Part shown: one piece after another, positions 1-64,000 of the stretch
Position numbering within the stretch: position 1 is the stretch's first letter
How the letters are laid out: each line of letters opens with the position of its first letter
From: Chitinophagales bacterium
GTDB lineage: Bacteria > Bacteroidota > Bacteroidia > Chitinophagales > S012-47
Direction of reading: 5' to 3'
NCBI GenBank assembly: GCA_015487695.1
Contig: WFPF01000021.1
Coordinates: 2,658-66,657, forward strand
Length of the DNA stretch: 64,000 bases
Notes under the pieces: model-generated
The model's database searches: none
What the model was told of the DNA's origin: nothing
What the model saw: the letters and a program-made list of their open reading frames with translations, nothing else
Program-made: the position numbers and the translations under genes

Positions 1-2
1 CC

Positions 3-140
3 GACCTCTCCGTTTACCGGAAATTGAAGAAAGAATTTGAGCAGGTTGAGCCAGGTCATCTTTCTTTGCCCTCAGGAAGAGATAATTTAGCAGAAATGCT
101 GAGACGGGCAGAAGATTATATTCGGACAGAGAAGGCATAG
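3..140 (+). CDS. Partial C-terminus of a probable AAA_33/P-loop kinase
   Basis: Open frame from the window edge, DLSVYRKLKKEFEQVEPGHL...EKA*, stop at 138-140. It resembles the tail of the AAA_33 kinases that accompany COG2187 phosphotransferases. Confidence 0.55.
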   Translation, partial: DLSVYRKLKKEFEQVEPGHLSLPSGRDNLAEMLRRAEDYIRTEKA

Positions 141-158
141 CTTGTCGAAACACATCGC

Positions 159-1169
159 ATGAACAAGGACGAGATCTCGCAAATTCTTTTGAATCAGGCT
201 TTCCCGGATACGGGAAAACACCTCGAAATGATCGAAACCCACATCTCATGGGTCATCCTCAGCGATCACTTTGCCTTTAAAATAAAAAAGCCGGTCAAAT
301 ATTCATTTTTGGACTTCTCTACGCAGGAACTTCGCAGGAAGTACTGCTACAATGAAGTCGCACTCAACAGACGTCTTTCGCCCGATATCTATCTCGGGGT
401 CATTGAAATCCGGTCGGACGGGGAATCTGCCACAATAGGAGACGGCCCGGGAGAAGTCATTGACTATGCGGTTCAGATGAAACGTGTACGCACCAATGCC
501 CGCATGGACCTCATGTTGATTCGAAAAAAAGTGAAGCGCGATCATGTAGATCGCATCGCCCGCACCCTCGTAGATTTTCATCAAACGACCGAGGTCATTC
601 ACAAGAAAATCGAGAAGGAAAAAATTATAGGGGACTTTAATGATCTTCAAAGTGTAAAACCCTTCCTCCGCGAAAAACTGGGCAATGTGGCTGTCAACCT
701 CATCGACCGCTCACTGGAATGTGCCGGCAAGTTTGTTCACCGCTTCGGAGACTTGATGCAGCTTCGCTCGGACCAGGGCTTTGTGCGCGATGGCCATGGC
801 GACCTGCACACAGGAAATATTTTCCTTCTCTCGAGGCCGGTCATCTTTGACTGCATTGAGTTCAACGATGATTTCCGTCAGATTGACGTGCTCGATGAGG
901 TCGCCTTTCTATGTATGGACCTTGAGCGTTTCGGCAGGAGGGATCTGAGCCATGCTTTTCTTGAAAAATACCTTGCCGAAACCCACGTGCTCCGCAATGA
1001 GGCCGAAGGGCGCCTTTTCCTTTTCTTTAAACTCTACCGGGCCAACGTAAAGGCCAAGATACAAGCTATCAAAGCTCAAAATGCTTCATCCGGGCGGGCC
1101 ATGAAAAAACACCTCGTCAGTGCCGACATTTACCTGCATCTGATGTCCGATTATCTGGCGGTGCTCTGA
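159..1169 (+). CDS. Aminoglycoside-phosphotransferase-like kinase (COG2187, Rv2004c N-terminal-like)
   Basis: Motifs IETHISWV, KIKKPV..FLDFST, E..LNRRLSP, DGHGDLH.GNI, FDCIEFN. Confidence 0.85.
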   Translation: MNKDEISQILLNQAFPDTGKHLEMIETHISWVILSDHFAFKIKKPVKYSFLDFSTQELRRKYCYNEVALNRRLSPDIYLGVIEIRSDGESATIGDGPGEVIDYAVQMKRVRTNARMDLMLIRKKVKRDHVDRIARTLVDFHQTTEVIHKKIEKEKIIGDFNDLQSVKPFLREKLGNVAVNLIDRSLECAGKFVHRFGDLMQLRSDQGFVRDGHGDLHTGNIFLLSRPVIFDCIEFNDDFRQIDVLDEVAFLCMDLERFGRRDLSHAFLEKYLAETHVLRNEAEGRLFLFFKLYRANVKAKIQAIKAQNASSGRAMKKHLVSADIYLHLMSDYLAVL

Positions 1170-1921
1170 ACACTTACCCTCCCGGCCAACTCTTCGGCAA
1201 TAAGCGGCAGGCTCTTTTCAAGTTCTTCGTAGCTATCTATGATAAAATACTCTTCCTGATACCTTTCCTTGATATAGGGGGTCTTCAGAATTTGTCTTAC
1301 ATCATAGCGATGCCTGGGCAAATCGGCCTGAAGGCAATAATCGCTCTCCCCGTTTGATGACAAAATGCCCGCTCCGTAGATCTTCAGCGCTCCTTTCTCT
1401 CTTATCAGGCCAAACTCCACGGTATACCAATAGATACGCGAAAGCAATTCCACGGCTTCCGGATTTTCAATCCAACGGAAGGCAATGTGGCTCAACCCCT
1501 CCAGGAAAGAAGAAAAATCCTGATTCGCCAGCAGGGGCACATGCGCAAATACATCGTGAAACATGTCCGGCTCTTCGAGATAATCGAGCTGGTCCATGCT
1601 GCGAAGCCAGGTGCTTGCCGGAAAGAAGCGTCCGCGAAGCATTTCGAAAAAAGTGCGGTTGTCGACAATTCCGGGCACTCCCCTCAGGCGCCAACCCGTA
1701 AGTTTTTCCAGCCGCTTGTTCACTTCATTGAAATCGGGGATACAGGTCTCCTGAAACCCCACAAGATCAAGGCCGTTTAAAAACGCGGCCGAAGCTTTGT
1801 TGGGCAGCTTTTTCATCTGCCGCCTGTACAATATCTGCCATACGCTGTGATCTGCGACACCGTATGCCGCATAGTCCTGCTTTAGCTCCCGGATGCCTTC
1901 AATGGTCTTCATTTCTTCCAT
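1151..1921 (-). CDS. phhA: Phenylalanine 4-monooxygenase
   Basis: YLEEPDMFHDVFAHVPLL (two Fe-binding His), YWYTVEFGL (Fe-binding Glu), YGAGILSS. Confidence 0.95.
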   Translation of the reverse strand: MEEMKTIEGIRELKQDYAAYGVADHSVWQILYRRQMKKLPNKASAAFLNGLDLVGFQETCIPDFNEVNKRLEKLTGWRLRGVPGIVDNRTFFEMLRGRFFPASTWLRSMDQLDYLEEPDMFHDVFAHVPLLANQDFSSFLEGLSHIAFRWIENPEAVELLSRIYWYTVEFGLIREKGALKIYGAGILSSNGESDYCLQADLPRHRYDVRQILKTPYIKERYQEEYFIIDSYEELEKSLPLIAEELAGRVSVQSTAR

Positions 1922-1943
1922 CTTTTTATTGGTTTTTATAAAT

Positions 1944-1976
1944 AAAAAAACCCGGCTTCGAATGCTCGAAGCCGGG
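1944..1976 (-). terminator. Attenuator terminator in the phhA leader
   Basis: mRNA CCCGGCUUCGA-GCAU-UCGAAGCCGGG-UUUUUUU: perfect 11-bp stem plus U7, ending 22 nt before the phhA ATG. Confidence 0.9.
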
Positions 1977-2001
1977 TGCTCATTTCTTTCAAAATATTAC
2001 A

Positions 2002-2067
2002 CTACGATCCTGCTCCGAGTCTGGCCGGGTTCAGATAATAGTAATAATAATTGCTGCAATTGATCAT
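2002..2067 (-). CDS. Tyr-rich leader peptide MINCSNYYYYYLNPARLGAGS (21 aa)
   Basis: ATG at 2067, five consecutive Tyr codons (TAT TAT TAC TAT TAT), TAG at 2002-2004, directly upstream of the terminator and phhA. Confidence 0.85.
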   Translation of the reverse strand: MINCSNYYYYYLNPARLGAGS

Positions 2068-2107
2068 TTCAGGGCTAAAACTATGCATTCCCTTTCAGTT
2101 TCGGAAA

Positions 2108-2869
2108 TCAAGTGTCTGTTTTTTTATCGACCAGGGTAGCACTTGCCTGATCCGCTGGCAAAATGAGCAGATCGGCTACATTCACATGCCCGGGGCGGGA
2201 GACAATGTACCAAATGCTGTCGGCCACATCCACGGCCTCCAGCGGCCGGTAGCCCTGATAAACAGCCTCTGCCTTTTCGTGATCACCTTTGAAACGCACT
2301 TCCGAAAATTCGGTATGGACCAGCCCCGGATGCACGGCCGAAACCCTGACCCCCGTACCCAGAAGATCCTGGCGCATGGCACGGGTAAGACCATCCACGG
2401 CAAACTTAGTGGCCACATAAACATTGCCCCTCGGATAAGCCTCCTTGCCGGCTATAGATCCGATATTCACTACCTGCCCGCGGCCCCGCTCCACCATGGC
2501 CGGAAGCAGCGCCCGGCTCAGATAAAGCAGTCCTTTGATGTTTATATCAATCATGGCTTCCCAGTCTTCGATCCGGCCTTCATGAATCAGGTCAAGTCCG
2601 TGGGCATTTCCTGCATTATTGATCAATATGTCAATCTCCTGAAATGCTGCCGGCCTGCTTTGCAAAGCTTCCGTCATGGCCTCGCGATCACGAATGTCAA
2701 AGTCCAGCGTACACACATCGGTCAGTTCCGAAAGTTCCTCCTGTAAGGCCTGAAGACGATCGGCCCTGCGAGCGCACAGAACCAAACGAATTCCGTTTCT
2801 TGCAAATATGCGGGCCGTTTCGCGGCCAATTCCCGAACTGGCCCCACTGATAAGTGCTGTTCTTTTCAT
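2108..2869 (-). CDS. SDR oxidoreductase (YdfG-like, NADP-dependent)
   Basis: ISGASSGIG, NNAG, YVATK (YxxxK), HPGLV.TEF; probable start at MKRTAL (2869). Confidence 0.9.
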   Translation of the reverse strand: MKRTALISGASSGIGRETARIFARNGIRLVLCARRADRLQALQEELSELTDVCTLDFDIRDREAMTEALQSRPAAFQEIDILINNAGNAHGLDLIHEGRIEDWEAMIDINIKGLLYLSRALLPAMVERGRGQVVNIGSIAGKEAYPRGNVYVATKFAVDGLTRAMRQDLLGTGVRVSAVHPGLVHTEFSEVRFKGDHEKAEAVYQGYRPLEAVDVADSIWYIVSRPGHVNVADLLILPADQASATLVDKKTDT

Positions 2870-2954
2870 GTCAATGCTTTTATTTTTTTCTATGAGCGTA
2901 GGCGCAAATTTAACATATGAATAGTTGTTTATATTTGCATTAAAGCTTAAAAAG

Positions 2955-3557
2955 ATGCAAATGCTTAAAATTCTCACGGCCTTCTTTCTGTTGAGCCTTT
3001 TTTTCGCTGCTTGCGAAAAAGAAGGCAATCATCGTTTGCTGGAAAGCCGGGCCCTGGAACTGGGTACCCAAATCAGTGATTCCACGCAGAAGGTGCTGGC
3101 CGGAAATTTGAAAAAAGCCATTGCCGAAGGCGGGGTTTTTCATGCCATCGAATATTGCAATCTGGAGGCCATGCCCATCACCCGGAAGATGGAAGAAAAA
3201 TATGGTGTCAAAATCAAACGCAGCTCGCTGAAAGTGCGCAATCCGCAAGACCGCCCCGATGAAAACGAATTGAGCCTCTTGCGTCATTTTGACTCACTGG
3301 CAACTGCGGGGGCTCCGATGACCCCTGCCATTCGCTGGCTGGACGATGATCATCTTCTTTATGCACGCCCCATCATGCTCAACAAAGGATTGTGCCTTAG
3401 TTGCCACGGAGAGGTCGGATCGGCTGTTTCAGACAGTCTGTATGCTTTCATCCGCTCCAAATATCCCGAAGACCGGGCAACCGGCTACAAGCTCAATGAT
3501 TTCAGAGGAATGTGGAGCATTGTCTTTGATGAAGATCAACTGGAAAAGGCGGATTAA
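2955..3557 (+). CDS. DUF3365/Tll0287-like c-type heme lipoprotein
   Basis: Lipobox LFFAAC, AIEYCN, K.RNP...PD, CLSCH heme motif, YP.D.ATGY...D.RG. Confidence 0.85.
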   Translation: MQMLKILTAFFLLSLFFAACEKEGNHRLLESRALELGTQISDSTQKVLAGNLKKAIAEGGVFHAIEYCNLEAMPITRKMEEKYGVKIKRSSLKVRNPQDRPDENELSLLRHFDSLATAGAPMTPAIRWLDDDHLLYARPIMLNKGLCLSCHGEVGSAVSDSLYAFIRSKYPEDRATGYKLNDFRGMWSIVFDEDQLEKAD

Positions 3558-4153
3558 TAAGGGTCTTCCAGTTCGCGGGCTTTTTGCAGGTCTTCGTCCG
3601 AAGCAAAGTAGCGAAAACGAATAAAAAGAATGGCATCCACAAGGAAGTGGGCCGTCATTGCCGCATAGATGCCGACATACTCGAAAAGGTAACCCAGGCC
3701 CGCACTCACAACGACCATAAGCACTCCGTAAAGGCTCATCTTCAGGTTCATGGGATTGAGGTAGCCGTGCAGCGCCACAAAGAGTATGGCCGTGGGCCAG
3801 ATGCCGATAAAAGGCTGCAGCGCACCCCTGAAAAGCAGCTCTTCGCCAATGCCCGCAGCAAGGGAAAGAAAAAGCAGATCGCCCACTTGCAGCTGCGCAT
3901 CGTCAAGCAGTTTGGTAAAAAAAATACGTGCCTCATCAAGAATAGAGGTGTTGATGAGCCAGAGCAAATTGAGGCTGGCAATCAGGCCGAAGAAAGCTCC
4001 GCGAAACAACTGATAGGGCAAGGGACCGCCAAAACTCAAAACACCCCGTATGCCACCCGGGACGAATATATGGATGAGGGTCAGCCCCAGCCCTCCCAGC
4101 CCAAAGAGCGTGACGAGCCCGATAATAAAAAATGAACGCCTGTTTACTTTCAA
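3554..4153 (-). CDS. CPBP (Abi/CAAX-like) intramembrane metalloprotease
   Basis: GEELLFRG, F...H, H...D motifs and several TM segments; TTG start is uncertain. Confidence 0.85.
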   Translation of the reverse strand: MKVNRRSFFIIGLVTLFGLGGLGLTLIHIFVPGGIRGVLSFGGPLPYQLFRGAFFGLIASLNLLWLINTSILDEARIFFTKLLDDAQLQVGDLLFLSLAAGIGEELLFRGALQPFIGIWPTAILFVALHGYLNPMNLKMSLYGVLMVVVSAGLGYLFEYVGIYAAMTAHFLVDAILFIRFRYFASDEDLQKARELEDPY

Positions 4154-4175
4154 TATGCGCCTTATTGACTCACAA

Positions 4176-5036
4176 TTACTTCGTATTGATTTCAATGCGA
4201 TTGCTGGCCGTACCATTCACACTTTTCAGTCCCTGCGTCACTTTCATCTGCAAATCCTGCACAATCAATCCATGACGTGTCCAGCCGCTCTTTCGATCTA
4301 CATTCAACTCGCCATCCAGCTGACCCGATACTTCTATCATCACGTTCACAGAATCCTGAGCACTTGGATATACTTTGCCTTCCAACTCCAGAACAACCTC
4401 ATTTTCATCCACTCTCTTCACCGTGTATTTCGTTTCGACACTCAGGCCGCTTTCGTCATCAGTAACAATTTTTCGTGTCCAGCTGTCGCCTCTTCCCACC
4501 GCTTCTTCAGGAAAAACGGGTACCACATTCTGGATATATTGCTTGATATCGGTTGCATTGCTGAAGGCACCCATGACCTGCCCCATTTCCGAAGACTCAT
4601 CCTTCATTTCCATCACATTTCCGTAGCGATCAAACTTTACGGTAAAGGACTCTCCGATGATTCCACTATATATTTCCACCATTTTATCGGCACCAATGCC
4701 CTTGGCCTCCCCGGGTTTCTCAGAGTCATACTCCACGGCACCGGTCATCGGGTTTTGCATTTTCATATAAATGCGATTGTAGGTGAATTGCACCAGCACA
4801 GCCGTATCCGAAACCTCGGTGGGTATCATGCTGTATTCCACATTCATATCGAGCGGAATACTCATTCCGAGCATCTTCGTTTCGGAATGAATATCCATGG
4901 TTGAGATCGTTTCCCTTCCCTGCTCCGGTTGAAAAAGGAGTTGCACTTTTTCATTGCTTCCGCCCGACTCTTCGCTGCACGAGAAAAGAAGGAGAAGTAC
5001 GACCAGTCCTGCGATTGATTTGAATGCTGTTTTCAT
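4176..5036 (-). CDS. DUF6263-like lipoprotein
   Basis: Lipobox LLFSC; NPMTG..EYDS, FPEE.V..GDSW, VDRKSG; paralog of 6095..6937. Confidence 0.7.
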   Translation of the reverse strand: MKTAFKSIAGLVVLLLLFSCSEESGGSNEKVQLLFQPEQGRETISTMDIHSETKMLGMSIPLDMNVEYSMIPTEVSDTAVLVQFTYNRIYMKMQNPMTGAVEYDSEKPGEAKGIGADKMVEIYSGIIGESFTVKFDRYGNVMEMKDESSEMGQVMGAFSNATDIKQYIQNVVPVFPEEAVGRGDSWTRKIVTDDESGLSVETKYTVKRVDENEVVLELEGKVYPSAQDSVNVMIEVSGQLDGELNVDRKSGWTRHGLIVQDLQMKVTQGLKSVNGTASNRIEINTK

Positions 5037-5060
5037 ATTCTTTATAGTTGATGATCAAAA

Positions 5061-6083
5061 TTAATTATTTGCGTTCTGAAAAGATTTGCTGCGCAATGCC
5101 GCATTGAGGCGTATATCCATCCAAAACAAATTGATATCGGCCACATGAAAGACCCTGGTGTATTTATAGGGAAAGGGAAGATTGTCGGTTGAAATACGCA
5201 GCACATGGTCTTCGCAAACTGCAGAAATTATCTCCGGATATATTTTTTTAAACTTTCCGTCCAGTGCTCCTTTGTGATCTGCAAGAGCCGTACGGTCTCC
5301 TTCAAATTGCCAGCTTATCGGGTTTATGCAGTCTCCTTTTTCGTAGAATTTCCCTGCTCGCAAGCGGCCTCTGTCGGAGAAAGTATTCCAGGAAACGAAA
5401 CAGCGGATATCCCCGGGCTCCCGGCACGGTGGCACGCCTCCGGTTTCTGTTTGATTCACAGGCCAGCCCGGCAAATAGGCAACAATCAGCTTCCTGTACA
5501 ACTCTTCCCGCGGGTTAAAAAATTCGTTCAGGAGCATTTGTCCGAGCATGGCACCCTGACTATGCCCCACGATGATCAGCGGACGGCCTTCATTCCAGTG
5601 ATTCAGATAATAAAGAAATGCCGCACGCACATCGGAATAAGCCAGCCCGACCGCCTGTCTTTTTGATATGCTATCGTTTACGAAAAAGCCCGAATACGTC
5701 ATCTGACGGTAAAAGGGGGCAAAGACTCTGCCGGCTGCATTGAAGGTGCTCGCCTGAAAGAGAACTGCCGTAGAAGTGGTTTTCTCCCTCGTCCTCAGAT
5801 CTTCGAGGGCTGCATTCCAATGAGGCCCGTGATAGGTTGTAGGATGAATATAAAACACATCGGCCTCCGCGGTCTCCTGCCTGTCAGCCAGGCCGCTTCC
5901 GGCCGGCAGGGTATCGGCCTTGTCATGAGAAAAAGGCGTGGCTGCCCAGCTCCCGGGCTGTGAGTAATCGGGTGCTGCAGGCACAGAGGCAGGGTCGAAA
6001 GGGGTGGACTGCAAATGCCATACCCGGCAGGACCCGAGACTCAGCATAAGCGGAAAAAGAAGGAACAGCAATCTGGAATACAA
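5061..6083 (-). CDS. DUF3089 alpha/beta-hydrolase lipoprotein
   Basis: Lipobox LGSC; DVFYIHPTT, FAPFYRQ, GHSQG nucleophile elbow, HVAD. Confidence 0.85.
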   Translation of the reverse strand: MYSRLLFLLFPLMLSLGSCRVWHLQSTPFDPASVPAAPDYSQPGSWAATPFSHDKADTLPAGSGLADRQETAEADVFYIHPTTYHGPHWNAALEDLRTREKTTSTAVLFQASTFNAAGRVFAPFYRQMTYSGFFVNDSISKRQAVGLAYSDVRAAFLYYLNHWNEGRPLIIVGHSQGAMLGQMLLNEFFNPREELYRKLIVAYLPGWPVNQTETGGVPPCREPGDIRCFVSWNTFSDRGRLRAGKFYEKGDCINPISWQFEGDRTALADHKGALDGKFKKIYPEIISAVCEDHVLRISTDNLPFPYKYTRVFHVADINLFWMDIRLNAALRSKSFQNANN

Positions 6084-6094
6084 TGTATTAAGGC

Positions 6095-6937
6095 TTAGTC
6101 AAGTCGTTTTATTTCCGTGGTAGATTCGGTGCTAGCAGTCATTTCCATGCCCTGCATATTCATCTCCATATCCATGGACTGGCTTGTATTCATTTCCAGC
6201 AACATGCCCGTTTTCCGCTCTACCGTCAGCTCTCCTGTCGATTCAAAATTGGAAATGGTCATTGAGACCCCGTTGCTTTCCATTTCCTGATTCTCAGGGA
6301 TACTTGTGCTCATATCCAGAACAATATCATCCGTGTTGATGCTCTTGATCGTGTAGGTAATCGTAGATTCTATGCCAATAGAACCGGAAGTCTGCTTTAC
6401 CGTCCAGCTCTGTCCTTCTTTCAGTTCTCCTTCGGGAAAGGCAATGACCACGCTTTTAATAACCCCTGACGGATCGGTACCCTGCATCATGCCTCCGGCA
6501 TCACCCAGATTCTCGGCTCCTTCCAGCTTGATGACATGCCCGGTGGCACTGATCCATGCGTCAAATTCTTTGTTTTTTAATTCTTCCAGCGTGTTGGCAA
6601 TCATTTTTGTGTTTTGATCTGCGTTCCCTTCATTATAGGTGTTGCTGTTGTACTCAATCTTACCGCTCATCGGGTTGGATTGTGAGATCATGAGGCTGTC
6701 GTAGCTCATTTTCATATGAAATGTGGTATCCATCTTTTCAACGGTATTCAGTGCGAAGTATGTCTTCACGTTCATCTCGATATTCATGCTCATCATGGCC
6801 ATGTCCATCTCCGTGTTGCTCATGTAGTGATAGACCTCCCCTACTTTCGGATTAAACTGGAGTTTGGCTGTCGAGCCGCAGGAAGAAACAAAAAATAGGG
6901 TCAGCATACCCGTAAGTGCAATAATCCATTTTCTCAT
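6095..6937 (-). CDS. DUF6263-like Met-rich lipoprotein
   Basis: Lipobox VSSC; NPMSG.IEYNS, FPEG.LK.GQSW, VERKTG. Confidence 0.7.
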   Translation of the reverse strand: MRKWIIALTGMLTLFFVSSCGSTAKLQFNPKVGEVYHYMSNTEMDMAMMSMNIEMNVKTYFALNTVEKMDTTFHMKMSYDSLMISQSNPMSGKIEYNSNTYNEGNADQNTKMIANTLEELKNKEFDAWISATGHVIKLEGAENLGDAGGMMQGTDPSGVIKSVVIAFPEGELKEGQSWTVKQTSGSIGIESTITYTIKSINTDDIVLDMSTSIPENQEMESNGVSMTISNFESTGELTVERKTGMLLEMNTSQSMDMEMNMQGMEMTASTESTTEIKRLD

Positions 6938-7104
6938 AGAACAATAGGTTTAAAAGGTGTTGATTTAGAACTTCAGGTTTTTCATTATCACCTGCTTATA
7001 TATCTCTTTGCCGTGCAGGTTCGATTGAAGGCACTAAATTAAGGAATCCCGTCACGCTTTATTTTATATCGACCGCAAAAAAGCCGGGCAGCTGGCAAAA
7101 TGAG

Positions 7105-7112
7105 TAAATTTG
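7105..7112 (+). promoter_or_regulatory. Bacteroidota -7 promoter element TAAATTTG of thiL
   Basis: Exact TAnnTTTG match 4 nt before the ATG at 7117. Confidence 0.65.
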
Positions 7113-7116
7113 CAGC

Positions 7117-8163
7117 ATGGCAGAAGAAAGCAAAAAAGAAAAAAGAACGGAGATTGCCGAATACGGTGAATTCGGTTTGATTGAACACCTGACCAAAAAT
7201 GCCGTGCTGCGCAACAAAAGCAGCATCAGGGGTGTGGGCGATGATGCTGCTGTGATAGCAGCCGGTGATAACGATGTAAAAGTGGTCAGTACAGACATGC
7301 TCGTGGAGGGCATTCACTTTGACCTGAGCTACCACCCCTTGCAGCACCTGGGGTACAAGGCGGTAGTGGTCAATCTTTCAGACATCTACGCCATGAATGC
7401 CATTCCGGAACAGATCACAGTCTCGGTGGCCATATCCAACCGCTTCTCGGTGGAAGCCATGGAAATGCTCTATGAAGGCATTCTGGCTGCCTGCGACAAA
7501 TACGATATAGACCTTGTGGGAGGAGACACTTCGGCCTCAAACAAGGGCTTCATCATCAACATCACAGCCATAGGCCATGCGGCAAAAGACCGGATCGTAT
7601 ATCGCAACGGGGCCCGCCAGGGAGACCTCATAGCAGTTAGCGGTGATCTGGGATCTGCCTTTCTGGGCCTTCAGATTCTGGAGCGGGAAAAGCAGATTTT
7701 CATGGAAAACCCTGAAATTCAACCCGATCTTGAAGGCGAAAAATACCTTGTGGGCCGCCAGTTGCTGCCGGAAGCCCGGAGGGATATTATCGAGTACTTT
7801 GAAGACTTGAAATTCAAGCCCAATGCCATGATCGACATATCGGACGGCCTCTCATCCGATGTCATTCATATATGCAGGCAGAGCGGGGTGGGATGCGTAC
7901 TCTATGAGGAGAAATTTCCCGTATCGGAAGAGGCGCGGGCAAGGGCTATGAAATTCAATATTCCCACTTCTACGGCCGTACTCAACGGAGGAGAAGATTA
8001 CGAACTGCTTTTCACCTTCCCGCCTGAATGGAAAGATAAAATCGAAAAGCATCCGGATTTTTCCATTATCGGTTACACCACAAAAGCTTCGGCCGCTTAT
8101 ACCCTTAAAACACCGTCAGGACAGGTGCATCCGCTGGAGGCCCAGGGCTGGAAGCATTTATAA
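7117..8163 (+). CDS. thiL: Thiamine-monophosphate kinase
   Basis: GEFGLIE, GVGDDAAV, STDMLVEGIHF, NLSDIYAM, GGDT, DISDGL, GGEDYELLF. Confidence 0.97.
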   Translation: MAEESKKEKRTEIAEYGEFGLIEHLTKNAVLRNKSSIRGVGDDAAVIAAGDNDVKVVSTDMLVEGIHFDLSYHPLQHLGYKAVVVNLSDIYAMNAIPEQITVSVAISNRFSVEAMEMLYEGILAACDKYDIDLVGGDTSASNKGFIINITAIGHAAKDRIVYRNGARQGDLIAVSGDLGSAFLGLQILEREKQIFMENPEIQPDLEGEKYLVGRQLLPEARRDIIEYFEDLKFKPNAMIDISDGLSSDVIHICRQSGVGCVLYEEKFPVSEEARARAMKFNIPTSTAVLNGGEDYELLFTFPPEWKDKIEKHPDFSIIGYTTKASAAYTLKTPSGQVHPLEAQGWKHL

Positions 8164-8169
8164 GCCGAA

Positions 8170-11100
8170 TCAGAGTACTTTTTCGCCCAGTCGTTTCATG
8201 CGGATGGACGCCATATCAACGAGCAAATACATGACCGGCACGATGATGAGTGTCAGGAATGTGGCAAAGGACAATCCGAAAATGACCGTCCATGACATGG
8301 GTCCCCAGAAAATGGCACTGTCTCCGCCAAAGTAAATATCGGGCTTCAAAGCCGTCAGCAGTCCGTAGAAATCAATGTTAAATCCAATGGCCAGCGGAAT
8401 CAGCCCGAGCACCGTGGTAATAGCCGTCAGCAACACGGGACGCAACCTGATTTGTCCGGCCTGAATGATGGAGTCCTTTATTTCGTGGAAGGGCAGAAGT
8501 TCTCCATCGGCCAGGCCCAGTTCTTCCCGCCTGCGTTCTCTCGACAGTTTGATGAAGTCGATGAGCACGATGGCATTGTTTACCACAATGCCCGCCAGGG
8601 AAATGATGCCAATACCCACCATCAAAATACTGATGTCGATCTGGAAGATGGCAAAGCCCAGGAAAACCCCGATGGTACTTAGGATCACGGAAAACATGAT
8701 GATCAACGGGCTGACAAAAGAGTTGAATTGTGAAACGATGACAAGGAAAATGAGGAACACGGCAATCATCATCGCTTCCTGCAGAAAAGCCATTGACTTG
8801 GCCTGCTCTTCCTGCTCTCCGGTAAATTTATATTCATATCCTTTGGGCATATCATATTCTGACAACAGCGCCTTGTACTGCGCTACAATATCATTTGCAT
8901 TGTAGCCCTCTATCACATTGGAGTAAATGGTGATTACACGGTTTTGATCCTTTCGCTTGACGGTTCCCAGTGTCGAGCTGTTGTGAATCGTCACTACCGA
9001 TGATATAGGCACCTGCTTAATGCGGCCCGAGGCAGGATCTCTGAATGTAATGGGCATGTTGAGCAGCGTACCCAAGCGGTAGCGCTGTTCGTCCTTCAGT
9101 CTGACATTGATGGGGTAATCGTCTTCACCGATTTTATACTTATCAACTTCCTTTCCAAACAGGGCCGTGCGAATGGCCATCGCAATGCTTGCCGTAGACA
9201 ATCCGTATCTGCGGGCCGCTTCCCGGTTGATATCTACAATTAATTCCGGCTTATTCACTTCCACATCTGTTTTCAACTGCTCCACGCCCGGTACATTGGC
9301 CGATTCAAGAAATTGAATCATATCATCAGAAAGGCGCAGCAATTCGGCATAGTCCTCTCCGGTCACTTCGATGCTGATGGGCTTTCCAACCGGTGGGCCC
9401 ATGGCATTTTTTTCGACTGAAATGTTCTTTACTTCCGGAATATCACGAACTGCTTCCGATATTTTTTGCATCACGAAACTTGTAGAAACATCCATGAATT
9501 TTATCCGCTCCCGGTATTCGAGAAAAGAAACCGTAACCCGGGCTTTGTTCGGTGAACTGCCCTGCTGAAAGCCCCTTGAAGGATCGCCTGTCCCCTCGCC
9601 CACCTGGGCCACCACCGCCTCGACAATCGCCTGATAGGGACGAATCACATCATTTACCCGCTTTTCAATCTCCTTTGTGACTTTGTTCGTGTATTCAATA
9701 TCGGTTCCGTCAGGCATTTCAATGAATACATTGACATAGTTCGGATTGTTATCGGGGAAAAAAGTCACTTTCGGTGTTTTCTGAATAAAAAACATGAGGG
9801 AAAAGACGAGAAGGGCAATCACACCAATAAAAAACAACACCGGGCGAATGCCCGACAATGCAAATTCCAGGGAACGGGTATACGCCTTGACCAGCCAGAT
9901 CATAAAGCGCTCCTGGAAAAAGCGGGCGGCCGGCTTCAGCAAAAAGCGATATACTACTCGCAGCGTAGAGGATGCTATCAGCAGCCCTCCCATCAGGGGG
10001 GCAGCCCCGGATGCCGAAAGGAATACACCAAGAAGCAGTATAATCATAGTCCAGATCCAAAATCGTGGAGAGCCCTTGCTGAATTTGTAATCTTCAATTT
10101 TTATGAATTTCGAAGTCAAAACCGGATTGACCACCAATCCGACAAAGAGGGAGGAGGAAAGCACAATGATCAATGTGAGTGGTAAAAACTTGAAAAACTC
10201 ACCGATCATGGATTTCCAAAAAAGCAGCGGAACGAATGCCAGCACCGTGGTAACCGTTGAAGAAATGATAGGCATGGCCACCTCTCCGGCACCTGCTCTT
10301 GACGCCTTTGCCTTGCTATAGCCTTCGCTGTAAAGCCGGTAGATGTTCTCTACCACAACAATTCCGTTATCTACCAACATACCAAGGGCCAGAATCAGAG
10401 AAAAGAGTACGATCATACTCAGTGTATTGCCCGTATAGTAAAGAATCGTAATTCCCAGAAACATGGACAAGGGTATGGCCGTGCCTACGATCGAGGCATT
10501 GCGGATACCCATAAAAAAGAGAAGCACCAGTACCACCAGGAGAATTCCGGAAATAATGCTGTTTTCCAGGTTCTTCACCAGATTGACGGTAAACTTCGAT
10601 TGGTCATTTGTAATGATGACATGCAAATCCTTTGGCAATACCTTTCTGCGGGCCTCTGCAATGATTTTCTTTATCGATTTGGACGCATTGATCAGATTTT
10701 CCTTGCTTTTCTTTTTAATGTCAAGGCTCACTACATTTTTTCCATCCAAACGGGCAAAACTGGTGGGCTCCATATTTCCGAACTCCACCTGCGCTATATC
10801 GCCCAGCGTCACGATTTTCTGTTTCTCATGCTTAACGATGATCCCTTCCATCTTCCGATAGTCGCTAAACTCCCCGGTGATCCGAATGGTCCTGCGGCTG
10901 GCCACGTCACCGTCAATACTCAGGATATTTCCTCCTGAAAGGGTCACATTCTCAGAAGTAATGGCATTTTCGATGTCCTTGAAACTGACACGCAAAGCAG
11001 CCATTTTATCAAGGTCCACAATCACTTTTACTTCCTTCTCTGGCAGGCCACGGAGGTCAACTCCGGATATTTCACTCAGATTTTCGATCTCATCCTGCAA

Positions 11101-11604
11101 ATATTCTGCATAGTGCTTCAGCTCTTCGAAACTGAAATCGCCATAGAGGTTGACGTTCATCACGGGAAACTCTGAGAAGTCAAGCTCAAAAATATTCGGA
11201 TCGGCCGGCAGGTCATTGGGCAGATCCTTCTTGGCCTTGTCCACGGCATCTTTCACATCGTAAAGCCCGTCACGCGGATCGACATCATATTCGAATTCAA
11301 CGACAATTGTGCTGTAATCCTGAATAGATGTGGAGGTCATCTTGCTGATGCCCGAGAGCTTTTTTATTTCCTTCTCAAGCGGTCGGGTCACCAGGTTCTC
11401 CATGTCGATGGGCGAGTTGCCCGGATAACTGACTCCGACAAAGATGGTGGGTTGCTTTACTTCCGGAAAACTCTCTTTGGGTATGGCCGTGTATGACATC
11501 CAACCTGCGATAATGATGATAAAAAGCATCACAAATACACTGGTTGAATTCTTGAGCGCCAGATTGGAGAGCCAGAATTCTTTTATTCTTTCCTTTTTCG
11601 TCAT
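8170..11604 (-). CDS. RND efflux transporter permease (AcrB family)
   Basis: 1144 aa; GMLVDNGIVVVENI, RLRPVLLTA; multi-TM pattern with two large periplasmic loops. Confidence 0.95.
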   Translation of the reverse strand: MTKKERIKEFWLSNLALKNSTSVFVMLFIIIIAGWMSYTAIPKESFPEVKQPTIFVGVSYPGNSPIDMENLVTRPLEKEIKKLSGISKMTSTSIQDYSTIVVEFEYDVDPRDGLYDVKDAVDKAKKDLPNDLPADPNIFELDFSEFPVMNVNLYGDFSFEELKHYAEYLQDEIENLSEISGVDLRGLPEKEVKVIVDLDKMAALRVSFKDIENAITSENVTLSGGNILSIDGDVASRRTIRITGEFSDYRKMEGIIVKHEKQKIVTLGDIAQVEFGNMEPTSFARLDGKNVVSLDIKKKSKENLINASKSIKKIIAEARRKVLPKDLHVIITNDQSKFTVNLVKNLENSIISGILLVVLVLLFFMGIRNASIVGTAIPLSMFLGITILYYTGNTLSMIVLFSLILALGMLVDNGIVVVENIYRLYSEGYSKAKASRAGAGEVAMPIISSTVTTVLAFVPLLFWKSMIGEFFKFLPLTLIIVLSSSLFVGLVVNPVLTSKFIKIEDYKFSKGSPRFWIWTMIILLLGVFLSASGAAPLMGGLLIASSTLRVVYRFLLKPAARFFQERFMIWLVKAYTRSLEFALSGIRPVLFFIGVIALLVFSLMFFIQKTPKVTFFPDNNPNYVNVFIEMPDGTDIEYTNKVTKEIEKRVNDVIRPYQAIVEAVVAQVGEGTGDPSRGFQQGSSPNKARVTVSFLEYRERIKFMDVSTSFVMQKISEAVRDIPEVKNISVEKNAMGPPVGKPISIEVTGEDYAELLRLSDDMIQFLESANVPGVEQLKTDVEVNKPELIVDINREAARRYGLSTASIAMAIRTALFGKEVDKYKIGEDDYPINVRLKDEQRYRLGTLLNMPITFRDPASGRIKQVPISSVVTIHNSSTLGTVKRKDQNRVITIYSNVIEGYNANDIVAQYKALLSEYDMPKGYEYKFTGEQEEQAKSMAFLQEAMMIAVFLIFLVIVSQFNSFVSPLIIMFSVILSTIGVFLGFAIFQIDISILMVGIGIISLAGIVVNNAIVLIDFIKLSRERRREELGLADGELLPFHEIKDSIIQAGQIRLRPVLLTAITTVLGLIPLAIGFNIDFYGLLTALKPDIYFGGDSAIFWGPMSWTVIFGLSFATFLTLIIVPVMYLLVDMASIRMKRLGEKVL

Positions 11605-11615
11605 TGCTTCAGGTT

Positions 11616-12779
11616 TTAGTAAAGCGGTTTAATTTTTTCTCCTTCGCTTACCTTGTCATAGCCTTCCACTATCAGAAGGGTACCGGGTTCGATTCCTTCT
11701 TTTACCAGTGAATGTTTCTCATCACTGTATTCCAGCTTTACCATTTCCTTATGTGCTGTGGTGTCTCCGTTGTGTATGCGCACCGTGTAGAGATAACTAC
11801 CTTCTTCCTGAAAAAAGACAACCCGGGTCGGCACAACCAGTGCCTCTTTTTGCCTGAAATCGAAGAGGCGGATATTGGCCAGCAGATTGGGCTTTAGTTC
11901 TCCATTCGGATTGTGAATTTTAACAATCACCTTAAAGGTTCGGTTGTCTTTGTCGATGGCCTGCCCCACCGCGTCAATGGTTGTATGGATCTGCAAGCCG
12001 ATTACCGGGAAATCAACGAGCACCGAGTCGCCTTTTCTGAATTTCCCGACATAGCGCTCAGATACTTCGCCCACCACTTTAATATCGGCTACGTTGATCA
12101 CCGTCAGAAGCGGAAAACCCGGAGAAAGCATTTCACCGGCTTTTACCATTAAGTCGTCCACCATTCCCGTAATTGGCGATTTGATAATGTATTTATCAAG
12201 CTGAGCCCTTAGCGTGGCCATTCTTTTTTCCAGTGATTCTTTCGCATTCTTCGCCTGCAGATACTGCATTTCCGAGCCGATGCCCTGCTCCCAGAGCCGT
12301 GATTGCTTTTCGAATGTCTGGGCTGCCAGCTCATAGGCTGTTGAAAGCTCATCCAATTGCCTCCGCACCATTTTATCATCGATGCGGGCCAGTTCTTGAC
12401 CCTTCACCACTTTGTCACCCACCTCTACATAAAGGGCAATAATTTGGCCCGGAACCTCCGAGCTGATTTTGACATAGTCATCGCTTTCCACATTGCCCGG
12501 TATCTGAATGAAATGCTTAAAATCCTGTTTGCCTATCTCCTTTACCCTGACAGTAACGGCTGCCTTGCCTTCACCTTCTTCCGCAGACATATTGTCTATC
12601 TCTTCTTCCAGCGCTCTGACCTTCTGCTTGATCTCTATCAATTCCTTTTGGTACTGAGCCAGTTGCTTTTTCTTGTCTTCGAGCGTCCGGGGTTCCTTGC
12701 TTTGTTTGCAGGCACCCAGCCCCAGCAGAAAGAGAAGGGACAATAAAGTAAGAGTTGCTTTTATTTTCATTTTGCTCAT
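11616..12779 (-). CDS. RND periplasmic adaptor (MFP) lipoprotein
   Basis: Lipobox LGAC, coiled coil, G.I..L.V..GD.V.KGQ.L lipoyl-like motif, IKSPITG. Confidence 0.93.
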   Translation of the reverse strand: MSKMKIKATLTLLSLLFLLGLGACKQSKEPRTLEDKKKQLAQYQKELIEIKQKVRALEEEIDNMSAEEGEGKAAVTVRVKEIGKQDFKHFIQIPGNVESDDYVKISSEVPGQIIALYVEVGDKVVKGQELARIDDKMVRRQLDELSTAYELAAQTFEKQSRLWEQGIGSEMQYLQAKNAKESLEKRMATLRAQLDKYIIKSPITGMVDDLMVKAGEMLSPGFPLLTVINVADIKVVGEVSERYVGKFRKGDSVLVDFPVIGLQIHTTIDAVGQAIDKDNRTFKVIVKIHNPNGELKPNLLANIRLFDFRQKEALVVPTRVVFFQEEGSYLYTVRIHNGDTTAHKEMVKLEYSDEKHSLVKEGIEPGTLLIVEGYDKVSEGEKIKPLY

Positions 12780-14104
12780 TTTATTTCAAGTAACTTTTCA
12801 AGTTCGACTTTGGCCAGCAACAAGCGGTAGAGGGCATTGATGTAATTGCTGCTGCTGTTAAAATAGGTACTGCGGGCATTGTCTACTTCAAGACTTGAAC
12901 CCACACCTTCCTCATATTTTTTTACACTGATATCAAATATCTTTTTGGCCAGCTCCATATTGCTGCGGGCATTATCCAGTTGCTCACTGGCGTTCAGATA
13001 TTCAGCTTTGCGCTGCTCTATCTGCATTTTATACGCTTCGGCCGCCTGGTCCCGCTTGTTAATCATTTGCCGCTGACTGATTTCTTCCTTTTGAATACCG
13101 GAACGCTTGCGGAAGCTGTCCCAAATCGGGATATTCAATGAAACCCCCCAAACCGCTGTCTCATACCAGGGCTGGTTCTTATCAAAAAAGTTGAACTCAT
13201 TGCGCTGTGCATTCTCCGAAGCAGAGATAAAAAGATCCGCCTGGGGCAGGTAGCCCGCTTTCAGGTTTTTTATATTCAGTCCGGTCAGCGAAATGCTTTG
13301 ATTGAGAATATCGTTCTGCAGGGTATGTTCAAAATTGGCCGGACTTTCGACCAGCGTTAGATCTGTAGAAACGAAGGCGGAAATGCTGTCACTTAATACA
13401 ATTTCATCTTCGTACGGATAGCCCATCTGAAACTTTAAGAGCCCAAGTGATAGTTTTTCCTGCCGCTTCAAGGTTTCCAGTTGCTGTCGCAGCGTACTGA
13501 GTGACAAATAGAGCCGATCTACTTCTATTTCCTCAATAAAACCTTCGTCAAACATTGCTTTGCTTTCACGATAGATGTCCTCCAGTGTCCTCAGGTTTTG
13601 CTCCAGTATCTCTATGTTTTTTCGTGTAATCAGAACTCCGTAATAGGCCTTGGCAACACTTGCCCTAACCTCAAACTTGGAGGCCTCATATTGCTTCTTC
13701 GAAAGGTCCTTGTACATTTCAGCCGCCTTCAACCCCACGAAATAGTTTCCGTTGAAGATCATTTGGCTACCGTTGATGCTGGCGTTGAGATTATTGCTCG
13801 TGCCAAATTGTACTTCCGCAAATTCTCCGGGTTTACCTCCAAAGAATTCGGCCGGTATCAAACTTACCGGCAAGGCCAGGAAGTTCTGATACTTCACTTG
13901 TGCACTGATTTGCGGCAGCCCCGAGGCCAGTTGTTTTTTTACATCCTGCGATGCTTTGCCTACTTCATAATAAGCATCTTTCATCTCCCTGTTATGCTCA
14001 TAGGCATAAGTTACAGCCTCGTCAAGAGTGAATGTTTTATCCTGCGCCAGCAGCAGCACGGAGGCCAAAAGGCCTATCAGGGTAAAGGCAACTTTAATCC
14101 TCAT
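12776..14104 (-). CDS. TolC-family outer membrane efflux protein
   Basis: Signal peptide, TLDEAV..A...N, LPQ repeats, YEEGVGSSLE; in an operon with MFP/RND. Confidence 0.93.
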   Translation of the reverse strand: MRIKVAFTLIGLLASVLLLAQDKTFTLDEAVTYAYEHNREMKDAYYEVGKASQDVKKQLASGLPQISAQVKYQNFLALPVSLIPAEFFGGKPGEFAEVQFGTSNNLNASINGSQMIFNGNYFVGLKAAEMYKDLSKKQYEASKFEVRASVAKAYYGVLITRKNIEILEQNLRTLEDIYRESKAMFDEGFIEEIEVDRLYLSLSTLRQQLETLKRQEKLSLGLLKFQMGYPYEDEIVLSDSISAFVSTDLTLVESPANFEHTLQNDILNQSISLTGLNIKNLKAGYLPQADLFISASENAQRNEFNFFDKNQPWYETAVWGVSLNIPIWDSFRKRSGIQKEEISQRQMINKRDQAAEAYKMQIEQRKAEYLNASEQLDNARSNMELAKKIFDISVKKYEEGVGSSLEVDNARSTYFNSSSNYINALYRLLLAKVELEKLLEIK

Positions 14105-14690
14105 AGTTGTATTTTTTATTCAGGTACTTTCGCCCGCTCTCCGAAACAATCGCATACAGTTGCAGTTTTATAATCTCATCATATACAGTCGTAATATCAT
14201 GCCCAAGCTTTTTAAATACAGACGGGTCGCTGTAAACATCAACTTTTGCCAGCTGATGAAAAGCTACCACTTCAGGTATAAGGTTCTTTCTGAAAAGGCC
14301 CTCCTCCATCCCGCGCCTGATCTTTTTCACAAGATGATTGGTGAGAAAGCCATCAATGTGCTCTTTAAAAATCATCCAGCCTTTGGGATAATATTTTTTC
14401 AAATCAAAAAGAATAGAAGAATGGAAGTCCCGCTGTAATTTGATGTGGTCATTTGCAATAGCCAGCCAGCATTCTATCGCATTTTCTGATTGACGTTCTG
14501 CCTTTTCAATTAATTCCTGTGCTTTTTTCAGGTGGTGCGATACGACTTTATAAATCAGATCTTCCTTGCTACCGAATTTTTCGTACACGGTTTTCTTTGA
14601 TATCCCCAGTTCACGGGCAATATCATCCATGGTCACGCTTTTGAGACCATATTTCAAGAAAAGATGTGAGACTTGTTCTATGCTGTTCAC
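14094..14690 (-). CDS. TetR/AcrR-family regulator
   Basis: LF...G...VTMDDIARELGISKKTVY..F.SKEDL HTH; GTG start. Confidence 0.95.
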   Translation of the reverse strand: MNSIEQVSHLFLKYGLKSVTMDDIARELGISKKTVYEKFGSKEDLIYKVVSHHLKKAQELIEKAERQSENAIECWLAIANDHIKLQRDFHSSILFDLKKYYPKGWMIFKEHIDGFLTNHLVKKIRRGMEEGLFRKNLIPEVVAFHQLAKVDVYSDPSVFKKLGHDITTVYDEIIKLQLYAIVSESGRKYLNKKYNYED

Positions 14691-14706
14691 GCTGAAAGTT
14701 GAGCAG

Positions 14707-14759
14707 CAAATTTATAAACAGGAAACTCAGGAAACTATTAAAACCAGCAAAGTTTCCTG
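14707..14759 (-). promoter_or_regulatory. Promoter (-7 TAAATTTG) and putative TetR operator of the efflux operon
   Basis: -7 box at 14707-14714; CAGGAAACT twice in tandem (14719-14736) and an inverted copy AGTTTCCTG (14751-14759). Confidence 0.6.
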
Positions 14760-14785
14760 CGGTTAACGTTTATTAACAGGAGAGG

Positions 14786-15562
14786 CTAAAGGCTGCGCTT
14801 TCGGACTACCTGTACGGACAGCACAAAAAAGATAAGCGCATAAAAAACAGCCAGGATCATGTATTCATTCCAGGCTTCATTCTGAAGCTGCAAATCCATT
14901 CCGGAGACCAAATCCGCATAGGGGGTAGAAATCAGATTGCTTAATGTCTTGGACGGGAAATACCTGGTGAAATCAGCATCAATACTCAGGCGCAATATGG
15001 CCTCCATAAATACTGCATATGCCAGAAAGAACATTGTCGCTATAGCTGTTTTGCGGAAAAGATAGGCAATAAAAGCAGCCATAGACATAAGTCCGAATGC
15101 ATGCAGAAAATAGCTCAGCATAAAACCAATATTCTTAAATATCAAAGCACTCGTAATCGTCACGCTATTGGCCCATCCCATCAGCAATCCGACAAAGAAC
15201 ATAAATACAGTCGCACCCAGGGCAATTACAATAAGAAGAAGGTACTTGGATATAACCAATTGTGTACGGCTCAACCCGTCTATCAGGTTTTGCTTGGCCG
15301 TACCAAAGGAAAATTCATTCCCAATTAATAAGATCATTACAATCCCAAGTCCAAGATTTAAGAACTTTCCTATGAAAGCCACATTTTGCCATACATACGG
15401 AAATTTGAGTGTTTCCTGTCCAAATATTTGAAACGGTCCGAAACTAAAATTATGAAGGGACAAAAACAACGTTGTTGCGGCCAGGAAATAGCCAAGCATC
15501 AGTATCTTAAATGCGGCATATCCCGATACCTTCAAATACTCTATTTGCAATAATTTCCTCAT
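14786..15562 (-). CDS. ABC-2-type transporter permease
   Basis: About 6 TM segments; NEFSFGT.KQNLIDGLSR; overlaps the ATPase gene. Confidence 0.85.
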   Translation of the reverse strand: MRKLLQIEYLKVSGYAAFKILMLGYFLAATTLFLSLHNFSFGPFQIFGQETLKFPYVWQNVAFIGKFLNLGLGIVMILLIGNEFSFGTAKQNLIDGLSRTQLVISKYLLLIVIALGATVFMFFVGLLMGWANSVTITSALIFKNIGFMLSYFLHAFGLMSMAAFIAYLFRKTAIATMFFLAYAVFMEAILRLSIDADFTRYFPSKTLSNLISTPYADLVSGMDLQLQNEAWNEYMILAVFYALIFFVLSVQVVRKRSL

Positions 15563-16446
15563 TGATTGGTCAGTTCCAGGAATTGTTCTTCCAGTGTTTT
15601 TCTTCTTTCCCGCAAATGTGTCAAATAGATGCCCTGCTCAGCAAGTATACGATTAATCTCCTGAGGAGATTTTTTCGTTTCCACAACCAGCATCGAATTC
15701 AGACTTTGAATGATTCTCAACCCGTCCTGATCTTCAAGTATTTTTAAAAGATCCATTTCGCTTCCGGCTGATAGTTCAATCACTCTAACTCTATCCAGCT
15801 CCGATCCCCTCAGCGTTCGCAATTCCAATAATTTTCCATTTTTCATTACTGCTACATCCGTACATACCTTTTCAACTTCATCAAGCAGGTGGCTGGCCAA
15901 AATGATGGTTTTACCATTTGTAGCAATATCCCTGATCAAGCTTCTGATATCCGCTATTCCGTTGGGGTCCAAACCATTGGTCGGTTCATCCAGTATCAAA
16001 ACATCAGGATCTGAGACAAGTGATGCAGCAATAGCAAGCCGTTGTTTCATGCCTGTGCTAAATCCCTTTACCTTCGAATTTCTTCTTTGAAAAAGCCCTA
16101 CCTGTTTCAATACATCATTAATTCTGTTTTCGCCCTTTTCTTTAATCCTACAAGTAATTTCCAAATTCTTTACCGCTGACAAATAGGGATAAAAGTTCGG
16201 TTTTTCAAGTAAAGTACCAATGCGCTTTCTTGCCATTGTAACGGGAACACCTCCAAACCATTCGTATTGACCCGCATCCGCCTTTACCACATCCAATATC
16301 ATGCTGAGCGTTGTCGTTTTACCGCTTCCGTTAGGACCCAACAATCCAAGTACCTGGCCGTGAAAGACAGTGAGTGACAATTCCCTTACTGCTTTAATTC
16401 TTCCGTAACTTTTACTGAGATTTGTAATTTTGAGCACTTCCCGCAT
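15559..16446 (-). CDS. ABC transporter ATP-binding protein (BcrA-like)
   Basis: GPNGSGKTT, FSTGMKQRL, LILDEPTNGLDP, SH. Confidence 0.95.
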   Translation of the reverse strand: MREVLKITNLSKSYGRIKAVRELSLTVFHGQVLGLLGPNGSGKTTTLSMILDVVKADAGQYEWFGGVPVTMARKRIGTLLEKPNFYPYLSAVKNLEITCRIKEKGENRINDVLKQVGLFQRRNSKVKGFSTGMKQRLAIAASLVSDPDVLILDEPTNGLDPNGIADIRSLIRDIATNGKTIILASHLLDEVEKVCTDVAVMKNGKLLELRTLRGSELDRVRVIELSAGSEMDLLKILEDQDGLRIIQSLNSMLVVETKKSPQEINRILAEQGIYLTHLRERRKTLEEQFLELTNQ

Positions 16447-16493
16447 GATCTTATAAAAGTAATCAATCAGATTTTCTTAATAATAGATTTAAC

Positions 16494-17105
16494 TTGATTT
16501 ATAAGTATGACCCATATCAGTTAATTGCAGGAACCGATGAAGCCGGCAGAGGCTGTTTGGCCGGCCCAGTTGTAGCAGCTTCAGTCATTTTACCCAAAGG
16601 ACGATACTACCGAAAATTGAATGACAGTAAATTGCTGAATCCCCGCTTGCGCGAAAGTCTTTACAAAGAAATAACGAGCACAGCAATCTCATGGAAGGTT
16701 GTCTTCAAGAGCCATCATATCATTGATACAATCAATATTTTAAATGCGACCCATGAAGCCATGTATGAGGCGGCATTGTGTCTGGATCCCCGGCCAGAAA
16801 TCCTTCTTGTTGACGGGAATTCATTTAAGAAAGATTCCTCAATTCCTTACGAATGTAAAGTCAACGGTGATGCTATCTATGCCCCCATTGCAGCAGCATC
16901 CATTCTTGCGAAGGTATCACGGGATCATTTCATGGCTCGCTTATCCCGGCATAAGAAATACCGGGTATATGGTTGGTCTGAAAACAAAGGATACGCAACA
17001 TCTTCACACATTGAAGCCATTAAGAACTTTGGATTCAGTGATCTACATCGGAAGAGTTTTATAGTAAAATCACTTCAGTTAAGCCTCTTCTCAAAAAAGC
17101 AATAA
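16494..17105 (+). CDS. rnhB: Ribonuclease HII
   Basis: GTDEAGRGCLAGPVVAA, LNDSK, LVDGN, IAAASILAKVSRD, HRKSF; TTG start. Confidence 0.95.
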   Translation: MIYKYDPYQLIAGTDEAGRGCLAGPVVAASVILPKGRYYRKLNDSKLLNPRLRESLYKEITSTAISWKVVFKSHHIIDTINILNATHEAMYEAALCLDPRPEILLVDGNSFKKDSSIPYECKVNGDAIYAPIAAASILAKVSRDHFMARLSRHKKYRVYGWSENKGYATSSHIEAIKNFGFSDLHRKSFIVKSLQLSLFSKKQ

Positions 17106-17132
17106 AAAAACCCCTGGTAAAAATACCAGGGG
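17104..17132 (-). terminator. Rho-independent terminator between convergent rnhB and porP/sprF
   Basis: CCCCTGGTA-AAAA-TACCAGGGG 9-bp stem with A7 on the left, giving a U-tract on the minus strand. Confidence 0.85.
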
Positions 17133-17156
17133 CTCTATTCCTAAAATCTGAATTCT

Positions 17157-18104
17157 TTATTGTGCAGGAGCTTCCTCCATTACAGGTTCTTCCTCATTGC
17201 TAGGCCTTACACCAAAAACATTGTCAAACTTTTGCTTTCCAAATGTAACTCCGAATCCAACCTCATGTGATCCCCATGAAACAGACTGGAAGTCTCCGCT
17301 ATTCATATCATACGAATAGGTAAACTGCCATTTATTATTCACATTAAATCCGGTCATCAGTGTAATGCCAGAACCCGCAAATTGCGATCCGTTAGGACCT
17401 CTCCATCCGGCTCCCAACATCAATTGATTATCGACAAACCATGCTCTCAGATTAATATCCACCTGTGTTTTTGCATTGGGCACAATTTTGGCCATAAGCA
17501 TTGGTTCCAGATTCACAGTTCCGAGCTCAAAGATATAGCCACCGGAAAGGTAGATATGCGGCTCCAGTTTTTTTACATCCGCTCCTGTAATCTGAATCAA
17601 CTGAGGAACACTGATTCCGACAAAATGTTTTTTGCTGTAGTGCATAACTCCCAGTGAAAGATCACCCAATCCACCATCAAAACCATCCAAGGGTTCCGGT
17701 GAATAAATGTCCACCAATTCTCTGTTCAAACGATAGTTTACATATCGTGCACCCAATCCAATAGACAAGTTGTTTCTATCCATATCAATATGATAGGCAT
17801 AATTAAACTGTACACCCGTGCTTTGTTCAGGCCCGATAACATCAGTTACCATATTAATTCCAATACCACTACGTTCACCCATAACTCCGTGAACACTTGC
17901 GGAAGATGTTACAGCAGCACCGGGAATTCTTGTAAAATCACTTCTTACTCCTATTCTGCCTGTCCACTGCCCGTTGCTACCGGCAGCTGCAGGATTAATC
18001 AAAAGGTAGTTAAAGCGATAATTACTTCTCAATGGGTCTTGCTGGGCCTGCATAGCAGAGGATACCAAGAACAAGAGAGCAAAAGCAAATAATAATTTTC
18101 TCAT
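17157..18104 (-). CDS. PorP/SprF-family T9SS outer membrane protein
   Basis: AQQDP..S.Y.FN....NPA.AG N-terminus, NYAYHI, YSYD, GSHEV; directly downstream of a type-B CTD cargo. Confidence 0.92.
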   Translation of the reverse strand: MRKLLFAFALLFLVSSAMQAQQDPLRSNYRFNYLLINPAAAGSNGQWTGRIGVRSDFTRIPGAAVTSSASVHGVMGERSGIGINMVTDVIGPEQSTGVQFNYAYHIDMDRNNLSIGLGARYVNYRLNRELVDIYSPEPLDGFDGGLGDLSLGVMHYSKKHFVGISVPQLIQITGADVKKLEPHIYLSGGYIFELGTVNLEPMLMAKIVPNAKTQVDINLRAWFVDNQLMLGAGWRGPNGSQFAGSGITLMTGFNVNNKWQFTYSYDMNSGDFQSVSWGSHEVGFGVTFGKQKFDNVFGVRPSNEEEPVMEEAPAQ

Positions 18105-18141
18105 GTTTTATGTTTTAATCAGATTCTTTCTAAGAGTTGAT

Positions 18142-21100
18142 TTATCGTTTAATAGTAATTGTACCTCTGTGGATATTGTTGCCCTGGACATTGAGGGTTA
18201 ATATCCAATAATATGTACCATCCGGCAGACTTGATCCGTCCCAGGCATCCTGCCCGACATTGTCAGCTTCATATACCAGCTGACCATATCTGTTAAATAC
18301 TTTCAGATTATTATTCGGGAAGAATGACAACTCTTCGATAAACCAGGTGTCATTCACACCATCGCCATTCGGAGTGAAGAGGTTCGGAGGATTAATGGGC
18401 AGATTTACATCTACAACCACCGTAACCACATCACTATTTGTACATCCCCACTGATTCGTAGCTGTTACTTCGAATGTCGTAGTTTGAGTTAATCCTATAA
18501 CATCCGGATTCAAAGCTGACGGATCACTCAAACTTGTTGTCGGATCCCATGAATAGCTATAATCACCATCTGCGGTAGCATCGAGTACCGTGTTTTTGCT
18601 GAGATAAACAAACTTATCCGGACCGGCATCGATAACCGGCAGCGGATGTACATCTACAATCTGGAACGTAGAATCCGTACAACCTTTCTCATCCGTATAG
18701 ATATACTTGATATCATGTTTGCCAACACCTGCAGCTGCAGGGACAAAGGTTGAACCAAAAACACCATCACCGAGGAACACACCGCCCGTTGGATCACCCA
18801 TCAGTATTTGTATGCTGTCATCGTAACAGAAGTCCGTTGCCAGACCAACAATGGATACATCCGGCAATGGATTAACAGTTACCAGCATTGAATCCGAATC
18901 CGTACAATTGTTTTGATCAGTAACCGTCAATATATATCTAGTAGTACTCGTAGGTGAAGCAATTGGGTTTTCTACCTGTTCATCATTCAATGTTTCAAGC
19001 GGTGACCATGTATACTGATAGGGTCCAACTCCATTTGAAGCTGCCGGTACGGCACCAATCATAATGCTTTCACCGATACAAATTTCCTTATCAACTCCAG
19101 CATGAGCCCTTGGGTTTTCATTTACAAACACAGTCATTGCATCGCTTCCTTTACAGCCCTTGGCATCTGTAACAGTTACAGTAAAGTTCGTTTCTGAGTT
19201 GGGTCCGGCCAACGGATTAGGCAAGGTCTCATCGTTCAATCCGATATAAGGAGACCATGAATAATCATATGGTGCTTTTCCTCCGTCAGCGGTAGGCTGA
19301 CCACCGATCATTACAGTTTCGCCTTTACAAATTGTTTGATCGGCACCTGCATCTACAATTGGCAATGGGTTCACTATAACCTCAACCATATCTTCACCCA
19401 CACAACCTACACCATCCGTAACGGTCAGTGTGTATATGGTAGAAGAAGTAGGAGTCACAGTCGGGTTGGCCACATTAGGTGTAATCAATCCAACAGTCGG
19501 GCTCCATGAGTAGCTATAAGGAGGAATTCCATTTGTAGCCGGTGCCAGTCCACCAATTTTGGTGGCATCTCCTACACATATTTCATCATCTGCCCCGGCA
19601 TCAACAAAGACGGCCGGTCTTACAATCACATTAACAACATCCGTAGAAGTACATCCACTTGCATCCGTAACAGTTACCGAATAGGTTTTTGTAATCGGAT
19701 TTGCATTAGTGTTGTTATATGAGAAGGTCGGATTTGCAATAGCCGTACTATTCAGACCATCAGCCGGTGACCAACTATACGTATAAGGTGCGGTCCCACC
19801 GTTTCCGGTCGGAGCTCCACCCAATGCAATAGCCACATCGCTACAAACAGTCACATCATTACCGGCATCAGCAACTGGAGAAGGTTTAACACTTACGATC
19901 ACCTGATCCATATCTGTACAACCGTTCGCATCTGTAACCGTTAATGTATAAGATGTAGTCACTGACGGATTAGCAAGCGGACTTGCCAGAGTTGCATCAT
20001 CCAGGCTTGCAGCCGGACTCCAGGAGTAAGTATAAGGAGGTGTTCCACCACTTGCAGAAGGAGTACCACCGATATAAACCGGCTGGCCATCGCAACTCAC
20101 AACGTTATCCCCGGCATCTGCCGTAGGTGCTTCACGTACTTCCACGGTCACTGCATCACTGGCAGAACATCCGTTATTGTCAGTTACAGTAACTGTATAT
20201 GTAGTGGTAGCAGCAGGACTTGCCATAGGATTGGGATCTACGGAAGAGCTCAATCCTGATGCAGGTGTCCATGAATAATTATCTATAAAGCCATTGTTGC
20301 TTACTCCGGGTGTTCCGGTTGGGTTTCCACCGATTTGAACAGCTGAGCCTGCACATACGGTCATGTCAGCCCCGGCATCAACCGTTGGAATATCGTTAAC
20401 CGTAACGACTGTTGAATCTCTATTGTAACAACCTCTGGCATCAATCACATCGTAATAAACAGTATGGTCTCCCACACCTGCAGCCGCTCCGCTAAAGGTT
20501 CCGGCAGCAGGGTCTACAATTCCGTCTCCACTCCAGGTACCGAAAGGAGTAACGGCAGTCATCATGATTGTTTCATTCAAACAAACCGGACCTGCAGGAT
20601 TGATTGTAGCATCCGGGCGAGGATGTACATTCACTGTGAAAGTGTCGCATGCCGTACATCCGAAATCATTGGTATAGCAGTAAACGATTTGGTGTTCACC
20701 CACACCTGCCAGAGCAGGATCAAATAAGGTGTTTCCGGGTACTGCCGATCCACAAATCGGGTTGGCGTAATAAATATTACCACTCCAAACCCGTGGTTGG
20801 AATACCGCACCAAAAGGATAGGCATTACCCGTTCCTTCCAGGAACTGAATGGCATCATCCTCTGCGAATACATTTCCGACAGCAGAACCATTAAAGTAGT
20901 TCATACCTGTACCATTGGTAACCGTCACATAAAATGCCTGTGTGGCACCCGGATCAATGGTTACCGACATATTTTGCAATCCAAGAGGTGTCGGATTATC
21001 AAGACCGGCACCGGCAACTGTAGTAGTAGCAACCAGTGTCCATGCGCTTGCATTCGTTTCCGAACCTACATGGGAACCGGCTTTTGTATAAACCTCTACG

Positions 21101-23070
21101 TTCCATGTACCACCGTCAACGTTAATATCAAAATCAACTATGGCAATTTTCTTTTTGGCAACAATATCAAACATGTTACCTGACTGACCATTGTTGGTGC
21201 TAAATGTCGTCTCAAGGAATCCTCCGCTGCCACCAATCTGGTCTAAGCATCTGGTAGAATCAATTACAACCACTCCGGGGCCTGAAATGGCACCTCCGGC
21301 AGGTTGAATATCAATTGTATCCGGATCGTCATAAATACAGTAATCTGTCTGAAGACCGGCAATACCCGCTTGCGGTGCAGGATTTACTCTTACCGTAACC
21401 GTTGAAGACTGTACGCATCCGGCAGTATCCGAAGCGGTAACTGTGAAAACAAACTCACCGGTATCACTCGGGGTGAAAATAGGATTAGCTGATGTTGGAT
21501 CGTCCAGATCTGCAGCCGGAGCCCACGAATAGCTAATCGGACCGCTTGCACCTGAAGCTGTCGGATTGCCTCCCAACATGTACGACTGATCGCTGCAAAT
21601 GGTAGAGTCTTTGCCAGGATTCAATCTCATACATCCAAACTGGCCACGCAGCGAATAAGCAATTCTGAAGTTTGCAAACTCTACCGGAGTCCAGGCACCA
21701 CCGGCATTGAACAATATTCTTCTCTTAAAGAAAAGCGTATTACTAAAGGCAAGCGAAATATTGTTGTTGCCAACCTGCGCCAACGAAATGGCATAGGTAT
21801 CAGGCTGAAGGATGATTCCACCTTCTGCAATTGGAATATCATACCATATGGCTGCACTTCCCTGCACCTTATATATTGGTGATTCATAAACCAGCGAATC
21901 CGGTACATTATTTACGCATTTGTACACTTTCACCTGGAAAGGATCTCCAACAGTCGGGTAAGCTTGTGTGGCTGTATTTCCGAGTTGGAATTGAATATTG
22001 GTAAGTATGGTCTCATAGCGATTATGGAAAACCTGTGCCAGTTCTCCAGCCGCACCGTTAAATCCAATGCCATTTACGTAGTTGCTGTCATCACGCGCAT
22101 AAATATCATTTGAGAAACCTTGTCTCCAGGGAACTACCGAGTTGTTGCCCAACCAGGCATCGGGTTCGTTCATGGTAATGCTATGCTGAATAATCCATGT
22201 ACCGGGAAAGAAAGGAATAAAACCACCGCCCGGCCATTGAAATTCAAAAGTCTCTCCCGGATTCAAATTAACGGGATCAGAACTTTCATTCACCGAGGTA
22301 CCCGAATTGAGTTCGGTTATGGTTGTGGTAATCACAACTCCGGTCAATGGGTCTGTACCGTAGTTTTCACCAATAGCTTTTACGTTATGAGGAGTTTGCG
22401 CATAAGGGATTAGAGTATACTCCACGGTATCATACCCTCTCAACACTCTGGCATCATATTGAAAAGGAATTTCGCCTCTCACAAGTATATTGTCGACAGA
22501 AACACCGTCTGACCATCCGTTGTCTTCATATTCAAAACGAAGACGCATATCCGGATTGACGTAGGGCATCAGGTCGAGTGTGCGGGTAAAAAAGCCAAAG
22601 TTGCTGGCACTTGGCTTGTCATCATCCTCATCATATATCTCCATCCATTTGTATCCGTTCCAAACATAAATGCGGAAATGCGCATCAATGGGCGGTACAT
22701 TACCACCACTGTTTTGCGTTTCCGTCATGTTGTAATCAAATACAAGCTGCACATTGTTCAAACCTGTTGCATCAAAATTGGAAGTAGTGACATACGCCCA
22801 GTTTGGAGGGTTTGGTGCTGCAAAGAAATCATCGAACACCATGGCACAAGTACCATTCAGGCTTCCGCCTGCTTGCCCGTTTTTGTTGTACACCCAACCG
22901 ATTGGGCCTTCCACAATTGTATCAGTCCATCCTGTCGGTGCACTAGCGCTACAATTGTTAAAGTCCTCAAACAACAAGGTGTCAATTACCGGCTGCGCAT
23001 ATGCGGCAGACGAAGTAAGGACCAATGTAAGTGCCAGAATTGAAAGGCTTTTGTAAAATATCTCCCTCAT
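18142..23070 (-). CDS. Large T9SS type-B CTD (CHU_C/gliding-motility-associated C-terminal) surface protein, 1642 aa
   Basis: Signal peptide; C-terminal PN.FTPNGDG.ND.W...VFNRYG..V...WDG..LP.GTY.W...G.ITI.R; about 11 Ig-like repeats. Confidence 0.92.
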   Translation of the reverse strand: MREIFYKSLSILALTLVLTSSAAYAQPVIDTLLFEDFNNCSASAPTGWTDTIVEGPIGWVYNKNGQAGGSLNGTCAMVFDDFFAAPNPPNWAYVTTSNFDATGLNNVQLVFDYNMTETQNSGGNVPPIDAHFRIYVWNGYKWMEIYDEDDDKPSASNFGFFTRTLDLMPYVNPDMRLRFEYEDNGWSDGVSVDNILVRGEIPFQYDARVLRGYDTVEYTLIPYAQTPHNVKAIGENYGTDPLTGVVITTTITELNSGTSVNESSDPVNLNPGETFEFQWPGGGFIPFFPGTWIIQHSITMNEPDAWLGNNSVVPWRQGFSNDIYARDDSNYVNGIGFNGAAGELAQVFHNRYETILTNIQFQLGNTATQAYPTVGDPFQVKVYKCVNNVPDSLVYESPIYKVQGSAAIWYDIPIAEGGIILQPDTYAISLAQVGNNNISLAFSNTLFFKRRILFNAGGAWTPVEFANFRIAYSLRGQFGCMRLNPGKDSTICSDQSYMLGGNPTASGASGPISYSWAPAADLDDPTSANPIFTPSDTGEFVFTVTASDTAGCVQSSTVTVRVNPAPQAGIAGLQTDYCIYDDPDTIDIQPAGGAISGPGVVVIDSTRCLDQIGGSGGFLETTFSTNNGQSGNMFDIVAKKKIAIVDFDINVDGGTWNVEVYTKAGSHVGSETNASAWTLVATTTVAGAGLDNPTPLGLQNMSVTIDPGATQAFYVTVTNGTGMNYFNGSAVGNVFAEDDAIQFLEGTGNAYPFGAVFQPRVWSGNIYYANPICGSAVPGNTLFDPALAGVGEHQIVYCYTNDFGCTACDTFTVNVHPRPDATINPAGPVCLNETIMMTAVTPFGTWSGDGIVDPAAGTFSGAAAGVGDHTVYYDVIDARGCYNRDSTVVTVNDIPTVDAGADMTVCAGSAVQIGGNPTGTPGVSNNGFIDNYSWTPASGLSSSVDPNPMASPAATTTYTVTVTDNNGCSASDAVTVEVREAPTADAGDNVVSCDGQPVYIGGTPSASGGTPPYTYSWSPAASLDDATLASPLANPSVTTSYTLTVTDANGCTDMDQVIVSVKPSPVADAGNDVTVCSDVAIALGGAPTGNGGTAPYTYSWSPADGLNSTAIANPTFSYNNTNANPITKTYSVTVTDASGCTSTDVVNVIVRPAVFVDAGADDEICVGDATKIGGLAPATNGIPPYSYSWSPTVGLITPNVANPTVTPTSSTIYTLTVTDGVGCVGEDMVEVIVNPLPIVDAGADQTICKGETVMIGGQPTADGGKAPYDYSWSPYIGLNDETLPNPLAGPNSETNFTVTVTDAKGCKGSDAMTVFVNENPRAHAGVDKEICIGESIMIGAVPAASNGVGPYQYTWSPLETLNDEQVENPIASPTSTTRYILTVTDQNNCTDSDSMLVTVNPLPDVSIVGLATDFCYDDSIQILMGDPTGGVFLGDGVFGSTFVPAAAGVGKHDIKYIYTDEKGCTDSTFQIVDVHPLPVIDAGPDKFVYLSKNTVLDATADGDYSYSWDPTTSLSDPSALNPDVIGLTQTTTFEVTATNQWGCTNSDVVTVVVDVNLPINPPNLFTPNGDGVNDTWFIEELSFFPNNNLKVFNRYGQLVYEADNVGQDAWDGSSLPDGTYYWILTLNVQGNNIHRGTITIKR
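18410..21630 (-). repeat. About 11 tandem ~80-90 aa Ig/PKD-like protein repeats
   Basis: Recurring P.ADAG.D..IC.G....IGG.P....G..PY.YSWSP..GL....NP.A.P..TT.YT.TVTD..GC units, plus three units of a second class (G...G.G.....F....AGVG.H...Y). Confidence 0.85.
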
Positions 23071-23135
23071 GTCGCTATTTTTTGTGAGATTTTAGGTTTA
23101 GTCGTTTAATTATATCTACTGTTGAATACTTGATC

Positions 23136-23522
23136 TTACTGACCCTGAAGCAGGGCTTTATATATCGTCAGTTTGTTTTCTACAGCTGTTCTCATCTCCT
23201 GGGAAAGGTTGGGATCGAGAAGCATCTTTTCAAAATTGTCAATAGTGGCCTGCAGGTCACTTTTCTGGGCCGCATTCAAAGCCGTAGTAGTAGAGCCATT
23301 ATTTGTGTTCTGACCACCGTTATTGGTGCTGACAGCAGCTCCCAATTCCAATACGGGTGAAATATTTTGATCAATACCCGCTTGTTTGGCGGCTTGCACG
23401 TCTGCCGGATCTTGTGTGTTTCCACCATTGGGGTTAGCTGATTGTGCCTGTACGGAAAGGGATGCAAACAGCACAAATACAATGAATAATGCCGTTCTTC
23501 TGAGTAATTTTCTAATGATCAT
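23136..23522 (-). CDS. Small secreted hypothetical protein
   Basis: Signal peptide ending SVQA-Q, N/G/T-rich linker, amphipathic C-terminal helices; 65 nt upstream of the T9SS cargo gene. Confidence 0.7.
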   Translation of the reverse strand: MIIRKLLRRTALFIVFVLFASLSVQAQSANPNGGNTQDPADVQAAKQAGIDQNISPVLELGAAVSTNNGGQNTNNGSTTTALNAAQKSDLQATIDNFEKMLLDPNLSQEMRTAVENKLTIYKALLQGQ

Positions 23523-24049
23523 ATATTCGCCTTTTAGGTAATGATTTTATGAATTGCTACAATAATTTTTCCACATTTCGGGTGTTAAATATATCAAAAA
23601 TTTCATGCGTAGAAGGCGTTTCACAATAAAAATTTATTCATGAACCCTTGCTACACATCAAAGTTTTTGAGAACCTCACACCTTATCAATTTTAATTTAA
23701 GGCCGGATCGGTTCAACACTCCAAAATACGCAATCATCAAAGTACAATCAGAGCCAAAATTAAAAAAATGAAAATATATTCTGAACCATTGTTCTAAATT
23801 TAATTCCACCTCCCTGCTTTATTAACCACTTTATAAGACACTTTGCTTTATTTCCGCCTTTCTTTTCCTTTCTTAAAGCGCTTCAATCCCTTTGTTTACG
23901 GGCATTCTTTAGCTGCAGGCATTCCCTTTCGTTAATGAATTTATATATAAAAATTTATTTTTAAAAACTTCCCGCAACACACCGGACCATGAGTTGCATT
24001 TTTTGATTTTTTACTTTTTCATAATGTTTAGTTTTGCGATTCAAATATC

Positions 24050-25150
24050 ATGCATCAAATGAAACGCACACCTTTCTACAATAAACACCTCGCACTGGGC
24101 GCCCGGATGGCTCCTTTTGCCGGATATGAAATGCCCATTTCCTATTCAGGAATTAATGATGAACACCTTACCGTAAGGTCCGCAGTCGGGGTATTTGATG
24201 TTTCACATATGGGCGAATTCAGGATAAGTGGCAAAGAAGCGGAGCGCCTGGTACAGAAAGTGACATCCAACGATATCTCCAAACTGACCCCGGGCCGCGC
24301 ACAGTACAATTGCATGCCCAATGAAAATGCGGGTATAGTCGATGATCTGATTGTCTATAAAATTGCGGACGAGGACTACCTGCTGGTAGTAAATGCCTCC
24401 AATATCGAAAAAGACTGGAACTGGATTATTGCTCACAATGACTTCGATGCCCAAATGCAAAATTTATCGGATGACTACGCTCTTCTTGCGGTTCAGGGGC
24501 CTAAAGCAACAGAGACCTTGCAAAAGCTAAGCGACATCAACCTATCGGATATTCCGTTTTATCACTTTGCCAAAGGGCGGCTTGCGGGCATCGATGATGT
24601 CCTGATCTCGGCCACCGGTTATACCGGCTCCGGGGGCTTTGAGCTGTACTTTGCCCCTTCTGCCGCAGAAGAAATCTGGGATTCCATCATGAAGGCAGGT
24701 GAAGATTTTGGCATCAAGCCCATCGGCCTGGGGGCACGTGACACGCTGCGACTCGAAGCGGGTTACTGTCTTTATGGCAATGACATTGATGATCACACCA
24801 ATCCCCTTGAAGCCGGACTGGGCTGGATTACCAAGTTTGTGGAGGGCAATGACTTTGTTGCCCGCAAACAACTGGAAGAGATCAAGAAAGAAGGTATCAA
24901 GCGAAAACTTGTGGGCTTTAAAATGAAGGCCAAAGGTATTCCAAGACACGGCTATGCCATTGTTGACTCTGAGGGCAACGACATCGGACATGTGACATCA
25001 GGCACCATGTCGCCCATGCTGAAAGAAGGCATCGGAATGGGTTATGTACAAAAAGCCTTTGCCACTCCGGGAACAGAAATTTACATTCGGGTAAGAAACA
25101 AAGACCTGGCAGCAGAAGTAAGCCGGCCTCCTTTTGTGCCGCTAAAATAA
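24050..25150 (+). CDS. gcvT: Glycine cleavage system aminomethyltransferase T
   Basis: [47 protein letters not shown]. Confidence 0.97.
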
Positions 25151-25161
25151 GCGGATGGCCG

Positions 25162-25716
25162 TCAGGGCCAGATAAAAAACCCTGCTGAAATCAGGAAGAG
25201 CTGCATATGCCGGCTGTCCAAGGAATTCAGTTCTTTCCCGAATTTGTCAAAATAACCCAGCCACGACATGCTGATCGTAAGTCCGTAAGTGTCCTCCGGC
25301 TTCCAGATGAAGACGCCACCCAGTTTCAGCAGAAAAGCCTGGCTCTTCAAATCGCCCCGGTTGTAGTTCATGGTTCCATAGCCGGTACCTGCGAAAGGCT
25401 CAAGACGTGCTTTTTCCGATTTTTTCCCGGCATATGAAATCTGAATATTGTATCCCCGGTATGCCGCCTCCGCGATTCCGGCAAAGTTGGCCGAATAGGG
25501 CCTGAAATTCAGTACATCCAGATTGGCTCCGATAACAATACCATCGGAGCGCTGATAGGAAAATCCCATCTGATAGCCCAGCCTGCTTTCAAATTCGTAG
25601 CGAAAAAAATCATCGTATCGCGGCACTCCGTAGAGTGCTCCGACTGCAAGCCTTGGCTGTGACACAAGAGAAAGAAAACTTCCCGTACAAAAGAGCAGTA
25701 GAATCATTCTTTTCAC
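25162..25716 (-). CDS. Putative small outer membrane beta-barrel protein
   Basis: Signal peptide, alternating hydrophobic strands, PFAGTGYG, aromatic C-terminus; GTG start. Confidence 0.6.
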   Translation of the reverse strand: MKRMILLLFCTGSFLSLVSQPRLAVGALYGVPRYDDFFRYEFESRLGYQMGFSYQRSDGIVIGANLDVLNFRPYSANFAGIAEAAYRGYNIQISYAGKKSEKARLEPFAGTGYGTMNYNRGDLKSQAFLLKLGGVFIWKPEDTYGLTISMSWLGYFDKFGKELNSLDSRHMQLFLISAGFFIWP

Positions 25717-25742
25717 CTGACCAAAGATAAAGGCCCTGATTT

Positions 25743-27512
25743 CTAGTTCATCAAGGGCAGTGTCATTATTTCCGTTAAGCGGTATACCGGATAGCGCTGA
25801 TGACTCTTTTCGTAGTAGGGCGAATGCGTATAAATAAACTGCAACTGTTTCCGCTTGCTCCGGGCAAACTCTTCATCCTGCGCTTTTTTCTCTTCAAAAC
25901 GCAAGCGCAACACTTCATCCTTTCTGAGAATTTCTTCGGCACTGATATCAAATACATAATCGCTGAAATATTCTTTCTGCATCAGTATTTCATCGAAAAA
26001 ATTCCAGCGAAACCAGGAATCCACGGCCCGGGGTTCGAGCATCTCCACAATATAGCGGTTGCTCTCCTGGTCGGGAAAGACCACATAGTCGCCCATATAA
26101 ACCGGTATTTCCTGCACTTCTTCTTCTACCCTCAGGTCGGTGTGGGCATAATGCCCCTCCCATGGAAAGTCAAGCGTTTTTACATCCCTGATATAATAGC
26201 AGTGCAGAGAGAGTACCGTATCCTTGTCCATTCGGTAAAGCTTCACTCCGTTCATTTTTAAGCGTTCCACGGGCTCGCGCCAGGCTTGCGGAATTATATA
26301 GGCTACGGGTTTGCGTACAGAATCTGTGGCACGGTAGCTGTCATAATAGCGAACAGGCCGGGTAAAGGGTTTGCTTTGATCATAATAGAGCTGCATCAGG
26401 CCGGTCACACGGCTCTTTCTGTAGCTCGCTTCGTATCCTTTGAAATCAATCATCCGGTAGTGCAGTGTATCCGGTTCCCAGTTCAGGTCAAACTGTTCCT
26501 GCCGGCTGACTTCCCGGTCGGCTTCTTTTTTCCGGGCGATAATTTCCTCCGCATCTTTGTTTGCCTCTTCGGTAATGGCCCGGATCAGTGCATACGTTCC
26601 CCGCACTCTCTCCTCAAAACTTTTCAGCATGTGGGCTTCGGAAACAAAGCCGATGGTATTGAACAGTGCCGTGTATCCCGTAGAATAACGGGGTGTTTCG
26701 ATAAATGCCCGTATTCCGCTCTCAGGTGTGCGCTTCACGGAAAAAACGTAGGGTGTCATCTCAAAACCTTTCTCCTTCATCGATTTGTAAAGGGCAGGCT
26801 CCAGGTCATTGCTCAGATATTCAGCCAATACAGGATGAAGCTTGTCTTTCTGTGTGGAGATGAGAGTCATCACATACTGATAGTCGGCTCCGTCAGATGT
26901 GTGTGTATCCAGGAAGAGCTCCGGCTTCCAGCTTTGATACATACGAATGAAGGCATGGGTATTCAGGGCTTCGGCTTTCGCAAAATCACGATTCAGATCC
27001 AGATTGCGCGCATTGCCTCTGAATCCCTGTTGCACCGGCCCCTGCTGATTGGCTCTTGTGCAGCAGCTTCGGTTCAGCGAGCCGCCCACATTGTAAATCG
27101 GAATAATGCAAAACACCACGTTCTCCAGCAAATCATCGTCCAGACGGCCTGTCACCAGATCCCTGACCAGCATCATCGAGGCGTCCACACCGCATGACTC
27201 GCCCGGGTGAATGGCATTCATGATCATAAACACCAGTTTCCCGTTCTTCCTGGCTTCTGCCGGACTGAAGTATCCGTCTTTCGAAAGTACGACCAGTCTG
27301 ATGGGCTTGCCGATATCCGCCTCGCCATATTGCAGCACTTTGATCTTTCCCGGATAGACTTCGGACAGCCTTCTGTAAAAGTCGTTGCTTTGCCGGTAGC
27401 TTGCCGATTCTTTCCTGCCGCTTTCTTCAAATGGAGTCAGCCAGCCGCTCTGGGCCGGAAGCAAATAGGAAATAAAGAAAAAGAAGAGAGCCGCTACAAG
27501 TCTATGCTTCAT
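25743..27512 (-). CDS. M14-family zinc carboxypeptidase
   Basis: IHPGE (HxxE), DLNRDF, LDTHTSDG; signal peptide. Confidence 0.9.
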   Translation of the reverse strand: MKHRLVAALFFFFISYLLPAQSGWLTPFEESGRKESASYRQSNDFYRRLSEVYPGKIKVLQYGEADIGKPIRLVVLSKDGYFSPAEARKNGKLVFMIMNAIHPGESCGVDASMMLVRDLVTGRLDDDLLENVVFCIIPIYNVGGSLNRSCCTRANQQGPVQQGFRGNARNLDLNRDFAKAEALNTHAFIRMYQSWKPELFLDTHTSDGADYQYVMTLISTQKDKLHPVLAEYLSNDLEPALYKSMKEKGFEMTPYVFSVKRTPESGIRAFIETPRYSTGYTALFNTIGFVSEAHMLKSFEERVRGTYALIRAITEEANKDAEEIIARKKEADREVSRQEQFDLNWEPDTLHYRMIDFKGYEASYRKSRVTGLMQLYYDQSKPFTRPVRYYDSYRATDSVRKPVAYIIPQAWREPVERLKMNGVKLYRMDKDTVLSLHCYYIRDVKTLDFPWEGHYAHTDLRVEEEVQEIPVYMGDYVVFPDQESNRYIVEMLEPRAVDSWFRWNFFDEILMQKEYFSDYVFDISAEEILRKDEVLRLRFEEKKAQDEEFARSKRKQLQFIYTHSPYYEKSHQRYPVYRLTEIMTLPLMN

Positions 27513-27838
27513 GAATTCAGTTTTTTATTGCTTTTATGCCGGGTTCCGTCCCGCGTTGTCTTTTTCAGCAGATTTTTTTCGATGGCTTCGCTGAGGTTCA
27601 CCCCGGTCTGATTGGCAAGGCATATTAAGACAAACAATACATCGGCCAGTTCATCAGCCAGCTCCGCTTCTTCTTCGCTTTCTTTAAATGACTGCTCCCC
27701 ATATTTGCGCGCAATGATCCGGGCCACCTCGCCCACCTCTTCGCTGAGTATGGCCATGTTCGTGAGTTCATCAAAATATCGAACCCCGTGGGCTTTGATC
27801 CAGTCATCTACCTTTTTTTGTAATTCCTCAACGGTCAT
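27509..27838 (-). CDS. MazG-like nucleotide pyrophosphohydrolase (YpjD-like)
   Basis: L.EEVGEVAR, DELADVLFVLICLANQ; start at MTVEELQ. Confidence 0.92.
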   Translation of the reverse strand: MTVEELQKKVDDWIKAHGVRYFDELTNMAILSEEVGEVARIIARKYGEQSFKESEEEAELADELADVLFVLICLANQTGVNLSEAIEKNLLKKTTRDGTRHKSNKKLNS

Positions 27839-28409
27839 TTTCGAGCCTTTTTTCAATCCTGATCAATTTTTTCTGCAAAAGCGTATCAACGGGATTGTCT
27901 ATTGTTTGCTTTAATATTTCCCTGTATTCTTCGTGGTCGCGGTATTTGTTGAATGAATGGAAAAGCAGATCGAAGGGGGTCAGTTGCAGAATGAGGAAAA
28001 TGACCGGATACACCAGGAGTCGTGCGTACAAGGGAGACAATTGCCTTCGGATCGAACGGTCATTCTTTTTGATCATCACGCGGTAGAGCAGAAGGATCAT
28101 CATCACAGCGGTTCCAAAAGAAAAACCCAGCATGAGCAGATTCCCGCCATTGGGCCAGAAACGAAAGGTGTAAATCACACCTACCAGTCCGACAGATATG
28201 ATCCAAAGACCAAAGAAATAAAGCATGCGCATGCTTCGAGTAACCTGCTTGTTGAACAAAACCAGCGTTCCGGAAAGAAGATAATAGAGCGCCAGAGCCG
28301 AGCACGAGAGCACCAGCAGGCGTTCGGCCATTTCGACCTGAAAATACTGAAGCCCGATGCTGAGCAGGGCAAAAACAATTAAACCGGGTTCCATCCAGTT
28401 TTTTTTCAT
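27828..28409 (-). CDS. Hypothetical membrane protein (about 5 TM)
   Basis: Hydrophobic ORF overlapping both neighbours (dtd and the MazG-like gene). Confidence 0.7.
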   Translation of the reverse strand: MKKNWMEPGLIVFALLSIGLQYFQVEMAERLLVLSCSALALYYLLSGTLVLFNKQVTRSMRMLYFFGLWIISVGLVGVIYTFRFWPNGGNLLMLGFSFGTAVMMILLLYRVMIKKNDRSIRRQLSPLYARLLVYPVIFLILQLTPFDLLFHSFNKYRDHEEYREILKQTIDNPVDTLLQKKLIRIEKRLENDR

Positions 28410-28861
28410 TCCTTATTTTTTGTGTCAATTACAATCGTCACCGGCCCGTCATTGAGCAGTTCTATTTGCATATACGCGCCAAATTTTCCGCTTTCTATCT
28501 CCCTGCCCAGTTCTTCCGACAGCGCCCTGATCATACTTTCATAAAGGGGCTCGGCCCTGCCGGGCGAAGCCGCCCGGATGAAGGAGGGCCTGTTTCCTTT
28601 TTTGGTGGAGGCATGCAGCGTAAATTGACTTACCAGCAATATATTGCCTGCTTCCAGGTCTTTTACCGATACATTCATAATTCCCTTTTCATCCGCAAAA
28701 ATTCTGAGTGCCGCGGCTTTGCGGGCAAGCCACTTTACATCTTCCTGCTCATCGGCCTCTTCAATGCCCAGCAACATGAGCAATCCGGGTCCTATTTCAC
28801 CAAGTGTCTTTCCCTCGCTGCTCACACGTGCAAAACGCACCCTTTGAATGACCGCTCTCAT
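28406..28861 (-). CDS. dtd: D-aminoacyl-tRNA deacylase
   Basis: MRAVIQRV, SQFTL, GNRPSF, NDGPVT (Gly-cisPro). Confidence 0.97.
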   Translation of the reverse strand: MRAVIQRVRFARVSSEGKTLGEIGPGLLMLLGIEEADEQEDVKWLARKAAALRIFADEKGIMNVSVKDLEAGNILLVSQFTLHASTKKGNRPSFIRAASPGRAEPLYESMIRALSEELGREIESGKFGAYMQIELLNDGPVTIVIDTKNKE

Positions 28862-28862
28862 T

Positions 28863-29792
28863 TTACCATTTTTTCAATTCCTGCAGATCAAAAACTATGT
28901 GAAGGTAATTTTCATACCGCGAAAATGCGATCTCCCCTGCCTGAACGGCTTCAATCACTGCGCATCCCGGTTCGTTGATGTGAATGCAGTTGCTAAAACG
29001 GCATTCGTGCATCCGTGCTTTCATTTCCGGAAAATAGCCGGCCACTTCTCCGGGCTCCAGATCGGCTATGGTCATCTCCTTCACACCCGGAGTGTCTATC
29101 ACGTATCCTCCTTCTTTTATTTCAAACATCTCGGCAAAGGTCGTAGTGTGCTTCCCCTTGCCCGTCTGCCTGGAAATATCTCCCGTCTTCAGTTCGAAAT
29201 ATGGATACATGGCATTGATCAGCGTAGATTTGCCAACTCCGGAATGTCCGGCCAGCAGAGACGTGTTGCCCTGCAGCACGCTTTTAAGTGCTTCCAGGCC
29301 TTCCCCCTTTGTCGCACTCACGAGCATGCAGGGATACCCCAAGGGCTCGTAAATCCCCTTGAGCATCTCATAGCGCTCCATGTCTTCGCTGCCGTACAAA
29401 TCCTTTTTATTGAAAACCAGCACTGCCGGCACGTGATAGGCTTCACAGGAAACGAGAAAGCGATCCAGAAAACCCGGCTTCACATTCGGAAAACGGATGG
29501 TCGCCACCAAAATCGCCCGGTCGAGATTTGCTGCAATAATATGCCGGCCGTGCCGCATACGGGTTGACATGCGCAGCAGATAATTTTCTCTGGGATATAT
29601 CTTGCTGATTATTCCTGTCTTTTGATCCGGCTCGATTTCCACCTCCACGCGGTCGCCTACTGCTATGGGATTGGTAAAGCGCTCCCTGTCCTGTTTGAAT
29701 TTCCCCTTCAGGCGACAGTTCACCCGCTGACCGTCATCTTCCAGTTTGACGGTATACCAACTTCCTGTCGATCGCATGACCAGTCCTTTCAA
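28863..29792 (-). CDS. rsgA: Ribosome small subunit-dependent GTPase A
   Basis: OB fold, NKKD, GHSGVGKST, KGKHTTT, DTPG, C.F.NC.H..EPGC. Confidence 0.97.
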   Translation of the reverse strand: MKGLVMRSTGSWYTVKLEDDGQRVNCRLKGKFKQDRERFTNPIAVGDRVEVEIEPDQKTGIISKIYPRENYLLRMSTRMRHGRHIIAANLDRAILVATIRFPNVKPGFLDRFLVSCEAYHVPAVLVFNKKDLYGSEDMERYEMLKGIYEPLGYPCMLVSATKGEGLEALKSVLQGNTSLLAGHSGVGKSTLINAMYPYFELKTGDISRQTGKGKHTTTFAEMFEIKEGGYVIDTPGVKEMTIADLEPGEVAGYFPEMKARMHECRFSNCIHINEPGCAVIEAVQAGEIAFSRYENYLHIVFDLQELKKW

Positions 29793-30568
29793 AGCTTTTC
29801 TTTCATTTTTGTCCGGGGTTTCCCCGGGATTGATTTCAGAGCCTTCTTCAGTTCAGGCATCAGTTGCGGGTCGTTTTCAATGGCATTGCCCACGACTATG
29901 ATATCGGCCCCGGCCGATGCAATCTGCCGGGCAAGAGCTGCGCTGCGAATGCCGCCTCCGATGAGCAGGGGATTCTTCGTTTTTTTACTCAATTCGCGAA
30001 TCATGGAAAAGGGAACATGATGCTCGGCACCACTGCCTGCATCAAGATAGGTGAGCGACATCCCCATAAACTCACCGGCCCAGGCCGTGGACAAGGCGAG
30101 GTCGTTTTTCGCAGCCGGAATGGGCAGACTCTGTGACATATAATGTGCAGTGGTCAGATTGCCGCTTTCTATCAGCATATAGGCCGTAGAGATCACTTCA
30201 AGTGCACTCTCCTTCAGAAGCGGAGCAGCCTCTACCTGCCTTCCGATGAGCAAGTCGGGATTGCGGCCTGAAATAAGGGAAAGGAAAAGCAGGGCATCGG
30301 CAGCGGGAGCTATTTTTGAGCCCGGCCCGGGGAAAAGGATCACCGGTACAGAAGTGCAAGCCTTGAGTTCTTCCACCGTTTCATTCAGGCGCATGGCCGA
30401 AAGGTGACTGCCACCCACAAAAAAATAATCGGGCAAAGCCAGCGGCTCGCTTTTCAGATATTCCAAAAAGACGTCCACATCAAACTTATCCGGATCGATG
30501 AGCACAGCCAGGCTTTTCAGACCCTGCGCTTTTTTCTTCTTTATGTTTTCAAGTATGTTTCCGGGCAT
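29789..30568 (-). CDS. Geranylgeranylglyceryl/heptaprenylglyceryl phosphate synthase (group II-like)
   Basis: LIDPDK, FVGGS, PVILFPG, SLISGRNP..LIG.Q, YLDAGSGA, GGGIR, VVGN. Confidence 0.92.
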   Translation of the reverse strand: MPGNILENIKKKKAQGLKSLAVLIDPDKFDVDVFLEYLKSEPLALPDYFFVGGSHLSAMRLNETVEELKACTSVPVILFPGPGSKIAPAADALLFLSLISGRNPDLLIGRQVEAAPLLKESALEVISTAYMLIESGNLTTAHYMSQSLPIPAAKNDLALSTAWAGEFMGMSLTYLDAGSGAEHHVPFSMIRELSKKTKNPLLIGGGIRSAALARQIASAGADIIVVGNAIENDPQLMPELKKALKSIPGKPRTKMKEKL

Positions 30569-30649
30569 GACAAATTCTTGAGAGGCAAATATAATTGATT
30601 CCGGGGCTGAATAAGCGGCCCGGGAGGAAGTGCCAGCCTGCTACAACGG

Positions 30650-31411
30650 TCAGATCACCCTGACGGCCTCTGCCGGTATCCATCCCTGCTTATCGTCACT
30701 CAGTTGTATCCGGTACCACTGTCCGGCCGCATCGAGCACTTTCACTTTGCTGCCTTCGTGAATGATAAACAAATCGGTAGCTGAGCGGCCCGGTTCACTT
30801 TTTACGTATGCATTGGGGGCAAAGACGATGGCCTCCCGGCTGTTTTTGTTGATCCGGTAGTTTTCAATATTGAGGAAAAAAACCAAAAGGGTCAGAAAGA
30901 GAAAAAACAAGGCAGAGAAGAAGGCAAAGACGCGTATCCTTCGCCTGCCTGAAAAGAGATACGGCACAGCCAGAAAAAAAGCAATCCAAATCAACACGGT
31001 GGAAATCAGGGCCCATTGATCGGCCGAGCGGCTCCGCAGCAGATCGCGCCACCATACACTGATCACACTCCGTTTCGGAGCTTCCATCTTATCCACAGTC
31101 CGCAGGCGGGCAAGCTGAAGGTTAAATCGCGCATCTTCAAATCGCGGATTCAGTTTCAGGGCTTTTTCATAGTTGTAGATGGCCGGGGCAATTTCACCGA
31201 GGCGGTAGTGGGCATTCCCCGCATTGAAGTAAAGCTCCGCGGATTCATACCCGAGGTGCAGAACGGAGTCGTAATAAACGGCTGCCGAATCAAAGGCCCC
31301 CGACTGATAGTAGGCATTTGCTTTTTCGAAAAGCTGCCCGGGATTTCCGGCCCAGACCAGCCCGCTACCCGCAAGCCAAAACAGAATGAGTATTAAGATG
31401 CTTTTTTTCAT
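30650..31411 (-). CDS. batE: BatE (TPR + TM + SH3b)
   Basis: N-terminal TPRs, two TM helices, LF.IHEG.KV...W..I.L....GW SH3b. Confidence 0.88.
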   Translation of the reverse strand: MKKSILILILFWLAGSGLVWAGNPGQLFEKANAYYQSGAFDSAAVYYDSVLHLGYESAELYFNAGNAHYRLGEIAPAIYNYEKALKLNPRFEDARFNLQLARLRTVDKMEAPKRSVISVWWRDLLRSRSADQWALISTVLIWIAFFLAVPYLFSGRRRIRVFAFFSALFFLFLTLLVFFLNIENYRINKNSREAIVFAPNAYVKSEPGRSATDLFIIHEGSKVKVLDAAGQWYRIQLSDDKQGWIPAEAVRVI

Positions 31412-33162
31412 ACTTGCAACTCCTTTTCAAATCGATTAATCCACGAACGGGCCCTTTCGAGCATTTCGCTGCGCGACAATCCCGCCTGCGATGGAGCATA
31501 CACGGCTGCGCGGCAATTGTCCAGAAGTGTTTCCAGTTCTTCGGCCCTCAGCGGATCGATGCCGAGGCTTTCAAACTTCCTGCGAATTCCCTCCTGTGTC
31601 TGCTCCGAGCGATCGAGGTGGATGCGCTCACCGAGATAATCCCAAAGGATATTGGGTATGGCTTCAAAATAGTCTTTGTCGCTCAGCTCTTCTCCGGCCA
31701 GGCTGTTCAGTTTCTTCAGCGCCTTGCGGGCTGCTTTTTTCTGACGTATCTGCTCGGCACTGCCGGCTGCCTTCATTCTTTGCCTGCGAATCAAAAGAAG
31801 CAGGATAAAAAGCAGGACCGGAGCCAGCATGAGGGCATAATAGCGGGGGGAGGCAAAATAAGAGAGTCCGCTGCGCTTCAGTTTGGTTTCGGTATGTATG
31901 TAGCGTATGTCCTGATCGAGCAATTCTATATCTTCCTTCGAGAGTCCGCTGATGGCATTTTTTCCGCCCGGACTGCTTTGGGCCTCTCCGCTTACCCGTA
32001 TCTCATAAGAGCGGGTATGCGCCTTTTTGTATTCACCCGTGGCCGGATCAAACCAGGCAAATGTCAAAGAGTCCAGTTTGTACGTACCTCTTTGCCTCGG
32101 TACCAGTAGGTATTCATAGCTTTTCGTTCCGCTCAGTACATCACCCCGGGTGCTTATGCGCTCGTTTATCTTTGGATCATACACCTCAAAATCATCGGGC
32201 AGACGGGGCTCGGGCAGATCGATGAGCTGAATATTGCCCGTACCGCTGATTTTCACCCTGAGCGTGAGCGGTTCATTTACCGCTGCCTCATCCGAACTCA
32301 GGGTGGATTCAATTCTGAAGTTTCCCACGGCTCCGTTGAACTCGGGAGGCGCTCCTGCGGGCAGTTCTTTCACTTTCAGTTTTACGGCATTGCTCGTAAG
32401 CTTTATTCTCCGCGTATCGAAAAAACCGTATTGCACATCCACCGTCATCCGGGCGGGGTCAATCACCAGTTCCCCGCTTTTTTGCGGGAAGAGAATCAAT
32501 TTTCGGACTACCGCAGTGCGATAATTGACCCCATTGATGTTCTGAGTTTTGACCTCGGGTTTTTTTATCTCTATATCCTTGCTCCAAAAGCCGTTCAGCT
32601 TGCTGGCCGGCATCTCATAATTGCTGATCCCCGATCGGAAGTAGAGGGTGTAATACAAAACCAACTGCTCGCCCCGGTATACTTCTTTTTTGCTCAGATG
32701 CGCCCGCAAAAAAATATCTTTTTTGGGAAAGCCGCTCACATCGGCCCCGCCCGGTGCTTTTCGCTTCGGCAGGGTACCTGATTTCACCACTTTTATGTGA
32801 ATGGGCCGGGTACTGAGTGTTCCGTTCCCGCTTCGGAGCTCAGCCGCCTCAATGACCTTGTCGCCTGTTCCGGAAGGACGAATCAGATATGTGATTTTCA
32901 GTGTTTTCTTTATTTCCTGGCGACCGTTGACAATCTGCACGCTCATTTGTGAAGAACGGCTGCTGCTGATTACCTGAAAGTCGCTGAATGCGGGCGGAGT
33001 AAGGTTTCGTTCTTCTCCGTTTTCGATTGTAATTGTGTAGCGCAGCAGCTCCCCCTCTTCAATGGTGTTTTTGTTCACCTCCGCACGCAGGTCGGCCTGC
33101 TGGGCACTTGCAGAGCCCAGACTTATCATCAGTAATACAACGGCCAAAATACTCCTCATCAC
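31408..33162 (-). CDS. batD: BatD family protein
   Basis: Ig-like BatD repeats, F.GAVG.F, ISGTGNI, DIRYIH, C-terminal TM. Confidence 0.9.
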   Translation of the reverse strand: MMRSILAVVLLMISLGSASAQQADLRAEVNKNTIEEGELLRYTITIENGEERNLTPPAFSDFQVISSSRSSQMSVQIVNGRQEIKKTLKITYLIRPSGTGDKVIEAAELRSGNGTLSTRPIHIKVVKSGTLPKRKAPGGADVSGFPKKDIFLRAHLSKKEVYRGEQLVLYYTLYFRSGISNYEMPASKLNGFWSKDIEIKKPEVKTQNINGVNYRTAVVRKLILFPQKSGELVIDPARMTVDVQYGFFDTRRIKLTSNAVKLKVKELPAGAPPEFNGAVGNFRIESTLSSDEAAVNEPLTLRVKISGTGNIQLIDLPEPRLPDDFEVYDPKINERISTRGDVLSGTKSYEYLLVPRQRGTYKLDSLTFAWFDPATGEYKKAHTRSYEIRVSGEAQSSPGGKNAISGLSKEDIELLDQDIRYIHTETKLKRSGLSYFASPRYYALMLAPVLLFILLLLIRRQRMKAAGSAEQIRQKKAARKALKKLNSLAGEELSDKDYFEAIPNILWDYLGERIHLDRSEQTQEGIRRKFESLGIDPLRAEELETLLDNCRAAVYAPSQAGLSRSEMLERARSWINRFEKELQV

Positions 33163-34019
33163 CAGTCCTTTTCGCTTTTTCTTTTCCGGGTTCTTCCCGC
33201 TTTTTTCCGCAACATTTCTTCCTGGATTTTTCCCTCCTGCCTTTCCAGCGCTTTCAACAGTCTTTCGGCTTGTTTCGGATCTATCTGCACGGGCTGCCGC
33301 TGACCTTCCTCTTTTTCCTGCTGCGATTGCCCTTTCTCATTCCCTCCCGATTCTTGCTCTTTCTTCTCTCCCTGATTGCTTTCCTTCTGTTTTTGTTCTT
33401 CCTGATTCTGCTTGTCTTTTTGCTCCTGATTTTCTTTGTCCTGCTGCGACTTGTTTTTTTGGTTCTCTTGATCTTTGTTTTCCTGATTCTTTTCCTTCTG
33501 ATCCTGTTTTTGATCCTGCTTCTGATCCTCTTTTTGATCCTGTTTTTGCTGATTCTTCTTATTTTCCTGTTCCTGCTTCTGCTGTTCTTCCTTCTTCAAT
33601 TTGCTGATGGCGTACGCCAGATTGTAACGTGTATCCTCGTCATCCGGCCTGAGCTTCAGTGCTTCTTTATAGGCTTTTACGGCCTCCCTGTACTGATCCT
33701 GTGCAAGATAAGTGTTGCCCAGATTGTGCCATGCACGGGCTTTGTCCGTTTTAGTGCGGGCAGCACTCAGTGCATTGAGATAAGCCTGTTCGGCTTCTTT
33801 CCATTTTTCGGATTCATAGTATACATTGCCCATGTTGAAATATGCCGCATACTTATCTGTTTCCAACCCGGCCGCTTCTTCATAAAATGCCAGTGCTTCA
33901 TCCGTTTTGCCCGCTTCCACGGCCCGGTTGCCCTCCCTGATGAGTTCGCGCGCATCCTGGGCCCTCAGCTGAAGGACTGCCAGAAATAGCAATAATATGA
34001 GCATCCCGTTTCGCATCAT
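33159..34019 (-). CDS. batC: BatC (TPR + Q/K/E-rich linker)
   Basis: TPRs (HNLGN...YK.ALKL.P.D...RYNLA), low-complexity linker, C-terminal EKDW. Confidence 0.9.
   Translation of the reverse strand: MMRNGMLILLLFLAVLQLRAQDARELIREGNRAVEAGKTDEALAFYEEAAGLETDKYAAYFNMGNVYYESEKWKEAEQAYLNALSAARTKTDKARAWHNLGNTYLAQDQYREAVKAYKEALKLRPDDEDTRYNLAYAISKLKKEEQQKQEQENKKNQQKQDQKEDQKQDQKQDQKEKNQENKDQENQKNKSQQDKENQEQKDKQNQEEQKQKESNQGEKKEQESGGNEKGQSQQEKEEGQRQPVQIDPKQAERLLKALERQEGKIQEEMLRKKAGRTRKRKSEKDW
33300..33600 (-). repeat. Low-complexity Q/K/E/D/N coding repeat (KQDQ units) in batC
   Basis: Imperfect 12-nt repeats encoding KQDQ-KEDQ-KQDQ-KQDQ. Confidence 0.8.
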
Positions 34020-35050
34020 TCAAACAAATTTAATTTTCTCCACCATCTCGCCCTGCGTGGCGAAAGCAATAACTCAAACAAGAGAAAGATCAATCCCAGG
34101 GTAAGCGGAAACTGATAATATGAAACATAATTGTCGAGCGAAACTTCCTCAAGTTCTTTCTTGTCCAGCGTATCGAGGCTTTTGAGCAAATCAGGCAGCG
34201 GGTTGTTGCTGCCGGCCAGCTGATAATAGTTGCCTCCGCCAAGAAGGGCAATTTCGCCCAGTATCTGCTCATTAAGCTTGCTTAAAATGATATTTCCATT
34301 TTCATCCTTCTTGTAGCCTCGCAGGTAGCCGCCCGAATAATCGGGAATGGGAGCCCCTTCAGCGGTACCCACTCCGATGGTGTAAATCACAATGCCCTCT
34401 TCTCTCGCACTTTTTACGGCTTCTTCCACATCCCCTTCATGATCCTCACCATCGGTGATGATGATCAAAGCCTTATATCTTTTCTCGCCTTTTTCAAAGG
34501 CTTCGCGTGCAATGCGAATGGCATCGGCAATGGCTGTGCCCTGGGTAGGCACAATATCGGGACTCACCGAACGGAGAAATAGCTTGGCAGCACTGTGATC
34601 TACCGTCAGGGGCATCTGCAGGTAGGCATGGCCGGCAAATACGATCAGCCCGACACGGTTGCCTTTCATCTTGTCAAGCATATTGCTCACAAACTGCCGT
34701 GCCCGCAGAAGTCTGCTCGGTGCCACATCTTCGGCCATCATGCTCTTCGATACGTCAATGGCTACCATCACATCGATGCCGCGTTTTTTTGCTTTTGTTT
34801 TCTCCTTGCCGATCAGCGGGTTGGCCAATGCCAAAATGAGAAAGACAAATGCCAGCATGGACAATGTCACTTTGAGCCAAAGCCGGCCTTTCGAAAATTC
34901 GGGTACCAGCTGACGAAGCAGCGGGACATCACCAAAAGTCTTCCAGTCGCGCTGCCGCAGATAAGATGCCAGCAGAAAGAGCAACAGCATCAGCGGCACG
35001 ATGGCCAGCAGGCCCAGATACTCCATATGTTCAAATCTCAACTCTTCCAT
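34016..35050 (-). CDS. batB: BatB vWA-domain protein
   Basis: DVSKSM MIDAS, P.RL..A, MPLT.D, QGT, ITDGEDHEG; TAATG overlap with the batA stop. Confidence 0.9.
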   Translation of the reverse strand: MEELRFEHMEYLGLLAIVPLMLLLFLLASYLRQRDWKTFGDVPLLRQLVPEFSKGRLWLKVTLSMLAFVFLILALANPLIGKEKTKAKKRGIDVMVAIDVSKSMMAEDVAPSRLLRARQFVSNMLDKMKGNRVGLIVFAGHAYLQMPLTVDHSAAKLFLRSVSPDIVPTQGTAIADAIRIAREAFEKGEKRYKALIIITDGEDHEGDVEEAVKSAREEGIVIYTIGVGTAEGAPIPDYSGGYLRGYKKDENGNIILSKLNEQILGEIALLGGGNYYQLAGSNNPLPDLLKSLDTLDKKELEEVSLDNYVSYYQFPLTLGLIFLLFELLLSPRRARWWRKLNLFE

Positions 35051-36063
35051 TAGCTCGTAAAGGTTCTGAACCACGTAAAACGAAGCAATAATTCAAGCCC
35101 GAGAAATAAAAGGGCCAGCCAAAGCAAGGCATGAAACTTATCGATGGGGCGCGGAATGCTGCTCACCTGCACCCTCGATTTTTCCATGCGATCGATTTCC
35201 CTGTATATCTCGCGAAGGCTCTCCTTGTTGGTAGCCCTGAAATACTGTCCACCGGTCATATCCGCTATTTCTTTCAGGAGATCTTCATCAATTTCCACTT
35301 TCACATAATCAAAGACCAGACTACCGTCAGGTCGCTTGGCAACGGGCGATAGTGCCTTGCCCGCAGAGCCCACTCCGATTGTATAGACCCGGATGCCATA
35401 ATTGACCGCCAGCTCTGCAGCCGTTACCGGGTCTATTTCCCCCGAATTGTTGACCCCGTCTGTCAGTAGAATAACCACCTTGCTGTTTCCTTCGCTGTCT
35501 TTGAGGCGGTTGACAGCCGTTCCCAATCCCGAACCAATGGCCGTTCCGTCCTCTAGCATGCCTGTTTTTATCTCATCCAGGAGATTGAGCAAGACCTTGT
35601 GGTCGATGGTGACGGGGCACTGCGTAAATGCTTCCCCGGCAAAAACCACCAGGCCGATGCGGTCATTCTCACGCTCGGAGATAAATTCCTTGGCCAGTTC
35701 TTTGGCTGCTTCAAGGCGGTTGGGCTTAAAATCGCGAGCCAGCATACTGGATGACACATCCAGCGCCAGCACAATATTGATACCTTTTGTTTCCACTTCG
35801 CTCTCATATTGCGGCAGCACCGGCCGGGCCAGCGCAGTCACGATGGCGGCAAGGGCCAGCATCCTCAAAGCAAAGAGCGAGTGATAGGCCCGCGTCCGGA
35901 AGCTGCGTAAATTTCCGGCCATCTCTCCGCCTCCCGAAAATCGAAGCAGCGGGAGACGCTTCAGGTAGCGATAGCCATACCAAATGACCAGCAGCGGAAT
36001 AAGGAAAAGCCCAAAGAGCACCCAGGGATACATAAAGGTGATATGACTCCATTCGTTCATCAT
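35050..36063 (-). CDS. batA: BatA vWA-domain protein
   Basis: ALARP, DVSSSMLARDF.PNRL, DGTAIG, LLTDGVNNSG, TGGQYFRA. Confidence 0.93.
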   Translation of the reverse strand: MMNEWSHITFMYPWVLFGLFLIPLLVIWYGYRYLKRLPLLRFSGGGEMAGNLRSFRTRAYHSLFALRMLALAAIVTALARPVLPQYESEVETKGINIVLALDVSSSMLARDFKPNRLEAAKELAKEFISERENDRIGLVVFAGEAFTQCPVTIDHKVLLNLLDEIKTGMLEDGTAIGSGLGTAVNRLKDSEGNSKVVILLTDGVNNSGEIDPVTAAELAVNYGIRVYTIGVGSAGKALSPVAKRPDGSLVFDYVKVEIDEDLLKEIADMTGGQYFRATNKESLREIYREIDRMEKSRVQVSSIPRPIDKFHALLWLALLFLGLELLLRFTWFRTFTS

Positions 36064-36995
36064 GACACCACCTCCTCTTCCCGTACTTTAGTTTCTTCAA
36101 TAAATGCACGCGCCCGCTCCATGACTTCCACATTCTGATCCCGTGTGGGCAGGCCCCTGGCAAATTTTACGATATCGGCAATGGTCAGAATGCTTTTCAG
36201 ATTTTCGAGTTCGCGCTGCCGTATATCGGTCTTGCTCATAAAAGTCAGCAGCTCATTGCTTGTCGACTCAAGAGCCGGAATACCAAATCTCTTTTCGATG
36301 TATTCCCTAACGATATCCGAAACCCGGTCGTGATATTCTTTCACTTCTCCTTTTTGCCAGAGTGATTCCATCTCCAGTTTTTCAAGTTTTTCCAGGGCTA
36401 TCACATGGGCCGGGCGGGTATCAACCTTTTCGGGGGCTTCCGTTGCACTTTTCTTTCTCTTCTTCCACCACCATATCAATGCAGCCAGCACGAGAAGCAG
36501 CAATACCCCTATATACCAGAGCAGATATTCCGTCCATGCCCGCGGAAAGCGGATTAGCGGCTTGATCGGACGATAGGCTGCGCTGGTGTCTACCTCTATG
36601 AAATCGACCGTTACAGGAATTTCGGGCGTATGCAGGGTATCCCGGGTAGCTCCGCCTATGGCTAAGGGAACGGGCAGAGAAGGAATGCGCAACTGCCCGC
36701 TGTCGAAAGCGGCCAGGATATAATCTTTGCGGTAGACAAATGAATCGGGATAAACCTGCTCGGCAAATGTGGAATCACGAACAGGCTCAAACGGGGCCCA
36801 CTCGGGCGAAGCCGGTGGCCAGAGCACGGTGAGTGGCGTATCGCTTTTCAGCTCAAGCGAAAGAGTGACTTGCTCACCGATTCGCAGATGGGCCGTATCT
36901 ACAGAAGCCGACAAGCTCACCTTCTGTGCTCCCAGGTAAAGGGGAAGCATCAGAAAGAATACCCCAATTGCCGTATGACGAACAACGCTATGCAT
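36060..36995 (-). CDS. Bat-operon membrane-anchored protein (BatD-like N-terminus)
   Basis: Signal peptide, IGEQ, FDSG, one TM, REYIE.RF...ALE.T, ADIVKFA. Confidence 0.8.
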   Translation of the reverse strand: MHSVVRHTAIGVFFLMLPLYLGAQKVSLSASVDTAHLRIGEQVTLSLELKSDTPLTVLWPPASPEWAPFEPVRDSTFAEQVYPDSFVYRKDYILAAFDSGQLRIPSLPVPLAIGGATRDTLHTPEIPVTVDFIEVDTSAAYRPIKPLIRFPRAWTEYLLWYIGVLLLLVLAALIWWWKKRKKSATEAPEKVDTRPAHVIALEKLEKLEMESLWQKGEVKEYHDRVSDIVREYIEKRFGIPALESTSNELLTFMSKTDIRQRELENLKSILTIADIVKFARGLPTRDQNVEVMERARAFIEETKVREEEVVS

Positions 36996-37860
36996 GTTCT
37001 CTTTTCTTAAACATCCTCAGTAATTCCTTCACATACGGCTCATTGGTTTTCAGCTGAACCGTATCCTTGCCGTTGCGGGCAAAACTGCGCCTGAAATAAT
37101 CTTCATAGCGCAGGTAATGTTCGCGCATTTTTCTTCGGACTTTGCGGCTGCTGCTGTCCAACCAGAAAGCCTTGCCCTGCTCCGGGTCCCAGGCCGGAAT
37201 CAGGCCGGCCCGCGGCAGCTTGATTTCGGCCGGGTCAATCACCTGTATTCCTACCACATCATGCTTGCGGGCAGCAATGCTGAGACTGTCCGAATAATTA
37301 TCCGTAAAGAAGTCGGAGAGAATGAAGAGAATGCTCCTTTTCTTGATAATGCTGTTGAAAAACTCAAGCGCCACCCCGAGCTCGCTGCCCGTTCCTTCGG
37401 GCTTCAGCTCGATGAGCTCACGTATGATGCGCAGAATGTGAAAGCGTCCTTTTTTTGGCGGGATGAATTTTTCAATGCGGTCGCTGAAAAAGATGACCCC
37501 CACTTTATCATTGTTGCTGATGGCCGAGAAAGCCAGCACGGCACTCACTTCGGTGATCAGGTCTTTTTTAAATTGCTGCCTGCTTCCGAATCGCAGCGAG
37601 GCACTGACATCGATCATCAGGATCACTGTCAGCTCCCGCTCTTCTTCAAATATTTTCACATAAGGCGTATTGAGACGGGCTGTCACATTCCAGTCGATGT
37701 TTCTCACATCGTCTCCGTACTGATATTCGCGCACCTCACTGAAGGACATACCCCGGCCCTTAAAAACCGAGTGATACTCGCCCGAAAAGATGTGGTTGGA
37801 TATCCCTCTGGTTTTGATCTCTATCTTCCGTACTTTCTTCAGCAATTCTTTCGTATCCAC
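36988..37860 (-). CDS. DUF58 domain protein
   Basis: GEYHSVFKGRGM.F.EVREYQ.GDD.R.IDWNVTAR, FEEERE; GTG start. Confidence 0.95.
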   Translation of the reverse strand: MDTKELLKKVRKIEIKTRGISNHIFSGEYHSVFKGRGMSFSEVREYQYGDDVRNIDWNVTARLNTPYVKIFEEERELTVILMIDVSASLRFGSRQQFKKDLITEVSAVLAFSAISNNDKVGVIFFSDRIEKFIPPKKGRFHILRIIRELIELKPEGTGSELGVALEFFNSIIKKRSILFILSDFFTDNYSDSLSIAARKHDVVGIQVIDPAEIKLPRAGLIPAWDPEQGKAFWLDSSSRKVRRKMREHYLRYEDYFRRSFARNGKDTVQLKTNEPYVKELLRMFKKREHA

Positions 37861-37893
37861 GCCTGCTTTCGCTTAATTATTGTCAAAAATGGA

Positions 37894-38895
37894 TCAGGGC
37901 ACCTCTACCTTGTTCAGGATTTTCGTGATAATGTCTTCGGAGCTGATGTTTTCGGCTTCGGCCTCGTAGGTGATGCCTACCCGGTGGCGCATCACATCGT
38001 AGCAGATGGCCCGCACATCTTCGGGAATCACATATCCGCGGTGCTGTATAAAGGCATAGGCTTTTGACGCAAGAGCCAGGTTGATGCTTGCCCGCGGAGA
38101 GCCTCCATAGGCTATCAGGGCTTTCAGGTCGGGCAGGCCAAAGCGATCGGGATAGCGGCTGGCCAATACAATATCGAGAATGTAGTTTTCAATTTTTTCA
38201 TCCATATATACTTCATGGATGGTGTTGCGCGCCCGGATAATTTCGGCCGGCTTCACGACCTGATTTATTTTTTCATCATTTTGCCGGAGGTTTTTTCGCA
38301 TGATCAGCCGCTCCTCTTCGCGCTCGGGATAGCTGATGATGACCTTCAGCATGAAACGGTCGACCTGGGCTTCGGGCAACGGATAAGTGCCTTCCTGCTC
38401 GATGGGGTTTTGCGTGGCCAGCACAAGAAAGGGATCCGGCAGTTTGTAGCTGCTGTCGCCAATGGTCACCTGATGCTCCTGCATGGCTTCCAGCAGGGCA
38501 CTCTGAACCTTGGCCGGGGCCCTGTTGATCTCATCGGCCAAAACAAAATTGGCAAAGACGGGCCCTTTTTTTTCTACAAATCGGTTTTCGGCAGGGTTGT
38601 AAATCATGGTGCCGATCACATCGGCCGGAAGCAAATCGGGGGTAAACTGTATGCGGCTAAACTTGGCATTTACAGCCGAAGACAGGGTCTTGATCGCCAA
38701 AGTCTTGGCCAGGCCCGGCACGCCTTCCAGAAGGATGTGCCCCTCGGTGAGCAAGCCGATCAACAAGCGCTCAATCATATAACGCTGACCGACTATCTTT
38801 TTGCTGATCTCCAGATTGAGCAGATCAATAAATGCGCTTTCCACCTTGATCCGTTCGTTCAACTGCTGAATATCTATTGCATTCTCGGTTTCCAT
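37894..38895 (-). CDS. moxR: MoxR-family AAA ATPase
   Basis: LEGVPGLAKT, RIQFTPDLLP.D, DEINRAPAKVQSALLEAM, ATQNPIEQEGTYPLPEAQ.DRF. Confidence 0.96.
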   Translation of the reverse strand: METENAIDIQQLNERIKVESAFIDLLNLEISKKIVGQRYMIERLLIGLLTEGHILLEGVPGLAKTLAIKTLSSAVNAKFSRIQFTPDLLPADVIGTMIYNPAENRFVEKKGPVFANFVLADEINRAPAKVQSALLEAMQEHQVTIGDSSYKLPDPFLVLATQNPIEQEGTYPLPEAQVDRFMLKVIISYPEREEERLIMRKNLRQNDEKINQVVKPAEIIRARNTIHEVYMDEKIENYILDIVLASRYPDRFGLPDLKALIAYGGSPRASINLALASKAYAFIQHRGYVIPEDVRAICYDVMRHRVGITYEAEAENISSEDIITKILNKVEVP

Positions 38896-39016
38896 CTTAC
38901 TATTTTTTTAAAAACAAAGCTAACAACATCTGTTTTCTCCAAAATAGTGCCTCGATGCTCTCCTCTTTAACTTGCTTTAACAGTATATGCTTAAACGCTT
39001 GCCCGGCAGGCATTTA

Positions 39017-39898
39017 TCAGAAATCATAACTAAACCCGATATTCCAGACCTCTCTCAACTGCAGCCCCCTGATTTGTGTGCTGTTTCCCTGGTCATCCGT
39101 TTTGGAGATCAGTACATCGTGATCATAAATGAGCTGGAAGGTCAGGGCCGTGCTGATGTATTCGTTCACTTTCAGATTGAGCTTGTTCAGACTGTTTACA
39201 TCCATGTTCCGAATCTTGTCGAGGTAATTGGAAAACAATTCGATGCTGCTTGAGAAATGTACATTTTTCATCAATTCCTTATCCAAGTTCAAACGCAGAT
39301 AAGCACCCGGCTCGTAGCGGTTTTTTGATCCCGCAGTCAATCCGTAATTCTCCGGATTGATATTCTCTATGTCTCCCACATGGGTCCATTTCAGCGTGAT
39401 AGGCGAAAAAAAGAGATGAAAAAAGTCACCGGGCTTGTGATCGATGCCGATGGAAAAGAGCGTAAAAGCCGGGGACATGAAAGCCGATATAAGCACGCTG
39501 TCACCGGGCAAAGCAAAGCCCCGGTCAAACTGTGTACGAAAATTACCATTAACAGCCAGCCCCGTCTTTTCACTCAATCGTTTCGAATAGAGCGTGTTGA
39601 AGATGATTTCATCATCGCTTTTGCGCACATCCGACCCGATTCTCACCTTGCCATAAGCAAGGTTAAGTTCATTGTTCCATTTCGACTTTTTCCCCTCATG
39701 CTTCAGAAAAAGCCGCGCGCCAAAGCTGATGGCCAGGGTGTTTTCTCCGCCTGCCACCCAATTGCTGTAAGCGGCCTGGCTGATCATGCTTTGCACATGG
39801 CCCCCGTGTCGCCAGCCCGCTGTACTGTCTGCCTGAGCCCATGCAATCGTGCCGACAAGAAGCAGGGCTCCTGTAATTACAAACTTCAATTTCTTCAT
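39017..39898 (-). CDS. DUF3078 outer membrane beta-barrel protein
   Basis: Q...SNW.AGG, RKSDD, F.TQF..G, FMSPA, LIYD.D, C-terminal F. Confidence 0.85.
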   Translation of the reverse strand: MKKLKFVITGALLLVGTIAWAQADSTAGWRHGGHVQSMISQAAYSNWVAGGENTLAISFGARLFLKHEGKKSKWNNELNLAYGKVRIGSDVRKSDDEIIFNTLYSKRLSEKTGLAVNGNFRTQFDRGFALPGDSVLISAFMSPAFTLFSIGIDHKPGDFFHLFFSPITLKWTHVGDIENINPENYGLTAGSKNRYEPGAYLRLNLDKELMKNVHFSSSIELFSNYLDKIRNMDVNSLNKLNLKVNEYISTALTFQLIYDHDVLISKTDDQGNSTQIRGLQLREVWNIGFSYDF

Positions 39899-39906
39899 AC
39901 CTGCCC

Positions 39907-40725
39907 CTATTCTTTAATAAGGTGAACATCCATTTGCGGAAAGGGTATGTTCAGGTTTTTCTTCGGGAAGACCTTGTACACTTCCTCGTTCAGAGAAAAA
40001 TAAACATCCCAGTAATCGGCTGTTTTCACCCATACACGCAGTGTGATATTAACGGAGGAATCGCCCAGGCTTGCAAGCGCAATCAGCGGTTTAGGGTCTT
40101 TCAGTATTCGCTCATCGGTTGCTATTATTTCTTCCAGTACTTTCTTTGCCCGGTCGTAATCATCGCCATAGGCAATGCCGATGGTCAGGTCTACCCTGCG
40201 CTGTGATTCGCGGGTATAGTTGACCACCGAACCCGTGGATACCGGCCCGTTGGGAAGCAGTATCACTTTGTTGTCCACGGTTTTTAATACGGTCGCAAAA
40301 ATCTGTATTTCATCGACTACGCCCAGATGGCCGTCTATTTCCACCAGGTCATTGACCCTGAAAGGCTTGAGCAACAATATCAGCACACCACCGGCAAAGT
40401 TTTGCAGCGTGCCAGAGAGTGCCAGGCCCACAGCCAGACCCGCTGCACCGAGAATGGCAATAAAGGAAGTCATGGCAATGCCCACCATCGACATTACACT
40501 GATGACCAGCAAGACCTTGAGCGAGGCCGATATCAGCGAACGCAAAAAGGGGCGGAGCGAATCGTCCACTGCGCTCTTTTTCATCATTTTATCACTCAGG
40601 CGGGTAATGCGCTTGATTATCCAGAAACCCAGAAACAATACCAGCAGGGCACCCAGGAGTTTCGGACCGTAATTCAAGAGAAAGTCAAGCAGCCAGTCAG
40701 ACATTTGATCGGTATCGAAATTCAT
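39907..40725 (-). CDS. mscS: Small-conductance mechanosensitive channel
   Basis: GAAGLAVGLAL.G.L.NFAGG, KPF...D, PNG, IPFPQ.DVH. Confidence 0.93.
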   Translation of the reverse strand: MNFDTDQMSDWLLDFLLNYGPKLLGALLVLFLGFWIIKRITRLSDKMMKKSAVDDSLRPFLRSLISASLKVLLVISVMSMVGIAMTSFIAILGAAGLAVGLALSGTLQNFAGGVLILLLKPFRVNDLVEIDGHLGVVDEIQIFATVLKTVDNKVILLPNGPVSTGSVVNYTRESQRRVDLTIGIAYGDDYDRAKKVLEEIIATDERILKDPKPLIALASLGDSSVNITLRVWVKTADYWDVYFSLNEEVYKVFPKKNLNIPFPQMDVHLIKE

Positions 40726-40828
40726 AACATGTGATTTAGGAGAGCTTTACAATTCAATTAATAAACTGCAAATAAAAGCATTTCAGCCCTTTTTTTATTT
40801 GATATTAGCAATGTCCAATTGCCGTCTT

Positions 40829-41251
40829 CTACCCTTTTTTCAACAAATCTCTTATCTCTGCAAGCAGTTGCTCTTCTTTACTCGGGGCCGGGGGTGCTGC
40901 AGGTGCTGCTGCTTCTTTCTTTTCCATCTTCTCTTTCATCTTATTGTAAGACTTGACGACCATAAAAACAGCAAAAGCCACAATGAGAAAGGTGATGATG
41001 CTGTTGATAAAAACTCCGTAACGAATTGCCACTTCAGCCGATGCGGCAGTATTGGCAGCTTCGGCCACAGCCGGCTTCAACACAATTTTCAACTGAGAAA
41101 AATCCACCCCTCCCATCAACTCACCGACCGGAGGCATAATGACATCGTTGACGAGGGATTTGACAATTGCACCGAAATAAGTTGCCAGGATCAGACCTAC
41201 AGCCATGTCCATGACATTGCCTTTCGATATGAATTTTTTAAATTCTTTCAT
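40829..41251 (-). CDS. mscL: Large-conductance mechanosensitive channel
   Basis: EFKKFISKGNV.D.AVG, YG.FI...I.FLIVAF, LL.EIRDLLK. Confidence 0.97.
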   Translation of the reverse strand: MKEFKKFISKGNVMDMAVGLILATYFGAIVKSLVNDVIMPPVGELMGGVDFSQLKIVLKPAVAEAANTAASAEVAIRYGVFINSIITFLIVAFAVFMVVKSYNKMKEKMEKKEAAAPAAPPAPSKEEQLLAEIRDLLKKG

Positions 41252-41423
41252 GGTTCACGTTTTTTAGGTTAGAGGTTAGGAAATAAATATAATTCAAAGA
41301 TGTGAAATCCCGGTATATATACACGAGCCGGTCTGCTATATATAATGACTTTATTTATCTGCGCCATCTTGGCATATTCCTTAAATTCGCCACTGCTTTA
41401 AATCAACAATAAAACCGGGCTCC

Positions 41424-42326
41424 ATGAAAAGAAAAGCAATTCTTTACCTCTCCCTCATTTTTATTTCTTTTGCCGGCCGGGCTCAGTTCCCGGAGGGTGG
41501 CAACAAACTGCTTGTCGCTTTGGGTCGAAGCACGGGAGACTCCGTAGTGGCCGCAATGAACGAGCTCGTAAAAGCCGATCCGAAAGCTGCCGGGATAACC
41601 CTGGAAATGGATGGTAAAAAACTGCTTGCCTTCACGCTTTTCAATGTGAAAAACAAAGAGCATGCACGTTATGCAGGGGTCTGGCCTTTCGGACTTGACA
41701 GCAATACCAATAAAGAGATCATTTCATTTGCTTTTGGAGCGCCCGAAAAAGCGGATGAAAAAGAACAGCGCTATGAATATGAGTTGCCGGGTGTCGAAAT
41801 GCAGTTTCAGTTTAAGCACGGGCAATTGAGCGAAGCCCGCTTTGCCTGGTCGGAGTCGTACCGGGAAGCGGGAAAGCCCGTTCAGCTCAGGGAAATTCAG
41901 GACTACATCAACCGGAAATTCAGAAAGCGCATCTATGCCAATGGCGACTGTGTGGAGGGCGACTGCAAAGACGGACACGGAAGCATGATCTGGCGCAATC
42001 AGTTAAAGTATACCGGTGATTTCAAACACAAATTTGCCCATGGTCAGGGTCGCATTGACTATCCCAAAGGTGGCTATTACGAAGGGGAATTCAAATGGGG
42101 ATATCCGCATGGCAAAGGAGTTGAAGTGAGTGCTTCGGGTCAAAAATGGGTAGGGCCGTTCAGCTATGGCGAAAGGGATGGCGAAGGAACGCTCACTTTG
42201 CCCGATGGCACTGTAATGAAGGGTTCATACAGCAATAAGAAGATGAACGGAGAATGGCAGATCACTTATCCCTCGGGGCAGCAGGTCACCGTGACGTATC
42301 TGGATGGAAAGCTGATAAAAGATTAA
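41424..42326 (+). CDS. Secreted MORN-repeat protein
   Basis: Signal peptide; C.EGDC.DG.G followed by Y.G.F..G..HG.G repeats. Confidence 0.85.
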   Translation: MKRKAILYLSLIFISFAGRAQFPEGGNKLLVALGRSTGDSVVAAMNELVKADPKAAGITLEMDGKKLLAFTLFNVKNKEHARYAGVWPFGLDSNTNKEIISFAFGAPEKADEKEQRYEYELPGVEMQFQFKHGQLSEARFAWSESYREAGKPVQLREIQDYINRKFRKRIYANGDCVEGDCKDGHGSMIWRNQLKYTGDFKHKFAHGQGRIDYPKGGYYEGEFKWGYPHGKGVEVSASGQKWVGPFSYGERDGEGTLTLPDGTVMKGSYSNKKMNGEWQITYPSGQQVTVTYLDGKLIKD

Positions 42327-42341
42327 GCAAAGGCAGCCACC

Positions 42342-43181
42342 CTATTCAAAATATCTTGACTCCAGAAAATGCCAGGCTGCGAGAGCTGCCAGCCGTGCCG
42401 TGCGATTGTCGATATCAAAGCGGGGGTTGAGTTCATAAATCCCAAGTGAAATTACTTTTTCATTGCGCCCTGCCACGCGCATCATGGCGAAAATTTCGGC
42501 CGGGCTAAATCCAAACGCTGCCGGGGCCGAAACACCCGGTGCATATGCCTCCTGCACACTGTCAAGATCAAAACTGAGCACCACATAATCAACCCTCGAA
42601 GACAAGTCACGGAGGGCCGTGCCGAAGGCCTTCACTTTATCAACCGCCTCAAGGCTGTTCATCGTGACGATGCCTACTTCCTCCTTCAATGCAAACTCCC
42701 AGAGTTCGGAGCCGTTGCAGTGCTCCCCAATGCCAAACTCCCATAAATTTTGCGCTTTTATCACGCCTTCCTTAATGGCCAGATAAAAAGGCGAACCGCT
42801 GAGAATAAGCGGATTGGGTTTGCGTAAATCAAAGTGCGGATCGATATTGAGGCAGGCCAAAGAGGCCGGGGGAAAGCGCTCACGGATGCCCTTCAAATGT
42901 GCGTAGGCATAATCGTGACCTCCGCCCACCACAATGCTCGTATCGTGAAAGCGATGAAGCGCGGTGAGCGCAGAGGCGAAGTTCCGGTGGCTCTCTCCTA
43001 TTTGATCGGCAAGTGGCGCATCACCATGATCTTCGAGGAGCTCCTTTACCGGAAATCGGCCGTTCCACTTTTTCCAGGCCTTCCTGAAAGCCGAAGGTCC
43101 ATCGGCCGCACCTATTCTCCCACGGTTATTTCCTACCGCACGGTCATCTGCGCAGCCAAGCAATGCCACCCGATTATTCAT
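42342..43181 (-). CDS. hutG: Formimidoylglutamase (arginase family)
   Basis: D..V..N.GR.GA..GP, GGGHD, NIDPHFDLR, SG.PF, D.D, APGVSAP, ELNP.FD.D.RT. Confidence 0.85.
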   Translation of the reverse strand: MNNRVALLGCADDRAVGNNRGRIGAADGPSAFRKAWKKWNGRFPVKELLEDHGDAPLADQIGESHRNFASALTALHRFHDTSIVVGGGHDYAYAHLKGIRERFPPASLACLNIDPHFDLRKPNPLILSGSPFYLAIKEGVIKAQNLWEFGIGEHCNGSELWEFALKEEVGIVTMNSLEAVDKVKAFGTALRDLSSRVDYVVLSFDLDSVQEAYAPGVSAPAAFGFSPAEIFAMMRVAGRNEKVISLGIYELNPRFDIDNRTARLAALAAWHFLESRYFE

Positions 43182-43258
43182 CCGCTTAAATTTTTGTAAA
43201 AGTAAAGAGGCTTGGCTTTTTAATGAAGACCTGCCCGGCCCTTATCATTCCTTTACTG

Positions 43259-43663
43259 TCAGCGTTGCAGTTCAGTCTGCAGCCAGCGCAGCATAAACTT
43301 GCGGTAGCTTCTTTTAAGGTCATTGTACAGTTCGTTGAAACGCAGCATGCGGTCGCTCAGCAACTGATGGATTTTCGCATGGAAGGCATCGTCTTTGTCT
43401 TCCCCCTTCTTAGCATGTACTGCCATTTCTTTTTCGTGTTCCCGTATATCATGTATCAGTTCATCAATGACCTCTTTTTCGCGGATAAATTGATTTTGAA
43501 AATGTTCTACGCGGGCAAGCATCTCCTTGTCTTCCAGCAGGCCGACAATATCACCCAGTTCTTTTTCAAATATTTCAATTTCGTCTCTGGCGAACTCCAG
43601 TTCCTCCATCCATAGCTTGTGGTCATTGTGTAAGTGTTCCAGTGCTAAAACTCGTACATCCAT
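43259..43663 (-). CDS. All-helical His/Glu-rich hypothetical protein (hemerythrin-like)
   Basis: LH.DH..W..EL.F..DE, VEHFQNQF, H.I..HE. Confidence 0.75.
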   Translation of the reverse strand: MDVRVLALEHLHNDHKLWMEELEFARDEIEIFEKELGDIVGLLEDKEMLARVEHFQNQFIREKEVIDELIHDIREHEKEMAVHAKKGEDKDDAFHAKIHQLLSDRMLRFNELYNDLKRSYRKFMLRWLQTELQR

Positions 43664-43711
43664 GGCGATTTAATTTTGGAGTAAACATAAAAGGCTTTTC
43701 TGCTACCAACT

Positions 43712-43725
43712 ATGATTAAAGTCAA
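43712..43725 (-). promoter_or_regulatory. FNR/CRP-like box upstream of 43259..43663
   Basis: TTGAC-TTTA-ATCAT (8/10 to TTGAT-N4-ATCAA), 22 nt upstream of a TATGTTTA -7-like element. Confidence 0.5.
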
Positions 43726-43803
43726 TTTGATCGCAATATGGAATACCGGCTGCCGGCTTCCCTTTCTGCCACTCCACTGATTTGATTTTTTGGCTTATAT
43801 TAG

Positions 43804-43817
43804 CTAACGATCGTTCG
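43804..43817 (+). promoter_or_regulatory. PaaR-type operator CTAACGATCGTTCG
   Basis: Matches CNAACGNNCGTTNG; follows TATATTAG (-7-like) and ends 14 nt before the TetR start. Confidence 0.75.
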
Positions 43818-43831
43818 TATTTTGATTTGCC

Positions 43832-44431
43832 ATGAAAAACGCCCTCCTGAAAAACGCAAAGCCCCGAAAGGCGCAGATAAAGGAAAAAGCCGGACAACTT
43901 TTCGGTGAGCGTGGCTATTCGGCCGGCTCGATGAGACAATTAGCGCGGATAGTGGGCATCGAAGCTGCCAGCCTTTACAACCATTATGCTTCGAAAGAAG
44001 CCATACTCAGTGAAATCTGCGAGGACATGGCAGCGCAGTTTTTGCGTTCGATAGAACCTCTGGCTGCTGCCGAGATGCGCCCCGACCTGCAGTTGCAGAA
44101 AATGATGCGCATTCATCTGGATGTGGTTTTACAAAACCGCTACGCGGCCACTGTTTTTTTTCATGAGTGGCGATATTTGGAAGAGCCCTATCTGAGCAAT
44201 TTTAAAGAAGCACGCAAACGCTACCGCGATATTTTCGGGAAAGTGCTTTCACGGGGTGCTTCCGAGGGCTATTTTGCCATTGACGATCTGCGGATTACCC
44301 TTTCGGTTCTTTTTTCATCCATGAACTGGGCGTTTGAACAATCAGGCGATCCGGAAATGAGTGCCGAAGAAGTAGCCGACAGGATTTACAAAATCATCAG
44401 CAGGGGAATTTTAACAGACAGAAAGATATAA
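43832..44431 (+). CDS. paaR: TetR-family regulator, PaaR-like
   Basis: TetR HTH (LF.ERGY...SMR.LA..VGIEAASLYNH..SKE); heads the paa operon. Confidence 0.8.
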   Translation: MKNALLKNAKPRKAQIKEKAGQLFGERGYSAGSMRQLARIVGIEAASLYNHYASKEAILSEICEDMAAQFLRSIEPLAAAEMRPDLQLQKMMRIHLDVVLQNRYAATVFFHEWRYLEEPYLSNFKEARKRYRDIFGKVLSRGASEGYFAIDDLRITLSVLFSSMNWAFEQSGDPEMSAEEVADRIYKIISRGILTDRKI

Positions 44432-44446
44432 TAAAATCGAAAGCCT

Positions 44447-45433
44447 ATGTATGGAGGTGGATATATTCCCGGACAGGAAAACGAAAAGCCCGATCAATTT
44501 CAGGATGATCCGGTAAAACTTAAAGAATTTGAAGAGCGCATTGACCGGGGCGAAAAAATTGAGCCCCATGACTGGATGCCCCGGGGATACCGGAAGCAGC
44601 TTATCCGGATGATTGAACAACATGCCCACAGTGAAATTATCGGGGCATTGCCCGAGGGCACATGGATCACGCGTGCGCCCGGTTTCAGAAGAAAGATGGC
44701 CCTTATTGCCAAAGTTCAGGACGAGGTGGGCCATGGGCAACTGCTTTACAACGCAGCCGAAACACTTGGAAAAAGCCGGGAAGAAATGATGGCCGACCTG
44801 CTGAGCGGCAAATCAAAATACTCCAATGTATTTAACTATCCGGCCAAAACATGGGCCGATGTGGCGGTCATCGGATTTCTGATTGACGCTGCCGCCATCG
44901 TCAACCAGGTAGCCAACTCCAAGGGCTCATACGGGCCCTACTGCCGTGCCTTGGAGCGCATATGCTATGAAGAATCCTTTCACCTCAAACAGGGGCATGA
45001 TGCCTTTGTGGCATTGGCCACCGGTACAAAAAAACAACGGGCCATGCTTCAGGATGCCGTCAATCGCTGGTACCGGCCCATCATTCACTTCTTCGGCCCG
45101 CCCGATGTAGCCTCCGTGCACACAGAGAAGCTGATGCGCTGGAAAGTAAAGATGATGAGCAATGATGCCATGCGCAATCAGTTTTTAAGTTCGTACGTAC
45201 CCAAAGTGAGAGAACTGGGAATTGACTTCCCGGATCCAAATCTGCGCAAAAATGCAGACGGAACCTGGAGTTTTTCCGATCCGGATTGGGATGAATTCAA
45301 AAGGGTGGTGCGCGGTGACGGGCCCTGCAACAAAGAACGCCTGGCCGTAAGGAAATGGGTAGAAACGGAACATCGTTGGATTCGCGAAGCTTTATTTAAT
45401 CCAAGCGCAAAATATACGCTGCCCCTTTCATAA
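44447..45433 (+). CDS. paaA: Phenylacetyl-CoA epoxidase subunit A
   Basis: KIEP.DWMP..YRK.L.R...[30 protein letters not shown]. Confidence 0.97.
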
Positions 45434-45443
45434 TATAGTAACT

Positions 45444-45836
45444 ATGGAAAAATCACTTGATCCTAGAATTCAGCGCCTCGACATTCAAAGGGAAGAGCCA
45501 AAAACGCCCGATATAAAAACTCATGAATATTGGAGTACCTATGAAGTTTTTGTCCAGTCCAAGCGGGGCAAACAGCATGTGCATGCAGGAACGGTGCATG
45601 CTCCGGATCCCCAATTGGCATTGGTTTTTGCCAAGGAGCAATTCGGAAGGCGGCAACATTGTGTAAATATGTGGGTCGTTGCCACCACAGAAATCTTTGC
45701 TTTCCGATATGACGATTCGGATATGTTTGAGACAGTGCCCGAAAAACTCCATCGTGAACCGGGTGGCTATAAAGTGCGCGACAAGATTGAAGCCTACAGA
45801 AAAAAAATATCACAGCAAAAAGCAGATAAATCATGA
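45444..45836 (+). CDS. paaB: Phenylacetyl-CoA epoxidase subunit B
   Basis: YEVF.Q..RG..H.HAG.VHAPD..LAL..A.....RR......WVV. Confidence 0.93.
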   Translation: MEKSLDPRIQRLDIQREEPKTPDIKTHEYWSTYEVFVQSKRGKQHVHAGTVHAPDPQLALVFAKEQFGRRQHCVNMWVVATTEIFAFRYDDSDMFETVPEKLHREPGGYKVRDKIEAYRKKISQQKADKS

Positions 45837-46585
45837 ACAAAGAGGCCGCAAAAGAATTGATGCTGAAAATGGCAGATGATGCGCTCATCTACGGACATCG
45901 CCTCAGCGAGTGGACCGGAATCGGACCCATTCTGGAAGAAGATATTGCGTTCAGTTCCATTTCGCAGGACAAAGTAGGCCACGCATGGCAACTCTACCAA
46001 CTTCTCGAACAGGACTTCGGCATGCCTGATCCGGATCGCCTGGGTTTCGAGAGAAAAGAATCCGAATACAAATGCAGCCAGCTGAATGAGCTGTATACCC
46101 GCGACTACGCCTTTGCACTTATTCGTCATTTCTTTATGGATCATGCCGAATTTATCCGATACAGCCTCCTTCGGGCTTCCTCTTATGAATCCCTGGCACA
46201 ACTGGCCAAGAAAGTAAGGGGCGAAATAAAATATCACGTGTTGCATGCCGATACCTGGGTGAAGAAACTGGGAGCAGCCACGGAAGAAAGCCACAGCCGC
46301 ATGCAGGCCGCATTGAATGAAGCCTTTCCCTATGCACTGGGGCTTTTTGAGCCCGGCCCGTTTGAGCAGGAACTCATTGACTCGGGTGTTTTCATCGGTG
46401 AAGGACAACTGCAAGCCGAATGGCTGGACGAGATAAGGCCCATCATTGAAGAAAGCGGCCTCCAGCTGACTTCAAATACCGAAGCAATTACGGGTGGCCG
46501 CAGCGGCAATCACAGCAGCGACCTGGCCCCCCTGCTCGAAGAAATGAGTGAAGTAATATGCTCGGAGCCGGGCGCCAGTTGGTAA
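45833..46585 (+). CDS. paaC: Phenylacetyl-CoA epoxidase subunit C
   Basis: ADD.LI.GHRLSEW.G.GP.LEEDIA, D..GHA, E..YH..H, G.HS..L..LL.EM. Confidence 0.95.
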   Translation: MNKEAAKELMLKMADDALIYGHRLSEWTGIGPILEEDIAFSSISQDKVGHAWQLYQLLEQDFGMPDPDRLGFERKESEYKCSQLNELYTRDYAFALIRHFFMDHAEFIRYSLLRASSYESLAQLAKKVRGEIKYHVLHADTWVKKLGAATEESHSRMQAALNEAFPYALGLFEPGPFEQELIDSGVFIGEGQLQAEWLDEIRPIIEESGLQLTSNTEAITGGRSGNHSSDLAPLLEEMSEVICSEPGASW

Positions 46586-46593
46586 AAAACCCC

Positions 46594-47097
46594 ATGGATA
46601 TGACCCAGGAAAGCATCGAAAAGATAAAAGAAATATGGCAGGCCCTCAAGGGGGTCGAAGATCCTGAAATCCCCGTCATATCCATTGTTGACATGGGAAT
46701 CGTTACCGATGTGACCATTGACGAAACGGGCCGGGTCATGGTAGAAATGACTCCGACCTTTACAGGTTGTCCTGCCATTGAGGTAATGAAAAAAGGGATA
46801 GAAAAAAAACTGTCGGAACTCGGAGTGAAAGATTACAGGGTAGCGCTTAACTACAAGACAACCTGGACCAGCAATCGCATCACCGAAGAGGGGCGCGACA
46901 AACTGGAGAAATTCGGGCTGGGCAGGCCTGCCTCACACGAGGGAGAGCCCGGTATGGAAGCCATTGCCAGCGCCCGTTGCCCCCATTGCGGCAGCGAAAA
47001 CACTACGCTCAAATCAGTCTTCGGTTCCACCCTCTGCCGTTCCATACATATTTGCCACGATTGCAGGCAATCTTTCGAAAGATTTAAGCCGGTATAG
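46594..47097 (+). CDS. paaD: Phenylacetyl-CoA epoxidase subunit D
   Basis: V.DPEIP.ISI.D.G, TPTF.GCPA, CP.CGS..T...S.FGST.C...C..C...FE.FK. Confidence 0.95.
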   Translation: MDMTQESIEKIKEIWQALKGVEDPEIPVISIVDMGIVTDVTIDETGRVMVEMTPTFTGCPAIEVMKKGIEKKLSELGVKDYRVALNYKTTWTSNRITEEGRDKLEKFGLGRPASHEGEPGMEAIASARCPHCGSENTTLKSVFGSTLCRSIHICHDCRQSFERFKPV

Positions 47098-47127
47098 CAA
47101 AATTGCTCTTTTCATTAATTTTGCACT

Positions 47128-47415
47128 ATGGAAACCAGGATTGTAACCCGCCATCCCGAACCGGGCAAAGAAGGCGCCAACATCAGCAAGGCCATTTACG
47201 ACCAGCTGAAAGCAAGTATTTTGGCTGTGCTTCATGACCTTGAGTCCCTGCCCGAAAAGGAACTTCCGCAAAGGGTGGCGGAAAATCTGGAAGATGACGT
47301 TCCGGGAGATCTTAACTGGTACATCGAAACCGTCAAGCTTGACTTGCTTGCCCGCGAACTCATAGAATACGAGCCCGGAAAACCCACCCATTTGCGCGAA
47401 AAGACCTTTTTCTGA
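47128..47415 (+). CDS. DUF6958-like small protein
   Basis: T.HP..GK.G.NI....Y, WY...VKLDL.AR..I. Confidence 0.7.
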   Translation: METRIVTRHPEPGKEGANISKAIYDQLKASILAVLHDLESLPEKELPQRVAENLEDDVPGDLNWYIETVKLDLLARELIEYEPGKPTHLREKTFF

Positions 47416-47565
47416 TTTTCTTTCAGGGCAAATTCTTTTCTTTTTTATCCGGATGACAATACTGCAGGTTGTTTTACAGGCCTCTGCAATGCTTCTGCAA
47501 TATCCCCGTCTTTGAGACGGAGTAAGAATTTCAATTTTAATAAAAAGAATATCTCCCGAAGGCAA

Positions 47566-48102
47566 TCATTTTATCTCCAGGGTATCGCTGCCCAGCTTTT
47601 CGTGATAGATGCGCTCGTTTTCTTTATCAAAGCAGACAAAAAAGACTTCATTTATCCGGCTTCCCCTGCGCAGATACTCCGCAACGCTACGGATGGCTAT
47701 GTCGGCAGCCCGTTCCTTCGGGAATCCGTAGATACCCGTGCTAATATTGGGAAAAGCAATCTGCTGTACACCCAGTTCTTCGGCCAGCCTCAGACTGTTT
47801 TTATATGCATTAGCCAAAATCTGATCTTCCCCATTATCGCCTCCTCTCCAGACGGGGCCTACCGTATGAATGACATATTTTGCCGGAAGTTTCCCGCCCG
47901 TGGTGTACATCGCCTCTCCCGGTGGCAGCAGGCCGTGCTTTTCAGTCCACTTTATACATTCTCTGAGAATTTGCGGTCCCCCGGCCCCGTGAATGGCACC
48001 ATCTACTCCGCCCCCTCCACGCAGCGAGGAGTTCGCTGCATTGACAATCGCCTCTGCCGGCAGCCGGGTAATGTCTCCCCGTATCAGACGAATCGTTGCC
48101 AT
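47566..48102 (-). CDS. ymdB: Macrodomain O-acetyl-ADP-ribose deacetylase (YmdB-like)
   Basis: [41 protein letters not shown]. Confidence 0.92.
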
Positions 48103-48119
48103 AGGCCATCATTTAGCGC

Positions 48120-48494
48120 TTAAGCAAAAAATCTGGAAGCCGAATGCCCTCCGTAAACAAAGAGAAGGCCGAGCACATTGCTAATAAGGATGTATGAAAG
48201 GGCACTGCTCCACTCTCCGGCTCGCATCAGGTTCATACTTTGCATGGTAAAGCTGCTGAACGTGGTAAAACTCCCGAAAAGACCTATGAATAGAAATACC
48301 CGCCATTGCACTCCGATCTCGTAACTCTCGGCCAGGCCCAGGGCAAAACCAATGAGCAGGCTCCCCAGCATATTTACAAACAAGGTTCCGTAGGGATACT
48401 CGACAGCCATCAGGCGCTGCACTGCGGCCACACTATAATACCGGCCAATGGTACCGATGATGCCTCCAGCTACCAGATATAGCAAACTGTTCAT
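48120..48494 (-). CDS. crcB: Fluoride efflux channel FluC/CrcB
   Basis: GG..G...RY, P.GTL.VN..GS, G..GSFTTFSSF. Confidence 0.95.
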   Translation of the reverse strand: MNSLLYLVAGGIIGTIGRYYSVAAVQRLMAVEYPYGTLFVNMLGSLLIGFALGLAESYEIGVQWRVFLFIGLFGSFTTFSSFTMQSMNLMRAGEWSSALSYILISNVLGLLFVYGGHSASRFFA

Positions 48495-48495
48495 T

Positions 48496-50421
48496 TTAAT
48501 GTTCTTGAATCTCTGTACTTAATATCAAATCTCCTTTATAAATTTCATTGACCACATCCATTCCTTCCACCACTTTCGCAAAAATGGTATAATTCGGATC
48601 GAGATGCGGCCGGGGAAGGTGCGTAATAAACCACTGTCCGGTTTCCGTATCCCGGCCGTCACTTGCAAAACCGACCATACCCGCTGCGTCAAAATGGAGA
48701 AATCCGGTTTCGGTACGAATGGGAGCCAGGTCGTCATTGTATCCGTCTCCAAACTGGCTTCCACCCTGAATTACATGGGGATAAACCACACGGTGCACCA
48801 CGCTGCTGTCATAGTATCCGCTCCGGCACAAATCCCAAAAACGCCAGACCGACATGGGTGCGGCTTCGGTGTACATCTTCATTTTCACATCTCCCTGCCT
48901 GCAATGAAAGAGGATAAAAAAGCTGTCGGGCAGGTCTGAAATTTCTTTCCAGTCGGGCCTGGCAGGCGGTGCCAGGTAATATTCCCGCTCGTCTGTTGCC
49001 AACCCTTTGATGGCTTTGATGGCATGCATAAAAGCATACTCCACTCTCGGCTTGAGGGCTTCCTGCAACAGTTCTTCCAGCCAATCACTTTCGTCAATCC
49101 ATTCGTACGCCCGGATATTGGTATCAGCCAGGAGCTCAGCCCCATAGACCATCAGCGGATCGCGCCCCGAACGAATCATAAAAACACTGTAGCCGGCCAC
49201 ATGCTGTCTGACACTGTCGGGCACCGGGTGCGTTTTGTAGTGGCTGCGCATGCCATCCAGTATTCGATAGGCAACCACGGGCTCCTGGTCCATGTAGGCG
49301 GCTCTGAGCAATTGCGGTGCATAGCGGTCAGCATATTTTGTAAGCAAAGCATAAAGGTCTGCCCGGGCTTGCGGGTTTTTAAAATTCCGGGCTGCCGCCA
49401 ACAAAGATTGACAAGAGGCATCCGAGGCGTTCTCGGATTGCAGCCAGCCCTTAAAAAGGTAGACCAGCAAGTGCTCATTTTGCTCTTTTTCCAGTCCTTC
49501 CCGGAAGAAGGGGCGGTCGCTTGAATCGGCCGTTACAGCCAGCCAGTTCATAATATTCAGCCGGATATGCAGGCTGCTGTCGGCCAGGTAATGACGGGCA
49601 ATATCTTTCAGAAATATGCCGGACGGGGTAAAACAAAGTTGCTCCAGACAACGGAAACGAAGAAGGTCATTGCGTGCCTCAGGGAGCAGGGCCAGCAGAA
49701 AATCGGACTTTCGCTTCAGCGGAAGCGCCTGGAGGGAAGTAAGGAGATAGCTTTTCGTTACCGGATCGTCACACTCATTGATCAGGGCCTTTATCTCCAT
49801 TTCATAGGGTATTACACTGCGATAATCAGCCGTTCGGGTGTCGCCCAGATAAAATGAAATAGCTCTTTTTGTTTTGGGGGATTTGCTCTTTGCAAATAGC
49901 TTGATGCTGCGTGAGATGGCATTGGCTGAAAAAACACCCAGGCGGTACATGCCATAGGCCCATCCCCTGATCTCTTCTTCGGTCTTAAGCTCCACGGCCG
50001 TCAGATATTTTAAATGTCTGACATCTCCGCACTTGCCATATGCTTCGAGCATGGCAGCACGGGCTTTCGGCTGCGTTTCCCGCTCGATACCTTCCTGCAA
50101 GGCCGGGAGGCTTTCCTTTCGGGCAAACTGGCCCAGCGAATAGGCAGCGCCCTGCCTCACAGCCCACGAGCTGTCGCGCAGCAGTGCTTCCAGTTTTTCT
50201 CTGATTTCGGGGGTATACATCGTATGAAAAAGAAAGGCCGCCCGCGAACGGTATTTCTCGTTTTCATGATTCAGAAAAGCAGCCAGGGCCAGGGTGTCGC
50301 GTGTGAGTGCCGCATCGTAAACAGAGCGTAGGGTTTCGTCCTGCTTAAATATATTGCCCGGCTTCTCGCTGCAGCCCCAGAGTGAAGAGATCAGCACGAT
50401 GAACCATAATATCTTCCTCAT
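48496..50421 (-). CDS. HEAT-repeat lipoprotein with C-terminal cyclophilin-type PPIase
   Basis: Lipobox LWGC; HEAT repeats (L.D....VR..AA..LG); HRVV....IQGG, QWFITH...PHLD..YTIF.KV..GMDVV. Confidence 0.88.
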   Translation of the reverse strand: MRKILWFIVLISSLWGCSEKPGNIFKQDETLRSVYDAALTRDTLALAAFLNHENEKYRSRAAFLFHTMYTPEIREKLEALLRDSSWAVRQGAAYSLGQFARKESLPALQEGIERETQPKARAAMLEAYGKCGDVRHLKYLTAVELKTEEEIRGWAYGMYRLGVFSANAISRSIKLFAKSKSPKTKRAISFYLGDTRTADYRSVIPYEMEIKALINECDDPVTKSYLLTSLQALPLKRKSDFLLALLPEARNDLLRFRCLEQLCFTPSGIFLKDIARHYLADSSLHIRLNIMNWLAVTADSSDRPFFREGLEKEQNEHLLVYLFKGWLQSENASDASCQSLLAAARNFKNPQARADLYALLTKYADRYAPQLLRAAYMDQEPVVAYRILDGMRSHYKTHPVPDSVRQHVAGYSVFMIRSGRDPLMVYGAELLADTNIRAYEWIDESDWLEELLQEALKPRVEYAFMHAIKAIKGLATDEREYYLAPPARPDWKEISDLPDSFFILFHCRQGDVKMKMYTEAAPMSVWRFWDLCRSGYYDSSVVHRVVYPHVIQGGSQFGDGYNDDLAPIRTETGFLHFDAAGMVGFASDGRDTETGQWFITHLPRPHLDPNYTIFAKVVEGMDVVNEIYKGDLILSTEIQEH

Positions 50422-50523
50422 ATTAACGGCAATTTAGTGGATTTTTCAGCAAGTCTGAGAAACAATCAAAACGGACAGATGACAGATCCGGAATCTTTGC
50501 ATTGCAAAGCGGACCCTCATCTT

Positions 50524-51846
50524 CTATCTGCAAATTTCCGAATCCCGTTTCTTTTTTCTTTGCTGCCTTCCCGGCCTTTTATACACCCTCAGGATAAGAC
50601 GGTTGGCGTGGTCATAGGTGAAATAACTCCACGCCCAGTTGATGAAAACCACGGCTCTGTTTCTAAATCCGATGAGCTGCATGATGTGAATAAACATCCA
50701 GATAAACCAGGCAAAGAAGCCCCCGAAAGTGCTATTAAAAATATCAGCCACGGCTTTGTTTCTGCCGATCGTGGCCATGGCGCCTTTGTTTACATATTTA
50801 AAAGGCCGGGGACTTTTGCCCTGTGCCAGCATATTCAGTGTGCGGGCCAGGTGAACGCCCTGCTGCATAGCCACCGGAGCGACCATCGGCAGACCGTGAG
50901 GGTAGCCCTCATGCACCTGCAGCGCCACATCGCCAATGGCAAATATGTTTTCAAATCCCTTAACCCGGTTGTATTCATCCACCTCAATGCGATTGCCACG
51001 GGCTATCAGCTCCTGCGGCAGCCCTTTGACAATGGCTCCTTTGACACCGGCTGTCCAGATAAAGTTCTCGGTTGCTATTTTGGCTCCGTTGCTGCTGCAT
51101 GCCAGCTTTCCGTCATAGTCGGTAATCGCTTCTTTGAGTCTGATATTTACACCCATTTTCTGAAGGTAACGGGCTGCCTTTTCAGAAGCTTCGCTGCTCA
51201 TGGTGGCCAATACCCGCTCCGACATTTCGAAGAGGTATATTTCCATTTCTTTAAAATTCAATTCCGGATAATCTTCGGGCAACACCCACTTCCGCATCTC
51301 GGCAATGGCACCGGCCAACTCCACACCTGAAGGTCCGGCCCCAACGATCACCACATTCATCAGGGCTTCCTTTTCGCTCTCTCGGGTACAGAGCAGGGCC
51401 CTTTCAAAATTTTGCAGAAGCAAGCTGCGAATATCGAGCGATTCGAGCAGGCTTTTCAGGGTCAGCATCTGGTCTTTTCGCGATTCCAGCCCAAAGAAAT
51501 TATTGGTGCTTCCGGTGGCTATTACGAGGTAGTCGTACTCCAGACTACCGATCGAACTGTAAATTTTGTTTTGTCGATGATCGATACAATCCACTTCCCC
51601 CATCCGGAAATAAAAATGAGTTCTGTGCTGAAAGATTTTGCGCAGCGGGAATGCGATTGAGTCAGGCTCCAGGCCGCCCGTAGCCACCTGGTAGAAGAGC
51701 GGTTGAAAGGTGTGGTAATTGTTCTTGTCGAAAAGAACTACCTGAAAATTCTTACGCAGCAGTGCCCCGGTCAGTTTAATCCCACCAAAGCCACCTCCAA
51801 TGATTACTACACGTTTTTGTCCGGGTTCGGGTGCGGGTATGGGCAT
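50524..51846 (-). CDS. ndh: Type II NADH:quinone oxidoreductase
   Basis: GGGFGG, FQPL.YQVATG, GAGPSGVELAG, W.AGV, FAIGD, A.QQG, KG.MATIG. Confidence 0.92.
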   Translation of the reverse strand: MPIPAPEPGQKRVVIIGGGFGGIKLTGALLRKNFQVVLFDKNNYHTFQPLFYQVATGGLEPDSIAFPLRKIFQHRTHFYFRMGEVDCIDHRQNKIYSSIGSLEYDYLVIATGSTNNFFGLESRKDQMLTLKSLLESLDIRSLLLQNFERALLCTRESEKEALMNVVIVGAGPSGVELAGAIAEMRKWVLPEDYPELNFKEMEIYLFEMSERVLATMSSEASEKAARYLQKMGVNIRLKEAITDYDGKLACSSNGAKIATENFIWTAGVKGAIVKGLPQELIARGNRIEVDEYNRVKGFENIFAIGDVALQVHEGYPHGLPMVAPVAMQQGVHLARTLNMLAQGKSPRPFKYVNKGAMATIGRNKAVADIFNSTFGGFFAWFIWMFIHIMQLIGFRNRAVVFINWAWSYFTYDHANRLILRVYKRPGRQQRKKKRDSEICR

Positions 51847-51873
51847 GATGCTGATCCCTTTGTTTTCTCCAAT

Positions 51874-52920
51874 TTAGAAAATTCTCACCGGCACCCCGAA
51901 CATGATCAGAAACATCTGAATAAGCAAGCCGAGAAGGAAGAGTCCGCCAAAGGTCCGGTTTTGAAGAAAAGCATAGGATGAAAACCAAAGCGGCCACACA
52001 TCTTCGGGATAGTCTGCCGGTCGCTCTTTGGGCTTGTCTTTCCCAAAGAGGGGCAGTATATTTTTGAAGAAACTGGGCAGGGCAAAGAGGGTAATAAGCA
52101 TCGGCCAGCCAAAGAAGCCTTTGATGACCATGGCTATGACCAGAATAAATTGCAATGCTATCATTCCAATTACTGCATATCGTGCGGCTTTTTCGCCCAG
52201 CAATACCGGCATGGTACGAACCCCTTTCGGCTTGTCCCAGGGAATCTTGTCAATGTGTTTTCCGAAAAGAACGGCTGTCGGGCCGAGGGCGTAAGGCAGC
52301 GAAGCAATGGCCACATCCCAGCTCCACTGACCCGTGATGGCGAGATAACCTCCACCGATCATCAGCGGGCCCCATACCAAAATCACCGTAGGCTCTCCGA
52401 GTCCGAGCCATTTCAGGGGCCAGTTGTATGCAAAGAGGAGTACAAATCCGACAAGGAAAAAGGGCAATACCGAAAGGCCTGCCTGCCAGGTGAGATAGAT
52501 ACCTGCCAGCACCGCCAGGATACCTGTCAGCAAAGCCATTTTTACAGATTGCCGCTGCGTAATCAGTCCGTCTTCTACAGGCTGGGTGCCGTAGAGGGTA
52601 CGAAAGGCATTCCCTTTGTCAACGCCTTTGCGATGATCGCTCAGGTCGTTTAATATATTGTTGGTAGCGTGGGCCATGGCCAGGCCAAAACAAAGAATGA
52701 GAAAACGGGGCCAGTCGAACATGCCGTCAAAGGCAGCAAATATCCCGGCAATTATGGCAGAAAAAAGAGTCATCAAAATAACGGCCGCACGGGTAGATAT
52801 CAGCCAGCGCGAAAAACTGTCGAGTGCGTCCCATTCGCTTTTTGATTTGACCCGGGGTATCCCTATCATGGCCTGTTTCCACATTTCCCAATTTGGATGC
52901 AATAAGTTGTACTTTTTCAT
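51874..52920 (-). CDS. UbiA/MenA-family prenyltransferase
   Basis: N..ND..D...GVD, Y...P..K..GLGE, H.D....D...G.RT..V.LG; multi-TM; start at MKKYNLL. Confidence 0.85.
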   Translation of the reverse strand: MKKYNLLHPNWEMWKQAMIGIPRVKSKSEWDALDSFSRWLISTRAAVILMTLFSAIIAGIFAAFDGMFDWPRFLILCFGLAMAHATNNILNDLSDHRKGVDKGNAFRTLYGTQPVEDGLITQRQSVKMALLTGILAVLAGIYLTWQAGLSVLPFFLVGFVLLFAYNWPLKWLGLGEPTVILVWGPLMIGGGYLAITGQWSWDVAIASLPYALGPTAVLFGKHIDKIPWDKPKGVRTMPVLLGEKAARYAVIGMIALQFILVIAMVIKGFFGWPMLITLFALPSFFKNILPLFGKDKPKERPADYPEDVWPLWFSSYAFLQNRTFGGLFLLGLLIQMFLIMFGVPVRIF

Positions 52921-53072
52921 ATCCTGATTTCTTTTCTCCTGCGAATTTACTTCTATTATTTCAATGCCTGTCATCACCTCCTGAGATTTTAACCCTGTCA
53001 CTTTCCTCTATGCAATTCATGCCTTTCTGCCTTATCTTTGTGTTGAAATTTGTTCTTTCAATTTTTGCCCAA

Positions 53073-53156
53073 ACACACCGGGGTGTCTGCCAATGGCAGG
53101 CTGAGATGATACCCGTAGAACCTGATGCAGTTCATACTGCCGTAGGAAAGTGTGAC
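53073..53156 (+). ncRNA. TPP riboswitch
   Basis: CACAC-CGGGGTG-(TCTGCC AAT GGCAGG)-CTGAGA..ATACCCGTAGAACCTGATGCAGTTCATACTGCCGTAGGAAA-GTGTG; upstream -7 box TATCTTTG at 53033-53040. Confidence 0.95.
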
Positions 53157-53227
53157 CCACACCCTTCTGCGCTTTATTCTCTCTCCGGAGTGTTTGCGGA
53201 TTTCGATCATCTGTAAAAACCGGAATT

Positions 53228-55531
53228 ATGAAAAAGGCGCTTTTTCTATTTGTTCTTATTTTATCCGCATGGATACCTCTTTCGGCTCAGTCGCTGAGCG
53301 GTTATGTGTACAGCCGAAGCGAAAACACTCCGCTGCCCGGAGCAGAGGTGCTTGTGAAAGAAACGAACACGGGAAGTACTTGCGACCCGAAGGGCTATTT
53401 TGATATAAAACTGAAGCCCGGAGAATATACTTTGCGTGTGAGCTACACGGGCTACCGGACATCGCTGCGAAAGATTCGCCTGAAGGCCGGAGAGCATTTG
53501 TCGCTTCGTTTTTACCTTGATGCTGAATCGCAGCTTCTGGAGTCGGTGACTGTTGAGGCTGTGAGGGCGGCAGAAGACGCTCCGATTGCACAGCGCACCC
53601 TCGGCAAAAAAGAAATTGAAAAAATATTCAGGGGCGAGGATGCACAATTTTTACTGCAGGAACTGAGTCCTTCAATTACGTCACATTCCGAGGCCGGCAC
53701 GGCTTTCTCAAATTACGGAGCTATGCGGCTGAGGGGCATTGACCAGACCCGTATCAATATCACCCTCAACGGAGCTCCGCTTAACGACATGCTCGATCAG
53801 GGCGTGTTTTTCTCCAATTTCACCGACTTTGCCAACAGCATACAGTCGGTTCAAATCCAGCGGGGAGTAGGATTCAGTTCGAACGGAACGGCCTCCTATG
53901 CCGGTTCTGTCAATTTCGAATCCGAAAACATTTTTACAGACAGAGCCCGTGCAGAGGTGCAAGTCAATGCAGCTTCTTTTGGCACCATGCGCGGAAGTGC
54001 CGAGATTTTCAGTGGCCCACTGAATGAAAAGTTTGCTTTTTACGGACGGATGAGCAGTTTCCAGACGGAAGGCTATCGCTACCACAGCGGCAGCGAGTCA
54101 TGGTCCATGTTTTTCAGTGCCGGATACCGGGGAGAAAAAGACTTGTTGAAAATAACCGCCTTCAATGGCCGCAGCCGCAATGAACTGGCCTACTTCCCGG
54201 TCCCGCTTCCACTGATTCAGAATGACCCGCGCAGCAATATCAACTTTGAACAGGATCGCGATCAATTCGGACAGAATTTCCTTCAAATCCAGTACAGCCG
54301 CTCGGTATCGAGCAGCACAAGCTATCACGGCTCCCTTTATTACGGTGGAGCGGGCGGTGATTTCCCTTTCGGATATGGCGACAGCCTGGGAAATTTTGCC
54401 GGTCAGATTAATTACCCGCTTCAAAACAGACATTACGGGTTTTTCGGCACCCTCCACCATGAGAAAGAAAAAATCCAAATAAAAAGTGGAGTGCATGCTT
54501 ATCTTTTTAAGCGCAAAAACTGGGAAACGCTTCTGCCCGACAATGTGAATACGATTTATAATGACCGTTCGCAGAAGAGCGAGATAAGTGCTTTTGTCAA
54601 TGCCCGCTATATCTTGAGCAAACGTTTTTCGCTTTTTGGCGATGTACAGCTGCGAGAAAGCACAATGAAGTTTGAAGCAGACCCGCGCATCCTCCCGGCC
54701 ACCGTTAACATTCCGCCTTATCAATATTTCTTTATCAACCCGAAAGCGGGGATGAACTATAAATTTGGTAAAAACACCCTTGCCTATTTCTCTTTCGGAA
54801 GAACAGGAAGGGAGCCCACTAAATTTGACATTTTCGGTGGTAGCACGCGGCTTGACAGCAGCAACCTGGCTGCCGTACAAAAGCAGAATTTGATTCTGCC
54901 CGAATATGTAAACGACTTCGAAGCAGGATTCCGCTACCGCAGAGAAAGGCTGAAGTTGAATGTCAATTTCTTCTGGATGGACTTTCGCAATAAAATTGAG
55001 CCCATTGGCGAACGCCTGATCTGGGTTCAGCTCCGAAAGAATGTGCCCCGCAGTTATCGCAGGGGGATTGAGGCAGAAGGAAGCTGGAAGAGCCCGGGCG
55101 GATTTTATAGCGATGGATTCATTTCCCTGATGGATGCCCGCATTAAAGCATATGATCCGGACAATGACGACCTCGACCTGGTCTATCACAATGTAAGGCC
55201 TGCACTTACTCCGCCCCTGCTCTTGCAATTGCGGGCAGGAAGAAAATTCCTTCGTCAATTTGATTTCTCCCTGGCCGGCCGTTACACAGCCGCAATGTAT
55301 ATCGAACCGACAAACCGGGCAGATTGGACCGTCCCGGCTTCATTCGTTTTGAATGCCCGGCTGCTTTACAGTCCTTCCGAAAGGGTCGAGGTCAGCATAC
55401 AGGCACGCAACCTGTTAAATGCGCTATACTACAATTACGGTGAGATTGCCTATTACGAAGGGAATATGCTACCGGCATATTTTGTAGAAGCTCCGAGAAA
55501 TTTCAATATTTTGCTTCGTTTCGCTTTTTAA
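53228..55531 (+). CDS. TonB-dependent receptor, probable thiamine (or precursor) uptake
   Basis: CarboxypepD_reg-like N-domain, plug (LRG.DQTRIN.T.NG.PLND, IQRG.G.S.NG), C-terminal F; downstream of the TPP riboswitch. Confidence 0.92.
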   Translation: MKKALFLFVLILSAWIPLSAQSLSGYVYSRSENTPLPGAEVLVKETNTGSTCDPKGYFDIKLKPGEYTLRVSYTGYRTSLRKIRLKAGEHLSLRFYLDAESQLLESVTVEAVRAAEDAPIAQRTLGKKEIEKIFRGEDAQFLLQELSPSITSHSEAGTAFSNYGAMRLRGIDQTRINITLNGAPLNDMLDQGVFFSNFTDFANSIQSVQIQRGVGFSSNGTASYAGSVNFESENIFTDRARAEVQVNAASFGTMRGSAEIFSGPLNEKFAFYGRMSSFQTEGYRYHSGSESWSMFFSAGYRGEKDLLKITAFNGRSRNELAYFPVPLPLIQNDPRSNINFEQDRDQFGQNFLQIQYSRSVSSSTSYHGSLYYGGAGGDFPFGYGDSLGNFAGQINYPLQNRHYGFFGTLHHEKEKIQIKSGVHAYLFKRKNWETLLPDNVNTIYNDRSQKSEISAFVNARYILSKRFSLFGDVQLRESTMKFEADPRILPATVNIPPYQYFFINPKAGMNYKFGKNTLAYFSFGRTGREPTKFDIFGGSTRLDSSNLAAVQKQNLILPEYVNDFEAGFRYRRERLKLNVNFFWMDFRNKIEPIGERLIWVQLRKNVPRSYRRGIEAEGSWKSPGGFYSDGFISLMDARIKAYDPDNDDLDLVYHNVRPALTPPLLLQLRAGRKFLRQFDFSLAGRYTAAMYIEPTNRADWTVPASFVLNARLLYSPSERVEVSIQARNLLNALYYNYGEIAYYEGNMLPAYFVEAPRNFNILLRFAF

Positions 55532-57477
55532 TAAGCGCTCAGGAATATTTTGGCGTATTCGCGGCTGCCGTTGGCATGCTGAAGTACAAGCAGATACAAT
55601 GCCGGCCCGGGCAGGTAACCCATATTGAGGCGGATGGTATTGCTTCCTTTGATCACATCTTCGCAATGACGCGAGAGAATCCAGCGGCCACTGTCATCGT
55701 AGAGGCTGATATCCACCGCTTCGCCCTGCATACCGGAGAAGCGAAGCGACACCTGGTCGCGAACCGGGACCGGAAACACGAAAAGACCGCTACCGGTCTT
55801 GTCTTCCAAACGTACACTTTCAATAGATGACCGGTCTATAATCCGGCCGTCCGAAAGCTCCAAGATTCGGTAGTACAACTCTTTCTCCGACTCCGGATAC
55901 TGGCGGTCATAAAACTCCAAAAAGCCTTTCTTTGCGATTTCGCCACCCACGGTGTCAATGTTTTCAAACGCTTTAAAGTATCCCGCTTTTCGCTGGATGA
56001 CATATTCGTATGCAGGATTCGGATCGGTCACACTCCATTTGAGATAAATCCCTTTGTTTTCCGTGTATTTCACGATGAATTCCTTGATGGGAAGCAACGC
56101 TACCGGATCGCGATAGAAGCTTGAAATAGTTTGAAAATTGGTGGCATTGCAGTTATCCGATACCAGCACGGTCAAAACAATTACAGTGGAATCGGCCAGG
56201 CCTGAGTCTGGTGTGAATACCACGATGCTGTCGTAGGGGTTGGAAAATGTGCCGGGTACATTGGCCGACCAGGAAAAAGTAACATTTCCCTGTGAAGAGG
56301 CGACCGAAACACCAAAAGTATCGCCCGACATGGTAATGATGGGAGAAGAATTGATAACGGACACTTCGAGGGATTTTTCGTGCCCTGTGAGAAGAAGGAA
56401 ATTGAAAAAGGCACGTTGAGCGGCAATCTGATCGCTGAGCGGACCTTTGGTATTGTCATGCCCGGCCTGATACATGACCCTTCCATAGCTTGTATCGTCA
56501 AATGCGTAGCCGTAAATCATACGCACGCCCTGTTGTGATCCGGTATCATCGCTGGTCACCATCAGTTTTTTCGCTCCGCTGTTCCAGCCTCCCGTGCTGA
56601 GTGGCTTGTACCATTGTTCCGATCCGTTGTTCATGGCTCCGTCAGCCGTGCCCAGAAACTGCATGACCGGGTCGTCTCCGATTCCGGGTGCAAACCCTAG
56701 CGGGGTGCTTGGATTCTTGTTGTGCGATTCGCTAACCCATCCACATTTTGAGGTTTTATAGCATTGCAAACCATCCTGTGAAAGATAATTGTATTGCTGA
56801 GGAGGTGTCGATGTATCCTTTATCGACTCAAGCACAGACACGGCATGGCATGAAGCCCAGAGATAGCCTCCTCCAATGATAAAATCATACAATTCTTTAT
56901 GAGTAGACCAGGTAGGATCTGCATGGGGCATGACATATACCCCGTCACAGGGTGTGAGATCCTTGGGCAAACCCATGCGGTAGGAGCTGGAGGGAATGCC
57001 GGCATTGGTATAAAACGGCACCACTTTCGACCCGTTGTCCAGGTCCAAAACCGTGGTGGGAAAAGAGGTAATCGTGAAATAAACAGGAAGAGAAATGGCT
57101 GAAACGGTCGTATCAATAAGTACACCCATGGTGTTCTGCCAGTAATTTACCACAGAGTCCACCTCGGGCGTGATGAACGTTTCGGGAATAATAAACGGGC
57201 CTGCCCGGTAATCCCGTCCATTGTGGGTAAAATCCACGCTGTCTTTTTCTTTGCCCGGTTTGATAATCCATTTGACCGATACATTGAAATTTTCAACGAG
57301 ATCGTAAATCAATCCATAAGGTTTCAGGTGGGTGGCAATGCTCGGGTTGGGATCTCCCATATCGATGATGTAGCTTCCGCTGGGTATGGTCTCATACTGG
57401 CCCTTCGCGGTGATCCCCGAAAAGAGCAAAATCAGAGCCAAAAAGGCAAGGCGTATGAGGGGCGGCCTGAAAGCCAT
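55528..57477 (-). CDS. Secreted T9SS type-A CTD protein
   Basis: Signal peptide; C-terminal VFP.P......LYD..GR...Y.L.L......K; LP...F...W...Y.I.R...YYR pre-CTD domain; start 57477 (ATG) or 57492 (TTG). Confidence 0.85.
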   Translation of the reverse strand: MAFRPPLIRLAFLALILLFSGITAKGQYETIPSGSYIIDMGDPNPSIATHLKPYGLIYDLVENFNVSVKWIIKPGKEKDSVDFTHNGRDYRAGPFIIPETFITPEVDSVVNYWQNTMGVLIDTTVSAISLPVYFTITSFPTTVLDLDNGSKVVPFYTNAGIPSSSYRMGLPKDLTPCDGVYVMPHADPTWSTHKELYDFIIGGGYLWASCHAVSVLESIKDTSTPPQQYNYLSQDGLQCYKTSKCGWVSESHNKNPSTPLGFAPGIGDDPVMQFLGTADGAMNNGSEQWYKPLSTGGWNSGAKKLMVTSDDTGSQQGVRMIYGYAFDDTSYGRVMYQAGHDNTKGPLSDQIAAQRAFFNFLLLTGHEKSLEVSVINSSPIITMSGDTFGVSVASSQGNVTFSWSANVPGTFSNPYDSIVVFTPDSGLADSTVIVLTVLVSDNCNATNFQTISSFYRDPVALLPIKEFIVKYTENKGIYLKWSVTDPNPAYEYVIQRKAGYFKAFENIDTVGGEIAKKGFLEFYDRQYPESEKELYYRILELSDGRIIDRSSIESVRLEDKTGSGLFVFPVPVRDQVSLRFSGMQGEAVDISLYDDSGRWILSRHCEDVIKGSNTIRLNMGYLPGPALYLLVLQHANGSREYAKIFLSAY

Positions 57478-57702
57478 GAAGAAGTTTTTCAAGCTTTATT
57501 TACGCCTTCGCCAACAGATGGTTTCGTATTTTAATATTTATAATTTGTCAGTAATGGTAAGGGTTACAGCATTTTTTTTCATTAAAAAAACATGGGAAAA
57601 CTCTATAGCCGTGTATTCTCAACACACACAGCCGATTTTCAACCATTTAAAAGGGGTTGATTTGATGCCTTTTCTAAGAGAAAAAAGTTGAAAAAAAATC
57701 AT

Positions 57703-57742
57703 AAGAAAGCCCCGGACAATAAAAAATTGCCGGGGCTTTCTT
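57703..57742 (-). terminator. Terminator hairpin downstream of the Cus-like operon
   Basis: AAGAAAGCCCCGG...CCGGGGCTTTCTT perfect 13-bp inverted repeat 16 nt after the stop. Confidence 0.85.
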
Positions 57743-57758
57743 CCAAATGATACTGTTT

Positions 57759-58346
57759 CTACTTCTCAGCAATCACCTCTTTCACGCTTCCGCAATGAAG
57801 CATTTTGTCACCGAAATATGGATTGAATATTTCCTCATTTTCACTCAGCCAGTAAGCACCTTCATGGTCCATGGCCATGGGGCAATACTGTTTGTAAAGC
57901 GTCATACCCATATCGTGATTTCTGGCAAGATTCGCGACCGGGTCGGAAAGGCCGGCAAAAAGACTTCGTTGCGCGGCTATGTCTCCGCTGTTTGCTATTT
58001 TTTCGATGCGTGACCGAAAATCTGCAAATGCTTCTCCACCTTCAATGCCTTTTGTTTCTTCCAGCATTTCTTTTGCGGCTGCCGATGCGGCTGTCGCATC
58101 TGTTCCTACCAGTGCTTTCTTGATCTTCAAATAGGCATTCACTATTGTTTTTGCCTCATCATCACTGACATTCATGCTGCTTTCTTCGTGCTGCTCTCCG
58201 GCACTGTGCATATGCGCATCTTCTCCCTCTGTTGCATGAGTTTCCTGAGTTTCACCTGATTCATTGGCACTGCACGAGGATGCGATGAACGTAAAGCTGA
58301 ACATGGCCACTGCGACCACCATTAAATTCCAATTAAACTTTCTCAT
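57759..58346 (-). CDS. DUF3347 metal-binding lipoprotein
   Basis: Lipobox ASSC, His-rich linker, YL.IK.ALV..D, QR..F..LS, CPMA....GA.WLS....I.NPYFG..ML.CG. Confidence 0.88.
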   Translation of the reverse strand: MRKFNWNLMVVAVAMFSFTFIASSCSANESGETQETHATEGEDAHMHSAGEQHEESSMNVSDDEAKTIVNAYLKIKKALVGTDATAASAAAKEMLEETKGIEGGEAFADFRSRIEKIANSGDIAAQRSLFAGLSDPVANLARNHDMGMTLYKQYCPMAMDHEGAYWLSENEEIFNPYFGDKMLHCGSVKEVIAEK

Positions 58347-58382
58347 TTTTTAAAACTTTTAAATGATTACAAAATATAAAAT

Positions 58383-60122
58383 CTATTCTTGAATGCTCCC
58401 AACGACTGAGCCGCAATTGAGCATCATTTTCCCGAAATACGGATTGGCCACTTTTTCAAGATCATTGATCCAGTAGGCACCCTGATCCTGGTTGGCCATC
58501 GGACAGAAGAAAAGGTAAAGCTGTTCTCCGGCACCAAAGGCCTTGGCCGCCCGCGCTATTTCCCTCGACAGGTCAATAAATGCCTTGCGTTGTTCATCGA
58601 TTGAAGCAGCCTTGCTGATAAGGTCAAGCGCCTTGCTGATCGCTGCCTGACGTCCTTTCCAATATGATTCGGGTACCCGCGGCAATCCCGATCCTTTTTG
58701 GGGAGGCAGCAACTCGAGCATGCGTTTTGCTGCTTTCCCGGCACCCTCCACATCCGCATTAACCAGCGACTTTTGCAAATCGAGATAATGCTTCATGACA
58801 GCACTCCACAATTCCTTGAACTGGTCGGGTGTCTGCTTGCGATAATCAGGCACATCTATAAACGGATCCTCGGCATCCGGAGGCTCCTGATCCATCATAC
58901 TGGGTTTGTCGGCCAGTTCCGAAGCAGCATCCACCATGTAGGTACCGTTTACCACAATTTCTTCTCCCGGTTCGAGGCCCGATTTGATAATGTAGGATTC
59001 ACCCAATGCAGGCCCGAGCACGACCTCTCTCATGCGAAAAGCCGGTGCTTCGCTGTCCTTCACCTTGATATAGACCACAGATCTGCGGCCGGTCCACAAA
59101 ACAGCCTGCCTCGGAACCACAATGGAAGAGCTTCCCGAATTAAGGCGTGCCTCCACATGGCCTACAACGAACATTTCAGGCTTCAAAAGGCTTTCCGGAT
59201 TGGACAATTCGGCCCTTACCTCGGCTACCCTGGTTTTTTCGTCTATCACCGGGTCGATATAGTTGATTTGGCCTTTGAATTTCTTGCCGGGGAGCGACTT
59301 GACGGTAAACTCCACATTTTGTCCCTCTTTAATCCATACAAGATCATCCTCGTAGGCATCAAACAATACCCAAACACTGCTCAGGTCAGCCATTCTGTAA
59401 AGCTCCTGACCCAACTGTACATAATCGCCCGCATTGATTTTTTTCTCGATCACATAGCCTGACCTGTCGGCCAGAATCGGAAACTCTTCCTGAATTTTGC
59501 CTTCTTCTTCCAGGGCCCGTATTTGCTCGTCCGTCAGTTTCCAGAGTTTGAGTTTTGTACGTGCTGCCCGCAGCAATACTGGGTTGCTTTTTTCGTACTT
59601 TTTTGCTTCGAAAAGTTCTTCCTGTGCGCTTACCAACTCGGGAGAATAGTAGGATGCCAGCGGTTGTCCGGCCTTTACGTACTCACCGGTAAAGCTTACA
59701 TACAGCTTTTCAATCCGCCCCGGAAAGTGGGAAGTTTGGCTGAATATCTTCCGCTCATCTTCCGAAATACGACCGTTGAGTGTCAGAATCTTGGTTACGC
59801 TGTTGCCTTTCACGACCGCTGTTTCCACGTTGGCGAGCTTCAACGCCCTTTCCGACATTTTCAGGGTGAGAACATCCGATCCTTTTTCCTCTTTGGCTAC
59901 CGGTATCAGATCCATACCGCAAATCGGGCACTGCCCGGGTTCGGGCTGACGAATCTGGGGGTGCATTGAGCAGGTCCAAATTTGACCTTCCTCATGCTCG
60001 TGCCCGTCTGTTTCCGAAACGGCAGTTGATTGTGTGTCACTTCCTCCGGTCATCCGGCCTATCCATATGCCTGCAATCAAGACGAATATGACGGCAAAGG
60101 CAATTTTCATTTTATTTTTCAT
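58383..60122 (-). CDS. cusB: CusB-like RND periplasmic adaptor with heavy-metal-binding and DUF3347 domains
   Basis: WTCSMHPQIR...PG.CPICGMDL, GRIEKL, YSPEL..AQ.E, LKPEM; C-terminal CPMA...NPYFG..M..CG. Confidence 0.9.
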   Translation of the reverse strand: MKNKMKIAFAVIFVLIAGIWIGRMTGGSDTQSTAVSETDGHEHEEGQIWTCSMHPQIRQPEPGQCPICGMDLIPVAKEEKGSDVLTLKMSERALKLANVETAVVKGNSVTKILTLNGRISEDERKIFSQTSHFPGRIEKLYVSFTGEYVKAGQPLASYYSPELVSAQEELFEAKKYEKSNPVLLRAARTKLKLWKLTDEQIRALEEEGKIQEEFPILADRSGYVIEKKINAGDYVQLGQELYRMADLSSVWVLFDAYEDDLVWIKEGQNVEFTVKSLPGKKFKGQINYIDPVIDEKTRVAEVRAELSNPESLLKPEMFVVGHVEARLNSGSSSIVVPRQAVLWTGRRSVVYIKVKDSEAPAFRMREVVLGPALGESYIIKSGLEPGEEIVVNGTYMVDAASELADKPSMMDQEPPDAEDPFIDVPDYRKQTPDQFKELWSAVMKHYLDLQKSLVNADVEGAGKAAKRMLELLPPQKGSGLPRVPESYWKGRQAAISKALDLISKAASIDEQRKAFIDLSREIARAAKAFGAGEQLYLFFCPMANQDQGAYWINDLEKVANPYFGKMMLNCGSVVGSIQE

Positions 60123-60135
60123 TTTATTTCTGTTT

Positions 60136-61407
60136 TTATTGTCCCAATATATATTCCAATCCGGCCCGGCTCTTGTGCTGACCGGCCAACGATTTCTCAA
60201 AGGCAAGCTGATATTTAAGCAGTTCCTCGTCCATGCGCAACAACTCGATAAAGTCGCCCTGACCCGTGCTGTATTCGCTGGTCAGAATACGCAGTGCATG
60301 GCCCGCCTTCTGATACAGGCCCTGGTATAGGACGCTGTTGTCAATGCTGCTTTCAAGATCAAAGCGGTATTTCTCATAAAGTGAAATCAGCAGTTCCTCG
60401 CGGCCCGTTTTTTCAAGTTCGTATCGCTTATAATTCAGCCGCGCCTCTTCCTCGGCAGCCCTGTATTTTTTCCGGTAAATAGGAATCGAAGCACTGATCA
60501 TGGGCATCAATACATTTCTTCCGTTTCCGGCCAGCTCTACATCGCTTCGCTTTCCGATCCATACATAGTCGATGCCGGCTCCAAACTGAGGCATCCCCGA
60601 CTTTTTGGCCAAACTTTCTTCAAAAGCGGTCATTTCCAACCTTTTTGCCAGGGCTTCAAGCTGCGGGTTTTGCGCCAGCTCTTCGGCACTTATATCCAGA
60701 ATATCCTTTTCCAGAACCTCAAGGGTATCGGCAATTTCGACCGAATCGCCCGGTGCGCGGTGCAGCAGTGCATTAAACTTAACCGTCAGAGGCTTGATCT
60801 TTTTAAGCAAAATCTGCTGCTCGGTTTCCAATGATTCGATGCGCATCTGCACCCGTATCAAATCGGCCATGCTTCCTTTTCCGTTTTCATATTTCACTCT
60901 CACCATATTCTCATAGGAATGGAGCAAATCAAGGTTTTCGCGAACTATCTCAATCTCCCTGTACAATTCATACAAATCGTAGTAGCTGCTTTTCACTTCA
61001 AAAAAGAGCTGGTTTCGATAGTCGATAAACTCCGTGTATTTCAGCTCTGCATAGCTTGCAGCAAGCATGCCGCGCTCCTTGAGTGTGCCAAACCACGGAA
61101 ACTGCTGCGTCAATGAGAGCTTTGCATTTTGTGGTCCCACGCGCGTCTCTACCGGACTGATAAAGTAGGCAAAGGAAAGACGCGGATCGGGAAGAGCCGC
61201 TGCCTGGGTGACGCGTTGCATCGCTGATTCGTACGCCTTGTAACGGGCCTGCAGGGTAGGATTGTTTTCCCCGGCATAGCGCAGGTAGGCATCCAGTGTC
61301 TGCGCGCGCAAGCTGCCGGAGGAAAAAAATAAGAGCATAGCCAGCAGGGGAACAAAGACCCTGTCCCGCAACAAACCCGTTGGCTTTTTACATTTATACT
61401 TGTTCAT
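60136..61407 (-). CDS. TolC/CusC-like outer membrane factor
   Basis: NNP.L.A, LPDP, P.ETRVGPQ, Q.FPWFG.L; lies between cusA and cusB. Confidence 0.88.
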   Translation of the reverse strand: MNKYKCKKPTGLLRDRVFVPLLAMLLFFSSGSLRAQTLDAYLRYAGENNPTLQARYKAYESAMQRVTQAAALPDPRLSFAYFISPVETRVGPQNAKLSLTQQFPWFGTLKERGMLAASYAELKYTEFIDYRNQLFFEVKSSYYDLYELYREIEIVRENLDLLHSYENMVRVKYENGKGSMADLIRVQMRIESLETEQQILLKKIKPLTVKFNALLHRAPGDSVEIADTLEVLEKDILDISAEELAQNPQLEALAKRLEMTAFEESLAKKSGMPQFGAGIDYVWIGKRSDVELAGNGRNVLMPMISASIPIYRKKYRAAEEEARLNYKRYELEKTGREELLISLYEKYRFDLESSIDNSVLYQGLYQKAGHALRILTSEYSTGQGDFIELLRMDEELLKYQLAFEKSLAGQHKSRAGLEYILGQ

Positions 61408-64000
61408 GATCACTTGATTTTGAAGATTTTTTCAATTGCATTTCGCGGTAAGAAGAAAACAAAACCGGAACGATAAACATGGTGATAATAGCCACGGTCA
61501 TTCCACCGAATGCCGGTATGGCCATGGGAATCATAATGTCCGACCCTTTTCCCGAAGAAGTCAGCACCGGAAGAAGCGCCAGAAGGGTGGTAGCCGTAGT
61601 CATAATGGCCGGCCGCACTCTTTTAAGGCTTCCTTCAATTACTGTTTTTCTGATTTCTTCAAGGGTAGACGGTTTGTTTTCCTCAAATTGCTGGTGCAGG
61701 TAGGTTCCCATCAGAACCCCGTCATCCGTGGCTATGCCAAAGAGGGCAATAAAGCCGACCCACACAGCCACACTGAGGTTGATGGGGTGTACCTGGAATA
61801 ACTCCCGCATATTGACCCCCATCAAATTGAAATTCAAAAACCAGCTCTGGTCGTAGAACCAAATCATCAGAAAGCCACCGGCAAAGGCCATGGCTACACC
61901 CGAGAACACCATGAGGGTAGTGGTCACCGATCGAAACTGGAAATAGAGAATGAGGAAAATAATACCCAGGACAATCGGAATGAGTATGGACAATCGCTTT
62001 TGCGCTCTTACCGAGTTTTCGTAGTTGCCGGCAAACTTGAAGCTCACTCCGGCCGGCACGATCAGTTTTCCTTCCTTGATACGGTTTTTAATAAAGCGAT
62101 CGGCCTGCTTCACTGCTTCCACTTCCGAATATTCATCCGTACGGTCGAAGAGCACATAACCGGTAAGGAAGGTATTCTCACTTTTGATATTCATCGGGCC
62201 TTTTTCAAACTCGATGTGCACCACATCTCCCAAAGGAATCTGTGCCCCCGATTTGGTCGGGATCAGCATATTCCGGATATCCTCCGGTGAGGTTCTGAAT
62301 TCGCGCGGATAGCGGACACGCACCGGATAACGCTCTCTTCCTTCGAGGGTGCTTGTCAGTTTGATCCCCCCGACTGCCGTTTCGATAAAGTCGGTTACAT
62401 CCTTCACATTGAGGCCATACCTCGAGATAGCCCCCCGGTCAATATTCATCTGCAGATACGGCTTGCCCACAATCCGGTCGGCAAACACCGATGAACGATT
62501 TACTGCCGGCACCTCCTGAAGGATTTTTTCGATTTGAAGGCCGAAGCTTTCAATGGTTTTCAGATCAGGGCCAAATATTTTGATTCCGATAGGAGCCCTC
62601 ATACCCGTTTGCAACATGATAAGCCGGGTCTGGATCGGCTGCAACATCGGGGCCGAAGTCAATCCCGGAATCCGGGTTACTTTTTGTATTTCGGCCCAAA
62701 TATCTCCCGGGCTTTTAATTTCATCTCTCCACTGTCTGAAGTATTGCCCGTGGTCATCCCGAATGAGCAGATCGGTATCAAACCACGGTTGTTCCTCTTT
62801 GTTTACTGCCCTCAGGCTGTCTTCATGACCCGGAACACGAGCCAGAAACAAGCCCTCGTCATTGACCTTAAAGCGGAGTTTTCGTCCGTTCTCATCCTGT
62901 ACATATTCCGGCTTGTAGTGGATGATGTTTTCGTACATGGAGATGGGAGCCGGATCGAGAGCACTTTCTACCCGCCCCGCTTTTCCGACCACCTGGTGCA
63001 CCTCGGGAATGGCGTAGGTAGCCATATCCAGCATGCGCAGATATTCTTTGCTTTGCTCCACACCCGTGTGGGGCATGGAGGTGGGCATCAGCAGAAAAGA
63101 GCCTTCGTCAAGAGCCGGCATGAACTCTTCCTGAACGCCCGGAAAGGTATGCGTCAGTTCGGACCAGACTTTTGTAGTCCTGATATTTACGCCCAGCTTG
63201 TCAAATCCGCTCGCCACCCAGCCAAAGGTGCTTCCAAAACCCATCCATATAGAAAGGCCCAGAAATACAATTATCAGAGGTATGGTGAGGAAGAGGACTT
63301 TGTGGTCGAGAAAAAGGGCAAGAATATGGCGGTAAACCCGGAGAAAAAGCCAGAACAGAAAGAGGAAAAAGCCAACCACCAGGAGTACGAAAGCAAAATT
63401 CATCAGAAGGGAGTTGGCCACGCCCAATGGCATCCACTCACCGGCCAGAAAGCGGGTGGTCACAAAAATGGCAATGGCTCCCTGAATGGCCGTATACAGC
63501 TTGCTGCCCTCCAGATTGATGCCTCTCACTTTGGCATCCGGATATTTTTCACGCAGGAGACTGATGAGGGCAAAGACGAGCAGCGGCCAGCCAATCCAGT
63601 GCATGCTAAAGCCAATATATGCGCCCAGCACGGCCAGAGCCGCGTTCAGCATGAGGCGGGGCCACCTGCGTGTAATCTTGAAGCCGAAAAACCAGCTGGC
63701 AAATGTGGGTACAAAAAAGAGTGCCACAATCAGGGCCGCAACCAATGCAAAGGTCTTGGTATACGCCAGCGGGGAAAACAATTTACCCTCGGCTGCCTGA
63801 AGTGCAAACACCGGAATAAAACTGACAATGGTCGTTGCCACGGCCGTGACAATGGCACCCGACACTTCGGAAGTCGCTTTATAGATGATATCCTTCAGAG
63901 ATTTCCCCTTCTCCTTCATATCCAGATGCCGAAGCATATTCTCCGCCAGCACAATGCCCAGATCGACCATGGTACCGATGGCAATGGCAATACCGGATAA
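61394..64000 (-). CDS. cusA: CusA/CzcA-family heavy-metal RND permease (5' end outside the window)
   Basis: LSGIAIAIGTMVD, EGKLF.PLA.TK, EFMP.LDEG, GKAGR....DPAP, R.RP..MT; frame is open to the window end. Confidence 0.93.
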   Translation of the reverse strand, partial: LSGIAIAIGTMVDLGIVLAENMLRHLDMKEKGKSLKDIIYKATSEVSGAIVTAVATTIVSFIPVFALQAAEGKLFSPLAYTKTFALVAALIVALFFVPTFASWFFGFKITRRWPRLMLNAALAVLGAYIGFSMHWIGWPLLVFALISLLREKYPDAKVRGINLEGSKLYTAIQGAIAIFVTTRFLAGEWMPLGVANSLLMNFAFVLLVVGFFLFLFWLFLRVYRHILALFLDHKVLFLTIPLIIVFLGLSIWMGFGSTFGWVASGFDKLGVNIRTTKVWSELTHTFPGVQEEFMPALDEGSFLLMPTSMPHTGVEQSKEYLRMLDMATYAIPEVHQVVGKAGRVESALDPAPISMYENIIHYKPEYVQDENGRKLRFKVNDEGLFLARVPGHEDSLRAVNKEEQPWFDTDLLIRDDHGQYFRQWRDEIKSPGDIWAEIQKVTRIPGLTSAPMLQPIQTRLIMLQTGMRAPIGIKIFGPDLKTIESFGLQIEKILQEVPAVNRSSVFADRIVGKPYLQMNIDRGAISRYGLNVKDVTDFIETAVGGIKLTSTLEGRERYPVRVRYPREFRTSPEDIRNMLIPTKSGAQIPLGDVVHIEFEKGPMNIKSENTFLTGYVLFDRTDEYSEVEAVKQADRFIKNRIKEGKLIVPAGVSFKFAGNYENSVRAQKRLSILIPIVLGIIFLILYFQFRSVTTTLMVFSGVAMAFAGGFLMIWFYDQSWFLNFNLMGVNMRELFQVHPINLSVAVWVGFIALFGIATDDGVLMGTYLHQQFEENKPSTLEEIRKTVIEGSLKRVRPAIMTTATTLLALLPVLTSSGKGSDIMIPMAIPAFGGMTVAIITMFIVPVLFSSYREMQLKKSSKSSDHEQV

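What the first reader, a model, noticed from the sequence alone, without database searches (positions are those of the whole stretch)
1944..2080. Tyrosine-sensing ribosome-mediated transcription attenuator controlling phenylalanine hydroxylase
Seen on the minus strand upstream of phhA: (i) a 21-codon ORF MINCSNYYYYYLNPARLGAGS (2067..2002) with five consecutive Tyr codons; (ii) a perfect 11-bp hairpin plus U7 (1976..1944) just before the phhA ATG; (iii) a leader segment CUCGGAGC (2019..2012), 15 nt after the last Tyr codon, that can pair over 8 bp (one G-U) with GCUUCGAG in the terminator 5' arm (1972..1965). AACCCGGC just after the Tyr run is also complementary to the 3' arm. A TAGTTTTAG -7-like box sits just upstream of the leader ATG. 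Established: this is the trp/his/phe attenuator layout, PhhA converts Phe to Tyr, and in Pseudomonas phhA is controlled by the PhhR protein. Inference: when Tyr-tRNA is scarce the ribosome stalls, the antiterminator forms and phhA is transcribed. PhhA would then be regulated as a tyrosine biosynthetic enzyme by its product rather than as a catabolic one. Tyr-specific attenuators are not among the textbook cases; I cannot confirm whether this one has been described.
Basis: partly seen in the sequence, partly recalled or inferred. Interest (0 to 1): 0.9.

Follow-up and report, generated by a model that had tools for sequence, protein, structure and literature searches.

The report
Tyrosine-sensing leader peptide switch before phhA
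A tiny tyrosine-rich reading frame and a stop-or-go RNA hairpin sit in front of the gene that turns phenylalanine into tyrosine, so this bacterium, which seems unable to make aromatic amino acids itself, probably switches that gene on only when tyrosine runs short.

Summary
On the minus strand lie a 21-codon ORF with five consecutive Tyr codons, an 11-12 bp hairpin plus U7, and phhA 28 nt further on.

It is not chance. This is the only run of five or more Tyr codons in the 2.77 Mb genome. Matching Tyr-rich leaders occur before phhA in 31 of 79 related Bacteroidota loci. The first strict scan found 22 of 79 on the sense strand and 0 of 79 on the opposite strand.

All 32 leaders carry a terminator. 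A segment about 13 nt after the Tyr run pairs with the leader's own terminator 5' arm better than with swapped arms (0 of 5000 permutations).

The genome is 98.7% complete. No DHQ synthase, chorismate synthase, prephenate dehydratase or prephenate dehydrogenase was found in it, so PhhA looks like its only route to Tyr.

Best reading: a classical ribosome-mediated attenuator with a new specificity (Tyr), a new target (PhhA) and a probably leaderless start. No Rfam family matches it, and nine full-text searches found no description. There is no RNA evidence.

The parts
2076..2083 (-). Promoter-like -7 box TAGTTTTA (consensus TAnnTTTG, 5 of 6 fixed positions), ending 8 nt before the leader ATG. 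No clear -33 TTG at the expected spacing.
   Evidence: In 28 of 32 leaders a box scoring 5 of 6 or better ends 3-10 nt before the ATG; in 18 of those 28 it ends 4-5 nt before. PMC9723704 places this box at -12 to -5 of the transcription start.
2002..2067 (-). Leader ORF of 21 codons plus TAG: MINCSNYYYYYLNPARLGAGS.
   Evidence: Homologous Tyr-rich leader ORFs occur in 31 of 79 phhA loci.
2035..2049 (-). Regulatory codons: five consecutive Tyr codons (TAT TAT TAC TAT TAT). This is segment 1.
   Evidence: It is the only run of five or more Tyr codons in the genome. Tyr fills 135 of 256 codons in the 8-codon windows of the 32 leaders.
2008..2021 (-). Antiterminator strand (segment 2). The core CUCGGAGC at 2019..2012 pairs with the terminator 5' arm at 1972..1965.
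   Evidence: duplex -16.5 kcal/mol, p = 0.03 against 200 shuffles; this pairing is the minimum-energy fold while the 3' arm is not yet made. Covariation.
1989..2011 (-). Segment that can pair back onto the Tyr-codon run (the 1:2 'protector' pairing). It encloses the antiterminator strand when no ribosome sits on the Tyr codons.
   Evidence: fold of the free leader. For the window alone the signal is weak (p = 0.115). Across loci, 11 of 22 reach p <= 0.05.
1944..1977 (-). Intrinsic terminator (segments 3 and 4): 12-bp stem (1977..1966 with 1961..1950), loop GCAT, and seven T at 1950..1944.
   Evidence: -22.5 kcal/mol. On 29 aligned leaders, 92.8% of cells are paired and 65 cells have changes on both sides; 0 of 500 shuffles reach these values.
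1151..1921 (-). phhA, phenylalanine 4-hydroxylase (256 aa). This is the regulated gene, 28 nt after the hairpin.
   Evidence: Pfam Biopterin_H 3.3e-46.
2108..2869 (-). Upstream short-chain dehydrogenase gene on the same strand. Its stop codon lies 130 nt before the hairpin, so the hairpin may also end its transcripts.
   Evidence: Pfam adh_short 1.2e-55; ORF list.

Best explanation
This is a ribosome-mediated (leader-peptide) transcription attenuator that reads charged tRNA-Tyr and controls phhA.

Proposed course of events:
1. Transcription starts a few nt before the leader ATG. In most relatives it starts at the ATG itself, giving a leaderless leader mRNA.
2. A ribosome translates the 21-codon leader.
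3. When Tyr-tRNA is plentiful, the ribosome runs through the five Tyr codons and over the antiterminator strand. Behind it, or when no ribosome is present, the Tyr-codon segment pairs with the downstream segment. The 12-bp terminator then forms and RNA polymerase stops at the U7 tract, 22 nt before phhA.
4. When Tyr-tRNA is scarce, the ribosome stalls on the Tyr run. The strand CUCGGAGC, about 13-16 nt downstream, stays free and pairs with the terminator's 5' arm as that arm emerges. The terminator cannot form and phhA is transcribed.

None of the four aromatic-pathway enzymes searched was found in this genome. PhhA, with PhhB, would therefore be the only way to make Tyr from imported Phe, and it is regulated by its product like a biosynthetic enzyme.

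Shown: the sequence elements, their geometry, their conservation and covariation, and the gene content. Inferred: the transcription start, translation of the leader, stalling, and the switch in vivo.
For: **Anatomy.** All elements are present.

**Uniqueness.** There is 1 run of five or more Tyr codons in 2.77 Mb, counting both strands and all frames.

**Conservation.**
- A short ORF with at least 4 Tyr in 6 codons lies within 500 nt upstream of phhA in 22 of 79 loci on the sense strand, and in 0 of 79 on the reverse complement.
- Six more leaders with fewer Tyr were found by inspection.
- Three more were found by the covariance model R1. The total is 31 of 79.
- R1 gives one full-length hit in the window's own genome.

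**Terminator.** One is present in all 32 leaders, at -9.7 to -28.4 kcal/mol. In the 23 leaders measured it starts 88-116 nt after the ATG. It covaries: 92.8% of cells are paired against 77.0 +/- 1.5 in shuffles, with 0 of 500 shuffles reaching the observed value.

**Antiterminator.**
- In 18 of 22 leaders the segment after the Tyr run pairs with the terminator 5' arm at p <= 0.05 against 200 dinucleotide shuffles (mean z = -2.3).
- In 21 of 22 leaders this segment starts 9-17 nt after the last Tyr codon, wherever the stop codon lies (nt 61-90).
- Pairing with the leader's own arm averages -14.81 kcal/mol, against -11.35 +/- 0.44 for swapped arms. This holds for n = 32, with 0 of 5000 permutations reaching the observed value.
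- On the MAFFT alignment 74.1% of cells are paired and 23 cells have changes on both sides, with 0 of 500 shuffles reaching these values.

**Window folds.** The antiterminator is the minimum-energy structure (-19.7 kcal/mol) until the 3' arm is made. The terminator forms when nt 49-79 are masked.

**Physiology.**
- PDH_N, PDT, chorismate synthase and DHQ synthase were not found in a genome that is 98.7% complete. Each family was found in 11-14 of the 14 control genomes.
- PhhB is present.
- In relatives, phhA follows DAHP synthase on the same strand in 21 of 79 loci. In L024 the order is trpA, DAHP synthase, phhA.
- Price et al. 2020 (PMC7311316, passages read) propose from fitness data that PAH makes Tyr in Echinicola vietnamensis.

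**Specificity.** One Roseivirga genome (G185) has a Phe/Tyr-mixed leader before its DAHP synthase-chorismate mutase gene and a Tyr/His leader before phhA.
Against: - **No expression data.** No RNA run holds this DNA, so there is no transcription start, no 3' end and no evidence of translation.
- **Weak promoter signal.** The window's -7 box is imperfect (5 of 6), lies 8 nt from the ATG, and has no clear -33 element.
- **Thermodynamics.** The terminator is more stable than the antiterminator (-28.1 against -19.7 kcal/mol for the competing folds). The switch must therefore be kinetic, as in the known cases.
- **1:2 pairing.** It is significant in only 11 of 22 leaders, and p = 0.115 for the window itself.
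- **Alignment measures.** In one search two measures are not significant: pairs with changes on both sides, and further pair types (79 of 500 shuffles reach each). Sliding the partner by -1 still gives 66.8% paired.
- **Absent from many loci.** 48 of 79 phhA loci have no such leader. Six of these lie behind HPPD or HgmA-like catabolic genes.
- **No link to loss of tyrA.** No strong PDH_N match was found in 11 of 28 leader-bearing genomes and in 5 of 22 leaderless ones (reclassified).
- **Catabolic genes in this genome.** The genome has an HgmA_N-like gene next to HPPD on contig C63, so Tyr made by PhhA could also be degraded.
- **His codons.** Relatives mix His codons into the Tyr run (32 of 256 window codons). 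A pure Tyr sensor does not explain this.
- **Shared terminator.** The hairpin could also serve as the terminator of the upstream dehydrogenase gene.
Confidence: 0.8

Rival explanations
1. The same attenuator layout reads more than Tyr. It could be a multivalent sensor of Tyr plus His, or of decoding of the NAY codons (Tyr, His, Asn) that depend on queuosine-modified tRNAs. phhA would then respond to a tRNA state and not to tyrosine alone.
For: His is the second commonest residue in the 8-codon regulatory windows (32 of 256; Tyr 135 of 256). It recurs in several lineages, for example YYYHYYH in Roseivirga, YHHHYYH in Cesiribacter and YVHHSYH in Algoriphagus. Asn is common just before the run. 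That Tyr, His, Asn and Asp tRNAs share the Q34 modification is established knowledge, recalled here and not tested.
Against: The window's own leader has no His codon. No tRNA-guanine transglycosylase (Pfam TGT) was found in its genome at 98.7% completeness, while 14 of 14 control genomes have it. Tyr dominates every leader. No metabolic reason links His to PhhA. Asn-rich starts may simply reflect A-rich initiation regions.
Confidence: 0.07
2. The hairpin plus U7 is only the terminator of the upstream dehydrogenase gene, the Tyr-run ORF is untranslated chance sequence, and phhA is transcribed independently.
For: The dehydrogenase gene ends 130 nt upstream on the same strand and has no other terminator before the hairpin.
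Against: The Tyr ORF, terminator and antiterminator recur before phhA in 31 of 79 loci whose upstream genes differ: DAHP synthase in 7, and other genes or none in 23. The first scan found 0 of 79 on the opposite strand. The antiterminator covaries with its own terminator. The 28 nt between the hairpin and the phhA ATG hold no -7 box better than 4 of 6 (read). There is only one such Tyr run in the genome.
Confidence: 0.04
3. The small ORF encodes a functional Tyr-rich micropeptide, or it controls phhA at the level of translation (hairpin masking or reinitiation) and not by transcription termination.
For: In some relatives the terminator ends only 4-30 nt before the phhA start, so the hairpin could also affect initiation.
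Against: Beyond the Tyr run the peptides are not conserved as proteins. Their 3' halves track RNA complementarity to the local terminator. Every leader has a U tract typical of intrinsic terminators. The distance from terminator to phhA varies from 4 to 159 nt, which does not fit a fixed translational coupling.
Confidence: 0.04

Closest known systems
Leader-peptide attenuators of Enterobacteria: trpL (trp operon), pheL (pheA), hisL, thrL, leuL. Rfam holds Trp_leader, Phe_leader, His_leader, Thr_leader and Leu_leader (family names recalled).
   Same: A short ORF with a run of codons for the pathway's product, an alternative antiterminator and terminator, and a possible 1:2 protector pairing. 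Expression rises when the cognate charged tRNA is scarce.
   Different: The amino acid is Tyr. The passage I read in Seliverstov et al. 2005 (PMC1262725) lists attenuators for His, Thr and Phe, and T-boxes for Tyr. The target is a single hydroxylase that converts one amino acid into another, not a de novo pathway operon. The start is probably leaderless and has no Shine-Dalgarno sequence. There is no sequence match to any Rfam family.
Phe/Tyr(/Trp)-mixed leader peptides before pheA and DAHP synthase-chorismate mutase in Bacteroidota. These were found here. A putative attenuator before pheA>hisHb>aroA-aroQ>tyrA in Bacteroides thetaiotaomicron is listed in Song et al. 2005 (PMC1173090, Table 7).
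   Same: Same phylum, same layout, and similar GC-rich terminators. The model built on the Tyr leaders picks them up at 39-45 bits.
   Different: Their regulatory codons are mainly Phe mixed with Tyr, for example YFNFYFFYFF. They precede de novo aromatic biosynthesis genes. The phhA leaders are Tyr (or Tyr/His) with almost no Phe: 3 of 256 window codons.
PhhR / TyrR control of phhABC in Pseudomonas and other Proteobacteria.
   Same: The same enzyme, PhhA, is regulated in response to aromatic amino acids.
   Different: That system is a sigma-54 protein activator which induces a catabolic operon (PMC1173090, passages read). Here the logic is the opposite (on when Tyr is scarce) and the sensor is the translating ribosome.
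Tyr-specific T-box leaders of Firmicutes (tyrS and related genes).
   Same: Both sense uncharged or charged tRNA-Tyr and decide between a terminator and an antiterminator.
   Different: T-boxes bind the tRNA directly and need no translation. No T-box match was found here at E <= 10.

Membership tests
Ribosome-mediated (leader-peptide) transcription attenuators | A short ORF in the 5' leader with clustered codons for the regulating amino acid | tested here: met
   A 21-codon ORF with 5 consecutive Tyr codons. Conserved in 31 of 79 phhA loci; the first scan found 0 of 79 on the opposite strand.
Ribosome-mediated (leader-peptide) transcription attenuators | An intrinsic terminator between the leader ORF and the structural gene | tested here: met
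   A 12-bp stem plus U7 at 1977..1944. Present in all 32 leaders. Covariation: 0 of 500 shuffles reach the observed value.
Ribosome-mediated (leader-peptide) transcription attenuators | An antiterminator pairing that overlaps the terminator 5' arm and is left free by a ribosome stalled on the regulatory codons | tested here: met
   Window: nt 49-56 pair with nt 96-103, starting 15 nt after the last Tyr codon. 18 of 22 leaders reach p <= 0.05. Own against swapped arms: 0 of 5000 permutations. The MAFFT-based count is weaker, at 74.1% paired.
Ribosome-mediated (leader-peptide) transcription attenuators | A protector (1:2) pairing of the regulatory-codon segment with the antiterminator region | tested here: inconclusive
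   Present in the minimum-energy fold of the free window leader. However, p = 0.115 for the window, and only 11 of 22 loci reach p <= 0.05.
Ribosome-mediated (leader-peptide) transcription attenuators | The regulating amino acid is the product of the controlled gene or genes | tested here: met
   The downstream gene matches Biopterin_H (PhhA) at 3.3e-46. That PhhA converts Phe to Tyr is established biochemistry. Its biosynthetic use is proposed in PMC7311316. No other Tyr route was found in the genome.
Ribosome-mediated (leader-peptide) transcription attenuators | The leader ORF is translated, and read-through rises when the cognate charged tRNA falls | not testable with these tools
   No RNA run holds this DNA. 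This needs reporter, Term-seq or ribosome-profiling experiments.
Curated Rfam leader families (Trp_, Phe_, His_, Thr_, Leu_leader and others) and T-box | A match to the family's covariance model at or above its gathering score | tested here: not met
   In window 1500..2600 no leader or T-box family matched at E <= 10 among 5 chance-level hits. Across the whole window the only hit at gathering score is a TPP riboswitch elsewhere.

The most novel reading that the evidence does not exclude
This is the founding example of an undescribed, Tyr-specific class of ribosome-mediated attenuators, spread through Cytophagales- and Chitinophagales-type Bacteroidota. The class has three notable features. It works from a leaderless transcript, so the ribosome loads on a 5'-terminal AUG and coupling starts at the first nucleotide. 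It marks PhhA as a true tyrosine-biosynthetic enzyme; in this organism PhhA would be the only route, giving an animal-like nutrition in which Phe is essential and Tyr is made from it. In some lineages it has become a dual Tyr/His sensor.
Probability: 0.4. Interest if true: 0.7.

Novelty: new member of a known kind. Interest (0 to 1): 0.62.

Why it matters
- **New specificity.** The textbook attenuators cover Trp, His, Phe, Thr, Leu and Ile/Val. In the passage I could read, tyrosine control at the RNA level is ascribed to T-boxes.
- **Functional annotation.** The regulatory logic is independent evidence that bacterial phenylalanine hydroxylase, usually annotated as catabolic, serves tyrosine biosynthesis in many Bacteroidota. 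Fitness data had suggested this for Echinicola.
- **Genome annotation and nutrition.** The leader is a cheap sequence marker for that role. It also points to a free-living bacterium from vent metagenomes that must import Phe and makes Tyr from it on demand.
- **Mechanism.** The consistent position of the -7 box suggests that leader peptides can be translated from leaderless mRNAs in a phylum that does not use Shine-Dalgarno pairing. This can be tested in culturable carriers.

Tried and rejected
- **RNA evidence.** The look-up of sequencing runs listed 13 runs, 11 of which hold part of the stretch. All are DNA, mostly hydrothermal-vent metagenomes, and no RNA holder is listed.
- **Rfam.** The search gave only chance-level hits.
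- **Link between leader and loss of tyrA.** No clear association was found: 11 of 28 against 5 of 22 genomes without a strong PDH_N match. Many of these genomes are MAGs of unknown completeness.
- **Queuosine idea.** It was considered because of the His and Asn codons in relatives. No TGT was found in the window's genome and its leader has no His, so the idea is set aside for this locus.
- **Other leader-like ORFs in this genome.** The scan for a short ORF with 4 of 6 identical residues plus a terminator gave 43 candidates. Nearly all look like noise in coding regions. The one Phe-rich candidate (C35) has no -7 box and precedes a membrane protein, so it was rejected.
- **Aromatic-rich leaders upstream of DAHP synthase.** Within the sequence held, I looked in 19 DAHPS-phhA loci. 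The sense-strand hits (1 of 19) were no more frequent than reverse-strand hits (4 of 19). In L024 that space is trpA.
- **Cyclobacteriaceae spacers.** Eight loci with a 130-300 nt DAHPS-phhA spacer showed no leader or terminator.
- **Literature.** Nine full-text searches found no description of a Tyr leader peptide or a phhA attenuator. In the listed rows only 'Tyr codons' occurs; the phrases 'tyrosine leader peptide', 'tyrosine attenuator', 'Tyr leader', 'tyrosine-rich leader peptide' and 'consecutive tyrosine codons' show no occurrence there.
  - The library lacks most subscription journals. Vitreschak et al. 2004 (FEMS Microbiol Lett) was seen only as a reference entry; my recollection is that it lists no Tyr attenuator.
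Table S7 of PMC9723704 and Supplementary Data 3 of PMC7366714 list structured 5' regions and sORFs and might hold related leaders.
Full report
**1. The observation**

- The leader ORF runs from ATG 2067 to TAG 2004..2002 and encodes MINCSNYYYYYLNPARLGAGS. Its five Tyr codons are at 2049..2035.
- A hairpin (stem 1976..1966 with 1961..1951, loop GCAT, and a 12th pair A1977-T1950) is followed by seven T at 1950..1944.
- The downstream ORF 1921..1151 matches Biopterin_H at 3.3e-46, so it is phhA.
- CUCGGAGC (2019..2012) is complementary to GCUUCGAG (1972..1965) in the 5' arm.
- The heptamer ACCCGGC occurs both at 2030..2024 and at the start of the 5' arm.
- TAGTTTTA (2083..2076) resembles the Bacteroidota -7 box.

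The upstream gene on the same strand (2869..2108) is a short-chain dehydrogenase.

**2. It is not chance**

The window lies in a 2.77 Mb assembly that is 98.7% complete. Over both strands and all frames there are eight runs of four or more Tyr codons. Only one run has five or more, and it is this one. The other seven lie inside long ORFs. The 166-nt leader folds with z = -3.68 against 200 shuffles.

**3. Conservation**

A search of one genome per species returned 80 phhA loci, the best of 563 relatives. By their record titles they are mostly Cytophagales and Chitinophagales. One locus (L011) had too little upstream sequence and was dropped.
- Of the remaining 79, 22 have a short ORF with at least 4 Tyr in 6 codons within 500 nt upstream on the sense strand. 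None of the 79 has one on the reverse complement.
- Inspection added six leaders with fewer Tyr codons: Hymenobacter RRYYCYCTY, Cesiribacter YHHHYYH, a Cyclobacteriaceae MAG YHRYYH, and Algoriphagus YVHHSYH.
- A covariance model built from the 29 aligned leaders (A1, R1) found three more Algoriphagus leaders at 50-59 bits. The total is 31 of 79.
- In the window's own genome R1 gives a single full-length hit, which is this one.

An evenly drawn sample of 150 other genomes of the phylum gives a less biased picture. Twenty-four of them carry a full-length PhhA. Four of the 24 have a Tyr leader before it. All four are among the 7 PhhA carriers of the window's order or class. None of the 17 carriers from other classes has one.

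**4. Architecture and covariation**

*Terminator.* All 32 leaders have a GC-rich hairpin plus a U tract. In the 23 leaders measured it starts 88-116 nt after the leader ATG. On alignment A1 the terminator helix is 92.8% paired, with 65 cells changed on both sides. No shuffle out of 500 reaches either value, and sliding the partner drops pairing to 22-55%.

*Antiterminator.*
- In 18 of 22 leaders the stretch between the Tyr run and the terminator pairs with the terminator's 5' arm plus loop better than 95% of dinucleotide shuffles (mean z = -2.3).
- In 21 of 22 leaders that stretch begins 9-17 nt after the last Tyr codon, although the stop codon wanders between nt 61 and 90.
- The pairing sequences differ between loci. 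Examples are GGATTAGG with CCTAATCC in Echinicola, GCGATTTAGGC with GCCTGGATCGC in Imperialibacter, and CUCGGAGC with GCUUCGAG here.
- Over all 32 leaders, pairing with the leader's own arm averages -14.81 kcal/mol, against -11.35 +/- 0.44 for randomly swapped arms. No permutation out of 5000 reaches the observed value.
- The MAFFT-based count is weaker, at 74.1% paired. The percentage paired, the number of double-change cells and the covariation score each beat all 500 shuffles. The counts of covarying pairs and of pair types do not (79 of 500 shuffles reach each), and a slide of -1 still gives 66.8%. Several rows are misaligned there.

*Protector pairing.* A third pairing, between the Tyr-codon run and the segment just after the antiterminator strand, appears in the free fold of the window leader. 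It is significant in 11 of 22 loci, and p = 0.115 for the window. I treat it as likely but not established.

*Folds of the window leader.* The antiterminator is the minimum-energy structure as long as the terminator's 3' arm is not made (-19.7 kcal/mol). The terminator wins once it is complete (-28.1 kcal/mol). It forms alone when nt 49-79, the footprint of a ribosome at the stop codon, are masked. The switch must therefore be kinetic, as in the classical cases.

**5. Promoter and a probably leaderless start**

A box matching TAnnTTTG at 5 of 6 or better ends 3-10 nt before the leader ATG in 28 of 32 leaders. In 18 of those 28 the gap is 4-5 nt. Guerin et al. 2021 (PMC9723704, passage read) place this box at -12 to -5 of the transcription start, so in most loci the AUG would be at +1 or +2.

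The same paper counts leaderless mRNAs at 5.5%. Ryan et al. 2020 (PMC7366714) count 5' UTRs shorter than 10 nt at about 3.7%. In the window the gap is 8 nt and the box is imperfect. This step is inference: no start site has been mapped.

**6. Physiology**

In the window's genome I found no prephenate dehydrogenase, prephenate dehydratase, chorismate synthase or DHQ synthase. Each of these families is found in 11-14 of the 14 control genomes. PhhB (pterin-4a-carbinolamine dehydratase) is present. PhhA then looks like the only route to Tyr, from imported Phe.

The genome also has an HgmA_N-like gene directly before HPPD on another contig, although HgmA_C was not found. Some tyrosine breakdown is therefore possible.

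In relatives, phhA sits in two kinds of neighbourhood.
- It lies behind DAHP synthase on the same strand in 21 of 79 loci (7 with a leader, 14 without). In L024 the order is trpA, DAHP synthase, phhA, with overlapping or nearly touching genes.
- It lies directly behind HPPD or HgmA-like genes in 6 loci, all without a leader. A seventh locus has a leader, and its HPPD lies 1265 nt away.

Price et al. 2020 (PMC7311316, passages read) concluded from fitness data that PAH is a route to tyrosine in Echinicola vietnamensis, Dyella japonica and Legionella. Echinicola arenosa (L045) carries the leader.

The leader is not confined to genomes without tyrA. No strong PDH_N match was found in 11 of 28 leader-bearing genomes and in 5 of 22 leaderless ones, among the 50 of 80 genomes tested.

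**7. Specificity within the phylum**

In the phylum sample R1 also picked up other leader peptides. I read 21 of the 30 loci returned (19 gave a peptide) and ran Pfam on 8 downstream ORFs.
- Phe/Tyr(/Trp)-mixed leaders precede prephenate dehydratase in four genomes and a DAHP synthase-chorismate mutase fusion in one. Examples are MTLTITYFNFYFFYFFSKSRLGM and MKRFNTYFWFYYYFFK.
- Ile-rich leaders and a Met-rich leader before an aspartokinase also appear.
- A further pure-Tyr leader (VINTNIYYYYYPLLNFRIG, GTG start) precedes phhA.

One Roseivirga genome (G185) has both kinds: MKRLFAAYFYFFYFIERVR before its DAHP synthase-chorismate mutase gene, and MLHSNAYYYHYYHATQARNGSRMF before phhA. Leader-peptide attenuation is therefore common in this phylum. 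The phhA leaders form a distinct Tyr class, with Phe in only 3 of 256 window codons.

**8. What remains unexplained**

His codons are mixed into the Tyr run in many relatives (32 of 256 window codons). I considered sensing of queuosine-dependent NAY codons. The window's leader has no His and no TGT was found in its genome, so this cannot apply here. It stays open for relatives.

**9. Comparison with what is known, and novelty**

The element works like the trp, phe and his leader-peptide attenuators, and it meets the structural criteria I could test. It matches no Rfam family.

Seliverstov et al. 2005 (PMC1262725, passage read) summarise RNA-level control as attenuators for His, Thr and Phe, and T-boxes for Tyr. 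Song et al. 2005 (PMC1173090, passages read) describe phhA control by PhhR or Lrp/AsnC-type proteins. They list only a database-predicted attenuator before the Bacteroides pheA-tyrA cluster.

Nine full-text searches found no Tyr leader peptide or phhA attenuator. The library misses most subscription journals, and supplements were closed.

I file this as a new member of a known kind: a new specificity and target, with a probably leaderless start.

**10. Verdict**

The finding is real, conserved and well supported by comparative evidence. The mechanism in vivo is inferred. My confidence that it is a Tyr-sensing ribosome-mediated attenuator of phhA is 0.8, and I score its interest at 0.62.

Noticed in passing
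window 53069..53166 (+): A TPP riboswitch (Rfam RF00059, 68.9 bits, above the gathering score). It is the only Rfam hit in the window at gathering threshold.
   Followed up: no
L034, L041, L057, L062, L064, L072, L078, L005, L037, L051, L070, L079 (leader ORFs): His codons are interleaved with the Tyr codons in many relatives' phhA leaders (YYYHYYH, YHHHYYH, YVHHSYH). His fills 32 of 256 codons in the 8-codon windows. A pure Tyr sensor does not explain this.
   Followed up: partly
L097, L098, L099, L102, L116 (hits of model R1): Phe/Tyr(/Trp)-mixed leader peptides with terminators lie directly before prephenate dehydratase genes, and before a DAHP synthase-chorismate mutase fusion, in other Bacteroidota. 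One genome (G185) has both this kind and a Tyr/His phhA leader.
   Followed up: partly
L096; L094, L095, L117; L101, L107, L118: Other leader peptides in the phylum sample: a Met-rich one (MKTLENGHIMMMHMMPSTGVG) before an aspartokinase with ACT domains, Ile-rich ones, and Thr/Ile/Val-rich ones. Only the downstream gene of L096 was identified.
   Followed up: partly
L024:2-2214 and 20 other loci: phhA follows DAHP synthase on the same strand in 21 of 79 loci. In L024 the order is trpA, DAHP synthase, phhA, with overlapping or near-touching genes, which makes an aromatic-biosynthesis operon ending in phhA.
   Followed up: partly
G000 whole genome: No match was found to DHQ synthase, chorismate synthase, prephenate dehydratase, prephenate dehydrogenase or tRNA-guanine transglycosylase (TGT), in an assembly rated 98.7% complete. 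The organism is probably an aromatic amino acid auxotroph without queuosine in its tRNA.
   Followed up: partly
G000:C63:1285-3615 (L082, L121): An HgmA_N-like gene (385 aa, matching only the N-terminal Pfam domain at 2e-12) lies directly before HPPD. The same kind of gene lies directly before phhA in L004, L007 and L067.
   Followed up: no
e.g. G198:C1:696747-697553, G105:C1:444433-445257: Many Bacteroidota in the phylum sample carry an ORF of about 590 aa with two weak, split Biopterin_H matches (E about 1e-14). It appears to be a longer relative of aromatic amino acid hydroxylases with an unknown role.
   Followed up: no
window 2024..2030 and 1971..1977 (-): The direct repeat ACCCGGC occurs just after the Tyr run and again at the start of the terminator 5' arm. 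The first copy could therefore also pair with the 3' arm, giving a second possible antiterminating contact. It is shared with L001, and L025 has a similar motif.
   Followed up: no
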